In this document: positions 1 to 64,000 of the stretch, in pieces
Position numbering within the stretch: the first letter of the stretch is position 1
How the letters are laid out: every line of letters begins with the position of its first letter
Origin: Aureisphaera galaxeae
GTDB taxonomy: Bacteria > Bacteroidota > Bacteroidia > Flavobacteriales > Flavobacteriaceae
Assembly (NCBI RefSeq): GCF_028561275.1
Contig: NZ_JAQQTF010000002.1
Span: 340,812-404,811 of the forward strand
Direction: 5' to 3'
DNA: 64,000 nucleotides
Position numbers and translations under genes: made by a program
Notes under the pieces: model-generated
What the model saw: the letters and a program-made list of their open reading frames with translations, nothing else
Database searches by the model: none
What the model was told of the DNA's origin: nothing

Positions 1-8
1 ATAAGCGG

Positions 9-1172
9 TTAGTACCCGAAATCCTCTTTTATTTTATCCGCTTTGTCCAGCATAAGGTCTGTGGTGATAAAGTCTACTTCTTCCTTGTCGAAAGCTCCCT
101 GGAAGATACGCATGGCCTTTTTGGGTTCGCCCACTTCTTCATAATAGCGACCCAAATAATAGTCTCCCAAATTGGTATCGGGATATTGTTGTTTGGCCAT
201 GATGGCAATTTCTTTTAATGATTCCCACTGCTTTCGCTTTTCGCTCGCACGTGCCGTTGCTAAATAATCGTTCACACGAATGGGATTGGTAAGCCCAAAA
301 AGATCTTCTATGGTTTTGTACTTATCAACGAGATACTGGTGAATGGGCATCTCCGTTTTCAGTAAAACATCTTTGTACTCTTGTTTTGAAATAGGGCGGT
401 ATACCGAAAATATCTTCTCCATGGCCGATGGAATGGCGCGCGCTACCAAAGAATAGTGCGTAGCACCTTCGAAGTTATCGTAGTAATAGGAGAAAGTTTC
501 GGACTTTAACGGGCTTAGCTTCTTGTTAAGGTCTTCGGTTATTTCCATCAAGTCCTTAATATCGTCCGTTCCCGTAGCCATATAATAAAACAGTTTGGAC
601 TGAATGTTGGGAATTCGCTGTGGAAGGCGATCATCCAACATAGGAGCCAAGTCCGGGCTCAAACTAATGTATCCATTGAACAACGGCGGGTCTTTGAAAA
701 GGTAATAATTAATGTAATTGGCCGTAAAGTCATGTCCTACGGCAATCACGAATTTGGCCGTACGGAAAGCACTATCAATATAAGGCATCAATTCTAACCC
801 TACGAACTCGAAGAAATCGGCTCCCGTTTCTGCGGGCATAAAATTGGTGTCGTCGTAGTGACAGTCGTCATAGCGTTTATCCCCCTGCATGACTCCCACA
901 ACGATGGCCTCTGGCATGTCTTCCCAATAACTAAAGTAATCTACATTCCCTGCTACCGGTTCGAACAGGTAATTGGCATCTAGTACAAGTACTATAGGAT
1001 AGGACTTGTCCACATTTTCTTCATAATCCCTCGGCAATTGAATTTTTAACCTTCGGGATTCCCCTAATTTCATAGAGGTAATCTCTTCATAAATAACCTT
1101 AGATTGGGCCAGACCCGAAAACGCAAGTAGTAAGCCAAAAACAGGTAGTAGGATTCGTTTCATGTTCAGCAT
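9..1172 (-). CDS. Secreted alpha/beta-hydrolase (putative esterase family) with C-terminal TPR-like helical region
   Basis: N-terminal signal peptide (MLNMKRILLPVFGLLLAFSGLAQS). Esterase-like core (GHDFTANY, FYYMATGTDD). C-terminal helical repeat (YYLGRYYEEVG). Complete ORF. Confidence 0.55.
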   Translation of the reverse strand: MLNMKRILLPVFGLLLAFSGLAQSKVIYEEITSMKLGESRRLKIQLPRDYEENVDKSYPIVLVLDANYLFEPVAGNVDYFSYWEDMPEAIVVGVMQGDKRYDDCHYDDTNFMPAETGADFFEFVGLELMPYIDSAFRTAKFVIAVGHDFTANYINYYLFKDPPLFNGYISLSPDLAPMLDDRLPQRIPNIQSKLFYYMATGTDDIKDLMEITEDLNKKLSPLKSETFSYYYDNFEGATHYSLVARAIPSAMEKIFSVYRPISKQEYKDVLLKTEMPIHQYLVDKYKTIEDLFGLTNPIRVNDYLATARASEKRKQWESLKEIAIMAKQQYPDTNLGDYYLGRYYEEVGEPKKAMRIFQGAFDKEEVDFITTDLMLDKADKIKEDFGY

Positions 1173-1217
1173 TGATTTAGGAGGGTAAGATAGTAAATTT
1201 TGAAAAGCGATGTTCCC

Positions 1218-2183
1218 TTATAGCCTATTCCTATTGTATATAGGCAGGAAAATAAAGGAAAGTGCCCCGAAAAGTAAAATGGCTGCGATATTGGAGGTCC
1301 ATACGATCCATCCGAAAGCCGTTCCCAAGGTTTCGGGAATGCCAAATACCAACAAAATTCCCATAATGGCTGCTGGGTAGGTCCCAAAACCGCTATTGGT
1401 AAAGGCGAAGGCAAAACTTCCCACAACGAAGGTAATGATCACCGTCCCGACACTAATTGTGGAAGTGTCTGGTAAGGCTTGGGTAGCCGTATAGAAGGAT
1501 AGGATGTACAAAACCCAAATAAGAAGGCTGTGAATAATAAATGGCACTTTTTTGCGCATAGTAGCGATACTCAGCACACCATCCTTTAGTCCAGAAATCA
1601 ACTTTTTTATTTTTAGGCTAAGCGCGTTTTTGGAGTATTTCATAAACAGAAGGAAGAGAATTCCCAATAGGGCCAGTCCAGCAATGGCAATACCGATTTT
1701 TTTAACCGGGACGATTTCCTTCAGATAGGTATACAAAGTGTCGAATTCCAATAACAGGGCAATCATAGTAAAGAGGAAAAGTAGAATAAGGTCAACGATC
1801 CTTTCAGAAATGATAGTCCCAAAGCCCTTATCGAAAGGAACCTTTTCGTATTTGCTCAATACTAAGGCCCGCGAAACTTCTCCACTTTTCGGAATGAAAA
1901 TATTCATGACATAGGCAATGGAGACGGCCATGAAATTGTTTAGGAGCTTGGGGCGATAGCCAAGGGGTTCTAGCATGAAATTCCAACGATAGGCGCGTAT
2001 CACATGACTAAAAATGCTCAGTAACACAGCCAATGCTACTATGGCGTAATTTGCATTTTTAAAATGAAACAACACCTGCTCCTTCTGTTCCGGCGTAAAT
2101 TTTCCGTAGATGTACCAAATAAGGAATATCCCCAAAGCTAGGGGAATGGCAATTTGGAGGAATTTTGAGAGGGATTTATTCAA
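1218..2183 (-). CDS. Integral membrane protein, LPG-synthase-TM / UPF0104 flippase-like family
   Basis: 321 aa with about 8 predicted TM helices. N-terminal motif typical of the UPF0104 family. No other domains. Confidence 0.45.
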   Translation of the reverse strand: MNKSLSKFLQIAIPLALGIFLIWYIYGKFTPEQKEQVLFHFKNANYAIVALAVLLSIFSHVIRAYRWNFMLEPLGYRPKLLNNFMAVSIAYVMNIFIPKSGEVSRALVLSKYEKVPFDKGFGTIISERIVDLILLFLFTMIALLLEFDTLYTYLKEIVPVKKIGIAIAGLALLGILFLLFMKYSKNALSLKIKKLISGLKDGVLSIATMRKKVPFIIHSLLIWVLYILSFYTATQALPDTSTISVGTVIITFVVGSFAFAFTNSGFGTYPAAIMGILLVFGIPETLGTAFGWIVWTSNIAAILLFGALSFIFLPIYNRNRL

Positions 2184-2184
2184 A

Positions 2185-2535
2185 CTAGATGAGTAGGTTA
2201 TTCTCCTCGTTAGGGAATACCAAAGCAGGCTTAAACTGCTTGGCTTCCTCTATACTCATAATGGCATAGGTAATGAGAATAAGGATGTCCCCAGGTGCTA
2301 CTTTTCTGGCTGCAGCTCCATTTAGGGTGATTTCCCCACTGTTTCTCGGGCCAGGAATCGCATAGGTTTCGAGGCGCTCGCCATTGTTATTGTTTACAAT
2401 TTGCACTTTTTCGCCTTCCACTATATTGGCGGCGTCCATAAGATCCTCATCAATTGTGATACTACCTATATAATTAAGGTCTGCACCCGTTACTTTTACT
2501 CTGTGAATCTTCGATTTAACTACGTGAATTTGCAT
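2185..2535 (-). CDS. panD: Aspartate 1-decarboxylase
   Basis: 116 aa. Pyruvoyl-enzyme motif context [24 protein letters not shown]. Typical PanD length. Confidence 0.9.
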
Positions 2536-2580
2536 GGCGCAAAGATACGATTATGATTTTAGTTTTTTTGAAACCCCAAT

Positions 2581-3432
2581 TTATATTTTAGGGAGTTCCA
2601 TATTGTCTATGAGTCTAATTTCCCCAGCATAGGCTGCCACGAAAGCACGATACGAATTGCCTTTTCGTTTTCGTCGCGCGGTCTTTAGATTCTCGATATT
2701 GGCGATTTCGAAATATTCCAATTCCAAATGAGCGCTTTCTGCAAAGATCCCCTCCGCCATAGCTTGTAGGGTAGGGATGCTTTCTTCGAGAAAATGTTCC
2801 CGTACCTTTTTCAAGGTCTTATAGATAAGATCGGCTTCCTTAAACTGTGTTGCCGTAAGTCGTTGATTGCGGGAGCTCATAGCCAGCCCGTGAGATTCCC
2901 TTAAAATAGGGCAGCCAACAACGGTAACCGGAAGTTGCTCAATCGCTACCAATCTGCGAACGATTTGCAATTGTTGAAAATCCTTTTCTCCAAAATAGGC
3001 TCTTGTGGGTTGTAAGGCACGGAACAACAAATTAAGCACTGTACCTACACCATCGAAATGCCCCGTTCTGTATTTTCCTTCCATGGCGTGCTCCAATCCA
3101 CCGAAGTTATATTTTTTGGATATAACAGTTTCTCCATAAAGATCGGCCACATTGGGTGCGTAGATGAAAATGGTTCCCTTCAGGGTGTTGAGTAATTGGG
3201 CATCGGCCTTCAAGGTGCGGGGATACTTTTCGAGGTCGGAAGCATTATCGAATTGGGTGGGGTTTACGAAAATACTTACGACAACCACTTCGTTTTCCGA
3301 AAGGGCTTTTTCTACTAGTGAAAGGTGACCTTCATGCAATGCCCCCATAGTGGGAACAAAGCCAACGGATTGCTTTTTTTGAGAAAAAGAATCCAATTCT
3401 TTGCGTAGGATTTCCTGTTGGTGATATATCAT
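2581..3432 (-). CDS. panC: Pantoate--beta-alanine ligase
   Basis: PTMGALHEGHLSLV HIGH-motif region and overall PanC similarity. The ORF track starts at 3501, but an internal Met at 3432 (MIYHQQE...) gives the canonical length of about 283 aa. Confidence 0.8.
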   Translation of the reverse strand: MIYHQQEILRKELDSFSQKKQSVGFVPTMGALHEGHLSLVEKALSENEVVVVSIFVNPTQFDNASDLEKYPRTLKADAQLLNTLKGTIFIYAPNVADLYGETVISKKYNFGGLEHAMEGKYRTGHFDGVGTVLNLLFRALQPTRAYFGEKDFQQLQIVRRLVAIEQLPVTVVGCPILRESHGLAMSSRNQRLTATQFKEADLIYKTLKKVREHFLEESIPTLQAMAEGIFAESAHLELEYFEIANIENLKTARRKRKGNSYRAFVAAYAGEIRLIDNMELPKI

Positions 3433-3533
3433 AATAGAACGAAATCGCGCAAAATTAAGATATAAAGCGCAATCTGCATAAATTTTCGTAATTTTGCGCA
3501 TTCTATAAATAAGCCAAGTAAATAATAGAATTT

Positions 3534-4343
3534 ATGAAAGATAAGAGAGTCTTGTATGTGTCTTCTGAGGTGATTCCATATCTTCCGGAGACCGAGATTT
3601 CTTCCATGTCGTTCGAAGCTCCGCGCATGGTCAATGGCAACGGTGGTCAAATACGCATCTTTATGCCCCGATACGGAAATATTAACGAGCGTCGTCACCA
3701 ACTTCACGAAGTCATTCGTCTTTCTGGGATGAATTTGGTCATCAATGATTTGGACATGCCCCTTATCATAAAGGTAGCCTCCATCCCCAAAGAGCGTATG
3801 CAGGTATACTTTATAGACAATGAAGATTACTTCAAGCGTAAGGCGACCTATGCAGACGAAGAAGGGAATTTTTACCCAGACAATGATGAGCGTGCGATCT
3901 TTTTCGCCAAAGGAGTGATCGAAACCGTGAAAAAACTGAATTGGTCTCCGGACATTATTCACGTGCACGGTTGGTTGGCTTCTTTCTTGCCGTTGTACCT
4001 TAGGACTTATTATAGTAACGAACCGTTGTTTGAGAACAGTAAAATAGTTACCTCTTTATACAATCAAGGCTTCAACGACACGTTAAATACAGAGCTGATC
4101 AATAAAATTAAATTCGACGAAATCCCTGAAGAAAAAGTGGCACACCTGTCCAGTCCGGATTATTTCAACGTAATGAAGACGGCCATAGACAACAGTGATG
4201 CGGTGATTGTAGCATCTAACGATATTTCTTCCGATTTCGATGCGTATCTTAAAAAACTCGAAAAGCCTGTGTTAAAATATCACAATAAAGAAGAAGTTGA
4301 ACGGGCTTATTTGGACTTTTACCAAACAGAAGTGCTAGATTAA
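3534..4343 (+). CDS. Glycogen/starch synthase catalytic-domain-like protein (short, about 270 aa)
   Basis: N-terminal starch-synthase catalytic-domain motifs (VSSEVIPYLPE...GG, HVHGWLASFLPLYL). This short form is a conserved flavobacterial gene lying next to panC and a DUF4270 gene. Confidence 0.55.
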   Translation: MKDKRVLYVSSEVIPYLPETEISSMSFEAPRMVNGNGGQIRIFMPRYGNINERRHQLHEVIRLSGMNLVINDLDMPLIIKVASIPKERMQVYFIDNEDYFKRKATYADEEGNFYPDNDERAIFFAKGVIETVKKLNWSPDIIHVHGWLASFLPLYLRTYYSNEPLFENSKIVTSLYNQGFNDTLNTELINKIKFDEIPEEKVAHLSSPDYFNVMKTAIDNSDAVIVASNDISSDFDAYLKKLEKPVLKYHNKEEVERAYLDFYQTEVLD

Positions 4344-4359
4344 TACCTTTATTTGAAGT

Positions 4360-5967
4360 ATGAACATGAAGAATTTATTACTCAAGATCGGAGTAATTTT
4401 CACCCTTATCGTAGCCCTTGCTTCCTGCGAAGAAGATTTTAGTACCATAGATACCGATATCATTGTTCAAAATTTCACCACCCCAGATACGGTGATGGAT
4501 GTTACCGCCTACAGTAGGGCATTGAACGGTGTACAGACCAACGGTTTGTCTGCTTATCAACTGGGAATCTTCAACGACCCGGTTTATGGACAATCCAAGG
4601 CTAATTTCTTGGGACAGGTGCTTATGGCGAATCCAGACCCTACATTCCCTAACGACACCTTAAGTCCAGAAATAGAAAGAGTCGTATTATACGTTCCTTA
4701 TTTTTCCAATAACACCACTACCGATGGTGAAACTACCTTTACATTAGATTCGGTAGTTGGGAGTACGCCAATGCGTGTGTCTGTATACGAATCGAATTTC
4801 TTGTTGCGAAACTTAGATCCCGATGCCGATTTTGAAGAGGCACAGCAATATTATTCCAATCAGGCCAGTGAATTCGATCCAGAAATGGGAGAGTTATTGG
4901 CACAGGTTGATGATTTTGTGGTTTCCGATCAGGAGCAAGAAGTGATTTTTGAAAGTACGGGAGATACCATTACCCTAAATCCAGGATTGGTAATGGAGCT
5001 TCCCATTAGCTTCTTTCAGGAAAAGATATACGATCGCGAAGGTCAACCGGAATTGTTGACCAACAATAACTTCACAGAATTTTTCCGTGGATTATATATA
5101 AAGGTAGAAGAAGCCCAATCTGGAGATAATCTTTTCCTTTTCGATGAGCAGGAAATGACCCTTACCATGCATTATTCATCCGAAACTACAACCTTGGATG
5201 AAAATGGCAATCAGGAGACCGATGATAACGGTGATATTGTTCGTGTCCTGAGTAATTTTGAAATGAACTTTAGGGGAATTAATGTAAATGTATTCGATAC
5301 AAATGTTCCCGCAGGCATTGCAGCACAGCTTAGTAGCCCCAACACAACAGATGGGGAAGAAAGGTTGTATGTAAGAGGAAGTGAAGGTATTGTCACTATG
5401 ATTGACCTTTTCGGTACCGATGACAATGGCAATGGGATCGATGATCTTGAGGAGCTACGTGAGGAGGATTGGATCATCAATGAAGCCAACCTTATTTTCT
5501 ATGTGGACCAATCCCAAATTCCTGGGGGTGCTAAAGAACCGGAAAGACTTATCATTTACGAAACCAAGAACCAAAGGGTATTGGCCGATTATTCGGTAGA
5601 CCTTACCTCTAGTAACCAACCCGTTGATGCCATCACTACGCATTTGGGAAGGTTGGAGCGCGGTTCAGACAATATTGGGGATTTCTATAAAATTAGAATC
5701 ACCACACACGTAAGTAACCTTATCAACAGGGATTCCCTAAACGTTCCCTTGGCACTTTTGGTTACCAATAATGCGAGCCAGGTGGATTTTAGGGACCTAA
5801 GAAACCCTATCGAAGTAGATGCTTCCGATCCATCCAACGTAATTTCGTTGGAAAGACTTCCTGCTACCTCAATTACTTCTCACGAAGGAACCGTATTGCA
5901 TGGTAATAGATCTACAAATGAAGACAAAAGGCTAAGGCTGCAAATCTTCTTTACTGTACCTGAATAA
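4360..5967 (+). CDS. DUF4270-family lipoprotein
   Basis: Lipoprotein signal with Cys (ALASCEEDF). It sits immediately after the short glycogen-synthase-like gene, which is the usual genomic context for DUF4270. Confidence 0.5.
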   Translation: MNMKNLLLKIGVIFTLIVALASCEEDFSTIDTDIIVQNFTTPDTVMDVTAYSRALNGVQTNGLSAYQLGIFNDPVYGQSKANFLGQVLMANPDPTFPNDTLSPEIERVVLYVPYFSNNTTTDGETTFTLDSVVGSTPMRVSVYESNFLLRNLDPDADFEEAQQYYSNQASEFDPEMGELLAQVDDFVVSDQEQEVIFESTGDTITLNPGLVMELPISFFQEKIYDREGQPELLTNNNFTEFFRGLYIKVEEAQSGDNLFLFDEQEMTLTMHYSSETTTLDENGNQETDDNGDIVRVLSNFEMNFRGINVNVFDTNVPAGIAAQLSSPNTTDGEERLYVRGSEGIVTMIDLFGTDDNGNGIDDLEELREEDWIINEANLIFYVDQSQIPGGAKEPERLIIYETKNQRVLADYSVDLTSSNQPVDAITTHLGRLERGSDNIGDFYKIRITTHVSNLINRDSLNVPLALLVTNNASQVDFRDLRNPIEVDASDPSNVISLERLPATSITSHEGTVLHGNRSTNEDKRLRLQIFFTVPE

Positions 5968-5982
5968 TTTAAAGTAAAGTTT

Positions 5983-7830
5983 ATGTGTGGAATTGTTGGA
6001 TATATTGGAGAAAGAGAAGCGTACCCAATCATCTTAAACGGTCTAAAACGACTAGAATATAGAGGGTATGATAGTGCGGGGGTAGCCTTGTACGATGGGA
6101 CACACATTCAAGTTTCCAAAACAAAAGGTAAAGTAGCCGATTTGGAATCCCGCGTCGCATCGGAGATTTCTACTCAAGGAAAATTAGGGATAGGACATAC
6201 CCGATGGGCAACCCACGGTGTGCCGAACGATATCAATTCGCACCCTCATTATTCCAATAGTGGGGACTTGGTGATTATTCACAACGGAATTATAGAAAAT
6301 TACGCTTCGATCAAGCAAGAATTGCTAAATCGAGGGTATACCTTCACTAGCGACACCGATACCGAAGTCTTGGTGAACCTGATCGAGGAAATCAAGAAAC
6401 AACATAATGTAAAGCTTGGAAAAGCCGTTCAAATTGCCTTGAATCAGGTGGTTGGGGCTTATGCCATTGCTTTATTCGATAGAAACAAGCCCAATGAGAT
6501 TGTGGTGGCCAAATTAGGAAGCCCCTTAGCCATTGGTATGGGAGACGATGAGTTCTTCGTTGCCAGTGATGCTACTCCCTTCATTGAGTTTACCAATAAT
6601 GCCATCTATTTAGAGGATGAAGAGATGGCCATTATAAGCAAAAGGAAAGGTGTAAAAGTTCGGAAGATAAAGGACGACAGTCTTGTAGATCCGTACATTC
6701 ACGAATTGGCGCTGAATCTAGAGCAGATAGAGAAAGGTGGTTATGATCACTTCATGCTGAAAGAGATCAACGAGCAACCTTCCGTAATAAAAGATACGTA
6801 TCGCGGTCGATTATTGGCCGATCGTGGGATTATCAAGTTGGGTGGATTGGAAGATCACATCCAAAAATTCCTGAATGCAGATCGCATCATCATCGTTGCC
6901 TGTGGAACCTCATGGCATGCAGGCTTAGTAGCCGAATATATCTTCGAGGATTGGGCCCGTATTCCGGTGGAAGTAGAATATGCTTCCGAATTTAGGTACC
7001 GCAATCCAGTGATCGGTGAAAAGGATGTGGTCATTGCAATTTCCCAGAGTGGTGAGACCGCAGATACCTTGGCAGCGATTAAATTGGCTAAAGAGCGCGG
7101 TGCTTTTGTATATGGGGTGTGTAATGTAGTAGGATCTTCCATTTCTAGGGAGACCCACAGTGGAACCTATACCCACGCTGGTCCCGAAATTGGGGTAGCG
7201 TCTACCAAGGCCTTTACGACCCAAATTACGGTTTTAACCATGATCGCTTTGCGACTCGCCAATGAAAAAGGAACCATTTCTAAAGGGGATTATATGACCC
7301 ATCTTCGTGAATTGGAAATGATCCCATCGCATGTGGCAGAAGCGCTGAAAAGCGAGCCGAATATCAAAGAGATCGCGCATGTATTTATGGATGCGGCCAA
7401 CTTCCTGTACTTGGGAAGAGGGTATAATTTCCCAGTAGCTTTAGAGGGTGCGCTTAAACTGAAAGAGATTTCCTATATCCATGCCGAAGGATATCCCGCA
7501 GCCGAAATGAAGCACGGTCCCATTGCTTTGATCGATGAGCAGATGCCCGTAGTTGTTATTGCGGTAAACAGTAACCACTATGAAAAAGTGGTAAGCAATA
7601 TCGAGGAAATCAAGGCCCGAAAAGGAAAGATCATCGCTGTGGTAACCGAAGGAGATACGGTGGTAAGAAACTTGGCCGATTATGTGATGGAGGTGCCTAG
7701 AACCCCAGAAACCTTGAGTCCATTGGTAACTACGATACCTTTACAATTGCTGTCATATCACATTGCGGTGATGCTAGGTAAAAATGTAGATCAGCCGCGT
7801 AATTTGGCGAAGAGCGTTACGGTAGAATAA
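5983..7830 (+). CDS. glmS: Glutamine--fructose-6-phosphate aminotransferase (isomerising)
   Basis: N-terminal MCGIVGY (Ntn amidotransferase Cys2). Two SIS domains. 615 aa. Confidence 0.95.
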   Translation: MCGIVGYIGEREAYPIILNGLKRLEYRGYDSAGVALYDGTHIQVSKTKGKVADLESRVASEISTQGKLGIGHTRWATHGVPNDINSHPHYSNSGDLVIIHNGIIENYASIKQELLNRGYTFTSDTDTEVLVNLIEEIKKQHNVKLGKAVQIALNQVVGAYAIALFDRNKPNEIVVAKLGSPLAIGMGDDEFFVASDATPFIEFTNNAIYLEDEEMAIISKRKGVKVRKIKDDSLVDPYIHELALNLEQIEKGGYDHFMLKEINEQPSVIKDTYRGRLLADRGIIKLGGLEDHIQKFLNADRIIIVACGTSWHAGLVAEYIFEDWARIPVEVEYASEFRYRNPVIGEKDVVIAISQSGETADTLAAIKLAKERGAFVYGVCNVVGSSISRETHSGTYTHAGPEIGVASTKAFTTQITVLTMIALRLANEKGTISKGDYMTHLRELEMIPSHVAEALKSEPNIKEIAHVFMDAANFLYLGRGYNFPVALEGALKLKEISYIHAEGYPAAEMKHGPIALIDEQMPVVVIAVNSNHYEKVVSNIEEIKARKGKIIAVVTEGDTVVRNLADYVMEVPRTPETLSPLVTTIPLQLLSYHIAVMLGKNVDQPRNLAKSVTVE

Positions 7831-7866
7831 TCCCGAAATTTCCATTCAAAATTTTACTTCATTCGG

Positions 7867-7898
7867 TTGCATTTTTGTGACAGAAAAACCTATCTTTG
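7867..7898 (+). promoter_or_regulatory. Bacteroidetes sigma-A type promoter upstream of atpD (-33 TTG, -7 TAtcTTTG)
   Basis: TTG at 7867-7869 and TAtcTTTG at 7891-7898 with 21-nt spacing. This matches the Bacteroidetes -33/-7 consensus TTG...TAnnTTTG. It lies about 60 nt upstream of the atpD ATG. Confidence 0.45.
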
Positions 7899-7911
7899 CA
7901 CCGATTTTTAG

Positions 7912-9465
<1,554 letters not shown>

Positions 9466-9540
9466 AAATTAAGTATACAGTTTACATAAGCAGTTTGCAG
9501 TTACTGCTTACTGAAAACTGAGAACTGAAAACTGAAAAAC

Positions 9541-9816
9541 ATGTATCTAGAAATAGTAACTCCAGAAGCATCTTTGGTAAGCGGTGACGTAGAAAGCGTA
9601 ACGGTTCCAGGTGTGAATGGTGAATTCCAAATGTTGAACGGTCACGCACCTATCGTATCCTTGCTAGGAGAAGGAAAAGTGAAATTTGCTGGAAACCCTA
9701 CTATTGCAGAAGGTTTCGAAAGCAAGTTCACCCAAGCAGACGGGAAATGGATATTGGAGATCAACAGCGGTACCGTTCAGATGAGTGACAACAAAGTGAT
9801 TGTATTGGCTGACTAA
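9541..9816 (+). CDS. atpC: F0F1 ATP synthase subunit epsilon
   Basis: 91 aa starting MYLEIVTPE. Located immediately downstream of atpD. Confidence 0.85.
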   Translation: MYLEIVTPEASLVSGDVESVTVPGVNGEFQMLNGHAPIVSLLGEGKVKFAGNPTIAEGFESKFTQADGKWILEINSGTVQMSDNKVIVLAD

Positions 9817-9848
9817 AAAAGCCTAGTTAGGTCACTGAGTGATTCTGC

Positions 9849-11003
9849 TTGCAGAATTGTATCGAAGTGACAAAACACATCATTTCAAAATACGAATCCC
9901 GAATTCCGAAAGGAGTTCGGGATTTTTGTATTATTGCCCCCATGGCAGGAGTAATGGATTACGTCTATAAAATAGAAGGAAGACTATCCTATGGTCGTCG
10001 ATTTCTATCGCTTTTCTTCTTTACCCTTTCCTTTTTCCTCGTAATTTACGGTTTTACGGTTCCTTATATTTTTGAAAACTACGACTCCAGAGCCTACCAC
10101 CCAATCGCAGGATTCTTTGTAGCGACTATTCCCTTTTATGCCGGTTTCGTGCTAGGAACCCAAATTGACGTGCTTGTAAATGTTTCAAAAAAGCACATCG
10201 TCATTCATAAAAGTGTCGCTGGGGTTGTTTTTAAGAGATCGATTATAAAGTATGAACGTTTGGAATATGTTTCGGTATTGCGAAGCTATACAAAGCATCA
10301 CGAAGGAAGGTTGTTCTACGATGATCATAAATACTTGAATCTATTCGAAATAAGGAAAGAATGGAAGGCCCTAAGCCGAGTGAATGAAATAAGCAACGCG
10401 CTTTCCATTCCCGTGCATAATGCGATTATTGAAGAATACTGGAAAAATAAAAAGGCCCCTTATGTATCTCCAGAAAACCGGGAAATTAGTGCCTATTTCA
10501 GCGAGGGGAAGCGTCCCTTTTGGCAAAACGCTCTGGCCTTGTTTCTTTTTGGTGCTGCGTTGATGGGCGTATTTTTCTTAATCGATCTTTGGGTGAGACA
10601 AGATTTTCAATTCGAAAAAGGATTACCCTTGCTGGGATATATAGTTCTTATGTTGACGGCTTTGGCGGCTACGCTCTTTTTGGTGAGGGACTATCTGTTC
10701 GATTTTAAAAATGGACAATACCGAAGAATCTATAGAATGGGTCCTTTGGAATACGGTCACTGGATGCTCATTAGAAACTATGAATATGTATCTGTATACA
10801 AGACGAAGGACGAAATGTACCGCATTCGTTTTGGATATAACAGAGACAAGTCTTTCAAATTGGGAAAATACGGGGACTATGAAACAGCCCTAAAAATGGG
10901 AAAACGATTGGCCTTAAAGTTTAACGTAGACCTCATCGATGAGACGGCGCCCTCTGGTCCAAGGAGCATTAAGAACGAGGATATTGATCTTCTTTCGTCG
11001 TAA
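9849..11003 (+). CDS. Hypothetical membrane protein (4 predicted TM helices); start codon uncertain
   Basis: Long ORF with hydrophobic helices (LSLFFFTLSFFLVIYGF, ALALFLFGAALMGVFFLIDLW). No recognisable domain. It starts 33 nt after atpC, but an internal Met is a possible true start. Confidence 0.4.
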   Translation: MQNCIEVTKHIISKYESRIPKGVRDFCIIAPMAGVMDYVYKIEGRLSYGRRFLSLFFFTLSFFLVIYGFTVPYIFENYDSRAYHPIAGFFVATIPFYAGFVLGTQIDVLVNVSKKHIVIHKSVAGVVFKRSIIKYERLEYVSVLRSYTKHHEGRLFYDDHKYLNLFEIRKEWKALSRVNEISNALSIPVHNAIIEEYWKNKKAPYVSPENREISAYFSEGKRPFWQNALALFLFGAALMGVFFLIDLWVRQDFQFEKGLPLLGYIVLMLTALAATLFLVRDYLFDFKNGQYRRIYRMGPLEYGHWMLIRNYEYVSVYKTKDEMYRIRFGYNRDKSFKLGKYGDYETALKMGKRLALKFNVDLIDETAPSGPRSIKNEDIDLLSS

Positions 11004-11110
11004 GCGAGTCCTTCATTTGTTAAGTTTTTCTAAAGTTTCTCCCTTCATGCAACCCTTCATTTTGTGAAATGTCTATAGCAATGTAATAGCTAAAAAAGAC
11101 AATCCATAAA

Positions 11111-13486
11111 ATGAAAAACATCCTAATTGCATTCATCCTTTTGGCTTCCTCTCAAGCCTTTGCACAGAGCAAATACAGTATTAGGGGAACCGTAGAAGAC
11201 AAGAAAAATGGGGAAACCGTTATTGGAGCGACCGTGTACTTGGAGGGCACCAATATTGGCGCCATGACCAACGAATACGGTTTTTTCTCCCTTACGGCTC
11301 CCGAAGGAACCTATCAATTGGTGATCTCCTATCTGGGTTACGCAGAGACCCGTACCGAAGTGATCCTGAATTCGAACCAAACCCTCAATTTTGAAATCAG
11401 TGAGTCCCGAACTGCTTTGGAAGAAGTGGTAATTACTGCAGAGGAATCGGAACGGATCAACATCCGGGAACCACAGATGGGAGTCACCAAACTAAAAGCC
11501 GAAACCATAAAACAAATGCCAGCGGTTTTGGGAGAGGTAGATCTTATTAAATCCATACAGATGCTCCCGGGAGTTACCCAGAATGGAGAGGGATCAGCAG
11601 GATTTAATGTACGCGGAGGAGCGGCAGATCAGAATTTAGTGTTATTGGATGAGGCCATTATTTACAATACCTCCCATTTTTTCGGATTCTTCTCCGTATT
11701 CAATCCAGATGCCATCAAAGACATTAAGCTCTACAAGGGAGATATGCCTTCCAAATTTGGGGGAAGGGTGTCTTCGGTATTAGATGTACGACAAAAAGAT
11801 GGGAACAGTAAAAACTTTGGAATGACTGGGGGAATTGGTGTTATTTCCAGTCGACTTACAGCCGAAGGGCCTTTATTCAGTAAAAAGGGATCCTTTTTGG
11901 TAGCGGGAAGATCCTCATATGCACATTTGTTCACTCCGGCCATTGAAGAGGTGAAGGACGACAAAATTTCTTTCTACGATCTCAACCTAAAAGCCAATTA
12001 TGAGATCAATGACAACAACCGTGTGTACCTTTCAGGATACTTTGGAAGGGACATCTTCAATATTTCGAATTTTATAGAAAACAACTACGGTAATTTTTCT
12101 GGAAATCTACGTTGGAATCACGTGTTCAACGATAAATTGTTTTCCAACCTTTCCCTTATCTACAGTAAATACGATTACCAAGTTGTTTTGGATTTCGTAA
12201 AGTTGGATTGGATTGCCGACATCCAGAATCAGCATCTTAAATACGACTTTGGGTATTATGCCAGCGACAAGCTGAAATTGGATTTTGGGGTAAGCGGTAT
12301 TTATTATCGCCTGAATCCCGGCGAAGTACGACCCACTTCCGACGATTCTCCCATCAATTATTTGAAGTTGGATCAAAAAAGAGCTCTGGAAACGGGCGCT
12401 TATATAAGTGCTGAGCATAAGCTAACCGATAAACTTACAGCGCGCTACGGATTGCGATACAGTGCATTTTCTAGAATGGGAGGGCAAAATATTGCCAATT
12501 ATGTGGACGGTCGTCCGGTAGTGTACAATGAGAACCTTGGAATTTATGAAGAAGGCGAAATCGTAGACGAAACCTTTTATGAGAAAAGCGAAAGCATCAA
12601 GAACTTCGGGAACCTGGAACCGCGTTTGGGATTGGCCTATCAATTGAATAACAATGCTTCCGTTAAGGCCAGTTATACCCGTTCTGCCCAGTATCTGCAT
12701 CTATTGTCCAATACCTCTTCGGTTACGCCTTTGGATGTTTGGACCCCTAGTGGACCCTATGCCGATCCCCAATTGTCCAATCAATATTCGGTAGGGTATT
12801 ACCGAAAATTCAATGACAATACGTTCTCTTTGGAAGTAGAAGCCTATTACAAGAACGTAGAGAACAGAATTGATTATGTAGACGGTTCGGATCTTATAGG
12901 AACCAATACGATTGAGACCGAAATTTTAAGCGGAGAAGCCCGTGCATATGGACTTGAAGTGTTGCTTCGGAAGAACAAAGGAAAGTTCACAGGATGGCTG
13001 GCTTACACCCTTTCCAAATCAGAACAAAGAACCCCTGGAGGAGATGCCGGAGGTCCCGGGATTAATGATGGAAAATGGTACAATACCCCATTCGATAGAA
13101 CGCATGACTTTTCCTTAACGGGGTCGTATAAGTTGAGCGATAAATGGACCTTCAGTACCAATCTGGTTTTTCAAACAGGACGTCCGGTGACCTACCCAAA
13201 TGGACAATACGAATATGAGGATTTGTCCATAGCCAGTTATTCCTTGAGAAATGAAGATCGATTGCCAGCCTATCATCGTTTGGACCTTTCGGCCATTTAT
13301 CGTCCAAATAGTAAGAAGGATCGTCGTTGGCAAGGAGAATGGGTATTTGGTATTTACAATGTGTACAACAGAAGAAATGCCGCGACGATCTCCTTCAACC
13401 AAAACACAGAAACCGGGCAGAACGAATCTACCCGATTGTCCATCTTCGGAATCATACCTTCCATCACCTACAACTTCAAATTCTAA
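11111..13486 (+). CDS. TonB-dependent receptor (CarboxypepD_reg-like domain + plug + beta-barrel)
   Basis: Signal peptide. Carboxypeptidase-regulatory-like N-domain (YSIRGTVEDKKNGETVIGATV). Plug (DEAIIYNTSHFFGF). C-terminal barrel ending in aromatic F. Confidence 0.8.
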   Translation: MKNILIAFILLASSQAFAQSKYSIRGTVEDKKNGETVIGATVYLEGTNIGAMTNEYGFFSLTAPEGTYQLVISYLGYAETRTEVILNSNQTLNFEISESRTALEEVVITAEESERINIREPQMGVTKLKAETIKQMPAVLGEVDLIKSIQMLPGVTQNGEGSAGFNVRGGAADQNLVLLDEAIIYNTSHFFGFFSVFNPDAIKDIKLYKGDMPSKFGGRVSSVLDVRQKDGNSKNFGMTGGIGVISSRLTAEGPLFSKKGSFLVAGRSSYAHLFTPAIEEVKDDKISFYDLNLKANYEINDNNRVYLSGYFGRDIFNISNFIENNYGNFSGNLRWNHVFNDKLFSNLSLIYSKYDYQVVLDFVKLDWIADIQNQHLKYDFGYYASDKLKLDFGVSGIYYRLNPGEVRPTSDDSPINYLKLDQKRALETGAYISAEHKLTDKLTARYGLRYSAFSRMGGQNIANYVDGRPVVYNENLGIYEEGEIVDETFYEKSESIKNFGNLEPRLGLAYQLNNNASVKASYTRSAQYLHLLSNTSSVTPLDVWTPSGPYADPQLSNQYSVGYYRKFNDNTFSLEVEAYYKNVENRIDYVDGSDLIGTNTIETEILSGEARAYGLEVLLRKNKGKFTGWLAYTLSKSEQRTPGGDAGGPGINDGKWYNTPFDRTHDFSLTGSYKLSDKWTFSTNLVFQTGRPVTYPNGQYEYEDLSIASYSLRNEDRLPAYHRLDLSAIYRPNSKKDRRWQGEWVFGIYNVYNRRNAATISFNQNTETGQNESTRLSIFGIIPSITYNFKF

Positions 13487-13490
13487 GAAC

Positions 13491-14336
13491 ATGAAAGCAC
13501 TTATAAAATTCAGTTTAATTGCAATGGGAATCATTTTGGTTTCCTGTGAAGACCCTATTTCAGTAGATCTTAACGATGCTCCACCAAGATTGGTGGTAGA
13601 GGCTTCCCTAGATTGGGAAAAGGGAACCTCTGGGAACAATCAGACCATTAAATTGACTACCTCTACGCCGTATTTCGACACAGAGATTATTAATGATGTA
13701 TTGGGTGCCTCTGTTAGGGTGACTAATACCAACACCCAACAGGTATTTATTTTTCAGGATCAGAACAATGGCTTGTACACTACTTCCAGTTTTGTGCCTA
13801 GAAGGAATGATCCCTACAGGTTAGAAATTCAATACAACGGGGAAACTTATACGGCTACGGAGACGTTGACGCCGGTAACTGAAATATTGGAAGTATCCCA
13901 GTCCTTGGAAGGTGGGTTCGACGATGAACTATTGGATGTAAGCATCTTCTTTCAGGATCCGGACGAAGAAGGAAACTACTACCTCATGCGTTTTATTGAA
14001 GAAGGGGATCAATTCCCGGTATTGGAGACGGAGTCCGACGAATTTTCCAATGGAAACCTCATCGATGAATTCTTCGAGAAGGATGGAGATGCAGGGACGC
14101 AAGAAGAAGAATTTCAGGTGGGCGATACCGTTACGATCTCGCTGTACGGAATTTCAGAACAGTACTTCAACTATATCGATTTGTTGATAGAGCAGTATGA
14201 TAGTGGAGGCGATCCGTTCGCAACCACTCCGGCCCGTATACGGGGGAACTGTATCAATACCTCGAATCCCGATAACTATGCCCATGGTTACTTTAGGGTA
14301 ACCGAAGTGGATGTTGTATCTTATACATTTGAGTAA
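13491..14336 (+). CDS. DUF4249-family lipoprotein (partner of TonB-dependent receptor)
   Basis: ATG at 13491, 5 nt after the TBDR stop. Lipoprotein signal (ILVSCEDP). TBDR+DUF4249 pairs are typical of Bacteroidetes. The upstream part of the ORF-track entry (13251..) overlaps the TBDR and is not coding. Confidence 0.55.
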   Translation: MKALIKFSLIAMGIILVSCEDPISVDLNDAPPRLVVEASLDWEKGTSGNNQTIKLTTSTPYFDTEIINDVLGASVRVTNTNTQQVFIFQDQNNGLYTTSSFVPRRNDPYRLEIQYNGETYTATETLTPVTEILEVSQSLEGGFDDELLDVSIFFQDPDEEGNYYLMRFIEEGDQFPVLETESDEFSNGNLIDEFFEKDGDAGTQEEEFQVGDTVTISLYGISEQYFNYIDLLIEQYDSGGDPFATTPARIRGNCINTSNPDNYAHGYFRVTEVDVVSYTFE

Positions 14337-14439
14337 AATTTTAAAAAAAAATTCGAATTGGTGCAACCCTTTATCCCCCACATGTGTCTATAGGGGTGAT
14401 ATATAGCAAAAAAAGGACAAATACATAGGCATCGTAATA

Positions 14440-14973
14440 GTGGATCAAGCCATACTATTTACACATAAAGAGCTTATAGAGAAAAGTAAGATTGGAGACC
14501 GCAAAATGCAGTACAAACTGTATTCCTTGTACGTGGATGCCATGTTCAATGTAAGCATACGTATTGTAAAAGTGAAGGAAGATGCCGAAGACATTGTACA
14601 GGACAGTTTTGTGAGTGCCTTTAAAAATCTGGATTCTTTCAAGTATCAAAGCACTTTTGGCTCATGGTTAAAGCGTATTGTGGTAAACAAGAGCATTAAC
14701 TATTTGCGGGTAAAAAGGGTTCCTTTGGTGGCGTTGGAAGAACAAGAATATTGGCTTACCGAACCCGAGGAGATCGAAGACTCCAAATTGGACGTAAAGC
14801 GTATTAAACAAGGCATCGATGCCCTTCCCCAGGGCTATCAGACCATCATCAACTTGTACTTAATTGAAGGATACGACCATGTGGAAATTGGCGAGATTTT
14901 GGAAATAAGTGTTTCTACTTCCAAATCCCAATACCACAGGGCGAAGAAAAAATTAATTGAATTAATAGACTGA
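14440..14973 (+). CDS. RNA polymerase sigma-70 factor, ECF subfamily
   Basis: Region 2 (DIVQDSFVSAFKNLDSF) and region 4 (GYDHVEIGEILEISVSTSKSQYHRAKKKL) motifs. 177 aa. Confidence 0.8.
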   Translation: MDQAILFTHKELIEKSKIGDRKMQYKLYSLYVDAMFNVSIRIVKVKEDAEDIVQDSFVSAFKNLDSFKYQSTFGSWLKRIVVNKSINYLRVKRVPLVALEEQEYWLTEPEEIEDSKLDVKRIKQGIDALPQGYQTIINLYLIEGYDHVEIGEILEISVSTSKSQYHRAKKKLIELID

Positions 14974-14975
14974 TT

Positions 14976-15512
14976 ATGAAGGATGAATTGAGAGATTTTA
15001 TACAAGAGCATAGGAACGAATTCGATGAGCACAAAATCGATAAGGATGCCCTATGGAGTAAAATTGAGGCCGAACTGGAAGAAGAACCCAAGAAGGTAAT
15101 TCCCTTGTGGAAACGACACCGTTGGAAAATAGCGGCCAGTATCCTAATTATTCTGGGAAGCACATTTTTCTTTGGTTACCTAAATTCCCCTGGTATTGAA
15201 GAAAACATAGTATATGAAGAGCTTCAGGAAGTGGATAATTACTATGGGTCTTTGGTGAATCAACAAATTCAACTCATTAAAAACCATCCCAACCTTTCCC
15301 CGCAGGAGCAAGAAGATTTCTTGGCCCTTATCGATGAATTGGACGTGGAGTACAAGGGACTGAAAGAGGAGCTAAAGGAAGGGATAAACAATGAAAAAAT
15401 CATTGAAGCGATTATTCACAATTATCGCCAAAAAATAGAATTGATGGAAAAACTTTTACAAAGGTCACTTCCATCCAAAAAGGAATACGATGAACAGGAA
15501 ATTGTATTATAG
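14976..15512 (+). CDS. Putative anti-sigma factor (single-pass membrane protein)
   Basis: Lies 3 nt after the ECF sigma gene. One TM helix (IAASILIILGSTFFFGYL). Acidic N-terminal cytoplasmic segment. Confidence 0.4.
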   Translation: MKDELRDFIQEHRNEFDEHKIDKDALWSKIEAELEEEPKKVIPLWKRHRWKIAASILIILGSTFFFGYLNSPGIEENIVYEELQEVDNYYGSLVNQQIQLIKNHPNLSPQEQEDFLALIDELDVEYKGLKEELKEGINNEKIIEAIIHNYRQKIELMEKLLQRSLPSKKEYDEQEIVL

Positions 15513-16575
15513 AAGTATCCTGTACCTGTGCATGTTACTACCCGGCATGCTCCTAGGACAGGAAACGGTAAGCAAGCAAATAGAGGAGTCCCGCGATTTT
15601 TCGGTAAACGGATCCCTTCTCATCGAGAACAAATATGGAGACATTTATGTTCAGGGATGGGATCAAGACGAGCTTGCCATTACCATAGACATTAGTGCAA
15701 CGGACAATGATCCCAAAGAAGCACAGGCGCTTCTGGACCGAATTCGCCCAACGATCAGCGGATCGGGCAATCAAGTGATTATCACCTCGGAAATTGCTAA
15801 GAAAGAAGCAGGGCTTGTAGAACGGTTCTTCAATAGATCGAAGTCGGGAGGAAAAAAGGCGAAGTCCCAGATCGACATTACCGTGTATCTTCCAAATAAT
15901 GCAAGGGTAGTGTTGACCAATAAATATGGCGATGTCATCGTTTCTGATTGGGATGGAAACTTGGAAGCTACCGTAGAGCACGGAGATATCAGATTACCGG
16001 ACGCTTTGGATAGTTCCGAGCTTTCCATTAAATACGGAAAACTGAAAGCCAGTGCGTTGACCACTGCCAAGATAATGGCCAATAATGCCACGGTAGATGT
16101 GAGTAATGCGACACAATTGAATGTGGAATCGAAGAACTCAGAATTTACACTGGGAGACATCGCTTCCCTCACGTTAGACTCCAACAAGGATGAAATTGAA
16201 ATAACATCCATGGGAGCCATATCGGGCTATGTTACCTATTCTAATGTGGTATTGGACAATGTGACCGAAAGTATCAATTTGAATTTAAACTTGGCCGAAT
16301 TACGGGTCATGAAATTCTCTGATCCTGCTCCCAACGTTCGCGTGGATCAGGAAAATTCGGAAGTGTATATGAATATTCTGAATACCAGTTTCCGATTCCG
16401 TGCCAATCTGGAACAAGGAGTACTGCGTATTCCGAAAACCATGCAGGACATTAATTCCACCCTTTTGGACAAGAAGAAGAAAATACGGGACATCTCTGCG
16501 ACCTATGGGAGTGAAAAACAAACGGTTTTTTCGTTTACCGGGAGGAAAGGCGTCATTATCTTAAAAGAACTATAA
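15490..16575 (+). CDS. DUF4097-like putative adhesin / beta-helical repeat protein
   Basis: Repeated YGD(I/V)xV...DGNLEA beta-strand motifs typical of DUF4097. Signal peptide. Overlaps the preceding gene, consistent with a sigma/anti-sigma/DUF4097 operon. Confidence 0.5.
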   Translation: MNRKLYYRSILYLCMLLPGMLLGQETVSKQIEESRDFSVNGSLLIENKYGDIYVQGWDQDELAITIDISATDNDPKEAQALLDRIRPTISGSGNQVIITSEIAKKEAGLVERFFNRSKSGGKKAKSQIDITVYLPNNARVVLTNKYGDVIVSDWDGNLEATVEHGDIRLPDALDSSELSIKYGKLKASALTTAKIMANNATVDVSNATQLNVESKNSEFTLGDIASLTLDSNKDEIEITSMGAISGYVTYSNVVLDNVTESINLNLNLAELRVMKFSDPAPNVRVDQENSEVYMNILNTSFRFRANLEQGVLRIPKTMQDINSTLLDKKKKIRDISATYGSEKQTVFSFTGRKGVIILKEL

Positions 16576-16593
16576 CAACATCAATCAAATACA

Positions 16594-17253
16594 ATGAAGA
16601 CACAAATTGTTTTAGGGCTACTCATCTTTTTGGGCCTCACCGCGCTGGGGCAGACCGAAACAGATGATTATGTAGAATTCGATGACCGGAAAAATGTGGT
16701 GCATGGCGTCTATTTTGGGTTTAGTGGCCAATATGGACAGGTGGAAGGCAAAGGGACTGCTTTCGGAACCATGAAATTGGCTTATGTGGCCAATCAGCAA
16801 TTGGAAATTGGGTTTGCCGCTACCGGGTTTTTCAATGACCGTCCCAACAATAGACCCGACCTATTCGATGGAGACAAAGTTGCCTTGGTAGGTGGTTACG
16901 CTGGATTTCATGTAGAACCCATTCTATTCGGAAAACGCTTTATTAGTGTGTCTTTTCCTCTTTTGGTAGGAGGTGGTATAGCAACCTTCACGGGAGTGGA
17001 CACCTTGGAAAATGACGAAGATTTGGACAGTGATGATTTCGACGATTTTTTTATTGTAGAACCCGGAGTAAACGTACTCTATAATCTTACGCGGTATACG
17101 CAATTGGAAACAGGGGTGCGTTATCGGTTTACCAGCAGTTACGATTTATCACCTTTTAACGAGGACAACCTGAATGGGTTTTCGTTGGTTTTCGGGCTCA
17201 AGGTAGGGATCTTCAATATGGGAAGGAAGAAACCCGTTAAGGATAGGTTTTAA
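16594..17253 (+). CDS. Hypothetical outer-membrane beta-barrel-like protein
   Basis: Signal peptide and alternating hydrophobic beta-strand pattern. 219 aa. Confidence 0.35.
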   Translation: MKTQIVLGLLIFLGLTALGQTETDDYVEFDDRKNVVHGVYFGFSGQYGQVEGKGTAFGTMKLAYVANQQLEIGFAATGFFNDRPNNRPDLFDGDKVALVGGYAGFHVEPILFGKRFISVSFPLLVGGGIATFTGVDTLENDEDLDSDDFDDFFIVEPGVNVLYNLTRYTQLETGVRYRFTSSYDLSPFNEDNLNGFSLVFGLKVGIFNMGRKKPVKDRF

Positions 17254-17337
17254 TCTTTACGATTTTACGGGCGTTATACTAAATTGTTAATCAACAATTT
17301 GGTAACTTAGTAGGCTTAACCTCGTAAGCCGTATTGT

Positions 17338-19254
17338 ATGTATAAAGCACCGTCCATTACTTACAAAGAACCGGGGATGTTTGAGGAAACCCGCTTCGAA
17401 AAGATCCACAACGTTATTTTCAATTCTTCCCTAGAAGCTTCCGCACTGGTCGCTAGAGAAATCGCTGAACTCATTCGGAAAAAGCAGCAAAAAGGACAGC
17501 TTTGCGTCCTTGGACTCGCCACGGGATCGTCTCCTATAAAAGTGTATGAAGAATTGGTGCGCATGCACCGTGAAGAAGAGTTAAGCTTTGCCAATGTCAT
17601 TACTTTCAATTTGGATGAATACTACGGCATGGACCCGGGCAACATTCAGAGTTACTACTACTTCATGCACGAGCATTTGTTCAATCACGTGGATATCCCT
17701 CCTGAAAATGTAAATATCCCAGACGGTAGGGTAGCGGCTGAAGATCTACGGCAATATTGTCTGGATTATGAAGCCAAGATCAAGGAAGTAGGCGGTTTGG
17801 ATTTTCAGTTGTTGGGCATTGGTAGAACAGGACATATCGGTTTTAACGAACCCGGTTCCCACGTTAATTCTGGGACAAGGATCATAACCCTGCATCATGT
17901 GACACGAGTAGATGCGGCTCCAGCATTTTTGGGAATTGACAATGTTCCGCGAAAAGCCATTACCATGGGGATAGGAACGACCAAAGGAGCTGGCCGTATT
18001 GTACTATTGGCTTGGGGAAGCAATAAAGCAGAGATCATAAAAAAGACGGTAGAAGGGGAAATTACCTCGAATGTGCCCGCTACCTATTTGCAGGATCATA
18101 ACAATACCACCTTTGTACTCGATGAAGCCGCTTCGGCCGAACTTACCCGAATAAAAACGCCTTGGTTGGTTACCTCCTGCGAATGGGACGAACCCTTAAA
18201 ACTGAAAGCTGTCGTTTGGTTGAGTGAATTGTTGGAGAAATCCATCCTCACCCTGACCAATAAGGATTATGCCGATCATGGCTTGGCCGATTTGCTCGCT
18301 GAGGTAGGATCTGCCTACGACCTGAATATAGAAATGTTCAATAGACTGCAACGCACCATTACTGGATGGCCCGGGGGAAAACCCGAAGCAGATGACACCT
18401 ATCGTCCAGAACGCGCCGAGCCCAAACAAAAAAGGGTGCTTATTTTCAGTCCCCATCCGGATGATGATGTTATTTCCATGGGGGGAACGCTAGATCGACT
18501 CATTGAACAAGGGCACGACGTTCATGTAGCCTATCAAACCTCGGGGAACATTGCCGTTTCCGATAACGAAGCCTTGAAATTTGCGAAGATTGCACAGAGT
18601 CTGAATCCCGAGGCCGAATCGGTGAATAGGATTGTTGATTTCCTGACTTCCAAAGAAGAGAATGCCATAGATAGTCTTGAAGTCCGAAAGCTGAAAGGCC
18701 TCATTCGCAGAAACGAATGTTATTTGGCCGCCAAGTATTTGAGTTTGGAAGGGGAGAAGCTCCATTTTATGGATTTACCATTTTACGAAACCGGGACGAT
18801 TAAGAAGAACAAACTATCTGAAATGGATGTGGAACTAATGTGCGCCCTTATTGAAGAGATCAAACCCCACCAAATATATGCGGCAGGAGATTTGGCCGAT
18901 CCGCACGGCACCCACAAGGTTTGCTTGGATGCCTTATTTGAAGCCCTCGATCAGTTGAAATCCAAAGACTATATGAAAGATTGTTGGGTATGGTTGTACC
19001 GCGGTGCGTGGCAGGAATGGGAGCCCTATGAAATTGAAATGGCTGTGCCCATGAGTCCGGATCAGGTATTGAAGAAACGACATGCGATTTTTTACCATCA
19101 GTCACAAAAGGATGGCGTTATGTTTCAGGGGAATGATACAAGGGAATTCTGGGTACGCGTGGAAGATCGAAACCGACTCACCGCCTCAAAATACAATCAG
19201 TTAGGCTTGGCAGATTATGCCGCCATTGAAGCTTTCAAAAGGTATCATTTTTAA
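17338..19254 (+). CDS. nagB: Glucosamine-6-phosphate deaminase, long Bacteroidetes form (NagB domain fused to LmbE/PIG-L-like domain)
   Basis: N-terminal NagB motifs (LGLATGSSP, GIGRTGHIGFNEPGS). C-terminal LmbE-like domain (HPDDDVISMGGT). 638 aa. Confidence 0.85.
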   Translation: MYKAPSITYKEPGMFEETRFEKIHNVIFNSSLEASALVAREIAELIRKKQQKGQLCVLGLATGSSPIKVYEELVRMHREEELSFANVITFNLDEYYGMDPGNIQSYYYFMHEHLFNHVDIPPENVNIPDGRVAAEDLRQYCLDYEAKIKEVGGLDFQLLGIGRTGHIGFNEPGSHVNSGTRIITLHHVTRVDAAPAFLGIDNVPRKAITMGIGTTKGAGRIVLLAWGSNKAEIIKKTVEGEITSNVPATYLQDHNNTTFVLDEAASAELTRIKTPWLVTSCEWDEPLKLKAVVWLSELLEKSILTLTNKDYADHGLADLLAEVGSAYDLNIEMFNRLQRTITGWPGGKPEADDTYRPERAEPKQKRVLIFSPHPDDDVISMGGTLDRLIEQGHDVHVAYQTSGNIAVSDNEALKFAKIAQSLNPEAESVNRIVDFLTSKEENAIDSLEVRKLKGLIRRNECYLAAKYLSLEGEKLHFMDLPFYETGTIKKNKLSEMDVELMCALIEEIKPHQIYAAGDLADPHGTHKVCLDALFEALDQLKSKDYMKDCWVWLYRGAWQEWEPYEIEMAVPMSPDQVLKKRHAIFYHQSQKDGVMFQGNDTREFWVRVEDRNRLTASKYNQLGLADYAAIEAFKRYHF

Positions 19255-19794
19255 TTAGGTAAGCACGATCAATTCCCAATCCCTTCCCCCAAAATGATAG
19301 GTGTGCAGGGTCTCAAAACCAATCGCCCTATGAGCTTCTAGGGATCGTTTATTTCTGTGGTCCACTTCCGTGATAATGCATGAATAAGGAGGAATTAGAA
19401 ACTCTTTCATGGATTCATACAGCTTTCGGAAAATACCCTGTTTTCGGTAGGTAATGTCTATACATACTTGTCCCATGACCACGTAATTTTGGTATTCCTC
19501 CATATCGGCAATGGCCTTTTCAATCTCGGCAAACATAGGAACGAGCACTTCAATTTCATCCCCGAATTTGGGATGCATGGAAAGCGCATATCCTACCACT
19601 TTGTCCCCATCTTTGGCAATAGTATGTGGACAAGCATCGTTCATGGCCTTCAACAAATCGAAATCGTGATGTACTGTCACGAAGCCTTCGGCCTGTTGCT
19701 CATCTTCGGATAAGGCTTGTGGCAAATTGGTCTTTTGCAGAATAAGGATTTGGTCCAATTCCGAAAAGGTCTTACAACGTGAATAAGTGATCAT
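19255..19794 (-). CDS. GNAT-family N-acetyltransferase
   Basis: Acetyl-CoA binding motif region (RKQGIFRKLYESM). 179 aa. Confidence 0.65.
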   Translation of the reverse strand: MITYSRCKTFSELDQILILQKTNLPQALSEDEQQAEGFVTVHHDFDLLKAMNDACPHTIAKDGDKVVGYALSMHPKFGDEIEVLVPMFAEIEKAIADMEEYQNYVVMGQVCIDITYRKQGIFRKLYESMKEFLIPPYSCIITEVDHRNKRSLEAHRAIGFETLHTYHFGGRDWELIVLT

Positions 19795-19837
19795 GATAAC
19801 TGGTTTGCTTCTTCAATATACACCAATTATCATAAAA

Positions 19838-19868
19838 AAAGCGCATCCATAGGACGCGCTTTTAGGGT
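19838..19868 (-). terminator. Rho-independent terminator downstream of the S8 peptidase gene (bidirectional hairpin flanked by A/T runs)
   Basis: aaaaaaAGCGCATCCataGGACGCGCTtttt. A 9-bp stem with one mismatch, a T-run on the minus strand and an A-run on the plus strand. Confidence 0.45.
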
Positions 19869-19887
19869 TGTTGATGGTAGTGATTGA

Positions 19888-21420
19888 TTATTGAACTGCC
19901 TGTAGGGCATCTATGTTCCCATAACCATAATTATTGCTTGGATTGTTATATAATTCTGCCGATTGGCGCATTTTCTGAAGCACCTGTTCACGACTCCATC
20001 CCGGATGTACAGACCATACCAAAGCGGCGATTCCAGCGGTAGTAGCGGTCGCTACCGAAGATCCTCCGATATAGGCATTGTCGCCGGCATAGAATCCTAA
20101 GGTAACTCCCATGCGGCTTGTGTCGTTTTGACGTTCCATGATCACCGTAAACTCTATTTGGGAACCGTCATGGCAATTGTTGCATTGGTCGTAAGAACCA
20201 TTGCTTAAATCCCGAACGCCCGTTACCGCAACACATTCGCTCATATTGGCTGGGAAAATTACGGGATACCAGTTGGTCAATGCGGTGGAAGTCCCTCCAG
20301 CGGCAAAGATTAACTTGCCTCGATTGTGGGCATAACGAACTGCATCGCGAACGTTACCAATACCCCAAGGATATCCTATGGACATAGAAATGATTTTTAC
20401 ATCGCTTCGGTTGGCCAAGGCTTTTAAGGCATTAGAAACCCCTTTACGCTCATGGTAATCGTTAAGCACCACATCGGCCGTTCCACGATAAGAAATTAGA
20501 TTACAGTTATAGGCTACTCCCAGTGCTTGTTGATCGTTATTGCGCGGGGCAGCTACGGTGGCGGTCATGGAAGTCCCGTGACCACAGCGGTCGTCTGGAC
20601 CGTCTATATTGTTGCTCCACCACCAAGGGGAATCGATGTATGTACCGTACTTTTCTACGGTTCTGCTCGATACCGACCCGTCTGTGTTGAATTCGTTGTT
20701 CAGCTTGGGTTGATTGGGAGAAATCCCTGTGTCGATAACACCTACGGTGATGCCTTGTCCAGTACTTTGAGCCCAAGCCTGTGGAATGTTATGACGATCG
20801 AATGTCCATGAAACATAGGCTCCTGGGGATACGATGGAGAAGTCATTAGAATTAAGGTTGGAGGCGGACATATCGCATCCTGCGCTACGTTGGGTCGGTC
20901 CTTCCTTGGTTTTTATCTCGTAAAAAGAGTAGGCATTCGGTTCTAGATAGCGGATGTTGTCCACTTTCCTAAGGGCTTCGACCGTGACATAAGAGGTCAC
21001 TTCCACATCGATATAATTAAAGGTGTCGTCTTCCAATACTTTCAAGGATTTTCTTGAGGTCCCCGAGGTATTGCTAATGACATCTATAATATTATCCTTA
21101 ATGTCTGCGTATTGGTTGCTGCCCCTTTCCCGAAAACTGGCACCTTCGGGGCCATAGCCAATCGTGAGCATTTCTTCCCCGTGTACGGCGGCACTCCATA
21201 GTACGCGGGTGGTAGCTTCACTCCAATCGAAATAACCTTTGGTTTCGAAAGAGTTGTCGATAAATTCGTTGATTTCTTGAATACTGAGGAGCCGGGTTCT
21301 GTCGGCCAATTCACTTGTTAGGTCTGAGGAGGAATCGTCCAGTGGGGTTAGTTCCTCTGTACTGCATGAAGCTAAAAGCAATAGAATGCAGCTCCCAATT
21401 AAGGGTAAATGTTTTTTCAT
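19888..21420 (-). CDS. S8-family serine peptidase (subtilisin-like) lipoprotein
   Basis: Lipoprotein signal (LLLASCSTEE). Catalytic triad motifs VIDTGI (Asp), HGTSMTATVAA (His) and the serine region near the C-terminus. 510 aa. Confidence 0.8.
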   Translation of the reverse strand: MKKHLPLIGSCILLLLASCSTEELTPLDDSSSDLTSELADRTRLLSIQEINEFIDNSFETKGYFDWSEATTRVLWSAAVHGEEMLTIGYGPEGASFRERGSNQYADIKDNIIDVISNTSGTSRKSLKVLEDDTFNYIDVEVTSYVTVEALRKVDNIRYLEPNAYSFYEIKTKEGPTQRSAGCDMSASNLNSNDFSIVSPGAYVSWTFDRHNIPQAWAQSTGQGITVGVIDTGISPNQPKLNNEFNTDGSVSSRTVEKYGTYIDSPWWWSNNIDGPDDRCGHGTSMTATVAAPRNNDQQALGVAYNCNLISYRGTADVVLNDYHERKGVSNALKALANRSDVKIISMSIGYPWGIGNVRDAVRYAHNRGKLIFAAGGTSTALTNWYPVIFPANMSECVAVTGVRDLSNGSYDQCNNCHDGSQIEFTVIMERQNDTSRMGVTLGFYAGDNAYIGGSSVATATTAGIAALVWSVHPGWSREQVLQKMRQSAELYNNPSNNYGYGNIDALQAVQ

Positions 21421-21567
21421 GTTGATGGTTTTTTGTGATTAAGCTAAATGCTATGCATGCATAGCATCTTATACTAAAGTTAGAAAAAAACTGAGAATAT
21501 GATAATTTTTTAATTAAATATTTTTCAAATTCTCAACAAAAACACTCTAAACATAAAAATAGTGCGG

Positions 21568-22305
21568 TTATGACGTAAAGACAAGGTATAATCCAGCCGC
21601 CAATCCTCCGCCTAAAATGGGAGCAATAACCGGAATCCATGAATAGCCCCAATCGGTTTGTTTGTTTTTCAACGGAAGTAGGGCATGTACGATTCGCGGA
21701 CCTAAATCACGCGCTGGATTAATGGCATATCCTGTGGTACCTCCCAAGGAAAGTCCTATAGACCAAACGACGAGGGCAACGGGTAGTGCACCCAAGGATC
21801 CTAATCCAATGGTTGCTGCTTCTCCTGAAGCGGTGGTAAATTCTGGTCCCGCGATATAAAACACGGCAAGCAAAAGCACGAATGTGCCAATCACTTCCGA
21901 AAAGACGTTGGAACCTGTATTTCGAATGGCTGGAGCGGTACAGAAAGTAGCCGCAATTCCCCCAGCATCCTCGGTCGTATCGTAATGTTTTTTGTGAAAC
22001 AACCAAACACAAAAAGCCCCCAGCATGGCACCAATCATCTGCCCCGCAATGTAGGTGGGAACCAAGGCCCAATCGAAGAGTCCCGCAACGGCTAAGGATA
22101 CAGTAACGGCAGGATTAATATGTGCTCCGCTCACGGGTCCAGCGATGAGCACTGCTACATATACAGCCAAGGCCCATCCCGTAGTGATGACAATCCAGCC
22201 CGAATTGTTTCCTTTGGTTCCATTTAAAACTACATTGGCAACCACACCATTCCCCAATAGAATGAGAATGAATGTTCCAACGATTTCTGCGATAAAAGGT
22301 GTCAT
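21568..22305 (-). CDS. glpF: Aquaporin-family glycerol uptake facilitator
   Basis: Two NPA motifs (GAHINPAVT, NPARDLGPR). Six TM helices. Sits upstream of glpK. Confidence 0.85.
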   Translation of the reverse strand: MTPFIAEIVGTFILILLGNGVVANVVLNGTKGNNSGWIVITTGWALAVYVAVLIAGPVSGAHINPAVTVSLAVAGLFDWALVPTYIAGQMIGAMLGAFCVWLFHKKHYDTTEDAGGIAATFCTAPAIRNTGSNVFSEVIGTFVLLLAVFYIAGPEFTTASGEAATIGLGSLGALPVALVVWSIGLSLGGTTGYAINPARDLGPRIVHALLPLKNKQTDWGYSWIPVIAPILGGGLAAGLYLVFTS

Positions 22306-22327
22306 ATCTTTCTATTTTTTTGGTGAG

Positions 22328-23818
22328 TTATTCGATCCAATTTTTGCTTCTACCCACAGCTTTATGCCATTGGGCTATGAGTTGGGCTACCGCATCCGAA
22401 TCCAGGGCGGGTTCGAAAGTTCTATCCTTGGCCCATTGTTCCTGTAAGCTTTCCTGATTTTCCCAATATCCTACCGCCAAACCTGCGAGGTAGGCCGCTC
22501 CCAAAGCCGTACTTTCCAATTGCTTGGGCCGCACCACAGGGAACCCAAAAATATCGCTCTGAAACTGTAGTAAGAAATTATTGGCTGTGGCACCACCGTC
22601 CACTCGCAGCTCACTGCCTTCTGTGTTGGCATCGGCTTCCATGGCCTTCACGATATCGTATACTTGATAGGCAATGCCTTCGAGTGTGGCTCGGGCAATA
22701 TGCGCATGGGTACTTCCTCGGGTGAGTCCCACAATGGCACCCCGTGCGTAAGAATCCCAATAAGGAGCTCCCAGTCCTGCAAGCGCCGGCACAAAATACA
22801 CTCCCCCGTTGTCTTCTACACTGGTGGCCAAAGCTTCGATTTCTTTGGCATCTTTTATAAGTTGTAATCCGTCACGAATCCATTGTACCGCAGCACCTCC
22901 CACAAAGACACTTCCTTCCAAGGCATAATGCACTGTATCGCCAATTTTCCAAGCGATGGTGGTAAGTAGATTATTTTCTGAGTAGACAGGTATTTCTCCT
23001 GTATTCATTAAAAGGAAACAGCCCGTTCCATAGGTGTTCTTTACCATTCCTTTCTGGGTACATTGCTGTCCGAAAAGCGCGGCCTGTTGATCCCCAGCGA
23101 TTCCTGCAATAGGAATTTTGGTCGAAAAAAGCCCTTCATGCGTTTTGCCTACAACTTCGCTACTTCCCTTCACTTCAGGAAGAATAGCTTTGGGAATGTC
23201 CAATAGTTGGAGCAATTGCTCGTCCCATTCCAACGTATGAATATTGAATAATAAGGTCCTACTTGCATTGCTTGGATCGGTCACGTGAACCGCCCCATGG
23301 GTAAGTTTCCAAATGAGCCAACTATCAATCGTTCCGAAGCATAATTCTCCGTTTTCTGCTTTTTCACGAGCACCTTCCACATGATCTAAGATCCATTTCA
23401 GTTTGGTGCCGGAAAAATAGGCATCAATTACTAATCCGGTTTTCTTTTTGAAGGTTTCCACATGGCCTGCATCACGCAAACTGTCGCAAAATTTAGCCGT
23501 TCTTCGATCTTGCCATACAATAGCATTGTGAATGGGTTCGCCCGTTTGCCGATCCCAAACCACGGTGGTCTCCCGCTGATTGGTAATACCTATAGCCGCG
23601 ATATCATTCCCGGAAGCATTGGCACTTGCCAGCGCACGTTCTATCGCAGTCCATTGAGAGTCCCAAATTTCTTTGGCATCGTGTTCTACCCATCCGGGTT
23701 GGGGGAATATTTGTTGAAAATCCTGCTGTCCCACGCCTTTGTTTTCCCCTTGTTCGTTGAAGAGAATGGCACGCGAGGAAGTGGTTCCTTGATCAATGGA
23801 AAGAATGTAAGTGCTCAT
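22328..23818 (-). CDS. glpK: Glycerol kinase
   Basis: FGGY-kinase motifs ([17 protein letters not shown]). 496 aa. Confidence 0.95.
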
Positions 23819-23825
23819 GCGTTCG

Positions 23826-25388
23826 TTAATTTAAAATGTACTTCTCGGCAAGTGCCGAAAATTGCGATACTTGCTCTTCCTGCCAAGCAGGAGTTTGGTT
23901 GAGTTCCCGGGCCATAAGCTCGGCAACTTTTGGCGCAATGGTGACAGCTGCTCTGGCATCCAATAATAATAACCGAATACGCCGCGAAAGGAAATCTTCG
24001 ATGGTTCGTGCCATTTCATGGCGCACCGCCCAAATCACCTGTCCGTTGGTATACGGATATCTGGGGTGCAAGGGTTGCTGGTAAAGTGGGTCCGATGACT
24101 CTAAAGAGGTGTAGGCCTCCAAATCACTCCCATAAGGTTTCAAATGTTCGGCATGTATCATATCGGAAGTATTTCCGTGAATGGGGATGGTTTTAGTAAG
24201 ACATGCTACCTCGGGCAAGTCGAAGTGTTCGATAGCGGTATCGATAGCATCCTCGGCCATTTTACGATAGGTCGTCCATTTTCCCCCAACAATGCTAACT
24301 AGGTTGTCATCTACAATGATTTTATGCCCTCGGGATACTTCTTTGGTATTGGTCTCCTCTTTTTTTGGTTTGGCCAAAGGCCGCAGACCACTGAAGACTG
24401 ATAGTACATCACTTCTGCTGGCTTTTTTGGTAAGGAAGGTATTAATGGTTTCCAAAATAAAATCCACTTCCTCCTGCAAGGGAACGGGTTCTATTTTCGG
24501 TTTTTTAATGAGTGTATCTGTAGTGCCGGCTATAACTTTGTCGTGCCATGGAATAATAAAAAGCACCCTGCCATCGGACGTTTTGGGAATCATAAGTGCT
24601 GCATCGCTATCCAAGAAGGAACGTTCTAACATCAAATGAATCCCTTGGCTGGGGATGACCGTTTTTTTGTGCGTGGGATCTTTCATCTTCAAAATCTTAT
24701 CGGTAAAGATTCCCGTTGCATTGATCACCACTTTGGCCTTAATGTTATAGCCTTCCTGAGTTTCCGAATCGGTAACGACGATACTATCTACAGTAGCATT
24801 TTCTGTACTGTTAAGGGCAGAAACAGGGAAGTAGTTAAGAACGGTGGCCCCATGCTCAACCGCAGTTTGGGCTAGGTTAAGTGCTAGTCTCGCATCATCG
24901 AACTGGCCATCGAAATAAGACACTCCGCTACTTAAGTTTTCGGTCATTAAAGTAGGAAGCGCTTCGATAACGGTTTCCCGTTTTAGCCATTTGGAGCTTC
25001 CCAAACTCAACCGCTTGGCAAGTACATCGTAGAATTTAAGACCGAAGGTATAAAATGGACCGCCCCACCATTTGTAGTTGGGAATGATGAACTCTTGCTT
25101 CTTAAACAAATGTTGGGCATTTCGAGCCAAAAGCCCTCTCTCTTCCAACGCCTCCGATACCAGTTTTACGTTCCCCTGCGCTAAATAACGGACTCCCCCG
25201 TGAACCAGTTTGGTGCTTTTGCTGCTGGTGCCTTTGGCAAAGTCGTATTTTTCGAACAAGACGGTTTTAAAACCTCTTGAAGCAGCATCTACTGCGATGC
25301 CCAAACCGCTTGCACCACCGCCAATAATGGCAATGTCCCAGAGCGGTGTTTCGTTGAGATTTTGAATGAATTCGGAACGGGTTTTCAA
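23826..25388 (-). CDS. glpD: FAD-dependent glycerol-3-phosphate dehydrogenase; start approximate
   Basis: FAD-binding [11 protein letters not shown] near the N-terminus and DAO domain. The ATG at 25538 would overlap the divergent bioF start codon, so a downstream start is more likely. An in-frame TTG at 25388 is a candidate. Confidence 0.8.
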
Positions 25389-25536
25389 GATGTTGGTTGG
25401 AAATAAATTCGTATAAGTTATAAATCTAGTGAAAAAGTAGGGAATGGCTAAAATGTTGAAGATCAATTTTTGGGAAGAAGAATTCCGCAGAAAATATTTT
25501 CCTTTATATGTGATTTCAAGATCGTATTTTTGAACC

Positions 25537-26682
25537 ATGAAAGGACTCCCAGGGAAGCTTCAACAAAAACTATCCGAACGTAATGAGAATGGTTCATTAC
25601 GACAGTTGGGAGTACCTAACGACCGTATCGATTTTTCTTCCAATGACTATTTGGGATTTGCCAATTCTGAAGTTTTATTCGATCGTGCGGAACACATTCT
25701 AGTTTCCCACAACCTTAAACAAAATGGAGCCACGGGATCGAGATTGCTTTCTGGAAATCATGAGTTGTATGAAATTGCGGAGAAGACGATTGCCCAATTC
25801 CATGAGGTGGCATCCGCCTTGATCTTTAACAGCGGCTATGATGCCAATGTGGGTATTTTCAGTAGCATTCCCCAAAGAGGCGATATCATATTGTACGATG
25901 AATTATGTCATGCCTCCATTCGGGATGGGATTAGAATGAGTCATGCCAAGGCCTACAAGTTTGACCATAATGATCTTACCCATTTAGAACAATTATGTCA
26001 AAGGCACCAAGCGGAAGGAGCCGAAATCTATGTGGTGACGGAATCCGTCTTTTCCATGGATGGTGATGCACCCGATCTGAAAGCATTGGTAGCCATTTGC
26101 AAAAAGCATAATGCCCTTTGTATAGTAGACGAAGCCCACGCATTGGGAGTGGTAGGAAAAAGAGGAGTAGGTGCCGTTCAGGACTTGAATCTACAGGATT
26201 CGATTTTTGCCAGAGTGGTGACTTTTGGAAAAGGGTTGGGAGTGCATGGTGCAGCTGTATTGGGCTCGAAGGAATTAAAAACCTATCTACTCAATTTCGC
26301 CCGAAGCTTTGTATACACCACGGGACTGCCGCCGCATTCGGTAGCTGCGATACAGGCTGGATATACCCAATTAAAGGAGAATTCCGAAGAAAACTCCATA
26401 CTTCATTCTAATATTGCAATATTACGTAATCAAATAGAGGCTAGTGGATTGTCCGAGCGATTTATTGATAGCCAGTCGGCCATTCATTCCATGATACTGC
26501 CAGGGAACAAACAAGTGAAAGCCGCCGCCGCATTTCTCGCCGAAAATGGATTGGATGTAAAACCCATTCTTTCCCCTACGGTACCCCAAGGACAGGAGCG
26601 TTTACGGATATGCGTGCACAGCTTTAATTCGGAAGCCGATATTCGGAAACTTGTGCAACAATTGGCTACTTTTACGGCATGA
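25537..26682 (+). CDS. bioF: 8-amino-7-oxononanoate synthase
   Basis: PLP-dependent class II aminotransferase fold. IDFSSNDYLGFA N-terminal motif and PLP lysine region (TFGKGLG). 381 aa. Confidence 0.85.
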   Translation: MKGLPGKLQQKLSERNENGSLRQLGVPNDRIDFSSNDYLGFANSEVLFDRAEHILVSHNLKQNGATGSRLLSGNHELYEIAEKTIAQFHEVASALIFNSGYDANVGIFSSIPQRGDIILYDELCHASIRDGIRMSHAKAYKFDHNDLTHLEQLCQRHQAEGAEIYVVTESVFSMDGDAPDLKALVAICKKHNALCIVDEAHALGVVGKRGVGAVQDLNLQDSIFARVVTFGKGLGVHGAAVLGSKELKTYLLNFARSFVYTTGLPPHSVAAIQAGYTQLKENSEENSILHSNIAILRNQIEASGLSERFIDSQSAIHSMILPGNKQVKAAAAFLAENGLDVKPILSPTVPQGQERLRICVHSFNSEADIRKLVQQLATFTA

Positions 26683-27092
26683 ACAAAACCTTTGAAACGG
26701 TAGCCCGTTTTACCTATCCCTCAGAAGCACAAATTGTAAAAGGACGATTGGAATCTGAAGGAATTCCTGCGTTTATAGTAGATCACAATGCGATCAACGT
26801 AGATCCGCTTGTGGTGAGTGGTAGCGGTGGGGTAAAACTGAATGTATACGTTGAGGACAAAGAGCGGGCACTCAAAATAATGAGTGAAATAAAGCCCTTT
26901 TCATTGGACGACGAAGGAATGGCCATACAATGCCCCGATTGCGGGAGTGATGAGATCGAGTTCTTCTCGAATGCAAGAGAGCATGCCTCCTTTATAGGTT
27001 CCTTGGCTCAATTGCTTTTCGGAAGATTTACCAAAAAAAGCGCATACGATTACCGTTGTAAAAGTTGTAAATACAAGTTCCTACTGCCATGA
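26679..27092 (+). CDS. DUF2007-like small protein with C-terminal CxxC...CxxC zinc-ribbon
   Basis: 137 aa with overlapping stop/start to bioF and bioD. N-terminal DUF2007-like segment (ARFTYPSEAQIVKGRLESEGIP). C-terminal CPDCGSD...CKSCKYKF. Confidence 0.45.
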   Translation: MNKTFETVARFTYPSEAQIVKGRLESEGIPAFIVDHNAINVDPLVVSGSGGVKLNVYVEDKERALKIMSEIKPFSLDDEGMAIQCPDCGSDEIEFFSNAREHASFIGSLAQLLFGRFTKKSAYDYRCKSCKYKFLLP

Positions 27093-27706
27093 GTCAATCT
27101 TATTTCATTACTGGAATTTCTACCGATGTTGGGAAAACAGTGGTTTCTGCCATCATTACAGAAGCCTTGGAGGCCGATTATTGGAAACCCGTTCAAGCGG
27201 GCGAACTGGATAACACCGACCTGCATAAGGTGAAGCAATTTGTATCGAATACAAAGACCATTTTTCACGAAAGTGAGCACAACCTCGAAACGCCCATGAG
27301 TCCGCATGCCGCAGCTGCTATAGATGGAGTAACGATTTCAAAAAAGGACATCGTCCGACCCAAAACCAAGAACAGTTTGGTAATAGAGGGTGCGGGAGGA
27401 CTGTTGGTGCCACTCAATGATACGGAAACGGTGGCCGATCTTATTCAGTCAAAAGACAAAGTAATTATCGTATCCCGCCACTACTTGGGAAGTATTAACC
27501 ACACCTTGCTTACCATAGAAGCGCTTAAAGCGAGAAAGCTGAACATTTTGGGCATCATTTTTAGTGGGGATGAGCATCCTACGACGGAGGACATTATTAA
27601 AAAAATGGGCGGTGTTCCCATCTTATGTCGTATCGATGAGGAACCCTATTTCGATGCCAACGTTGTGAAAGAATATGCCGAAAGATTTAGGGAAATACTA
27701 TTGTAA
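27089..27706 (+). CDS. bioD: Dethiobiotin synthetase
   Basis: P-loop ITGISTDVGKT. 205 aa. Confidence 0.9.
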   Translation: MSQSYFITGISTDVGKTVVSAIITEALEADYWKPVQAGELDNTDLHKVKQFVSNTKTIFHESEHNLETPMSPHAAAAIDGVTISKKDIVRPKTKNSLVIEGAGGLLVPLNDTETVADLIQSKDKVIIVSRHYLGSINHTLLTIEALKARKLNILGIIFSGDEHPTTEDIIKKMGGVPILCRIDEEPYFDANVVKEYAERFREILL

Positions 27707-27742
27707 CCGGAAAATCGTTTCGTTTTAAAACCAACTACCTTC

Positions 27743-29008
27743 ATGAGTCTATCCCAACGCGACCGAAACCACATTTGGCATCCCCTAACCCAACATCAAA
27801 ACGCACCCGCACCTTTAGGTATTGTTAAGGCCAAGGGAGCTTTCTTTTGGGATGAGGAAGGAAACGACTATATCGACGGAATTGCCTCTTGGTATACCGC
27901 CATGTATGGGCATTGCAACGATCATATCATTGCTGCCGTAAGCGAGCAGATGCGTCAGTTGGACCTAGTGGTCTTTACAGGATTTACCCACGAACCTGCT
28001 GTACAACTTTCTGAAAAGTTGATGGGGATTTTACCCTCTAATCAACAAAAGATTTTCTTTAATGATAATGGTTCCACAGCCGTAGAAGCAGGGATGAAAA
28101 TGGCTTTGCAATACCATTTTAACAAGGGGCAAAAAAGGGATACTTTAATTGCTTTCGAGGAAGGCTTTCACGGAGATACCTTTGGAGCCATGAGTGCTTC
28201 GGGACTTTCGGTGTACAATGGTCCTTTTGAAGATTTCTTTTTGAAGGTGGTTCGTATTCCCACACCAAAGAAGGACAATCTTGAGGAAGTTGTATCTCAA
28301 TTGAAACAGCTCATTTCTGAAAATGAATGCGCTGCCTTTGTGTACGAACCATTGGTGCAGGGTGCTGCAGGCATGAAGTTTCATTCCGCAGAAGGTCTGG
28401 AACAGCTCCTTCAACTGTGCCAAGCCAATGATATTCTTTGCATCGCTGATGAGGTGATGACTGGATTTGGAAAAACGGGTAAGCATTTCGCTTCCCTTCA
28501 TTTAGATACCTTGCCAGACATTATTTGTTTGAGTAAAGCCCTTACCGCAGGTGTGGCTCCCATGAGCATTACCAGCTGCTCACAAAAGGTGTTCGATGCC
28601 TTTTTGGATGAGGAAATCACCAAAGGCTTTTTCCACGCCCATACCTACAGTGCCCACCCATTGGGTTGTGCGGCAGCCATTGCGGGGATCGATTTGCTCA
28701 CTTCAGAAACCCTTCAAAAAGATATACAGCGTATCCAAACATCACATGAAGCTTTTGTAAAAGAAGTAACATCTCATCCTAAGGTAAAGGAAGCAAGGTC
28801 ATTGGGCGTTATTCTGGCCATCGACCTTGCATTAGAAATGGATCGTTATGGCAAACTTCGTAACGAAATGTACCAGTACTTTATGAGCCAAGGTGTGTTC
28901 CTTCGTCCTTTGGGTAATACGATCTATGTGTTGCCACCGTATGTGATCACCAACTCCGAATTGGAAAAGATTTACAGTGCCATTCGTGGGATGTTAGAAG
29001 CTATCTAA
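27743..29008 (+). CDS. bioA: Adenosylmethionine-8-amino-7-oxononanoate aminotransferase
   Basis: Class III aminotransferase. PLP lysine context (DEVMTGFGKTGK). 421 aa. Confidence 0.9.
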   Translation: MSLSQRDRNHIWHPLTQHQNAPAPLGIVKAKGAFFWDEEGNDYIDGIASWYTAMYGHCNDHIIAAVSEQMRQLDLVVFTGFTHEPAVQLSEKLMGILPSNQQKIFFNDNGSTAVEAGMKMALQYHFNKGQKRDTLIAFEEGFHGDTFGAMSASGLSVYNGPFEDFFLKVVRIPTPKKDNLEEVVSQLKQLISENECAAFVYEPLVQGAAGMKFHSAEGLEQLLQLCQANDILCIADEVMTGFGKTGKHFASLHLDTLPDIICLSKALTAGVAPMSITSCSQKVFDAFLDEEITKGFFHAHTYSAHPLGCAAAIAGIDLLTSETLQKDIQRIQTSHEAFVKEVTSHPKVKEARSLGVILAIDLALEMDRYGKLRNEMYQYFMSQGVFLRPLGNTIYVLPPYVITNSELEKIYSAIRGMLEAI

Positions 29009-29439
29009 TCCAACAACTCCCGACTTTCCAAGAGATCGATCACCATGTCGGCTTCGTCGATATAGACCTTCATTTTATCGTACGTCCAGTTGTCACCTCG
29101 ACCTTCTCCTTCCACGGAAATAACAGCTTCTCCTTTGGGTCCTCGAATGGGGATGTCGATGTCTGCTTCGCCTCCGCCATTGGAGTAACTAATGTTTCCA
29201 CTCATCATACCATGACTTTCGAGAGGTTCTCCAAGCAATTCGATCACCTGTGGATGGGTGGATGCAGCATCTAAGGCATCTTTGTAAGCCTGCGAATCGC
29301 TCATCATACTGGTTACCCCAAAGAATAGGGCACCAAAAAACGCGATGAATAGGACTATGGCTACGAGACAACCGCCTACAGGCACGACCCAAGGCCAATT
29401 TCTTCCAAACCAACTTTTTCTTCTGGTAGTTTCTTCCAT
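29005..29439 (-). CDS. Coa1-like small membrane-anchored protein (cytochrome oxidase assembly factor Coa1 family)
   Basis: N-terminal basic segment plus one TM helix (WVVPVGGCLVAIVLFIAFFGALFFGV). C-terminal soluble domain resembling the Coa1 family. 144 aa. Confidence 0.45.
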   Translation of the reverse strand: MEETTRRKSWFGRNWPWVVPVGGCLVAIVLFIAFFGALFFGVTSMMSDSQAYKDALDAASTHPQVIELLGEPLESHGMMSGNISYSNGGGEADIDIPIRGPKGEAVISVEGEGRGDNWTYDKMKVYIDEADMVIDLLESRELLD

Positions 29440-29485
29440 GATTTTCTAGTTTTTTAAGTATCTACAATTCCCAGAACCTTTATTT

Positions 29486-30658
29486 TTGCTGAAATTATCA
29501 AAAATCTTGCAACAGCCCATTTCAATTACTGGTATTGCTTCTGTTTCTGCTCTAGGAATGAGTCTCCCCCAAGTGTGGGAATGTTACAAACGAAGCGACT
29601 CAATCTTTACCACAAAGAGCGTTTCTGGCCAACGGGTGGCGCTATCTAAAGTGACTCCAGAAATTGAAGAAGCCCTTTCCGAATTGAAACAGTCGCACAG
29701 CGCTTACAAGAAATTGGACCGTTCCGTACTATTGGGAATATTGGCTGCACGAATGGCATTTCCGAAGCACTTGAAAGATAAATTGGTAGGGGTAACCATT
29801 GGGTCTTCCCGAGGAGCTACGGGTTTATTCGAAAAATACCATGAACAATTTAGAAGCAAGGGAAAAGTATCGGCATTTTCTTCGCCCACTACTACCTTGG
29901 GGAATATTTCTTCATGGGTAGGCCAGGATCTGGGAGTTCAAGGCATTCAGGTAGGACATTCAGTCACTTGTTCTACGGCATTACATGCGGTACTCAATGG
30001 AATCGCTTGGTTGCAAGCAGACATGGCCGATGCCTTTGTGGTCGGTGGAAGTGAGGCCGCACTCACGCCTTTCACGTTGGCCCAAATGCAGGCCATGAAA
30101 TTGTACAGCACCTCTCCCGAAGCATTTGCCTGCGAGTCCCTTCGGTTGGACAAAAAGAAGAACACCATGGTTCTTGGTGAAGGCGCGGCTGTAGCCGTGT
30201 TGGAAAAGGGAATTTCAGAAAATAGAATAGCGAGCATTAAAGGATATGGTTTTGCTTCCGAAAAGATCGCCCACGGAAGTGCTATTAGCGAAAATGCCGA
30301 ATGTTTTCAGGAATCCATGAAGAACGCCTTGGACAGATCGGGCCTTAAAACGGTGGATGCCATCATCATGCATGCCCCAGGAACCGTTAAGGGAGACACG
30401 GCCGAATTCAACGCGGTAAAAGAGGTGTTCCGTAACAAATTACCTCTTTTAACGACCAATAAGTGGCTTTTGGGGCATACCTTCGGAGCTTCAGGTATGA
30501 TGAGCGTGGAAATGGCCATCCTTATGTTGCAACACAATCAGTTCATCCCCAATCCATTTTTTTCCAACAATATTCCAACAAATAAACCCTTGGAACACCT
30601 TATGGTAAATGCTGTAGGTTTTGGGGGTAATGCGGTGAGTATCATTGTTGGTAAATAG
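29486..30658 (+). CDS. Beta-ketoacyl-ACP synthase (FabF/FabB-like KAS I/II), stand-alone inside the bio locus
   Basis: Active-site Cys in GHSVTCSTALHAV and the two His in MHAPGT and GHTFGASG. Ends with C-terminal VGFGGNAVSIIV. 390 aa. Confidence 0.75.
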   Translation: MLKLSKILQQPISITGIASVSALGMSLPQVWECYKRSDSIFTTKSVSGQRVALSKVTPEIEEALSELKQSHSAYKKLDRSVLLGILAARMAFPKHLKDKLVGVTIGSSRGATGLFEKYHEQFRSKGKVSAFSSPTTTLGNISSWVGQDLGVQGIQVGHSVTCSTALHAVLNGIAWLQADMADAFVVGGSEAALTPFTLAQMQAMKLYSTSPEAFACESLRLDKKKNTMVLGEGAAVAVLEKGISENRIASIKGYGFASEKIAHGSAISENAECFQESMKNALDRSGLKTVDAIIMHAPGTVKGDTAEFNAVKEVFRNKLPLLTTNKWLLGHTFGASGMMSVEMAILMLQHNQFIPNPFFSNNIPTNKPLEHLMVNAVGFGGNAVSIIVGK

Positions 30659-30723
30659 GGAACCGCTTTTGGTTAAGCAGCGGAAAAAGTTACTATATTT
30701 CATTACTAACTAAATTAAATTCT

Positions 30724-31299
30724 ATGGGCGATTGGTTTACTGCATTAAGTACCTTCGAAAAGGTATATTGGATCACAGCCATTGTTGCATCTGTCATTTT
30801 CTTAGTCCTTGTTGTTCTTACCTTCGTTGGAGGGGATGTGGATGATATGGGCGATGTAGATGCCGAGATCGAAGGGGATGCTGGGATCGGTTTTCAATTT
30901 CTTTCCTTTAAAAACCTAATGGGCTTCTTTACCATCTTTGGATGGTCCGGAATTGCGTGTATCGAAGAGGGATTATCCACTGGGATGACCATTGGTATTT
31001 CCGTGATTTGCGGATTGTTAATGATGGTGGCCATGGCCACACTGTTCTACTATTTGGGGAAATTGACCAGCGATGGTTCTTTACGATTGAAAAATGCTTT
31101 GAACAACGTGGGCGAAGTGTATCTAACCATTGGTGCCAATAGATCGAGTATTGGAAAGGTGCAGATTCAAGTACAGGGAGGACTCCGTGAGTTGGATGCC
31201 CTTACCGATGAGGATCACGACCTCAAACAAGGTGAAGTAGTTACAGTAACCCAGGTTACCGATAGCGGATTATTAATTGTAAATAAACACACAAGCTAA
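30724..31299 (+). CDS. NfeD/YqiJ-like membrane protein with C-terminal OB-fold (flotillin partner)
   Basis: Two or three TM helices then an OB-fold-like C-terminus (GEVYLTIGANRSSIGKVQIQVQG...GEVVTVTQVTDSGLLIV). Lies directly upstream of the flotillin gene, as in yqiJ-yqiK. Confidence 0.6.
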   Translation: MGDWFTALSTFEKVYWITAIVASVIFLVLVVLTFVGGDVDDMGDVDAEIEGDAGIGFQFLSFKNLMGFFTIFGWSGIACIEEGLSTGMTIGISVICGLLMMVAMATLFYYLGKLTSDGSLRLKNALNNVGEVYLTIGANRSSIGKVQIQVQGGLRELDALTDEDHDLKQGEVVTVTQVTDSGLLIVNKHTS

Positions 31300-31300
31300 T

Positions 31301-32701
31301 ATGTTAACACTACCATTACAAGTGGAGGGCTTTGCGCCCCTCCTGGCAATTGGTTTTGCCGTTTTATTTTTCTTTATCATTATCATTGCCTTCATTAGAA
31401 GGTACAAACGATGTCCTTCGGACCGTATCCTTGTTGTGTACGGAAAAGTGGGAAGCGGGAACTCCGCAAGATGTATTCACGGAGGGGCGGCCTTCATCTG
31501 GCCGGTTATCCAAGACTATGAATTTTTAGACCTAACCCCTATTTCTATAGAGGTGAATTTGGTCAATGCCTTAAGTAAACAGAATATTCGTGTAAACGTA
31601 CCATCGCGTTTTACCATTGGTATTTCTACCGAACCTGGCGTAATGCAGAATGCTGCTGAACGACTTCTTGGTCTTGGATTGCAAGAAGTACAGGACTTGG
31701 CGATGGAAATTATCTTCGGACAACTTCGTCTGGTGGTTGCTTCTATGGACATTGAAGAAATTAACAGCGACCGTGACAAGTTCTTGAGCAATATTTCGCA
31801 CAGTGTTGAAACCGAATTGAAGAAAGTAGGGCTTAAGTTGATCAACGTAAATATTACCGATATTCATGATGAATCCGGTTATATTGAAGCACTGGGTAAG
31901 GAAGCTGCGGCGCATGCAATCAACGAAGCACGTAAGTCGGTGGCCGAAAAGAACAGGGATGGTTCTATTGGAGAGGCAAATGCGGTACAGGATGAGCGTA
32001 CGCAAGTAGCCGCTGCCAATGCGAAAGCCGTAGACGGAGAGAATATTGCAAAAATCGATGTGGCGAATTCTAACGCCAAGCGTCGTCAGAAAGAAGCTGA
32101 GGCAGAGCGTATCGCAATTGCTTCCGAGAAAGTACAGGCGGCAAAGGCATTGGAAGAGTCCTATGTGGCGGAAAAGGAAGCGGAGGTTACGCGTGCTGAA
32201 CGTGAACGTAGTACACAATTGGCAGATATTATTGTACCAGCTGAAATCGATAAAAAGAAAGTAGAGATTGAAGCCGAGGCGGAAGCCGAAAAGATTAGAA
32301 GACAGGCAAAGGGTGAGGCAGATGCTATCCTTTTCAAGGCTCAGGCCGAGGCACAGGGTATTTTTGAAATATTGACCAAGCAGGCAGAAGGATTGGATAA
32401 GATCGTACAAGCTGCTGGAAATAATTCTCAGGATGCTGCACTATTACTTATAGCCGATAAATTACCTGAATTGGTGAAACTTCAGTCTGAGGCGATCAAG
32501 AATATCAAAATCGATAAAGTAACCGTTTGGGAAAATGGAAACTCCAAGAACGGTAAAACTTCTACCTCCAATTTCATTTCTGGCATGTACGGGGCAGTAC
32601 CTCCGCTTCAGGAAATGTTCAATATGGCTGGGATGCAACTTCCCGACTATTTGAAGGGTAAAGAAATTGAGGATGCCGAGGATATTTCGGAAGAAGAATA
32701 G
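31301..32701 (+). CDS. Flotillin-family (SPFH/band-7) protein
   Basis: N-terminal TM helix. SPFH domain. Long Ala/Glu-rich coiled-coil (AEAERIAIASEKVQAAKALEESYVAEKEAEVTRAERE). 466 aa. Confidence 0.8.
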   Translation: MLTLPLQVEGFAPLLAIGFAVLFFFIIIIAFIRRYKRCPSDRILVVYGKVGSGNSARCIHGGAAFIWPVIQDYEFLDLTPISIEVNLVNALSKQNIRVNVPSRFTIGISTEPGVMQNAAERLLGLGLQEVQDLAMEIIFGQLRLVVASMDIEEINSDRDKFLSNISHSVETELKKVGLKLINVNITDIHDESGYIEALGKEAAAHAINEARKSVAEKNRDGSIGEANAVQDERTQVAAANAKAVDGENIAKIDVANSNAKRRQKEAEAERIAIASEKVQAAKALEESYVAEKEAEVTRAERERSTQLADIIVPAEIDKKKVEIEAEAEAEKIRRQAKGEADAILFKAQAEAQGIFEILTKQAEGLDKIVQAAGNNSQDAALLLIADKLPELVKLQSEAIKNIKIDKVTVWENGNSKNGKTSTSNFISGMYGAVPPLQEMFNMAGMQLPDYLKGKEIEDAEDISEEE

Positions 32702-32730
32702 TATTTTTGTCGCATAACTAATTACAAAAA

Positions 32731-32765
32731 CAGACCTGCGGGAATTTCTTGCAGGTCTTTTTCAC
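32731..32765 (+). terminator. Rho-independent terminator after the flotillin gene
   Basis: AGACCTGCgggaatttcttGCAGGTCT followed by ttttt. Confidence 0.5.
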
Positions 32766-32771
32766 AACCCT

Positions 32772-33863
32772 ATGAGTGAGATAAAGCACAACTGGACCAA
32801 GGAAGAGATATTAGAAATTTACAACAAACCCATTATGGAACTGCTTTATGAAGCAGCCACCGTTCACAGAAAATTTCACGATCCCAATACGGTTCAGGTG
32901 TCTACCTTACTCTCTATTAAGACAGGGGGCTGTCCCGAAGATTGTGGTTACTGTCCACAGGCAGCACGTTATCATACCGACATAGAAGGAAACGACCTCA
33001 TGACCGTTTCCCACGTAAAGGCCCAGGCGCTTCGTGCAAAGGCCAGCGGAAGTTCCCGTGTGTGTATGGGAGCCGCTTGGAGAAACGTGAAGGATGGGGA
33101 AGAATTCGATCAAGTATTGGAAATGGTTCGTACCATCAATAAGTTGGATATGGAGGTATGTTGTACCCTTGGGATGATTACCGAAAACCAAGCCAAGCGT
33201 TTGGCCGAAGCTGGACTGTACGCATACAATCACAATTTAGATACTTCCGAAGATTACTATACCGATGTTATTTCTACGCGAGCCTATCAGGACCGTTTAG
33301 ATACCATTGGCAACGTGCGTAAAACCAATGTTACAGTTTGTAGCGGTGGAATTATAGGAATGGGAGAAGCTACAGAAGACCGAGCAGGAATGCTCGTGGC
33401 GCTTGCTTCTTTAAGCCCGCAACCGGAAAGCGTGCCGATCAATGCTTTGGTAGCGGTAGAAGGAACGCCGATGGAAAATCAGGAGCCCGTTTCTATTTGG
33501 GAAATGATCCGTATGGTTGCTACCACTAGAATAGTGATGCCACAGACCCAAGTGCGTCTTTCTGCCGGTAGAACAGAAATGAGCCGAGAAGGACAAGCCA
33601 TGTGCTTCTTTGCAGGAGCCAATTCCATTTTTGCTGGGGATAAGTTATTGACCACTCCAAACCCCGATGTGAACGAGGATATGGAGATGTTTCAATTATT
33701 GGGATTGAACCCTCAAAAACCTTTTGTGAAAAAGGCACAGCCGGAAACCGTGGAAGCAAAAGATTCGGAATTCGAATCCATGGGCGAAAAGCCAAAATGG
33801 ACCCGACCTGGGCATACGATAGAGCGTAATGAAGCTGCAAAGACGAAGGCTTCCGCAAAATAA
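32772..33863 (+). CDS. bioB: Biotin synthase (radical SAM), with a C-terminal extension of about 40 aa
   Basis: CPEDCGYCPQ radical-SAM cluster motif. 363 aa. The acidic/basic tail (KAQPETVEAKDSEFESMGEKPKWTRPGH...) extends beyond a typical BioB. Confidence 0.9.
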   Translation: MSEIKHNWTKEEILEIYNKPIMELLYEAATVHRKFHDPNTVQVSTLLSIKTGGCPEDCGYCPQAARYHTDIEGNDLMTVSHVKAQALRAKASGSSRVCMGAAWRNVKDGEEFDQVLEMVRTINKLDMEVCCTLGMITENQAKRLAEAGLYAYNHNLDTSEDYYTDVISTRAYQDRLDTIGNVRKTNVTVCSGGIIGMGEATEDRAGMLVALASLSPQPESVPINALVAVEGTPMENQEPVSIWEMIRMVATTRIVMPQTQVRLSAGRTEMSREGQAMCFFAGANSIFAGDKLLTTPNPDVNEDMEMFQLLGLNPQKPFVKKAQPETVEAKDSEFESMGEKPKWTRPGHTIERNEAAKTKASAK

Positions 33864-33970
33864 AATCACCTTCAGATTTCCGCAAGGAACACAAACGCGT
33901 ACAATTTTTAAGATAATTTTTACGTTCTAGGTACCTGCCAAACATTACCTAATCTTAAAAACCTGTACTT

Positions 33971-34612
33971 ATGAAAAAACTGCTCTGGTTAGCAGTGGCT
34001 TGTGCGTTTTTGTTTGGCTGCTCTAACGATGATGACTCTAATTCTACCAACAATAATTGTTCTAAAGCAGAAAACCTTTCTATTGATCAGGTAAACAGTA
34101 CCTCCGCTTTCTTTAGTTGGGATACGGGAGGGGAATCGGCTTTTGAGTTCGAATATGGACCTAATGGCTTCACATTGGGTTCGGGACAAAAGGTCCAAAC
34201 CTCACAAACGGAATTCCTTATTGAGAATTTAGAACCTTCTACTACCTATGAAGTCTTCTTGCGATCCAATTGCGGAAGTGACGGATTTAGCGATTATGTT
34301 TCTGCACTTTTTCAGACCTTGGAAACCGTAGAATTATGTAACAGGCCCACCAATTTGGCGTTGGTAACCGTAAGCGATACCACCATAGAGCTTACGTGGG
34401 ATGAAAACAACGAAACAGCCTGGCAGGTGGAATTTGGCAACATTGGGTATATCCCGGGAAGTGGAACCCCACAGGCTACCACCGTTCCCAATTATGAAAT
34501 TACGGGACTTCTGCCCGGAATGACCTATGAAATCTATGTACGTGCCGATTGCGGTACCAATGGATTTAGCGAATACAGCCAGCAACTGGTTGTAACAACA
34601 GATGGCAATTAA
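33971..34612 (+). CDS. Lipoprotein with two FN3-like repeat modules
   Basis: Lipoprotein signal (FLFGCSNDDD). Two modules of about 90 aa, each with ...(F/V)E(F/Y)GPxGFxxGSG... and ending ...(R/A)xCGxxGFS(D/E)Y. Confidence 0.5.
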   Translation: MKKLLWLAVACAFLFGCSNDDDSNSTNNNCSKAENLSIDQVNSTSAFFSWDTGGESAFEFEYGPNGFTLGSGQKVQTSQTEFLIENLEPSTTYEVFLRSNCGSDGFSDYVSALFQTLETVELCNRPTNLALVTVSDTTIELTWDENNETAWQVEFGNIGYIPGSGTPQATTVPNYEITGLLPGMTYEIYVRADCGTNGFSEYSQQLVVTTDGN

Positions 34613-34637
34613 TTAGCTATCGATTTTGCCATGTGCC

Positions 34638-34682
34638 TGAGCGCAGTGGATTCGCTATGGTCTGCTGCGCTTTTTTTTGCAT
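34638..34682 (+). terminator. Rho-independent terminator after the first FN3-like lipoprotein gene
   Basis: GCGCAGtggattcgctatggtCTGCTGCGC followed by tttttttt. Confidence 0.45.
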
Positions 34683-34782
34683 TGAATATTTGAAAAGATT
34701 AAAGAAAATAGACTAACAAGAAAGAATCTGTGTTTGGCAGATTCTTTTTTTGATTACTTTCGCTCGATCAAATTGGCAAACT

Positions 34783-35673
34783 ATGAAAAACGGTATTTTT
34801 TCCCTTCTATTCTTAACGCTATTGGCAGCCTGTTCCTCGGACGATGCTGGTAACAGTAATTCACAATGTGACATTCCAGTTATCACAATATCCAACGAAG
34901 GACTTTCTTCTGTAACCGTATCTTGGACACAAGCCGATGCTTCTTCGGTAACCCTTGAGTATGGAGAGGCTGGATTTACCCAAGGATCGGGGATAGAGAT
35001 AACCGCGTCTCAATCCGTTGATATCAATAATCTCATGTCAAGTACAGATTATGAGATCTATGCTAAGGCGAATTGCGGCAATGGAGGAGAAAGTAGTTTT
35101 TCCACACCCATAAGCTTTTCTACGCTACAATGCATTCCAGCTACCGGGGCAGATGCGTTTTCCATTACTGATGTTACAGCGGCAATAAACTATAATGTAG
35201 GTTTTGCTGAGAGCTACCAAGTTGAATACGGCCCTACAGGTTTCACAATTGGTAGTGGCACTTTAATGGATATTCAGCTTGGACAATTTCAACTTACAGG
35301 TCTTACGCCCAATACAACATACGATGTTTACTTAGTGTCACTTTGCGGAGGTTCTTCATTACCTATTTACACACAACCCATACAATTTACTACAGACACT
35401 TCTTGTAGAACGCCAGAATTTTTTGGTATATGGTATGTAGCCGATACGGCAGTCGGACTTTCTTGGTCTGCCCTAGAAACGGCTTTTGAAGTAGAATATG
35501 GATTGGTTGGGTTCGAATTGGGAACAGGTACCGTAGTGCCAACCTCTATTTCGGATGTTGAGATCACGGGATTGTCTTCTGGTACCACATACGAGTTTTA
35601 CTTGAGAGCGAATTGCGGTTCTGAAGGGTTTAGCAATAACGTTGGCCCGTTGGTGATCACCACCGAAAATTAG
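34783..35673 (+). CDS. Lipoprotein with three to four FN3-like repeat modules (paralog of 33971-34612)
   Basis: Start taken at MKNGIFSLLFLTLLAACSSDD. Repeated (L/V)EYG(E/P/L)xGF(T/E)xG(S/T)G modules, each ending in CG(N/G/S)xG(F/E)S. Confidence 0.5.
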   Translation: MKNGIFSLLFLTLLAACSSDDAGNSNSQCDIPVITISNEGLSSVTVSWTQADASSVTLEYGEAGFTQGSGIEITASQSVDINNLMSSTDYEIYAKANCGNGGESSFSTPISFSTLQCIPATGADAFSITDVTAAINYNVGFAESYQVEYGPTGFTIGSGTLMDIQLGQFQLTGLTPNTTYDVYLVSLCGGSSLPIYTQPIQFTTDTSCRTPEFFGIWYVADTAVGLSWSALETAFEVEYGLVGFELGTGTVVPTSISDVEITGLSSGTTYEFYLRANCGSEGFSNNVGPLVITTEN

Positions 35674-35772
35674 ACCGCAAAAAAAGCCCATTTTCCTTTC
35701 GTTAGATTTTTGTGCTGATTGGTATTGGTGGGATTATTGCAAAGTTTTGTAATTTGCCCTACTTTTTCATTT

Positions 35773-36633
35773 ATGCAGTTACGAGAAATAGATAGGGTGT
35801 CTTCCATTACCAAGGAAGAATTCATTAAAAATTACTTTAGACCTCAAAAGCCTGTCATCATAGAAAACTATGTGAATGACTGGCCGGCCATTCAGAAATG
35901 GAACCTGGATTATATGGCTGAGATAGGTGGGGATAAAGTGGTGCCCCTATACGATGATCGGCCTGTACGTCACGATGAAGGGTTTAACCAAGCGCATGCT
36001 GAAATGAAGATGAGCCAGTATGTAGAACTCCTCAAAAAAGAACCTACACGTTATCGTATCTTCCTTTGGAATATCCTGAAAGAGATTCCTGAGCTACAAA
36101 ACGATTTCTCCTACCCCGATTTCGGATTGAAACTCATGAAAGGCCTCCCCATGCTATTTTTTGGTGGAGAAGACAGTTACACCTTCATGCATTACGACAT
36201 CGATTTGGCCAATATTTTCCATTTCCACTTCCATGGAAAGAAACAAGTCATCCTATTCGATCAGAAACAGAACAATTATTTATATAAAATCCCACATTCT
36301 CTTATCGTTCGGGAGGATATCGATTTCAAAAATCCGGATTACAACAAATGGCCAGCTTTAAAAAAGGCCAAAGGATTTGTGGGGAATTTAGAGCACGGAC
36401 ACGTCCTGTATATGCCCGAAGGCTATTGGCATTATATGCGCTATGTTACGCCTGGTTTTTCTATGAGTTTACGTGCCATTGCCCGAAATCCCAAAAACTT
36501 AGGAAAAGCCATCTATAATATTTTCTGGATGCGCCATTTCGACAATATGATGCGCCGTTGGAAAGGACAGGCTTGGATCGATGCGAAGAATGAAAAAGCG
36601 GTTACACGCACGCATGCTAAGCTAGGACTTTAA
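35773..36633 (+). CDS. JmjC/cupin-like domain protein (putative 2-oxoglutarate/Fe(II) oxygenase)
   Basis: Start at MQLREI (35773). JmjC-like N-terminal motif region (WPAIQKWNLDYM). Facial-triad-like HYD...H context (FMHYDIDLANIFHFHFHGKK). 287 aa. Confidence 0.55.
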   Translation: MQLREIDRVSSITKEEFIKNYFRPQKPVIIENYVNDWPAIQKWNLDYMAEIGGDKVVPLYDDRPVRHDEGFNQAHAEMKMSQYVELLKKEPTRYRIFLWNILKEIPELQNDFSYPDFGLKLMKGLPMLFFGGEDSYTFMHYDIDLANIFHFHFHGKKQVILFDQKQNNYLYKIPHSLIVREDIDFKNPDYNKWPALKKAKGFVGNLEHGHVLYMPEGYWHYMRYVTPGFSMSLRAIARNPKNLGKAIYNIFWMRHFDNMMRRWKGQAWIDAKNEKAVTRTHAKLGL

Positions 36634-37517
36634 GGAGCCACCCTTTCTACCAAATATTTAGCTACGCTATCTTCATTGTTGTTGCCAATAATCACATCCG
36701 CTTTTTGCTTCACGGTTTCTTGAGCGTTGCTCATGGCCACTGCTGTATGGGCCAGCTCGAACATGGGAAGGTCGTTCATGCCATCCCCAAATACGGTTAG
36801 ATGCTTTTCAGAAAGGTTGTAGTGTTCTAATATGTGGGCTATCGCGTTGGATTTTGTGGCTCGAGCACTGTGAACCGTAAGCCAGAACCAACCTCTTGAA
36901 TACATATTTTCGAATAAATGCAACTCCGTTTCCGATCCGTGATGTTCTTGTAGGTAATCGTGAAGATCCTTTAGCTTTTCTTTTCTGTTTACAAAGGTGA
37001 AGCAAGTAATTTTATGGGAGTCCAAACTACTTAGGCGATCAATCCCTTCGATTTGTTGTCGCGGACTGCCCTTACGATCCTGCACGTACCATTGTTCTCC
37101 CTCATTTTGAAGATAGATATGCGATATGGCGTCTTTTCCATTTTTATGGGTGGAGAGAAACACGCCTGTTTCATTCTTGTCGATGTATTGAAAAAGATCC
37201 TGTTTTACCGTCCCATTAATATCATTGATCTGTAAGTGCCTTTTTGTTTTTATATCCGAAATATAGGCCCCATTTAAACTTATTACAGGCAAACTTATTT
37301 CCAACCCCCGCATCATGGTTTGTATAGTATCCAGATTCCTTGCACTGGCAATTCCGAAGCGAAGGCCCTTTTGCAACAGTTCTGTAATAAGGGCATAACT
37401 GGTATCCGACAACCGTGCTTCTTGGTTGAGCAGGGTGCCGTCTAAATCGGAAAAGAATATACCATTAGAAATTGTTGCCATGCTAGATGTATTGTAGTTT
37501 GGAGATTCCCTGCTCAT
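36630..37517 (-). CDS. Cof-type HAD-IIB family hydrolase (sugar-phosphate phosphatase-like)
   Basis: Motif I FFSDLDGTLL. Motif III/IV region (FGDGMNDLPMF). 295 aa. Stop overlaps the JmjC gene stop convergently. Confidence 0.8.
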   Translation of the reverse strand: MSRESPNYNTSSMATISNGIFFSDLDGTLLNQEARLSDTSYALITELLQKGLRFGIASARNLDTIQTMMRGLEISLPVISLNGAYISDIKTKRHLQINDINGTVKQDLFQYIDKNETGVFLSTHKNGKDAISHIYLQNEGEQWYVQDRKGSPRQQIEGIDRLSSLDSHKITCFTFVNRKEKLKDLHDYLQEHHGSETELHLFENMYSRGWFWLTVHSARATKSNAIAHILEHYNLSEKHLTVFGDGMNDLPMFELAHTAVAMSNAQETVKQKADVIIGNNNEDSVAKYLVERVAP

Positions 37518-38172
37518 TCGATTTTAAGGGGAGGGCAGGTCTCAATTCTATTTCCCCAAAGATGATTTCCGGATTCGAATGTACCAAATCGAATAGGAAA
37601 CGGGCAATGCTTTCGGGTTGCATCTTTTTGTCTTCATTCCCTTTGGGACGATTATTAATGGCTCCTGCATTAATAAAAGTGGTCCGCATACCATATTCCC
37701 TAGTTTCCTGTATGAAAACCTCCACAAGGGCTTTTAAAGCAGCTTTCGTGCTGCAATACGCAGCGCCCCCTTCAAAATAATGGGATCCCGCATGACTTCC
37801 CATGACGATGGTGTAGGTATTGGAGACTTTGAAAAGAGGCAGTAAATACTTCAGCATATAAAAAATGGAGGAGTAGTTGGTACTTACCGAATCTTCCCAG
37901 TCGGTTTCCGATAATTCTTCAATATAAGAAAGCCGTCTAATGGCGGCATTGAGAACACAGACATCGATTCTGTTATGGTTGTGAGAAATAAGTTTGCAAG
38001 CGGCAATGACATCTTCGCGCTTGCTTAGGTCGCATTCAATTTCGCCCAACCAAGGTTCCTCTTTCAATGTTTTATTTAAAGAAACGATACGAAAGCCTTT
38101 ATTATGAAAATATTGGGCGATACCGTATCCCGTTCCTCGATTGGAACCCGTTATGAGCATTGTTTTTTCCAT
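37483..38172 (-). CDS. SDR-family short-chain dehydrogenase/reductase
   Basis: Start at MEKTML (38172), overlapping the stop of the upstream gene (TAATG). Rossmann TGSNRGTG. Catalytic YCSTK (YxxxK). Confidence 0.8.
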   Translation of the reverse strand: MEKTMLITGSNRGTGYGIAQYFHNKGFRIVSLNKTLKEEPWLGEIECDLSKREDVIAACKLISHNHNRIDVCVLNAAIRRLSYIEELSETDWEDSVSTNYSSIFYMLKYLLPLFKVSNTYTIVMGSHAGSHYFEGGAAYCSTKAALKALVEVFIQETREYGMRTTFINAGAINNRPKGNEDKKMQPESIARFLFDLVHSNPEIIFGEIELRPALPLKSNEQGISKLQYI

Positions 38173-38894
38173 TATGAATGTGCTTTCATGTGTTGAATGA
38201 GTTGTGTCCAAATGGCAATGATTTCCTCATGGCTTTTCCCTTGTCGGAATAAATCCTTGTCCAACGATTCCCCGGTCTGTGATTTCAACCTCATACAGTC
38301 TGGAGAAATTTCGGAAGTGATGCAAATATCCCCTTCGGCATTCTTTCCGAAGATGAGACAGAAATCCACCAATACGGATGGACTTAACCATCCTAATAGT
38401 ATTTCGTTCGTTTGTAGAGCAATTCTTTTCAAAGCATCGGGATCTTCACCGTAGGCCCTAAGGTAATCTTCTGCGATGGGTTGATCTTCTGGATCGATAC
38501 GGTAATCGAACTTTACGATGGGCGGATTAAAAGGTGCATTTTCGGGGAACAAACCCGGATATTTTCTAAGAGTAGAACCCACGGCAAAATTCTTTACAAT
38601 AACTTCAAAGGGCGGATTGGAGCATTTTCTTGTAAGGTAGGTAACCTCGTCGACCCGTTCTACAAACGCTGTTTTAATACCTTGATTGTTGAGCCGCTGC
38701 ACAGCCATTTCGTAAAAGTCCAATCGGAGGGCATCCGTTTTCTCCACCATCTCATATCGGTTGTAGGTAAAGCTGGATAATGAAGGGATCAACCTAGCGA
38801 TATAGTGATTGTCATCGTAATGAAAAAGATGCTTGCTTTTGCCTTTTACGATAGGTTCTTTGGCGAGTATTTCGGTAATGTCTATTGTTTTCAT
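38172..38894 (-). CDS. SAICAR-synthetase (PurC)-like ligase, short form; probably not the housekeeping purC
   Basis: Alignable to E. coli PurC over its length: VKGKSKHLF vs YRGKAKTVY, EVIVKNFAVGS vs ECVVRNRAAGS, VLVDFCLIFGK vs ILVDFKLEFGL, DKDLFRQ vs DKDRFRQ. 240 aa. Confidence 0.7.
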   Translation of the reverse strand: MKTIDITEILAKEPIVKGKSKHLFHYDDNHYIARLIPSLSSFTYNRYEMVEKTDALRLDFYEMAVQRLNNQGIKTAFVERVDEVTYLTRKCSNPPFEVIVKNFAVGSTLRKYPGLFPENAPFNPPIVKFDYRIDPEDQPIAEDYLRAYGEDPDALKRIALQTNEILLGWLSPSVLVDFCLIFGKNAEGDICITSEISPDCMRLKSQTGESLDKDLFRQGKSHEEIIAIWTQLIQHMKAHS

Positions 38895-39502
38895 TGAATC
38901 AGGTTGTATTTGGATAGTTTTCCTTGTCGTACTTCCGAAACGAAAGTTTGGAGGTCTTCCCTTTCGTTATTCAGCCATATTCCATGTTCCACAGGAGCCA
39001 ATCGCACTAGCTCCTTGAAATTGTAGAGGGCAATGGTATTTCCGGTTTTAATGACATCCACAATGGCATCGCAGCTATCATTAAGAAGCCAAGATTCTAG
39101 GCAGCCCGAGAGTTCCATAATTTCGGGATGTAAGTTCAGCTTGTTGAGCTTTCCCACGGTAACTCTAGGGTAGCGGGTCCCTACAATACGAACATCCTGT
39201 AGCGTGCTGTCGGCTTTTCCTATAAGCGATAGGCGGCAGTCACTTATGGGTAATGCCCCCATGTACTGCATTTTATGGATGATGTTTTCGGCGAACAGTA
39301 ATTGACTGCCAATTGCTATGTCTATGAAATTGTTTTTGGCGGCATAAGCAAGGTCGGCACCACGAACGATAACCACCTCCATCGTATCGTCTTTATAATG
39401 AAGTCGGTCCTCTTCCATGATGGCCTTGTACACTTCTGGATTTCCCAAAAGCGCAATGCACTTATCCAGTCCCCGTCCTTTTGCTATCCCGATTCTTTTC
39501 AT
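38891..39502 (-). CDS. HisG-like phosphoribosyltransferase (short form, no C-terminal regulatory domain)
   Basis: [10 protein letters not shown] vs HisG [34 protein letters not shown] vs [37 protein letters not shown] vs DAICDLVSTGATL. 203 aa. Overlaps the neighbours with ATGA-type junctions. Confidence 0.7.
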   Translation of the reverse strand: [203 protein letters not shown]

Positions 39503-39518
39503 GGCGTTTGGTTTCTCG

Positions 39519-40940
39519 TTACAAATTCCAATAGTCCCGCCCTTCCAAAGTGTTGGGAGGAATGAATTGAAATATTATTTTTTCTGAATTTTGATGCATC
39601 CAGGAGGTGATGGAATCTGGCAATTCTTCATCGATTTTCTTCTGAATGCGTTTTTTCACTGCTTCCGTTTTTGAAGGATCCGTCTCTGGGTCGAAAGCAA
39701 GTTCGAACCGAAGGATCAAGTTGCCTTTATCCAGCTTCATTTTGAACAAAGGCCAGTTGTTTTTGTTGTTATCCTCAAAAATCCGGAAGTGCGTATCCGC
39801 TCGGTTTATGGCTTCAATTTCATCAATGGCTTTGGCCATTTCGGCCTCACCCAAATAGGTGGAATCTTCAATTTTTAAGCAGCGTTTTAGACGTCCCCTG
39901 AACCGATATGCCAAGCTACCCTTAGGGCAATTTGTTTTTACTACATCGACCAAATCCCCAGTTCGGTAGCGAAGTAAAACGAATCGTTGTGTGAATGGAA
40001 AAAGCGGTGTGAGCAGTAATTCCCCTGTGCCTTCAGAAAGTGTTTCTCCTGTGTTTAGATCGATCAATTCGGGAACGACGAAAGGGTCGAAATGATAGCC
40101 ATCGCAATCATGACAATAGCGCGCTCCCCCGAACATTTCGGACATGGAATAATTATCATTGATGGAAATTCCGAAAAAGGATTCCATTTTTTTCCGTCGA
40201 CTTTTCGGGATGGGCCATCCAAAGACTGTAATGTTGTTCAGTTGCCCTTTTGGGATTTCAATATTGTTTTCAACTAAATACTGATGCAGATAACAAAGCC
40301 CCATAACAGTGGTTTGTAAATGACTTACCTTACTTTCATATCCCTTGAAGTGAAATTCGTTTTGTAATAGCCAAGCGGTACGGATGATGCCGTAGTCCTT
40401 GGTGAGCTCAATCATAAAGCTATATCCCACTCCGGGCAATCGAAGTACAGAACCATGGTTCATGGAGCCTTCGGCGATGCCTAAAGGTTTTGGGTCGATT
40501 TCATGTGCCTTGCTTTGTAAAAGATTAAAGAAATTCTGCAGGTATAACTGTTCTTCTTGTGAACGTTCAATAAGCAAAGGTGGTTGATTTGTAGTACCTG
40601 TGGTGAAGGATACGAAACCGAAGGTGGTAATGGCCGATAAGATTTCTTTTTGATGTTCGTATAAATCCGATTTACGAATGGGAGTGATTTCAGAAAGACG
40701 TTCCAACGACCAACAAATGCCTTCTGTTGGGATGTTCTTATAATAGGGCGCATGCATTTGTGCCATTCGTACCGTAAGGTCGAGCAATTTGTCTCTAAGG
40801 GGAGCAAAGGCTTGCTCATATTTTAAAGGCTCGGCGATGATATGCGAAAACAGCGGCGCAAGAACATGGGACCCTACATCTTCGGGTGCCAGTTTATCTG
40901 GTAGTTGTTGTATATGTTCTAAAAATATATCGGGGTTCAT
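39519..40940 (-). CDS. Adenylate-forming enzyme of the PaaK / coenzyme F390 synthetase / CapK family
   Basis: FTTGTTNQP corresponds to the PaaK AMP-binding motif SSGTTGKP. About 474 aa if started at MNPDIF (40940). The ORF-track start at 40976 is also possible. Confidence 0.65.
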   Translation of the reverse strand: MNPDIFLEHIQQLPDKLAPEDVGSHVLAPLFSHIIAEPLKYEQAFAPLRDKLLDLTVRMAQMHAPYYKNIPTEGICWSLERLSEITPIRKSDLYEHQKEILSAITTFGFVSFTTGTTNQPPLLIERSQEEQLYLQNFFNLLQSKAHEIDPKPLGIAEGSMNHGSVLRLPGVGYSFMIELTKDYGIIRTAWLLQNEFHFKGYESKVSHLQTTVMGLCYLHQYLVENNIEIPKGQLNNITVFGWPIPKSRRKKMESFFGISINDNYSMSEMFGGARYCHDCDGYHFDPFVVPELIDLNTGETLSEGTGELLLTPLFPFTQRFVLLRYRTGDLVDVVKTNCPKGSLAYRFRGRLKRCLKIEDSTYLGEAEMAKAIDEIEAINRADTHFRIFEDNNKNNWPLFKMKLDKGNLILRFELAFDPETDPSKTEAVKKRIQKKIDEELPDSITSWMHQNSEKIIFQFIPPNTLEGRDYWNL

Positions 40941-41060
40941 GATTGGCAAAACTATCCCAGTACACACAAGGCGCATAGGAGGTTATACATTCTGAACAAA
41001 AGAAAAAGGGCAAGAAAATGGAGTTAGCACTGCCTTGCCCCTAGATGCTAAGCAGGTTTG

Positions 41061-41465
41061 TTATGGCTTTGCAATCTCTGAAATAACTTTAGAAAGTGCT
41101 TTTCCGAAAGCAACAGGCTCCGCGGCTGCAATTTCCGAGAAAACCACAGGTTCGGCGGCTGCAATTTCCCCAATCATTGCGGGTTCTGCAGCAGCGATTT
41201 CCGAGAATAGGGTAGGCTCTGCGGCCAATAGGTTTCCTAGGATAACAGGTTCGGCAGCGGCGATTTCCGTAAGCATAGTAGGCTCGGCAGAAATAATTTT
41301 TTCGAGCATAGCGGGTTCTGCCGCTAGCAATTCGCTAATCATAGCAGGCTCTGCGGCCGCTATTTCATTCATTAATGCACTTTCATTGGCTTGAAATCGG
41401 CTGATTTCTCCAGCCTCTTGTTGCATCGATCTAAAAGCATCGTATTTTCCACTTTTTTTCCCCAT
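41061..41465 (-). CDS. Acidic Ala-rich tandem-repeat protein (8 x 11-residue repeat AAAEPxMxxEI); coding strand uncertain
   Basis: Minus-strand ORF of 134 aa with a non-repetitive N-terminus (MGKKSGKYDAFRSMQQEAGEISRFQ), eight 11-aa repeats and the tail SKVISEIAKP. It is co-oriented with the downstream operon and about 90 nt upstream of it. An alternative plus-strand ORF (41035-41394, repeats TGSAAAISE) is open through the same repeats. Confidence 0.45.
   Translation of the reverse strand: MGKKSGKYDAFRSMQQEAGEISRFQANESALMNEIAAAEPAMISELLAAEPAMLEKIISAEPTMLTEIAAAEPVILGNLLAAEPTLFSEIAAAEPAMIGEIAAAEPVVFSEIAAAEPVAFGKALSKVISEIAKP
41116..41379. repeat. Tandem array of eight 33-nt repeats (GGyTCnGCnGCnGCnATTTCC...)
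   Basis: Eight contiguous 33-nt units with no spacers, so not CRISPR-like. Units diverge mostly at codon third positions, consistent with a protein-coding repeat. Confidence 0.85.
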
Positions 41466-41663
41466 GATATTTAAATTTTATTGATTAGTCCGATTTTATC
41501 CTTTATTGGGGAGGTTTCTAGCTTATGGGAACCGGGAAATTGTCCCGAAAGGCCTTTGTGAAACAGAAAGGATGTTAAAGGTAGCTAATAATCAGCATGT
41601 TATGTAGGGGAAAACCCCCAAATTAATTAGGGTTTTACCCGTACTTCTTGGAGTTTTGGGAGG

Positions 41664-42140
41664 CTATTGGGACAATTCGTTGGCTTTTTCCCACACCCAG
41701 GAAGATTCCCATCCTCTGTACAGGAGATAATCGACGAGCTTCTTCTTTTTCCGCAGGATAGCCGTTTCCCCCTTTAATTGTTCCCATCTTTTTTCGGCCA
41801 ATTGGTGGAAGGTTGCCGTGTATTCACTTTCAGAAATTTCCTTAAGGGCTATTGTAATATTGTATTTAGAAATATCCCGCAATTTCAATTCCCGAACAAT
41901 ACGATTTCGCCCCCATTTCTTGGTGTGGAATTTCCCACGGGCAAAACTTTGGGCGAAACGGGTTTCGTTGAGGTAACCTTCGGTAATGAGATTGTGCACA
42001 ATAAGATCAATTGCATCCGGTATCATACGCATTTCCCTAAGCTTGGAGACCACTTCTTTATGACAGCGCTCCTGATAGGCGCAGTAGCGTTGTAAACGTC
42101 TTTTGGCTTCGGTTACCGTGTAGGTCTTGTGTTTCTCCAC
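41664..42140 (-). CDS. recX: Recombination regulator RecX
   Basis: 158 aa with three helical repeats typical of RecX (RRLQRYCAYQERCHKEVVSKLREMRM, ALIEYLL-like repeats). Confidence 0.8.
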   Translation of the reverse strand: MEKHKTYTVTEAKRRLQRYCAYQERCHKEVVSKLREMRMIPDAIDLIVHNLITEGYLNETRFAQSFARGKFHTKKWGRNRIVRELKLRDISKYNITIALKEISESEYTATFHQLAEKRWEQLKGETAILRKKKKLVDYLLYRGWESSWVWEKANELSQ

Positions 42141-42280
42141 AGGGCGAAGATATACTTTTCGATAATAATGCTATGGCTTTGTAAATAAGTGAATTACTGA
42201 TTTCGGTCATATTTTTCGAGAGGATATTGAGCTACATTTCAACATGAGATAGCATAGGTTACTAACTAAATCTTCGCATT

Positions 42281-43012
42281 ATGGAACTAAAGAAAAATCC
42301 CGAAGCAAGTCTACATCGCTGGAGTACGGTTTTCTTCTTACTCGGGCTTGTGTTCATATTATTCATTACATGGAGATCGGTAGAATTGAAAACCTTTAAC
42401 CATCAAGAAGAAGCACAAGCCGTACAGATCGTAAGCGACGATTTGGAAAGCGATATTCCTGTAACACAACAAGTGATCCCGCCTCCACCACCACCTCCGC
42501 CTATGGCGGCATTGCCTCAAGTAATTAATGTTGTGGAAGATACAGAAGAAGTGGAGGAATCTGTTTTTGAGTCGACCGAGACGGATCAGACCCAAGAAAT
42601 TGTTGAAATTGAAACCATAGAGGAATTTGAAGAGGAGGAGGAGATTGTAGATATCCCTTTCGCTGTTATCGAGCATGTGCCCATTTATCCAGGCTGCGAA
42701 GGGTTGAGTGACAATGCCGCTCAAAAGAAATGTATGGCAGATCGTATTATGCAGTTTGTGCAAGTGAACTTCAATACCGAACTGGCCAATGACTTGGGGC
42801 TAGAGGGACAACAACGCATTAATGTTATGTTTAAAATAGACCATAAAGGAGATGTGGTGAATGTGCGTGCACGTGCCCCACATCCAAAATTGGAGGAAGA
42901 AGCGATTAAGGTAGTACGGTCACTTCCCAAAATGACACCGGGTAAACAACGGGGCCGACCTGTTGGAGTGCTGTACGCGTTACCTATTTTGTTTAAGGTA
43001 GAAGTAGGGTAA
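42281..43012 (+). CDS. tonB: Energy transducer TonB
   Basis: N-terminal TM helix. Pro-rich spacer (PPPPPPPPPMAALP). C-terminal TonB domain (YPGCEGLSDNAAQKKC...). Confidence 0.75.
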   Translation: MELKKNPEASLHRWSTVFFLLGLVFILFITWRSVELKTFNHQEEAQAVQIVSDDLESDIPVTQQVIPPPPPPPPMAALPQVINVVEDTEEVEESVFESTETDQTQEIVEIETIEEFEEEEEIVDIPFAVIEHVPIYPGCEGLSDNAAQKKCMADRIMQFVQVNFNTELANDLGLEGQQRINVMFKIDHKGDVVNVRARAPHPKLEEEAIKVVRSLPKMTPGKQRGRPVGVLYALPILFKVEVG

Positions 43013-43056
43013 AAATAAAAAACCCTCCGTCGCATGAAGCTAAGGAGGGTTTTGAG

Positions 43057-44601
43057 TTATTTAATCTCGTTCCCATCTTTATCGTGAAAGTGGTATTCGA
43101 GGTATGTGTAAGCATCTCTAGGTAAAATTTTAACCCATTTTTTGTGCTCCATGAACCATTTGGTTCGCACAGATGGAAAGCCTTTGGTTAAAAAGGCCGC
43201 TATAAAAGGATGTGTGTTTAGGGTTACCTTTTTATAGTCTTTGTTGAAGAGGCGTTTTAGCTCCTCTTCCATTTTTTGCACCAATACGATTGGGGCTTCC
43301 ACTTCACCGCTTTCTCCATTATTTGGATTTTCTTCACGGGTCTTAATGTTTACCTCTGGTCGTACTCTTTGGCGCGTAATTTGAACCAAGCCAAATTTAC
43401 TTGGGGGAAGAATTTTGTGCTTCGCTTTGTCGTCTTTCATTTCGTCCCGGAGGTGATTGTAGAGTGCTTTTCGATTTTCGGGTTTCCCCATATCGATAAA
43501 GTCTACTACAATGATTCCGCCCATATCACGAAGCCTAAGCTGTCGGGCCACTTCACTGGCCGCTATGAGGTTTACTTCTAGTGCGGTTTCTTCTTGGGTT
43601 TTAGACTTATTGCTTCGGTTACCACTGTTCACGTCTATAACGTGCAGTGCCTCGGTGTGTTCTATCACCAAATAAGCCCCTTTTGCTCCAGAGACGGTTT
43701 TACCAAAGGAAGTTTTTATTTGTCTCTCGATCCCGAACTTCTCAAAAATGGGAACCCTAGAATCGTAGAGCTTAACAATATTCTCTTTTTTGGGTGCAAT
43801 TTCTTGCACATAATCTTTTATTTGTAGGTAGAGGTTTTCGTCATCTATATGAATGGCAGAGAACGAATCGTTAAAAACATCCCTAATAATGGATGCCCCT
43901 CTGTTTAACTCTCCTAACACCTTTGAAGGGTGGTGCGCTCCCCGTAGCTTTTTGCACATCGCGTTCCAGCGATCTACGAGATTTTGTAAATCTCTATCCA
44001 GTTCTGCTACTTTTTTGCCCTCGGCTACAGTTCGTATGATAACACCAAATCCTTTGGGCTTAATACTATTGATTAAGCGTTTAAGCCTGTCTTTTTCTTC
44101 ACGGGTCTCTATCTTTTGTGAAATAGAAACACGATCCGAAAATGGAACCAAGACGATGTACCGTCCGGCTATGGAAAGCTCGGAGCTAATACGTGGTCCT
44201 TTGGTGGAAATGGGTTCCTTAACGATCTGAACAAGAATGGATTGATTGTTTTTAAGGGCATCGTTTATGCCTCCGTTTTTATCAATCTCCTTCTCAAATG
44301 GGAAATTTTTTAAAGAGTAATCTCTTAGTTTACCTGTGCTTACACGTTTTACGAACTTGAGCAAAGAAAGGACTTTGGGTCCCAGATCATGATAGTGCAA
44401 GAATGCATCTTTTTCGTAGCCTACATTAACAAATGCGGCATTGAGTCCGGGAACAGTTTTCCGTATTTTGGCGATAAACACGTCACCAACGGAGAACTTA
44501 TTGTTTTCCTCTTCTTTGTGAAGTTCGACTAGTTTTCCATCTTTTAAAAGGGCAAAATCAACTTCTTGTGAACTGGATCTAATGAATAATTCGTAGCTCA
44601 C
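43057..44601 (-). CDS. rng: Ribonuclease E/G family (RNase G)
   Basis: N-terminal S1 domain (VGDVFIAKIRKTVPGLNAAFVNVGYEKDAFLH). RNase E/G catalytic core. 514 aa. Confidence 0.85.
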   Translation of the reverse strand: MSYELFIRSSSQEVDFALLKDGKLVELHKEEENNKFSVGDVFIAKIRKTVPGLNAAFVNVGYEKDAFLHYHDLGPKVLSLLKFVKRVSTGKLRDYSLKNFPFEKEIDKNGGINDALKNNQSILVQIVKEPISTKGPRISSELSIAGRYIVLVPFSDRVSISQKIETREEKDRLKRLINSIKPKGFGVIIRTVAEGKKVAELDRDLQNLVDRWNAMCKKLRGAHHPSKVLGELNRGASIIRDVFNDSFSAIHIDDENLYLQIKDYVQEIAPKKENIVKLYDSRVPIFEKFGIERQIKTSFGKTVSGAKGAYLVIEHTEALHVIDVNSGNRSNKSKTQEETALEVNLIAASEVARQLRLRDMGGIIVVDFIDMGKPENRKALYNHLRDEMKDDKAKHKILPPSKFGLVQITRQRVRPEVNIKTREENPNNGESGEVEAPIVLVQKMEEELKRLFNKDYKKVTLNTHPFIAAFLTKGFPSVRTKWFMEHKKWVKILPRDAYTYLEYHFHDKDGNEIK

Positions 44602-44793
44602 GTTGCTTGATTTTTATCCCGTACCCATATATGGGTTTCGGAATGGATTAAACAATATTTTATCACAGGAATTTTGTAGTCCGCATGTAAACGGACTGGG
44701 TAAAACCTGCAGAAATCGAGTGTTTTAATTTCGATTTCGTTGTCAAAGAACGATTTATAAGTTAGTTTCCTAAAAGAAAAAAGTAGTTAAAAA

Positions 44794-44883
44794 CTACTTC
44801 TTCTTGTGGCGGTTAGCGCGACGTCTTTTCTTGCGCTTGTGTGTTGCAACCTTATGTCTTTTTCGTTTTTTACCGCTTGGCAT
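44794..44883 (-). CDS. Small highly basic 29-aa protein (bTHX/mS38 (AURKAIP1/COX24)-like ribosome-associated peptide)
   Basis: Minus-strand ORF MPSGKKRKRHKVATHKRKKRRRANRHKKK, too short for the ORF track. It resembles the small Lys/Arg-rich peptides annotated AURKAIP1/COX24-domain or Thx in Bacteroidetes. It sits between the HU gene and rng. Confidence 0.45.
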   Translation of the reverse strand: MPSGKKRKRHKVATHKRKKRRRANRHKKK

Positions 44884-44935
44884 ATTGATTTTTTTATGGA
44901 AGTCCCACAAGGCTACTGTGGGACCCTATTGGTTA

Positions 44936-45226
44936 TTACTTTACTTCGACGTTGGTCTTAACTCCTTCCACAAATACTTTAGCTGGCTTAAAAGCGGGGA
45001 TGTTGTGTGCAGGAATTTTAATAGTTGTGTTCTTCGAAATGTTTCTTCCAGTTTTCTCAGCTCTCTTCTTGATGATGAAGCTTCCAAAACCACGTAGATA
45101 TACGTTGTCTCCGCTTTCAAGAGAATTTTTTACTTCGCTCATAAAGGATTCAACTGTAGCTTGAACGTCTCCTTTTTCCATTCCTAGTTTTTCCGAGATC
45201 CTTGCTACGATATCTGCTTTTGTCAT
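44936..45226 (-). CDS. hup: HU-family DNA-binding protein
   Basis: 96 aa with the HU/IHF signature (GDNVYLRGFGSFIIKKRAEKTGRN...NIPAFKPAK). Confidence 0.9.
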   Translation of the reverse strand: MTKADIVARISEKLGMEKGDVQATVESFMSEVKNSLESGDNVYLRGFGSFIIKKRAEKTGRNISKNTTIKIPAHNIPAFKPAKVFVEGVKTNVEVK

Positions 45227-45362
45227 TCTGTTAAGTTTAAATTAATAAATAAGTACAATCAAATTGGGTCGTTTTTCAAGACGGCAAATATAAACATTTT
45301 ACTTTCAAATAATCAAATCGTAATTGGTTAAATTATAAATAGATAACGCTTACATTTACCGG

Positions 45363-46424
45363 ATGCCAAAAAATACAACTTTTTTTTCTAAAAAACTCAT
45401 TTTGTGGTATTTACAAAATGGACGGAATTTACCTTGGCGGGAAACGCGCGATCCATACCACATTTGGCTGTCCGAAATTATCTTGCAACAAACCCGCGTC
45501 GCACAAGGAATGCCATATTACCTCAAGTTTACAGAAACGTTTCCTACGGTTTACGAATTGGCACGGGCTCCCGAAGAAAAAGTACTGAAATTGTGGCAAG
45601 GATTGGGGTACTATTCCAGGGCTCGAAATTTACATTTCACCGCTCAGACCATCGTAGATAAATATGAAGGTGTCTTTCCAAACAACTACAAAGAATTATT
45701 GTCCTTAAAAGGCGTAGGTGACTATACGGCCAGTGCCATTGGTTCCATTTGTTTCGACCTCCCCACAGCAGTGGTAGATGGCAATGTATATCGTGTGCTT
45801 TCAAGGGTGTTCGGAATCGATACTCCGATTAATAGTGTTGCCGGTATAAAAGAGTTTAAAGAGTTGGCCCAATTACTTATAGACGAAAAGCAACCCGGTA
45901 CCTTCAACCAAGCCGCTATGGAGTTTGGTGCCAGGCATTGCACGCCCCAAAACCCTGATTGCGATTCCTGTATTTTCAATACACATTGCGAGGCAAGGCT
46001 TCAGACACGAGTAGACTCCCTTCCGGTAAAACTTCAGAAGAACAAAATAAAAACACACTACTACAATTATATTGTTCCTATATATAATGGAACTACTTTT
46101 TTGGAACAGCGAACGGGAAAGGGGATTTGGCAACAACTTTATCAATTCCCGTTGGTGGAAAGCCCTAAGGAAATGAATACTAAAAAACTGGAGGGACTAT
46201 CCGAATATCAAACACTGAAAGAAAAGTTTGGTATTGAGGAGATTACCCTTTTCAATACGGAAACCATAGTTCACAAACTTTCGCATAAGCATCTGCATAC
46301 GCGCTTCTGGATTGCCGAGGCAAGTGCTGTGGAAAATGGAATCGAATTTTCTGAAGTGGAAAAATATCCCGTTCCCATTCTGATCGGAAATTTCATTCAG
46401 GCATTTGGAGCATTCCACGGATAA
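45363..46424 (+). CDS. mutY: A/G-specific adenine DNA glycosylase
   Basis: HhH-GPD domain (LPWRETRDPYHIWLSEIILQQTRV). 4Fe-4S Cys cluster CTPQNPDCDSCIFNTHC. C-terminal NUDIX-like domain. Confidence 0.9.
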   Translation: MPKNTTFFSKKLILWYLQNGRNLPWRETRDPYHIWLSEIILQQTRVAQGMPYYLKFTETFPTVYELARAPEEKVLKLWQGLGYYSRARNLHFTAQTIVDKYEGVFPNNYKELLSLKGVGDYTASAIGSICFDLPTAVVDGNVYRVLSRVFGIDTPINSVAGIKEFKELAQLLIDEKQPGTFNQAAMEFGARHCTPQNPDCDSCIFNTHCEARLQTRVDSLPVKLQKNKIKTHYYNYIVPIYNGTTFLEQRTGKGIWQQLYQFPLVESPKEMNTKKLEGLSEYQTLKEKFGIEEITLFNTETIVHKLSHKHLHTRFWIAEASAVENGIEFSEVEKYPVPILIGNFIQAFGAFHG

Positions 46425-46484
46425 AAAACGTATATTTATTTTTACAATATGTACTTTTGTAAATCAGAATTTTAGAATTAAACC

Positions 46485-46964
46485 ATGAGTGGAACATTGA
46501 ACAAAGTCATGCTGATAGGGCATACAGGAGATGAAGTAAAAATGACTTATTTTGAAGGTGGTGGTTGTATTGGAAGATTCCCTTTGGCGACCAACGAAAC
46601 CTATACCAATAGAACAACAGGCGAGCGGGTATCCAATACCGAGTGGCACAATATTGTGGTACGCAATAAAGGCGCAGAGATTTGTGAAAAGTACCTAAAG
46701 AAAGGGGATAAGGTGTATATCGAAGGCCGTATTAAGACACGAAAGTGGCAGGACGAGCAAGGGAACGACCGGTATAGTACCGAAATTCAATGCACCGATT
46801 TTACATTCCTTACCCCAAAGAACGAAAGCAATATGATGGGTGGCCAAGTTCCTTCACAGGGCACTAGTCAACCTGTGAACCCAGTAACTCCTTCTCCTGC
46901 GCAACCACAGGCGAATCCGGTTCAGGAACCGATAGGGGAAGAGGATGACGATCTGCCGTTCTAA
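46485..46964 (+). CDS. ssb: Single-stranded DNA-binding protein
   Basis: OB-fold N-terminal (MSGTLNKVMLIGHTGDEVKMTYFEGGG). Gly/Pro/Gln-rich tail ending DDDLPF. Confidence 0.9.
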   Translation: MSGTLNKVMLIGHTGDEVKMTYFEGGGCIGRFPLATNETYTNRTTGERVSNTEWHNIVVRNKGAEICEKYLKKGDKVYIEGRIKTRKWQDEQGNDRYSTEIQCTDFTFLTPKNESNMMGGQVPSQGTSQPVNPVTPSPAQPQANPVQEPIGEEDDDLPF

Positions 46965-46985
46965 TGTTAAACGAAATTCGGGAAT

Positions 46986-48296
46986 TTGGATCCAGAACCT
47001 CCTAGCTTACTTTTTATTTCGTTACTGAGTCTCTCTCAGATTTCCGGGATTGTATTCTTATTCATTTTGTTGGTTTGCTCCGCCCTTATTTCGGGCGCAG
47101 AAGTGGCCTTTTTCTCTTTGGCCCCGACCGATTTCGATCCCAAGGATGGAAAGCCCTCTAGGCGTCTTGAGTTGGTAGAGAAGTTGCTGTCCAAGCCCAA
47201 GAAATTGTTGGCTACGATCTTGGTGGCCAACAACCTTATTAACATCGCAATTGTACTTTTGTTCGCAACGCTATTCGATCCGTATTTTGAAGGAATTGCA
47301 GATAAGTACACCCGATTTTTACTAAAGGTGGTAGGGGTTACTTTCCTAATCCTTTTGTTTGGTGAAATATTGCCGAAGATCTACGCCAGCAGGAACAAGA
47401 TCTCTTTTTCCACCTTTATGGCTTACCCTATTAATGTATTGAGCACTCTGTTCGCTCCACTTAGCAACCCTATGCGTTCCATCACCCTGTTTATGGAAGA
47501 TCGATTTGGGAAGCATAAATCGAACATTAGTGTAGATCAATTATCGCAGGCATTGGAGCTTACCTCGGAAGAAGATACCACCCAAGAAGAACAGAAAATA
47601 CTGAGGGGGATTGTTACTTTTGGAAATACCGATACCAAGAATGTCATGCGCCCTCGAATGGATATTTTCGCACTGAACGAAGAGTCGTCCTATATCGAAA
47701 TCATGCCAGAAATTATTGCCAAGGGATACTCACGGATCCCTGTTTATAAAGAAAGCATTGATAATATTACCGGAGTGCTGTACGTGAAGGATTTACTGCC
47801 TCATTTAGATCGGAAACAATTGGATTGGTTATCGTTGAAAAGAGAAGCCTATTTTGTTCCAGAGAACAAGAAGTTGGACGATTTGCTGAATGAATTCAAA
47901 GACCGTAAAATGCACTTGGCCATCGTGGTAGATGAGTACGGCGGAACCAGCGGATTAATTTCTCTGGAAGATATTATTGAAGAGATTGTAGGGGATATTA
48001 GCGATGAGTTCGATGATGACGATCTGGAATTCTCCAAACTGGACGATACGACATATGTGTTCGAAGGGAAGACGCCCATCAAAGATTTCTACAGGGCCAT
48101 TAAATTAGAGGAAATCGAACCTTTCGAAGAGGTAAAGGGAGAAGCCGAAACCTTAGCTGGGTTCTTGTTGGAAATCTCTAAAGGGTTCCCAAAGAAGAAA
48201 GAAGTAATAACTTTCCATAATTATTCGTTTACGGTAGAGGCATTCGAGAACAAACGAATAAAACGCATTAAACTATCGATAAACCCCAAAGCTTAA
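46986..48296 (+). CDS. gldE: Gliding motility-associated protein GldE (CNNM/HlyC-CorC family: DUF21 + CBS pair + CorC_HlyC)
   Basis: DUF21 TM domain, two CBS domains and a CorC-HlyC C-terminal domain. Position directly after mutY-ssb and before a GldD-like lipoprotein matches the gldE-gldD arrangement of Flavobacterium johnsoniae. Confidence 0.75.
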   Translation: MDPEPPSLLFISLLSLSQISGIVFLFILLVCSALISGAEVAFFSLAPTDFDPKDGKPSRRLELVEKLLSKPKKLLATILVANNLINIAIVLLFATLFDPYFEGIADKYTRFLLKVVGVTFLILLFGEILPKIYASRNKISFSTFMAYPINVLSTLFAPLSNPMRSITLFMEDRFGKHKSNISVDQLSQALELTSEEDTTQEEQKILRGIVTFGNTDTKNVMRPRMDIFALNEESSYIEIMPEIIAKGYSRIPVYKESIDNITGVLYVKDLLPHLDRKQLDWLSLKREAYFVPENKKLDDLLNEFKDRKMHLAIVVDEYGGTSGLISLEDIIEEIVGDISDEFDDDDLEFSKLDDTTYVFEGKTPIKDFYRAIKLEEIEPFEEVKGEAETLAGFLLEISKGFPKKKEVITFHNYSFTVEAFENKRIKRIKLSINPKA

Positions 48297-48306
48297 ATCC
48301 ATCTGT

Positions 48307-48882
48307 ATGTTGAAATTGAGAAATCTATTGGGAGGATTCCTTGCGATTGTATTGTTGCTCTGCTTTGCGGCATGTGGCGATGAGGTGATCGTAAAGCCTG
48401 CTTCCAAATTGCGGTTGGATTATGATTTGGCAAAATACGATAGCGTTTCTACGAAATGCCCATATTCGTTCGAGAAGAATCACTTATCCCGACTGGTGAA
48501 AAAGAGAGGTTGTGGGATTAACTTGGAGTATCCGCATATGAGGGCGACGGTGTACCTTACCTATCAACCTGTACAGAAAGACAACCTGAAAAAGTTATTG
48601 CAGGACGCTCAAAAGTTAACCTACGATCATACAGTGAAGGCCAATGAAATTTTTGAGCAGCCACGGGTGGATTCCATCAATAAGGTGTATGGAATGTTCT
48701 ATATGATTAATGGAGATGCCGCTACCCAGTCGCAATTTTATGTGACGGACAGCTTGAATCATTTCGTGACGGGATCCCTTTATTTTGAATCTAAGCCCAA
48801 TTTCGATTCTATTTACCCGGCAGTGGTGTATTTGCGGGATGACATCCGTCGCATTATGGAAACCATTAGTTGGGAGGAGTAG
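48307..48882 (+). CDS. gldD: Gliding motility lipoprotein GldD
   Basis: 191-aa lipoprotein (LLLCFAACGDE) lying immediately downstream of gldE. Size and context match GldD. Confidence 0.6.
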   Translation: MLKLRNLLGGFLAIVLLLCFAACGDEVIVKPASKLRLDYDLAKYDSVSTKCPYSFEKNHLSRLVKKRGCGINLEYPHMRATVYLTYQPVQKDNLKKLLQDAQKLTYDHTVKANEIFEQPRVDSINKVYGMFYMINGDAATQSQFYVTDSLNHFVTGSLYFESKPNFDSIYPAVVYLRDDIRRIMETISWEE

Positions 48883-49000
48883 GAAGCAACCTCACGACCT
48901 ATTGCGTATCTAAGCAAGGCAATCTGGTATTGTTAAAGTTATATTATAGCCCATTTACAGGTTCAATTTATTTCCCAATTTTGTTTCTTGAAAGCTGACC

Positions 49001-49903
49001 ATGAATAACTACACCCTCAAGTGGTTTTATCTTCTTATTCTCTCCCTTATTTGGGGAAGTTCCTTCATACTTATTAAGAAGGGATTGGTGGGCTTAACCG
49101 ATTATCAATTAGGGTCATTGCGTATCGTACTCACTTCTATATTTCTCTTTTCCGTAGGGTTTCGAAGCATGCGGCAAATTGGGAAGCGAGATTGGCTATG
49201 GGTAGCCATATCTGGATTTTTGGGAACCTTTTTTCCTTCCTTTTTATTTGCCATTGCCCAGAATCATATCGATAGTGGTGTTACCTCCATCCTTAATTCC
49301 ACCGTGCCTTTAAACACCTTGATTGTAGGGGCCGTATTATTTGGTATAGGCGTAACCCGAAGACAGGTTTGGGGCGTGTTTATAGGACTTTTGGGGACCA
49401 TTCTGCTCATCTTCGCAGGAATATGGATGCACCGCAATGGAGTAGATGAAAGTGCGGTTGCAGATCGCAATCATTGGTATGGAGGGCTCATCATCATTGC
49501 GACTATAGGGTATGCATTTAATGTAAACATCATTAAGAAGTACTTGAGCAATGTAAGTGCATTGGCAATTACTACGGGAAATTTCTTGTGTATCATCGTA
49601 CCCGCTTTTGTCATTTTGTATTACACTGGTTTCTTCGATGTGATCATGAGCGATCGACAGATGCAAATATCTTTTTGGTATGTGGTCATCCTCTCCTTGT
49701 TTGGGACGGCACTTGCTAAAGTCTTATTCAATAAACTGGTACACATTGCCAGCCCAGTCTTTGCTTCCTCGGTTACATATACCATGCCTATTGTAGCTGT
49801 TATGTGGGGGGTTATCGATGGAGAGCATTTTAGTTGGTTGCAATTGGTTGCAGCGATAATTATCCTGTTTGGGGTGTATCTTTCCAACAAAAGAGCGAAT
49901 TAA
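49001..49903 (+). CDS. EamA/DMT-family transporter
   Basis: 10 TM helices in two EamA repeats. 300 aa. Confidence 0.75.
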   Translation: MNNYTLKWFYLLILSLIWGSSFILIKKGLVGLTDYQLGSLRIVLTSIFLFSVGFRSMRQIGKRDWLWVAISGFLGTFFPSFLFAIAQNHIDSGVTSILNSTVPLNTLIVGAVLFGIGVTRRQVWGVFIGLLGTILLIFAGIWMHRNGVDESAVADRNHWYGGLIIIATIGYAFNVNIIKKYLSNVSALAITTGNFLCIIVPAFVILYYTGFFDVIMSDRQMQISFWYVVILSLFGTALAKVLFNKLVHIASPVFASSVTYTMPIVAVMWGVIDGEHFSWLQLVAAIIILFGVYLSNKRAN

Positions 49904-49970
49904 TATCCTCTTTTTCAGTGCTTTCTGAAAATTTTTCCCGAAATTTATAGAAACCGAAATCTGTAAAGTC

Positions 49971-50408
49971 ATGGGAAAGTACTACATAAAATACGGTCTT
50001 GGGATTGCCGCAGCGCTTATTGGATATTTTCTACTAACCAACATCATCGGGCTTCATAAGTATCCTGTTTTAAGTGCATTGAACGGGGTCATTATCGGGG
50101 GTGGGATTTTCTTTGCCTTAAAGAATTACAAGGCGAGTACCAAGGAATTTAAATATCAGGATGGATTTCAACTAGGACTTTTTACTGGCGGATTGGCCAC
50201 TTTGATTTTTGGAGCTTTCATGGCATGCTATATATTTTGGGTCGATACGCGTTTTGCGGAGGCCATTTTAGACTCTTGGAACCTTAACTTTAATAAAGGT
50301 TCGCTTATATTGATCATCTCTTTAATCATCATGGGCTTTTCCACTTCTTTTGTGCTTACATTGGCTTTTATGCAATTGCTAAAAGAATCATGGAACCCAA
50401 GACGCTGA
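49971..50408 (+). CDS. Small membrane protein (DUF4199-like)
   Basis: 145 aa with four TM helices. No other features. Confidence 0.35.
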   Translation: MGKYYIKYGLGIAAALIGYFLLTNIIGLHKYPVLSALNGVIIGGGIFFALKNYKASTKEFKYQDGFQLGLFTGGLATLIFGAFMACYIFWVDTRFAEAILDSWNLNFNKGSLILIISLIIMGFSTSFVLTLAFMQLLKESWNPRR

Positions 50409-50436
50409 AAAACACTGTTTTTTAAGGGGAAACCTT

Positions 50437-50466
50437 TTGTCATTTTCAATTTTACACCTATATTTG
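50437..50466 (+). promoter_or_regulatory. Bacteroidetes sigma-A type promoter for rplU-rpmA (-33 TTG, -7 TAtaTTTG)
   Basis: TTG at 50437-50439 and TAtaTTTG at 50459-50466, with 19-nt spacing. The same TAtnTTTGcacc box is seen upstream of atpD. Confidence 0.45.
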
Positions 50467-50529
50467 CACCCGCTTTTACCATAGGGTAAAGGCTATTGAT
50501 TTTAAAAAACCATTATAAACGTTTACGCT

Positions 50530-51246
50530 ATGTATGCAATTGTAGAGATAGCAGGGCAGCAATTCAAAGTTGCGAAAGACCAAAAAGTCTACGTAAACCG
50601 TTTGACCACAGAAGAAGGAAAAAAAGTCGCTTTCGACAATGTACTTCTTATTGGTGACGGAGATAAGGTGACTATTGGCGCCCCGGCTATAGACGGAGCT
50701 CAAGTTGGAGCGAAAGTCGTGAAGCACCTAAAAGGTGATAAAGTTATCGTTTTCAAAAAGAAAAGAAGAAAGGGATACCGTGTAAAGAACGGTCACAGAC
50801 AAGCTCTTTCTGAAATCGTAATTGAAAGCATTGTTGCTTCTGGAGCTAAGAAAGCTGCTCCTGCAAAGGCTAAAAAGGCAGCTCCTGCTAAGAAAGAGGC
50901 AGCTCCAAAGGCCGAAGCTAAAAAAGAAACCAAAGCAGCCCCTAAAGCAGAAGCTCCTAAGGCTGCACCAGCTAAAAAGGCAGCTCCAAAGAAAGCTGCA
51001 AAAGGAGATGATCTTAAGAAAATCGAAGGGATTGGACCTAAGATTGCTGAGACTTTGACTGCTGCTGGTATTGCCACGTTTGCGGATTTGGCAAAAGCTA
51101 AACCTGCAGATATCGCTGAAATCATCGCTGGAGTTCGTGGAAACCACGTTCCAGATACTTGGCCACAACAAGCCCAATTGGCTGCTGATGGCAAGTGGGA
51201 TGAACTAAAAGAATTGCAAGATAAATTAGACGGTGGGAAGGCGTAA
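50530..51246 (+). CDS. rplU: 50S ribosomal protein L21 with long C-terminal extension (Ala/Lys/Pro-rich linker + HhH-like domain)
   Basis: N-terminal about 105 aa is canonical bL21 (MYAIVEIAGQQFKV...). This is followed by AKKAAPAKAKKAAPAKKEAAPKAEAKK low-complexity and a C-terminal helix-hairpin-helix-like module (LKKIEGIGPKIAETLTAAGIATFADLAKAKPADIAEI). 238 aa total. Confidence 0.85.
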   Translation: MYAIVEIAGQQFKVAKDQKVYVNRLTTEEGKKVAFDNVLLIGDGDKVTIGAPAIDGAQVGAKVVKHLKGDKVIVFKKKRRKGYRVKNGHRQALSEIVIESIVASGAKKAAPAKAKKAAPAKKEAAPKAEAKKETKAAPKAEAPKAAPAKKAAPKKAAKGDDLKKIEGIGPKIAETLTAAGIATFADLAKAKPADIAEIIAGVRGNHVPDTWPQQAQLAADGKWDELKELQDKLDGGKA

Positions 51247-51282
51247 GCTCCACTAATGTATAACGTATAAAACCGTAAAGAA

Positions 51283-51546
51283 ATGGCTCACAAAAAAGGA
51301 GTTGGTAGTTCCAAGAACGGTCGCGAATCAGAATCGAAACGCCTAGGGGTTAAGATTTTTGGTGGTCAAGCAGCAGTTGCTGGAAATATCATCGTAAGAC
51401 AAAGAGGATATACACATCACCCAGGTGAGAATGTATACGGTGGAAAAGACCATACCCTTCACGCCAAAGTGGACGGTGTTGTTAAGTTCACCAAGAAAAA
51501 GAACAACAAATCCTATGTTTCTATTGTTCCTCACGGAGAAGCATAA
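51283..51546 (+). CDS. rpmA: 50S ribosomal protein L27
   Basis: [29 protein letters not shown], a canonical bL27 N-terminus. 87 aa. Confidence 0.95.
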
Positions 51547-51571
51547 AACATAGTAGCGATACGAAAATGAA

Positions 51572-51602
51572 CCCTCAACCTTGGTTGGGGGTTTTTTATT
51601 TT
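51572..51602 (+). terminator. Rho-independent terminator after rpmA
   Basis: CCCTCAAC-cttg-GTTGGGGG hairpin (8 bp, one G-U) followed by TTTTTTATTTT. Confidence 0.6.
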
Positions 51603-51699
51603 CTCATTTTTTGCTCATTACGATAGGGTTAAGGATCGCCATGTCTTCCGAAATACCCAAAATATTGATTATACTTGTAATCCGATTTTATTTTTAACT

Positions 51700-52638
51700 A
51701 TGAAATCATCCATTGTTTTAATTTTTCTGTTGTGTTTATTCTCTCAGAAACTCAATGCCCAAGACGAGTATGTTTTTGAAGGGGTCATTAAACTGAGTGG
51801 GTTATCATTGTATACCTATAGCATTCATTTTTATGAAGAAGAGGGAGTCATTGAGGGATATTCCGTTACCGATCAGGATGGAGCATATGAAACCAAATCT
51901 TTGGTGTCAGGTTCTATAGATCACAAAACTAAAATAATTGAATTTTACGAAAGTGAAATCCTTACTGCTAAGTCCTCAAAGTCTTTGGATGGTTTCTGTT
52001 ACATACATTTTAACGGAACCTTGAAAGAAGGAAAGGAGCAACAGGAAATTTGGGGGAAATTTAATAGTAAGTACAAAACCGGGGATCTATGTATAAATGG
52101 TGTCATTTCAATGACCAATAAAGGGCCTGTTTTTAAAAAGAAGGAACGTCCCAAAGTGGAATTGGCTGGAGGAATAAAGCAAGAAGATAGAATTGAACAA
52201 GAAACTAGAATTGAACAAGAAAGTAGAATTAAACGAGAAAGCAGAATTAAAATTAAGGAAAAGAGTAAAAGCTTAGTGAGTAAGGCCAATAACATACGTA
52301 TCAATACCGTGGCTACCAATGAAGTACTTCATGTATTTTCCAAGGATGATGAACTTTCAATGTTAATATACGATGAAGAAGTTTCTGATAACGATAGGAT
52401 CAATCTTTCCATAAACGACATTCCTATTTTAGTAGACTATGGGGTTACCAAACGCTCCAGAAAAGTTACCATACCAATGGACCGAGATCGGGTGGAGGTA
52501 AAGGTTACTGCTTTGACCAATGGAATCATTGGTAAAAACACCATTCGTTTCGATATTACAGATAGCAACAATCTTACCAGAACCGTTACCAATCTTGAGG
52601 TAGGCGAGACTGCAACTTTGGTTTTCCTTAAGCAGTAA
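51700..52638 (+). CDS. Hypothetical secreted protein with internal charged heptad repeats
   Basis: Signal peptide (MKSSIVLIFLLCLFSQKLNAQ). Central RIEQETRIEQESRIKRESRIKIKEK repeat. No recognisable domain. Confidence 0.4.
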   Translation: MKSSIVLIFLLCLFSQKLNAQDEYVFEGVIKLSGLSLYTYSIHFYEEEGVIEGYSVTDQDGAYETKSLVSGSIDHKTKIIEFYESEILTAKSSKSLDGFCYIHFNGTLKEGKEQQEIWGKFNSKYKTGDLCINGVISMTNKGPVFKKKERPKVELAGGIKQEDRIEQETRIEQESRIKRESRIKIKEKSKSLVSKANNIRINTVATNEVLHVFSKDDELSMLIYDEEVSDNDRINLSINDIPILVDYGVTKRSRKVTIPMDRDRVEVKVTALTNGIIGKNTIRFDITDSNNLTRTVTNLEVGETATLVFLKQ

Positions 52639-52642
52639 TTGC

Positions 52643-53185
52643 TTATTCCCCAAGGATATCCCGCATGATTTTTAGGTGGTGCTCTGTATGCACTTCCAAA
52701 AATCGCAAGGTATTTCCCCGTGCAATGGTGCCGAAAACAGGATGTTCAAAATGTACATTCTCATCCAATTCGAACACTTTTTTCATGTTTTCCCGGGCTT
52801 GCGTTAATTGCGCATACAAGGCTTCTGTCTCAATAACCTCAGGCGGCCGAACCGATGCTGGCGATTCTGCCCTTCCCCTAGGAATGAAATTCATTGTAAG
52901 GGACATGGTTCGGATGGCACTGAAACTACTGTCGAAATCTTCCGGATTGGAAGCCTCTAACGAATCATAAATGCCGTTAATGGTCTTTAAGCTATGGTCC
53001 AAGTGCCAAGCCACAGGAACCTTCGATACGTCTTCGTTTTGAACGTCCCTTGAGGAGATTTTAGCCTCTAGTTCGGCAAAATGATCGTCTAAAAAATTGG
53101 GATTTGTCGTGTTCATGGCAAATTTGGAATAGATCGCAAATAGTACGATTAGGAGTAGGACTGCTAAGGTGATTTTTTTCCACAT
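52643..53185 (-). CDS. DinB-family (DinB_2/DUF664) metal-dependent protein, with N-terminal TM/signal segment
   Basis: HxxxH-type motifs (VAWHLDHS, EVHTEHHLK) of the DinB/YfiT four-helix bundle. 180 aa. Confidence 0.6.
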   Translation of the reverse strand: MWKKITLAVLLLIVLFAIYSKFAMNTTNPNFLDDHFAELEAKISSRDVQNEDVSKVPVAWHLDHSLKTINGIYDSLEASNPEDFDSSFSAIRTMSLTMNFIPRGRAESPASVRPPEVIETEALYAQLTQARENMKKVFELDENVHFEHPVFGTIARGNTLRFLEVHTEHHLKIMRDILGE

Positions 53186-53196
53186 AGTTTGACGTT

Positions 53197-55575
53197 TTAA
53201 AATTCGAATCGATATCCAAAATCTGGGAAGAATCCTATTTGGTCTACCTGATCTACCCGATTGGTCAATCGGTTATAACGGCGTACAAATACATTCTCGT
53301 TATTGGTTACATTCTGAATATCGAAATACAATTGATGCGATGTTTTGTTCGTTTTGCTGTTTATTTTGAAACCGGCTTTTACGTCCCACCTAAGATAACC
53401 ATCATATTGTTCGCTAAAAGCCAAGTCTTCTTGAAGCACTTCGAAACCGGCTGCTTGAGATGCTTCTAAATCTACGGGAGTAAAATATCGTCCACCAGAA
53501 ACCGTGAAACGGGTGTCGAAGAACAGTACATTTTTCTTGGCTTTCCCTACCGCAAATTCCCGTCCAGCTAGAACATTCACTACATATCCATTGTTGAAAG
53601 GAGTATTTCTTTCAATACCGTCACTGCCTTCATACTTGCTTTCAAAAAGGGAAGTAGTCAATAGACCGTAGTAGCCATCGCTAAAGAACTTTTCAATAGT
53701 GATTTCCACTCCCTGATTAAATCCAGTTCCTTCATTCACCAAGGAAACCCGATCATTTTCGAAAACAAAGTCGGCTCCTTCAGTTAGGGAGGAATAACTG
53801 GAAGGGAAGGGTTCTACTGCAGCATTATCGATGCTTTGATAGTATACTTCCAACTTACCGCGCCAGTTTTTGGCAAAGCGGGTATCGTATCCCAAAACGA
53901 AATGATTGCTTCGCACAAAATCCAAATCGGCATTGGTTTGTTGTAGGGTTCCGTTTACATCTTCATTCAAAAATAAAATAGGTAATGATACCGGTTGGTG
54001 GTGCAATCCGTAACCCAAACTCAGTTGATGCCTAGGTGCAATTTTATAATTCACCGCAGCTCTGGGTTCCAACACAAATTGTTCATTCAAAGTACTGTAT
54101 TGTGCATGCAAACCGGTGTTAAGGGTCAATGTCTCTGTAAGGCGGAACTGTCCCTGTGCATAGGGTTGTACCAAGGTGAGATTGTCATCCACATCCAAAT
54201 AAGTGAACAGATCGGGATCGCCATCGCCGTCTAAATCTGGCTGCATTTCCCGATCCTTCTGGGTCACATCTATTGCCGTCGTCTCAACCAATAAGCCCGT
54301 TCGGAAGGTGCTTCGGCTGCTTAATTTAGTATTGAACATAGTCGAGGTACTGAATCGAGTTTCAAGGTTGTCGGCTTCGGTGTATCGGAGCATCCATTCT
54401 TCTGCGCTGTCCTTATCGATAAACCGATCCTGTTTAAAATCACTTCCGCTGTAGGATCCTGCAATAATGGTTCTTAGATAGGAGTTTTTAGAAAGTCCTA
54501 TTTGATGCTTTAAACCTACCACACCAAAGCCCGATTCGAAGAAGGAATTTTCATCTTCGGCCGCGAATAGATCATTTTCGTCTATATCATCTCCCAAAAA
54601 GTCAATGTCTGAGAAGCCAAGAATTCCGAAGAGTGAGAAATTACCCTGTTTGCTTTTTCCAAGGTCAATGTTAAAGGAAACATCATTGTAATTGGGCGTG
54701 GCCGAAGTTCCGCCAGCACCTACGCCCAAAAGGCTTACCAAGGAATAGCGTCCAGATAGTAAAAAAGAGCCGTTGTTCTTTCCCAAAGGACCTTCTGCCA
54801 TTGCCTCCACTCCCGTAAAGATGCCCACTTGGGCGGTAAATTCATAGCTGTCCTTGTTCCCTTTACGGAAGCCCAGATCGAAAACCCCGCCGAGGGCATT
54901 TCCGTATTCTGCGGGAAATGCCGAGGTGAGGAAATCGGAGTTCTTGAGGAGGTTGGGGTTTAAAGCCGAAACAGGACCGCCTGTGGTGCCGACAGACGAG
55001 AAATGGTTGGGACTGGGAATGGGGATTCCCTCGAGGCGCCATAACAGTCCTGTTGGGGAGTTTCCTCTTACAACAATGTCGTTTCTACTATCATCGGGCG
55101 CAGAGACCCCAGCAAAATTGGCGGCCAAACGACCTACATCGCTGCGTCCCCCGGAAAAGCGATTCACTTCTTCCAAACTGAATTGCCGTGAGGAAATTGT
55201 GGCGAGCTTATTTACAGATCGATCTTTATTGGTTGAGGTGATGACTACCTCGTCCAATTGATCGAAGGCTTCAATAAGGTTGACGGTAACCACAGCATCT
55301 TTTCCGGAGGTTACCACGATATTTGGGAGGGTGATACTTTCGAAACCTACGTAACCAACGCGAATGCTTTGTCTTCCTACGGGAACGTTGTCCAGACGGA
55401 AGTAACCGTCGAAATCGGTAATGACGCCTGTAGCTTCCACGCCCAATAATTCTACCGTAGCTCCATTAAGGGGCGCTTCACTTTGTTTGTCGATTACAAT
55501 ACCCTTAATGACTCCAGTTTGCGCGAAAGAGGCAAGGCCTAAGAATAGTACAATGAGTTGGATTCCTTTTTTCAT
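53197..55575 (-). CDS. TonB-dependent receptor (CarboxypepD_reg-like + plug + barrel)
   Basis: Signal peptide. N-terminal GVIKGIVIDKQSEAPLNGATV domain. Plug. C-terminal barrel ending ...GYRFEF. Confidence 0.8.
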   Translation of the reverse strand: MKKGIQLIVLFLGLASFAQTGVIKGIVIDKQSEAPLNGATVELLGVEATGVITDFDGYFRLDNVPVGRQSIRVGYVGFESITLPNIVVTSGKDAVVTVNLIEAFDQLDEVVITSTNKDRSVNKLATISSRQFSLEEVNRFSGGRSDVGRLAANFAGVSAPDDSRNDIVVRGNSPTGLLWRLEGIPIPSPNHFSSVGTTGGPVSALNPNLLKNSDFLTSAFPAEYGNALGGVFDLGFRKGNKDSYEFTAQVGIFTGVEAMAEGPLGKNNGSFLLSGRYSLVSLLGVGAGGTSATPNYNDVSFNIDLGKSKQGNFSLFGILGFSDIDFLGDDIDENDLFAAEDENSFFESGFGVVGLKHQIGLSKNSYLRTIIAGSYSGSDFKQDRFIDKDSAEEWMLRYTEADNLETRFSTSTMFNTKLSSRSTFRTGLLVETTAIDVTQKDREMQPDLDGDGDPDLFTYLDVDDNLTLVQPYAQGQFRLTETLTLNTGLHAQYSTLNEQFVLEPRAAVNYKIAPRHQLSLGYGLHHQPVSLPILFLNEDVNGTLQQTNADLDFVRSNHFVLGYDTRFAKNWRGKLEVYYQSIDNAAVEPFPSSYSSLTEGADFVFENDRVSLVNEGTGFNQGVEITIEKFFSDGYYGLLTTSLFESKYEGSDGIERNTPFNNGYVVNVLAGREFAVGKAKKNVLFFDTRFTVSGGRYFTPVDLEASQAAGFEVLQEDLAFSEQYDGYLRWDVKAGFKINSKTNKTSHQLYFDIQNVTNNENVFVRRYNRLTNRVDQVDQIGFFPDFGYRFEF

Positions 55576-55819
55576 TTTTTTGAATTTTATCCAAAGGTGT
55601 CTTTCCCTTTTCGGAAGTACAATTGAAAAAAGTTGAAGTGTTGTCTTATGGTTTGAATTGTAGCTATATCGGTTTTATGGTAGTGAAGGGAGGAGCTTAG
55701 CTATGGATTCGGTTCAACAGAGTAAAAGAACAATTCAGGTTGAAATTCGACAGTTGAAGATTCTCCCGGGAATTCCCTGTACAACATTTTGTTACTTTGT
55801 TTGTTGATCCAGTATCTTT

Positions 55820-56896
55820 ATGGAAATGAAAAAGAAAGGCTTACAAAAAATAGCGGTGCGGTTTCTTATCGTAAACGTCGTTTACTTTCTCATTAAGTTA
55901 ACCATAGACCATGGAGGGAAAGCTCCCAATCTCTTTAGTGGACAGGCCGTGTTTTATTATTCTTCGGCCATAGTCCTTTTCTTTAGTACGTGGGAGATCA
56001 ACGATCGGCTCATTAAAAAGTACCAGGAAAGGAGAGGGGCTTTATCACCCAAGGATTATACGGCTATTATAGGTTGGACCATGGCCATTATGACTCCTCT
56101 GGCGGCTTTATATTATTACATCGGGATTTTTCATTTAAATCACATTTGTCATTTGCATGATGGAGATCCGTGGTTGCAATGGCGCATCGATTTCTTTAGG
56201 GCTATGTTGTTGAGCGTTGCGGTAATACTCTTCAATGTTTTTTATCATGCCTTGTATCAGAAGCGCGAATTGGAGAATAAAATGACCGCCTTAAAGAAGG
56301 AAGTGGTCACTTCGAAATACAAATCTCTGAAGAGTCAGATAAGTCCACATTTCCTTTTTAATAGTCTGAATACACTCACGAGTTTGATGTACGAAGATCG
56401 GGATTTGGCATCCGATTTCGTTTCCCGTTTGGCTTCCTGTTATCGATACATTCTGGACAATAGGGAAGAGGATTTGGTTTCTTTGGAGAAGGAACTCGGA
56501 TTTCTCGATTCGTTTATGTTTATGATGAATGTACGGCACGAAGGAGCCCTTACCATAAAGACAAATATAAAAGTGTCTCCAGTGGAATATCTCATCCCAA
56601 CCCTTACCTTGCAGATGTTGGTGGAAAATGCGATGAAGCATAATTTCTATTCCAAAGAGAAACCTATGGAAATTTTGGTAGAAACCCGAGGAAAGCAGCG
56701 TTTGGTGGTTCAGAATACCTTTAGAAAGCGGGCGCTTGAAGAGGAGTCGACCGGATTGGGAATTCAGAATGTAAAGAACCGATATGCTTTTTATACCTCC
56801 CAGGAAGTGTTGGTAGAAGAAAAAGAAGATGTATTCGTGGTAGAAATTCCTTTGTTGCCTAGGGATATAAAGGACATTAAAATGATCGTTTCCTAA
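55820..56896 (+). CDS. LytS/YehU-family sensor histidine kinase (membrane, His_kinase PF06580 type)
   Basis: Several N-terminal TM helices. Conserved SPHFLFNSLNTL histidine motif. C-terminal HATPase-like region (ENAMKHN). Confidence 0.8.
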   Translation: MEMKKKGLQKIAVRFLIVNVVYFLIKLTIDHGGKAPNLFSGQAVFYYSSAIVLFFSTWEINDRLIKKYQERRGALSPKDYTAIIGWTMAIMTPLAALYYYIGIFHLNHICHLHDGDPWLQWRIDFFRAMLLSVAVILFNVFYHALYQKRELENKMTALKKEVVTSKYKSLKSQISPHFLFNSLNTLTSLMYEDRDLASDFVSRLASCYRYILDNREEDLVSLEKELGFLDSFMFMMNVRHEGALTIKTNIKVSPVEYLIPTLTLQMLVENAMKHNFYSKEKPMEILVETRGKQRLVVQNTFRKRALEEESTGLGIQNVKNRYAFYTSQEVLVEEKEDVFVVEIPLLPRDIKDIKMIVS

Positions 56897-57648
56897 TGAA
56901 AGCTGTGATTGTAGAGGACGAAGCCATTGCTTCCCGCCGTTTGGCCAACCTTATTGGCGAATTGGCCCCAGAAATGGAAATTGTGGGGCAGGTGACCTCG
57001 GTGGAGAATGGCAGTCGTTGGTTTGCTGAAAACAGCATGCCCGATTTGATCTTTTTGGACATTCAGTTGAATGACGGTTATGGCTTTGATATTTTGGATC
57101 GATTGGAAGATCATCCACCAGTCATTTTTACCACGGCTTATAATGAATATGCTATCCGCGGATTTAAGTACAACGGCATCGATTATTTGCTCAAACCGAT
57201 TGACAAGAATGACTTGCGAGATGCCTTGTATAAATTTCGGAAGAACAGTGTAGCAGTTCCTTCGGAAACGGACAAGATTGCCGAGTTGAAAAAGTTATTC
57301 TCGAAGGAGTTCAAGAAACGGTTTATGGTGAAGGTGGGGAATCATTTCAATACCTTTCAAGTAGAAGACATTGCCTACTTTAAGAGCCATGACGGTCTTA
57401 TTTTCCTGCACTCACATTCTGGACAGGAGTTCCCGATTGAATATTCTATAGATCAATTGGAGGATATTTTAGATCCGGTACAGTTTTTTAGGATCAACCG
57501 TAAGTTCATGGTTTCCGTACAAGCAGTACAAGAGATCCACACCTATTTCAACAGTCGATTGCTATTAAAACTACAACCCAAGGAAGAAGAGCAGGTCATT
57601 GTTTCCCGGGAACGCACCAGTAATTTTAAACGGTGGTTGGATTTGTGA
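56896..57648 (+). CDS. LytTR-family response regulator
   Basis: Receiver domain with phospho-acceptor context (DLIFLDIQLNDG). C-terminal LytTR DNA-binding domain. Start overlaps the kinase stop. Confidence 0.85.
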   Translation: MKAVIVEDEAIASRRLANLIGELAPEMEIVGQVTSVENGSRWFAENSMPDLIFLDIQLNDGYGFDILDRLEDHPPVIFTTAYNEYAIRGFKYNGIDYLLKPIDKNDLRDALYKFRKNSVAVPSETDKIAELKKLFSKEFKKRFMVKVGNHFNTFQVEDIAYFKSHDGLIFLHSHSGQEFPIEYSIDQLEDILDPVQFFRINRKFMVSVQAVQEIHTYFNSRLLLKLQPKEEEQVIVSRERTSNFKRWLDL

Positions 57649-57669
57649 TGTCCTATTATTTGCAGAAAT

Positions 57670-58200
57670 TCACTGCTCCATAAATACGATGCACATTGAT
57701 GCTATTTCCGCAACTTCATTGTCGTCGGAAAGTGAATGGCCTTTAACAGCTTCGTCGATACAATTGCTTAATTCAATGGCTTTACTTTTGATAAAATCAA
57801 GTGAATGCCCTTTGTATATATGAGCTAAAAAGTCACCGCAAGTTGCTAATTTGTTTCTTTTGGCTGAGATCTTCCATTCCGAAATTTTAGACTTATGAAG
57901 AGATCCACCAACATACCATTCTTGACTATTGTCAGAGACATGTTTTTCTGGACCATCCAAACAAGAAATCATTATAATGGGAATGCAGAATAGAAATACT
58001 AGAACGAAGAGGCATCCTTTCCCTGTTGATTTATTAAAGTTCTTTCTATAGGTGAGCCCAGGAATTCCGGTTCTAATGGAAAATCCTTTTGTGCTTACCG
58101 AACCTTTTTTGGAACGGTAACTAGGATACATTCCTTTTTTGCTAAAGTTGAGTCCGAATCCTTTGCCAAGATTGACTCGTTTTCTGTATCTAAATCCCAT
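57670..58200 (-). CDS. DUF4236-domain membrane protein
   Basis: N-terminus MGFRYRKRVNLGKGFGLNFSKKG matches the DUF4236 signature. It is followed by a basic repeat region, one TM helix and a Cys/His-containing C-terminal domain. Confidence 0.45.
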   Translation of the reverse strand: MGFRYRKRVNLGKGFGLNFSKKGMYPSYRSKKGSVSTKGFSIRTGIPGLTYRKNFNKSTGKGCLFVLVFLFCIPIIMISCLDGPEKHVSDNSQEWYVGGSLHKSKISEWKISAKRNKLATCGDFLAHIYKGHSLDFIKSKAIELSNCIDEAVKGHSLSDDNEVAEIASMCIVFMEQ

Positions 58201-58202
58201 GA

Positions 58203-59111
58203 CTAATGTTTAATGATGAAGTCGGAGATTATTTTTTTCATGTTCGAAGGTAACTCGGCATTTCTCACTTCATAATAATTAACTTTCATTTCCCTGAACC
58301 ATTTCTGCCAGTATTCCTTTATCAGGTCATCTTCATAAACATTTCCTTCTATAGGATTAATTCCTAAAACAAGGACATCTAGATTTGATAGGTCGTTTTC
58401 GGCTACTAAAAAACCATAATTTTTCTGGTCCATTTTTGCTTTCCAATTGATGGAGTTGAGGTTTTCGCTTTTTACATATTGAGGGGTTAAGTAAGTGGTC
58501 AAGTGGTCTTTTTCTCTAAGATTGTTTTTATGGAACATATAACCATCAGTTAGAATTATTAAAATATTCCGTGAATCATTCTCAATACAAAAATCCCTGA
58601 CATTATTTTTGAAAAATCCCCAAGTATCAGATCCTATATAGTCTCTGTCTTTAATTGAAAGCTCATATATTTCTTTTGATTTTGACACATATGCTGGTGT
58701 GATCTCATCCAGTAAATCCATAGATGCATTAGCTCTTGTTATATGGAACTTTAGGCTTTTTGAAATTTTATTGATTTTTAGATTCTTTGGCTCTGGATCG
58801 AAATACAGGGCTATTCTGTCGTCCATTTTTCTGACTTTCTTGACTTTAAGGTGATTGACAAACGTTTCAGCGATTAATTCTATATAGCCTAAGTCCCTCT
58901 TATAATATTCCATAGTTTTATTGTGAAACTTTATGGTGTCAATTCTATCCGATAGGTCTAAGAGAATGCTAATGTTTAAATTGATATCTCGGGTTTTATG
59001 GATAGTAGACTCTTGACCTATTATTGGTTCCTCTTTTTTTACATCTTTGTTGCAAGAGAGTAAAGTGGTAAGCAATAGATATAACGAGATTTGATTGATC
59101 GAACTTTTCAT
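58203..59111 (-). CDS. Hypothetical lipoprotein (302 aa)
   Basis: Lipoprotein signal (LLLTTLLSCNKD). AT-rich codon usage. No recognisable domain. Confidence 0.4.
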   Translation of the reverse strand: MKSSINQISLYLLLTTLLSCNKDVKKEEPIIGQESTIHKTRDINLNISILLDLSDRIDTIKFHNKTMEYYKRDLGYIELIAETFVNHLKVKKVRKMDDRIALYFDPEPKNLKINKISKSLKFHITRANASMDLLDEITPAYVSKSKEIYELSIKDRDYIGSDTWGFFKNNVRDFCIENDSRNILIILTDGYMFHKNNLREKDHLTTYLTPQYVKSENLNSINWKAKMDQKNYGFLVAENDLSNLDVLVLGINPIEGNVYEDDLIKEYWQKWFREMKVNYYEVRNAELPSNMKKIISDFIIKH

Positions 59112-59121
59112 AACGTTAGCA

Positions 59122-60378
59122 TTAAGTGAAGATCAGATTCTGGAAATCCATTTCTGTTAGGTTAAGCTCCTGAAGGTGTTTCTTTGCGACTTCTTCACAT
59201 TTGTTTCGGAGCTCGTTTTTTTCCTTAGCTGGCAAAGCTAGTTCTGCATTGATTGCTTGATACCATCCCTCTCTATATTGATAATGATAATGTAAGTATT
59301 CTTTGACGGGAAAAATGAATCCGTCAATCTTGGCTTGTAGTTCGGCTATTTTCCCTTGTATGGAAGAGATTTCTTGCTTTATTATGCTGATTTTACTCAA
59401 AAGATCATTTTTGTGTATGTTTAAATTGTGTATTTCTTCTTTTTTAGATCTAATAAAGGCTTTTATTTTATCCACATTTTCATGTTCCTTCATGATAAAG
59501 TCAAATACTAATCCCCATATTATATAGACCACGAATCCTGCGAAGATAATTCCCCAAAAGTTTACACTTTGGATCGCATTCCAAGGGGTAAATTGTTGAC
59601 CAATTATTGCATCGAATAAGAAAATTTTCTTTTCTATGAGGTAGGCTAGGATTACATCAAAAAGGAAGGTGAGTATAAAAAGAGCAGCTAATTTCATGAA
59701 GACTTTCCACCCTTTCTTTTTTTGAAACATGTGAATTAAATACCCAAGTCCCATAAAGACGAAGGGTATTGTTCCAACAAATATTGCTTCCAGCCAACCA
59801 TCTGAAATCGCTTTTCCTAGAGCGTTAGAATCAAAGATTGCCGCCGTTAAGCTATCGGATTCAAAATTTTTGAAAAAAGCCGAGTAAGAGGCGGAAATGT
59901 AAAAGACAAAGAGGTAGATCGTTATCGGAAGAAGAATTGAAATTCCAATGTAAAATTGGGCTTTCGGCCGTTTGTCTGCATCAATACCATATCGTTCTGG
60001 ATTTTGCTTAACATCTATCATTTCAAACTGTCTATCTTTTATTGTGGATGAGATGGTTTTTAATTGATCTTCTGTAATCGCAATTACGGTTTCCCTCTTC
60101 TTAAGTTCCGTTTTACATTTTTCCTGTTCCTCTTTATAAGGCTGCTTTAGCCGTAGTTGTTCATTGAGTTGTTTGCGACATTGATCTTCAAAACTGTTAT
60201 AAAGGTTTTTAAGTCCCACCCCGAACGTGACAGGCTCACCCGAAGCTTTGGTAGAAGCCCCATAACCACTTTGAAAATAAGTGATTCGAATCTGCTCTTT
60301 GGATTCTGAAGATGTACTTTTAGACTCTTTTTCTATACCGTTCTTTTTTAAAGCAAAGAGGTTTTTGATGTTTTCCAT
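59122..60378 (-). CDS. Hypothetical 4-TM membrane protein with N- and C-terminal coiled-coil regions
   Basis: About 150-aa coiled-coil N-terminus, four TM helices and about 120-aa coiled-coil C-terminus (ISSIQGKIAELQAKIDGF). 418 aa. Confidence 0.4.
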   Translation of the reverse strand: MENIKNLFALKKNGIEKESKSTSSESKEQIRITYFQSGYGASTKASGEPVTFGVGLKNLYNSFEDQCRKQLNEQLRLKQPYKEEQEKCKTELKKRETVIAITEDQLKTISSTIKDRQFEMIDVKQNPERYGIDADKRPKAQFYIGISILLPITIYLFVFYISASYSAFFKNFESDSLTAAIFDSNALGKAISDGWLEAIFVGTIPFVFMGLGYLIHMFQKKKGWKVFMKLAALFILTFLFDVILAYLIEKKIFLFDAIIGQQFTPWNAIQSVNFWGIIFAGFVVYIIWGLVFDFIMKEHENVDKIKAFIRSKKEEIHNLNIHKNDLLSKISIIKQEISSIQGKIAELQAKIDGFIFPVKEYLHYHYQYREGWYQAINAELALPAKEKNELRNKCEEVAKKHLQELNLTEMDFQNLIFT

Positions 60379-60382
60379 GGTA

Positions 60383-60787
60383 CTATGCCTTTAGATTGTT
60401 TAGAATGTCATCTTTACTAACCTTCTTATTGGCGCATTCCAATAAGTATTCAGTTATGGGAATTATTTTATCATCCTCAAAGTCAAATTTTTTACAGTAC
60501 TTTTTTAAAGTATTGTATTCATCTTCGGTGACTTTTCCATCAGCCCAAATCATTAAGGCTAAATCATATAAATATTCTACCCGACCTTCTAGGGTCTCAG
60601 GAATAGTCGAATAGGAATCAGGACTTAAAAGCAAGCCGTTTAGTTGGACTTTTGAAATACCTCGGTCCTCAGCAAACTTGTATAGCATTCGTAACTCAAG
60701 AACATCAAAGTCCTCATCGGAAAGAGCAATTTGATATAGTCTTAGAAAGTGACTTTTTAATTCTGTTGAAATAATAATTTTTTCCAT
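60383..60787 (-). CDS. TerB-like (tellurite-resistance TerB / DjlA-N-like) domain protein
   Basis: 134 aa. Paired helical motif with conserved acidic positions (ALSDEDFDVLELRMLYKFAEDRG...LALMIWADGKVTEDEYNTLKKY) resembles the TerB fold. Confidence 0.45.
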   Translation of the reverse strand: MEKIIISTELKSHFLRLYQIALSDEDFDVLELRMLYKFAEDRGISKVQLNGLLLSPDSYSTIPETLEGRVEYLYDLALMIWADGKVTEDEYNTLKKYCKKFDFEDDKIIPITEYLLECANKKVSKDDILNNLKA

Positions 60788-60796
60788 AATAGATGA

Positions 60797-61168
60797 TTAA
60801 ACCATTCGATCTCGGTCCAGTATTTTTTCATTTCTTATTGTCGCTTTTTGACTCTGGTCTGTCCTTTTTTTGGGTGCAAAAACCTGAAGCAGAAACAAGA
60901 TGCCTACAACAATGTCTATGGGAATCCATTTCGATTTTTGGTACAGGTATACCGGGTAAATGGGATTGAAAACGATTGCTACGACCGAAAATAGAGCCAC
61001 CCAATACCATGTTTTCACCCGACTTAAAATCACCCAAAGGGAGCCTATGAAAACCACAATCCGCAAGAAGGTGTAGTATTCTATGGGTAGATGTAGTATT
61101 CCCATGAATAATAGGATGGCACAGATTCCTGAAATAATTGTATTTAATTGGCTGGGAGAGTTTGACAT
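60797..61168 (-). CDS. Hypothetical small 3-TM membrane protein
   Basis: 123 aa with three hydrophobic helices. No domain. Confidence 0.35.
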   Translation of the reverse strand: MSNSPSQLNTIISGICAILLFMGILHLPIEYYTFLRIVVFIGSLWVILSRVKTWYWVALFSVVAIVFNPIYPVYLYQKSKWIPIDIVVGILFLLQVFAPKKRTDQSQKATIRNEKILDRDRMV

Positions 61169-61186
61169 TTTTTTGGGAATAATAAA

Positions 61187-61555
61187 TTATCCTAATGTTG
61201 ATCCATTCTGTAAAATCACTTTTTCAGGATTCCAGATTAGCTTAATATCCTTTAAGTCTTTGTCTCTAAGAGCCCTATCTTCGGATCTGTAAGGATTATA
61301 TTCAGTGGTAGCATTCCAGGTTACTTTTCCTCCTGCCTTAATAGGTTGATCATAAACAAAACTCATTGATTGAATTTTTTCATCAAAGATGTTATTGAAG
61401 ACGACTTCTCCTTTAATCGCCCTTATACCATTGTCAGATTTATTATGGATTAGGAATGTATACGTTATAAATTCTTCATAATCGTATTCTGTATATCCCT
61501 TTTTTGAGCAATGAACTTCTATTAATTCTTTCAGATTATTATTGTTTAATTCCAT
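61187..61555 (-). CDS. Hypothetical protein (122 aa), first gene of the AT-rich operon
   Basis: Soluble, no recognisable motif. Separated by 19 nt from the next gene. Confidence 0.35.
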   Translation of the reverse strand: MELNNNNLKELIEVHCSKKGYTEYDYEEFITYTFLIHNKSDNGIRAIKGEVVFNNIFDEKIQSMSFVYDQPIKAGGKVTWNATTEYNPYRSEDRALRDKDLKDIKLIWNPEKVILQNGSTLG

Positions 61556-61697
61556 GATTTAATGTTTATAAGTTGGCCTTTTACAAGGCTTCCCTGATTT
61601 TGCGTGAATTCAGCTAGTTTCCAGTAAATCGAATTTTTATTGTGTAATGGAAAATGTCCTGATTCAAAAATTCTTAGCTAGATTTAAGCAATCATGA

Positions 61698-62186
61698 TTA
61701 TTGCTTGATTACATATTTTTTAAAGACATACCCTGAGAGGGTTTTGTTCAAGAGCTTTACCCGAATCCAGGATCCGGAAGCCTCAACCAGTTCCAGTTTT
61801 TCATTTTTTGCTAACTTTTTCAAGACGTCGTATTTCGTGCCGGGACCTTTTCTTAGGTTCAAGGTCTCCGCAGAAACCACAAGGATATCGCCCGTACGAA
61901 ACGTTGGTTTCTTAGTATTAAAAGAAGAGGGTCGGGAAACACTGGAAGATCTAGGGCTGCAAACGCCACAAGAGCCTCCATTCTTTGCACAGTGCCTACA
62001 TCCCGTGCAATTTTTACACGCGGTACAGTAAGCGGAACCCGTACATCCTCTTTCGGTTGTGCAACAGGAAGCAATGGCATCGGTGTTTTGCACGAGTGCT
62101 GCGACGTAGATGAAAAAAAGGAAAGGCAGAATTAAAAGAGTTTTCATAATCTTATGTATTGTCCTCCTCTTCAGCAATTGGAGCAT
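61698..62186 (-). CDS. Secreted Cys-rich protein with C-terminal bacterial SH3 (SH3b) domain
   Basis: Signal peptide. 11 Cys within CCTTERGCTGSAYCTACKNCTGCRHCAKNGGSCGVC. C-terminal SH3b-like region (GDILVVSAETLNLRKGPGTKYDVLKKLAKNEKLELVEASGSWIRV). Confidence 0.5.
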   Translation of the reverse strand: MLQLLKRRTIHKIMKTLLILPFLFFIYVAALVQNTDAIASCCTTERGCTGSAYCTACKNCTGCRHCAKNGGSCGVCSPRSSSVSRPSSFNTKKPTFRTGDILVVSAETLNLRKGPGTKYDVLKKLAKNEKLELVEASGSWIRVKLLNKTLSGYVFKKYVIKQ

Positions 62187-62337
62187 TCTTTCTTACCGAT
62201 TCAATTCCCTTTTCGCAGGCTTGTTTAGAGTTGTACATTTCACTAGTAGCAATGATTTCTCCGTTTCCTGCCTTTAGATTGAAGAAAAAGTACTTGTCGT
62301 TTTTACTTTTTTGGATTGTAAATTTTGGTTTTCCCAT
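62152..62337 (-). CDS. YegP/DUF1508-family small protein
   Basis: 61 aa. MGKPKFTIQKSKNDKYFFFNLKAGNGEIIATSEMY matches the DUF1508 repeat signature. Confidence 0.55.
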   Translation of the reverse strand: MGKPKFTIQKSKNDKYFFFNLKAGNGEIIATSEMYNSKQACEKGIESVRKNAPIAEEEDNT

Positions 62338-62349
62338 GTTGTGTACATT

Positions 62350-62631
62350 TTAATTAATGAATCGTTTTGCTATGTCTTTTTCTGGTATTACTTGATTGTT
62401 TTTCAATAAAACTTGAGTTTCCTGTGTAATCGGATTCTTAAAAGTTTCGAAACCAGGCCGGCAGTTTTTGTATCGAAAAACCAGAGCTTTTAATCCACTT
62501 ATTAATCCGTTTTCTCTAGTCGTCTTGTATACATGTTGCGAACAGGACATTCTGAAAATACACCTACCTCTTTTTGAAGCAGGAATTATATGCCAATACC
62601 ACTTAATAGCGAATAGTAATAGATGTTTCAT
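62350..62631 (-). CDS. yidD: Membrane protein insertion efficiency factor YidD
   Basis: Conserved CxFxxSCSxY core (GRCIFRMSCSQHVYKTTRENG). Confidence 0.65.
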   Translation of the reverse strand: MKHLLLFAIKWYWHIIPASKRGRCIFRMSCSQHVYKTTRENGLISGLKALVFRYKNCRPGFETFKNPITQETQVLLKNNQVIPEKDIAKRFIN

Positions 62632-62858
62632 TTTCTAAATACCGCCATTTGTCTGTGAGTAGTAAACCCAGGCTGAGCACCAATTCCAAAACATCCATTA
62701 ATGGGATTTACAAATGAGGTTACGCTTTCCAGCCGGACATATTCCCAACCGAGGTTTGTTTGATTTTGAATCAAATCCTCTAACTGTTCTGCAACCTGCT
62801 TTTGTGTGTTCTTGGCCCTGTCAATTGAAGCGACAAAGGGTACTACCTTGTATTCCAT
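62628..62858 (-). CDS. DUF4177-domain protein
   Basis: 76 aa. MEYKVV...GWEYV pattern typical of DUF4177. Confidence 0.5.
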   Translation of the reverse strand: MEYKVVPFVASIDRAKNTQKQVAEQLEDLIQNQTNLGWEYVRLESVTSFVNPINGCFGIGAQPGFTTHRQMAVFRK

Positions 62859-62903
62859 AACTTAAAAGTTTAGAAGGAGGCCTTAATTAAAGCCTCCTTG
62901 ATT

Positions 62904-63074
62904 CTAGGCGTATGCGATTAATTTCCAATCGGTTGAATTTCCATTGTGTGGAGGAAATGTTTCGCCCTCAGAGAGTGGAATGGTATCTATGGGAGGTGAT
63001 TGCGCCTCCCAAACTCCTGATTCTGGACATTTTTGTCCTGTGTGTCTAATTGTTCCCAATGGTGTTCTAGCCAT
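62904..63074 (-). CDS. Small hypothetical protein (55 aa), not in the ORF track
   Basis: Minus-strand ORF MARTPLGTIRHTGQKCPESGVWEAQSPPIDTIPLSEGETFPPHNGNSTDWKLIAYA in otherwise non-coding spacer. Coding status unverified. Confidence 0.3.
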   Translation of the reverse strand: MARTPLGTIRHTGQKCPESGVWEAQSPPIDTIPLSEGETFPPHNGNSTDWKLIAYA

Positions 63075-63168
63075 AGTTTTAAGTTTTAGATTTATACTCC
63101 AAACCTAAAACCCTTAGCAGTCAAATCCTTGCGGGAATCCGCGAAGCAAAAAAAAATGTGAAAAGAAA

Positions 63169-63837
63169 TTAGAGAAACCCCAATTTGGTGGCCTTATGTA
63201 CCAATTGGGCAGGAGTAGAAGCATCAAAATGGTCTTTTAACCTACTAATACGGTCTTCTACGGTACGCATACTATTGGGAGAAATATCTTCTTGTTTCAG
63301 ATGTTCAGGAATATCTATTTGCTTGATACCTCTGGCAAGCAATCGCATTAAATGAATTTCGTATTCGCCTATTTGTAATACGTGTTTTTGTTCCAGAAAG
63401 GATCGCGTAACCGGGCAAATATAGGTCTGTCCCTTGTGTACAAGATGTATGGCTTTTGTAAGTTCTTTAAGACCATTAAGCCCCTTGCAAACATGAGCCT
63501 CAACTCTCAGGTCGTTCATTAGCGACTTGATGATACCTTGCTTTCCATTTCCCGTAAAAACAATAATCTTTAATTCCGGTTGTATTTCCCGTACACGTTT
63601 TATGAGTTCTTCCCCAGATGGAATCTCATCTTTTCCGAAAGAGGAGGTGAATTCCAAATCGGTAATGAGTAATTCGAAGGGTGCTTCCTCGAGCAATGCC
63701 TTTTTAATTTGCCAGTAAGTGTCTATACAAAAAGAGGTTTGTGAAATGGTCGGAATATTCAGTTCCTTAAGGGCTGTCATCATCCCTGTTTTGCTATCTT
63801 CATAATCTTCGGCAACAATTACTTTGGTAAAGGACAT
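63169..63837 (-). CDS. LuxR/NarL-family response regulator (receiver + HTH)
   Basis: Start taken at MSFTKVIVAEDYED (63837), 10 nt after the stop of the upstream kinase fragment. Phospho-acceptor Asp context LLITDLEF. C-terminal LuxR-type HTH (ISPNSMRTVEDRISRLKDHF). Confidence 0.7.
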   Translation of the reverse strand: MSFTKVIVAEDYEDSKTGMMTALKELNIPTISQTSFCIDTYWQIKKALLEEAPFELLITDLEFTSSFGKDEIPSGEELIKRVREIQPELKIIVFTGNGKQGIIKSLMNDLRVEAHVCKGLNGLKELTKAIHLVHKGQTYICPVTRSFLEQKHVLQIGEYEIHLMRLLARGIKQIDIPEHLKQEDISPNSMRTVEDRISRLKDHFDASTPAQLVHKATKLGFL

Positions 63838-63847
63838 GGTTTTCAAT

Positions 63848-64000
63848 TTAAATAGGGATTTCAATTTTTAGGGTGAATCCCTGTTGTAAATCCGATCCTA
63901 AATTAAGTCTGCCGCCCAGTTCTTTCACGCGGGTTTCCGCACTGCGGAGTTTGGGCTGAGCGACTTCCGTTCCTTTTCCGTTGTCGGAATAATTAATGAT
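63848..64000 (-). CDS. Sensor histidine kinase, C-terminal fragment (gene continues beyond window end)
   Basis: Minus-strand reading ends ...NYSDNGKGTEVAQPKLRSAETRVKELGGRLNLGSDLQQGFTLKIEIPI*. This is the HATPase_c G2-box region of a NarX/LiaS-like kinase lying upstream of a LuxR-type regulator. Confidence 0.5.
   Translation of the reverse strand: MINYSDNGKGTEVAQPKLRSAETRVKELGGRLNLGSDLQQGFTLKIEIPI

Follow-up and report, generated by a model that had tools for sequence, protein, structure and literature searches.

A conserved three-gene operon for a TerB-like protein, a four-TM coiled-coil protein and a vWA lipoprotein in an AT-rich gene block of Aureisphaera

The gene block and its products

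Positions 57670 to 61555 of the window (the whole 64-kb stretch of DNA analysed here) hold an AT-rich block of genes that a first-pass annotation had read as a likely horizontally acquired, accessory module of envelope-stress or defence type. We asked whether this block is a foreign island or a resident operon, and what its products might do. The ORF listing confirmed six minus-strand ORFs at these positions. The features considered here are the following.

g1, 61187 to 61555, minus strand: soluble protein of 122 aa, without a family
g2, 60797 to 61168, minus strand: DUF6804 small multi-TM protein of 123 aa
g3, 60383 to 60787, minus strand: cytoplasmic TerB-like protein of 134 aa, first in the conserved trio
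g4, 59122 to 60378, minus strand: inner-membrane protein of 418 aa, whose 4-TM core lies between N- and C-terminal coiled coils, second gene of the trio
g5, 58203 to 59111, minus strand: vWA-fold lipoprotein of 302 aa, third gene of the trio
g6, 57670 to 58200, minus strand: membrane protein of 176 aa with a DUF4236 domain at the N-terminus, a single TM helix and an extra C-terminal domain
Context, 62628 to 62858, minus strand: DUF4177-like gene (Pfam DUF4177, E 0.0099)
Context, 62350 to 62631, minus strand: YidD-like gene (Pfam YidD, E 4.5e-8)
Context, 63169 to 63864, minus strand: divergent receiver-domain response regulator (Pfam Response_reg, E 8.6e-4)

The intergenic gaps from g1 to g6, read from the sequence, are 18, 9, 4, 10 and 2 nt. 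The tight operon that had been described, with gaps of 2 to 19 nt, is therefore real, with a measured range of 2 to 18 nt. The products are indeed membrane or envelope associated, and we found no described function for them, as the first-pass annotation had stated. Its domain calls mostly stood (TerB for g3, DUF4236 for g6, a lipoprotein for g5 and no family for g4; g2, its 3-TM protein, carries DUF6804), but it had missed the vWA fold of g5.

Conservation of the g3-g4-g5 trio

All 82 loci that we compared, from at least 24 flavobacterial genera, carry g3, g4 and g5 in this order and on a single strand; these loci were chosen by the presence of g4, and the count thus describes co-occurrence rather than prevalence in the family. 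The gap between the TerB stop and the g4 start was 0 to 5 nt in all 78 loci measured, and that between the g4 stop and the vWA start had a median of 4 nt. The trio was also kept in all seven distant relatives, including Crocinitomicaceae and Bacteroidales, whose proteins share 24 to 34% identity with g4. There, the third gene matches the vWA-lipoprotein profile with E values of 4e-13 to 9e-81.

The best identities were to Maribacter and Aurantibacter (72 to 73% for TerB and 73% for g4). An Aurantibacter locus (L004) is collinear with the window from g2 to g6, and so are the genes for YidD, DUF4177 and the response regulator that lie upstream. Across Flavobacteriaceae, g4 identity by tblastn was 56 to 74%, versus 45 to 59% for the neighbouring YidD and 32 to 46% for the response regulator. 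A homologue of the response regulator was present in 68 of the 82 loci, and in 65 of these it precedes the trio and shares its strand. It is preceded by an ORF of 640 to 646 aa in two loci, L001 and L004; the ORF in L001 encodes a kinase with TPR and HATPase_c domains. The DUF4177-like/YidD-like pair recurs in the neighbourhood of the trio, in 21 of the 82 loci. Thus, the core of the cluster is an uncharacterised three-gene operon common to Flavobacteriaceae and more distant Bacteroidota, surrounded by small lineage-specific membrane genes, and not a foreign island. Synteny as core genes was the pattern that the first-pass annotation had itself named as contrary to its proposal. This is the pattern observed, and neither horizontal acquisition nor accessory status holds for g3 to g5.

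Base composition and island hallmarks

The markedly low GC content and the richness in Lys, Asn and Ile noted earlier were both borne out when the block was compared with the 54 other window ORFs of at least 120 aa. The six genes together have a GC of 0.347, with per-gene values of 0.31 to 0.40 versus 0.434 ± 0.024 in the reference, and a K+N+I fraction of 0.22 to 0.30 versus 0.19 ± 0.034. Because GC3 was low too (0.27 to 0.35 in five block genes versus 0.446 ± 0.042), this anomaly is not purely an amino-acid effect. These five genes are 2 to 4 SD low in GC3, and g1 is the lowest at 0.268; the exception is g2, with a genome-typical GC3 of 0.435.

However, our results do not support reading this composition as a sign of foreign origin. 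Trio GC was below that of the distant flanks in 73 of 81 loci, and its regression on host GC across loci had a slope of 0.55 and a residual SD of 0.016. The regression gives a GC of 0.36 for a genome at 0.43, and the observed value for the window trio is 0.342, a residual of -0.020, or -1.25 residual SD. GC deficits as large or larger were seen in other higher-GC genomes (-8.9 points in L014 and -9.1 points in L023). Thus, the operon is AT-rich in most genomes that carry it, and its GC content tracks that of the host.

Island hallmarks were lacking. We found no tRNA in the 64-kb window, no mobility-gene family in a Pfam scan of the 15 proteins encoded at 57670 to 63864, and no Rfam element or island-bounding or flanking repeat. 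A search with PADLOC gave only weak and partial matches (best E 8e-5, 19.9 bits), among them those of g3 to PDC-S48 (E 8e-5) and of the coiled coil in g4 to LmuB (E 1.7e-4). These low-scoring matches sit in low-complexity or coiled-coil regions, and they do not sustain a defence-type module. The flanks do vary in some genomes: in L002 the trio has a CRISPR-Cas locus and IS1 as neighbours, and in L001 an HSDR_N gene.

The trio proteins

The g3 protein has no signal peptide and scores 24.9 bits against Pfam TerB (PF05099; cut-off, 24.4). All 27 of its aligned orthologues match TerB at E ≤ 0.01 (best, 2.2e-9). Like other TerB proteins, they keep two acidic D...E half-motifs of the form 'aD(G)xxxxxE', in which D24/E31 and D83/E90 are invariant. 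There were also weak PDB matches to the TerB-like structures 2ou3 and 2h5n and a weak NCBIfam match to DjlA (E 0.0056). In TerB domains, acidic residues have been proposed to bind metal, and those of g3 are of this type, which would make it a putative metal binder. Unlike the TerB of Ter systems, g3 lies outside any terZABCDE cluster, and its Pfam score is at the threshold.

For g4, we found no consistent Pfam, NCBIfam or PDB match, either with the window protein or with 65 family members. At E ≤ 1e-3, the family comprises 719 representatives of 50% clusters. An AF2 model of moderate confidence (pLDDT 69.8) is helical throughout. Conserved positions are confined to the TM core, where F159, Y160, S162, F208, G212, D241, G281 and W288 are invariant and H216 reaches at least 90%, and to a C-terminal G371-W372. 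In 129 diverse representatives, D241 was conserved in 100%, H216 in 92% and G371-W372 in 99%; D241 was invariant in a second alignment of 65 relatives as well. By the positive-inside rule, with QKKKGWK in the TM2-TM3 loop, both coiled coils are predicted to be cytoplasmic. Members of DUF4407 (Pfam PF14362) are bacterial membrane proteins that likewise pair TM helices with extended coiled coils. This family was matched weakly by two of the 65 g4 relatives (best E 1.9e-4) and not by the other 63, among them the window protein; the two matches are probably coiled-coil noise.

The g5 protein is a lipoprotein with a vWA fold. Its MIDAS-like site is non-canonical, DxSDR...TDG, with the second Ser replaced by an invariant Arg. 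Metal-dependent ligand binding by g5 is uncertain because of this replacement. The residues after the lipoprotein Cys resemble the Bacteroidetes surface-export signal C-X-K-(D/E)2. If g5 were surface exposed, direct contact with an inner-membrane protein would be impossible.

Probable vertical inheritance and a possible function

We consider it fairly probable that the block is a vertically inherited, family-wide Bacteroidota operon in which the products of the trio form a complex that spans the envelope and serves ion-coupled sensing or signalling. The three genes would be translationally coupled, and their products most likely join in one such complex. The vWA subunit may bind a partner or ligand in the periplasm or at the outer membrane. 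The 4-TM protein may bind or conduct an ion, either a proton or a divalent cation, with the buried D241 and the near-invariant H216 in the core as the candidate site. It could then pass the ion or ligand state on through its coiled-coil stalks, on which the TerB-like subunit would dock as a cytoplasmic sensor or adaptor. Overall, we infer that the trio may be a housekeeping device for envelope or divalent-cation sensing or homeostasis.

Known systems share parts of this arrangement. MotAB, ExbBD, TolQR and, in Bacteroidota, GldLM are ion-driven envelope motors or sensors with a critical intramembrane acidic residue. By analogy only, g4 resembles them in its invariant buried acidic residue, its long cytoplasmic helical extensions and the adjoining gene for a periplasm-facing partner. 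However, Pfam and PDB searches gave no sequence or fold match between g4 and these proteins. Unlike them, g4 is a single chain in which four TM helices lie between an N- and a C-terminal coiled coil, and its partner is a vWA lipoprotein rather than a peptidoglycan-binding or periplasm-spanning subunit. Ter clusters combine TerB with vWA proteins (TerY), and the Bat operon of Bacteroides (BatA/BatB) is a membrane operon containing vWA domains. In contrast to TerY, which is cytoplasmic, and to the TM-anchored Bat proteins, the vWA protein of the trio is a secreted lipoprotein, and it carries DxSDR instead of DxSxS. The trio also lacks the MoxR ATPase, TPR BatC/D/E, PP2C phosphatase or kinase, TerC and TerD, and a novel 4-TM coiled-coil protein takes the central place.

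DjlA, a membrane co-chaperone of DnaK, sets a precedent, since its TerB-like domain acts on the cytoplasmic side of the membrane (bioRxiv 10.1101/2024.08.29.610257). The predicted cytoplasmic g3 is linked genetically to an inner-membrane protein, which recalls the link between the TerB-like domain and the TM anchor in DjlA, but g3 is a stand-alone protein of 130 aa with neither J-domain nor TM helix. The trio could be a membrane-anchored adaptor for proteostasis or co-chaperone work; its TerB-like subunit would then bring Hsp70/DnaJ-type chaperones to clients in the membrane, as in DjlA, instead of sensing an ion or ligand. Besides the domain type and the DjlA match, chaperone genes adjoin three of the seven distant trios (HSP70 in L085, DnaJ in L088 and, immediately upstream in L090, GroES/GroEL). 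However, these neighbours could be mere housekeeping context, and no J-domain or chaperone gene was found in the window or among the called genes of L001 and L002, with the mapping of the other 80 flavobacterial loci covering homologues of window genes only. This reading, which we regard as quite unlikely, also leaves the periplasmic vWA partner and the invariant intramembrane Asp unexplained. We give a small chance to a further alternative, in which the operon is conserved but the Aureisphaera copy was swapped by homologous recombination from a lower-GC flavobacterium, so that its AT-richness is partly a signature of transfer. The trio GC lies far below the genome-like 0.434, its GC3 of 0.30 to 0.35 is close to that of typical marine flavobacteria with 32 to 35% GC, the window falls under the regression line, its GC3 deficit is among the larger ones in the family, and the top identities are to Maribacter and Aurantibacter. 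Yet the residual is just 1.25 SD, g2 within the block has normal GC3, and the deficits in L014 and L023 would demand repeated replacements; intrinsic bias is simpler.

A horizontally acquired island for anti-phage defence or stress resistance is very unlikely and, for g3 to g5, largely refuted. The low GC and GC3 of five genes, the nearly ORFan g1, the PADLOC matches and the variable flanks would fit it, but the constant order and position of the trio, the recurrent response regulator and the missing island hallmarks do not. The AT-richness is family-wide and tracks host GC, and g4 is better conserved across genera than its YidD and response-regulator neighbours. Least credible of all, to the point of being hardly tenable, are an ABC transporter permease and a Ter-type tellurite-resistance operon. 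Many g4 orthologues bear the NCBI/UniRef name 'ABC transporter permease', and g3 does match Pfam TerB. However, the protein is also annotated as a BAR-domain, gas vesicle, Zn-ribbon or Asp23 protein, which are inconsistent guesses; neither g4 nor 65 relatives match an ABC membrane domain or, consistently, any Pfam or NCBIfam family; and no ATPase or binding-protein gene is adjacent in the window, L001 or L002. Pfam found no TerC, TerD, TerZ or TerA domain in any gene of the block.

Accessory genes

In the reading that we favour, DUF4236 proteins (often) and DUF6804 proteins (occasionally) would be lineage-specific accessories of the trio, and g1 an unrelated sporadic insertion. A protein search with g1 retrieved only itself and one metagenome protein of 65% identity, it had no Pfam, NCBIfam or PADLOC match, and tblastn matches occurred in 2 of 82 loci at differing positions. 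It is probably a sporadic add-on outside the conserved system, and accessory-like behaviour in the block looks limited to this gene.

The g2 protein matches Pfam DUF6804 with 73 bits (cut-off, 27; E 2.3e-20) and is an occasional partner of the trio, with homologues in 5 of 82 loci. Four of these lie directly upstream of TerB (Maribacter, Aurantibacter, Jejudonia and Spongiimicrobium), and in L023 a weak one (27% identity) lies downstream of vWA at a distance of about 1 kb. L089, one of the distant loci, has a further homologue on the downstream side of its trio.

A frequent fourth partner is the DUF4236 gene, which accompanies the trio in 49 of the 82 loci. The g6 protein itself scores 26.9 bits against a Pfam cut-off of 27; its N-terminus is matched by several PHROG families, and phrog_23065 matches residues 90 to 134 (E 1.5e-10). 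The gene lies upstream of TerB in 48 of the 49 loci, and its position downstream of vWA, as in the window, recurs only in Aurantibacter L004. Forty-four of the 48 upstream genes encode proteins of just 65 to 88 aa, in which, in the sequences inspected, the domain is followed by a hydrophobic C-terminal stretch.

A conserved three-gene core within an AT-rich block

The first-pass annotation had described an AT-rich operon of six minus-strand genes. The ORF coordinates, GC content, GC3, and Lys+Asn+Ile content of the region confirm both the genes and the compositional shift, which is far from chance. The six genes, designated g1 to g6, are as follows.

g1: 61187-61555, minus strand, 122 aa, protein of no known family
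g2: 60797-61168, minus strand, 123 aa, DUF6804 protein
g3: 60383-60787, minus strand, 134 aa, TerB-like protein
g4: 59122-60378, minus strand, 418 aa, four-TM coiled-coil protein
g5: 58203-59111, minus strand, 302 aa, vWA-fold lipoprotein
g6: 57670-58200, minus strand, 176 aa, protein with a DUF4236-type N terminus

The successive gaps, taken from the sequence, are 18, 9, 4, 10, and 2 nt. The GC content of the whole block is 0.347, and that of each gene lies between 0.31 and 0.40, versus 0.434 ± 0.024 for the 54 other ORFs of the window. GC3 is 0.27 to 0.35 versus 0.446 ± 0.042 for the same ORFs, with the exception of g2 (0.435), and the combined Lys, Asn, and Ile content is 0.22 to 0.30 versus 0.19 ± 0.034. 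Two further window genes, both on the plus strand, are also AT shifted: 51700-52638 (GC 0.361, GC3 0.348) and 50530-51246 (GC3 0.314).

We compared the window by tblastn with 82 loci carrying relatives of g4, namely, 80 Flavobacteriaceae loci from a scan of one genome per species and two from contig look-ups.

Table. Occurrence of window genes at the 82 comparison loci (tblastn of all window proteins)
TerB-like gene, g4, vWA lipoprotein gene: 82/82, on one strand, order constant
Response regulator gene (window 63169-63864): 68/82, upstream and on the same strand in 65
DUF4236 gene: 49/82
YidD and DUF4177 genes: 21/82
DUF6804 gene: 5/82
g1: 2/82

Because the loci were selected by the presence of g4, these counts show obligate co-occurrence and order, not prevalence. 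The gap from the stop of the TerB-like gene to the start of g4 was 0 to 5 nt in all 78 loci where it was measurable, and the median gap from the g4 stop to the vWA start was 4 nt. The Aurantibacter crassamenti locus has the order TPR-kinase-sized ORF, response regulator, DUF4177, YidD, DUF6804, TerB, g4, vWA, DUF4236, which is the window order minus g1 and the SH3 and DUF1508 genes.

We found the same arrangement of g3, g4, and g5 (hereafter, the trio) in seven distant loci whose g4 relatives are 24 to 34% identical to g4; two of these are metagenome-assembled genomes named Crocinitomicaceae and Bacteroidales. In all seven, a TerB-like gene of 116 to 142 aa lies immediately upstream of g4 and a gene of 243 to 319 aa immediately downstream, the copy in one locus (L083) ending at the contig end. 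These downstream genes match the vWA-lipoprotein profile with E values of 4e-13 to 9e-81 and keep D-L-S-[DN]-[RH] and TDGY. The 82 comparison loci cover at least 24 genera, and this breadth argues for an old, vertically inherited operon.

Origin of the AT-richness

The block had been proposed to be a horizontally acquired, accessory module, and its composition is indeed atypical for the host. The trio is AT-richer than the distant flanks in 73 of 81 loci, by a mean of 2.6 points. Its GC content follows that of the flanks (r = 0.73) with a slope of 0.55; the shortfall is accordingly larger in genomes of higher GC content, at -9 points in two loci (L014 and L023). For a genome of 0.43, this trend predicts a trio GC of 0.36; the window value is 0.342, a residual of -0.020 against a residual standard deviation of 0.016, which places the window within 1.25 standard deviations of the family trend. 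Since the shift is common to the family and the window lies near the trend, the AT-richness of the block is more probably a trait of the operon than a mark of recent import. The example indicates that an operon can inherit a local AT bias, third codon positions included, which is then no evidence of transfer. A past homologous replacement in Aureisphaera could conceivably have occurred.

On gene content, the proposal of acquisition fails: g3 to g5 are present at a conserved position in every locus compared, and g1 alone is patchy. The 64-kb window contains no tRNA, no Rfam element was found, no mobility-gene family was detected among the 15 proteins encoded at 57670-63864 when scanned against Pfam, and no bounding or otherwise meaningful repeats were found.

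g1 is the only credible recent add-on in the block. Its GC3 (0.268) is the lowest of the six, its distribution is sporadic, it belongs to no family in Pfam, NCBIfam, or PADLOC, and a search of 5.8 billion proteins returned one non-self relative. g2 is a DUF6804 protein (PF20619; 73 bits against a cutoff of 27, E = 2.3e-20, profile positions 2-91 of 91). The match of g6 to DUF4236 (PF14020) spans all 55 profile positions and is borderline, at 26.9 bits for a cutoff of 27. Backing for it comes from seven PHROG families matching the same N-terminal region and from the DUF4236 homologues that neighbor the trio in 49 loci, upstream of TerB in 48 of them. In 44 of these 48 cases the partner is 65 to 88 aa long, and in the sequences printed the DUF4236 domain is followed by a stretch of hydrophobic residues at the C terminus. 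We found no paper on DUF6804, and the sole paper on DUF4236 was irrelevant. A phage origin of the block was rejected: PHROGs gave the g6 matches (DUF4236-type N terminus, phrog_23065) and otherwise coiled-coil noise.

g4 defines a membrane protein family

The window g4 sequence is identical to an Aureisphaera galaxeae protein, and its best 120 matches are all full-length relatives of 63 to 78% identity, the named ones spanning many flavobacterial genera. When 1.84 billion cluster representatives were searched with a profile, 719 family members had E ≤ 1e-3, and 257 of these reached E ≤ 1e-30. g4 is conserved more strongly than neighboring genes such as YidD.

The AF2 model of g4 is all helical (pLDDT 69.8), with TM helices at about residues 139-164, 195-220, 224-256, and 272-296. 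Residues 49-125 are predicted to form one helix, and TM4 is predicted to run unbroken as a helix to residue 352. We measured conservation in 129 diverse representatives, which are 24 to 63% identical to g4 (median, 29%). Conservation was restricted to the TM core, the coiled coils being kept only as coiled coils, and a second alignment agreed. Y160, S162, F208, and D241 are 100% conserved in this set; G212, G281, W288, and G289 are at least 99% conserved; H216 is conserved in 92% and the C-terminal G371-W372 in 99%. The TM2-TM3 loop contains QKKKGWK and the TM1-TM2 loop is acidic; by the positive-inside rule, both termini and both coiled coils would therefore lie in the cytoplasm.

Relatives of g4 carry inconsistent database names, including "ABC transporter permease," BAR-domain protein, gas vesicle protein, and Zn-ribbon protein. 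We found no match to g4 above coiled-coil noise in PDB sequences or folds, Pfam, NCBIfam, PHROG, or PADLOC. A Foldseek search of the PDB gave generic coiled-coil matches at E ≥ 0.02, profiles from two g4 alignments (A1 and A4) gave only coiled-coil matches among PDB sequences, and a Pfam scan of 65 family members yielded no consistent family. An ABC permease was rejected because neither g4 nor the 65 relatives matched such a family in Pfam or NCBIfam and no ABC_tran gene adjoins g4 in the window. The name "ABC transporter permease" is misleading for g4, and we have corrected the annotation.

A TerB-like protein and a vWA-fold lipoprotein flank g4

g3 has no signal peptide and passes the Pfam TerB threshold marginally (PF05099; 24.9 bits, cutoff 24.4). 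All 27 orthologues examined match Pfam TerB at E ≤ 0.01, the best at 2.2e-9, and the weak profile matches of the family in the PDB are to the TerB-like structures 2ou3 and 2h5n. D24/E31 and D83/E90, invariant across 27 family sequences including distant ones, are the two acidic half-motifs of the bipartite TerB signature aDGxxxxxE, a proposed metal site. The membrane co-chaperone DjlA has a TerB-like domain at the inner membrane face, where its role is also undefined (bioRxiv 10.1101/2024.08.29.610257).

g5 has an α/β Rossmann-like vWA fold that was visible only through fold search: a profile of the lipoprotein alignment matched nothing among PDB sequences, and Pfam VWA profiles did not match g5 at E ≤ 1. 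The family invariably has D52-L-S54-D55-R56 after β1 and T188-D189-G190 after β4. This MIDAS-like site differs from the canonical DxSxS...T...D in that the second Ser is an invariant Arg. g5 begins with a signal peptide and a lipobox reading ...LLTTLLSC20. Of 120 homologues, 104 have a lipobox-like motif, Cys20 is kept in at least 90% of the sequences, and in one distant orthologue (L089) a signal of the signal-peptidase-I type takes the place of the lipobox. The NCBI protein for g5 (POV27_01560, 236 aa, 78% coverage) begins downstream and lacks both elements; the 302-aa ORF with Cys20 is the form kept in homologues, and the NCBI start is truncated. The residues following the Cys (g5 residues 21-26) in the 104 homologues have K at +2, E/D/N at +3, and D/E at +4. 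They resemble C-X-K-(D/E)2, the surface export signal of Bacteroidetes lipoproteins (PMC5080379), and g5 may therefore be displayed on the cell surface.

Comparison with defense and other known systems

The first-pass annotation had also suggested a defense-type module. A PADLOC-DB v2 search with seven proteins gave nothing significant: g1, g2, g5, and g6 had no match, and the weak partial matches were to PDC-S48 (19.9 bits) and, on a coiled coil, to LmuB (18.9 bits). Because these matches were partial and weak, a known PADLOC antiphage system was ruled out. What stands of the original description is an undescribed, envelope-associated operon; horizontal acquisition, accessory status, and defense do not.

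TerB and vWA domains also occur together in Ter clusters, whose vWA component is TerY, and a vWA domain is likewise found in membrane operons such as Bat. The trio lacks the partners that define these systems, namely, TerC, TerD, TerZ, MoxR, and the TPR Bat proteins. Its vWA protein carries DxSDR and is a lipoprotein, and at the center of the trio is a membrane protein family represented in no library. No TerC, TerD, TerZ, TerE, or TerA Pfam domain was found in ten genes scanned around the block, and these partner genes are also absent from the gene tables of nine loci (L001, L002, and L083 to L090 except L087). A Ter tellurite resistance operon (terZABCDE) was rejected on this lack of co-occurrence. 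No operon uniting TerB and vWA with a coiled-coil membrane protein turned up in the literature, nor did any paper describing the cluster; the main Ter review lay outside the search, and a prior mention there is possible. For TerB in Flavobacterium, the literature yielded only papers on the herbicide terbuthylazine and other unrelated work. We class the cluster as a membrane-associated TerB/vWA module whose central subunit is novel.

A possible envelope-spanning complex

Three tightly coupled genes encode a TerB-like protein that lacks a signal peptide, a four-TM protein in which an intramembrane Asp is invariant and a His nearly so, and a secreted vWA-fold lipoprotein with a conserved MIDAS-like site. 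We infer that g3, g4, and g5 together most likely form one envelope-spanning complex. In such a complex, the vWA subunit would engage a periplasmic or outer membrane partner, g4 would bind or conduct an ion and pass its state on through the stalk helices, and g3 would serve as a cytoplasmic metal-sensing or adaptor subunit, for which the TerB-like domain of DjlA offers a precedent. We put this ion-coupled sensing scheme forward tentatively, as somewhat doubtful. A fuller version strikes us as unlikely: an undescribed Bacteroidota envelope-spanning machine in which g4 represents a new proton- or divalent-cation-conducting family, and D241 and H216 link the flow or binding of ions to two partners, a vWA adaptor in the periplasm or at the surface and a TerB metal sensor in the cytoplasm. 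Such a machine would have a housekeeping role, e.g., in outer membrane or cation homeostasis, possibly under the adjacent TPR-kinase/response-regulator pair.

The trio is strongly conserved but as yet points to no surprising mechanism. What had been a supposed foreign island is now a defined, testable unit of three genes. They sit side by side and are translationally coupled in genomes ranging from Flavobacterium to Polaribacter, and beyond these in members bearing the names Crocinitomicaceae and Bacteroidales. The Flavobacteriaceae, for which genetically tractable models are available, matter both as major degraders of marine polysaccharides and as pathogens of fish. A conserved, putative envelope complex in this family would therefore be a sensible subject for functional genomics.

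Transcription signals and neighboring genes

Promoter and terminator scans gave chance-level results. TAGGTTTG (window 63100-63107, minus strand) is the only minus-strand Bacteroidetes-type -7 box (TAnnTTTG) between the response regulator gene and g4, and it sits 26 nt upstream of a YjzC-like 56-aa ORF (62904-63074). The other two minus-strand boxes in 57500-64000 are at 63423, within the response regulator gene, and at 59240, within g4; neither g1 nor g3 has such a box directly upstream. Transcription could yield one long message running from about 63.1 kb to 57.7 kb.

A zone of small genes (SH3_3, DUF1508, YidD, DUF4177, and YjzC-like), with a content that differs by genus, separates the response regulator gene from the operon. 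At 61698-62337 (minus strand), a gene for a Cys-rich secreted SH3_3-domain protein (162 aa, GC 0.44) overlaps the end of the DUF1508 gene (61 aa) by 35 nt.

LytS/LytTR-type or TPR-kinase/LytTR regulators lie beside the trio in three unrelated contexts: the window (55820-57648, plus strand), L031 (4821-6021), and the distant locus L089 (1300-4166). In the window, these plus-strand genes converge on g6 at a distance of 21 nt. The recurrence of TPR-kinase, response-regulator, or LytTR neighbors is a possible functional hint. Chaperone genes adjoin three of the seven distant trios, with HSP70, a kinase-AAA protein, and a second TerB in L085 (1-5261), a DnaJ protein in L088 (4388-4957), and GroES/GroEL directly upstream on the same strand in L090 (4314-6273); such neighbors could point to function or simply reflect a housekeeping setting.

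Gene content on the downstream side of the operon seems to vary. The Flavobacterium litorale locus (L002; 1-2692 and 12459-13114) has a Cas9-Cas1-Cas2 locus on one side of the trio and IS1 fragments on the other, and a Polaribacter locus (L001) has an HSDR_N-domain gene after the trio. A 3.6-kb contig binned in an "Oligoflexales" metagenome-assembled genome (L024; JALZUO010000084.1) also carries the trio, with a g4 69% identical to that of the window, and is probably a misbinned flavobacterial contig, not evidence of cross-phylum transfer.
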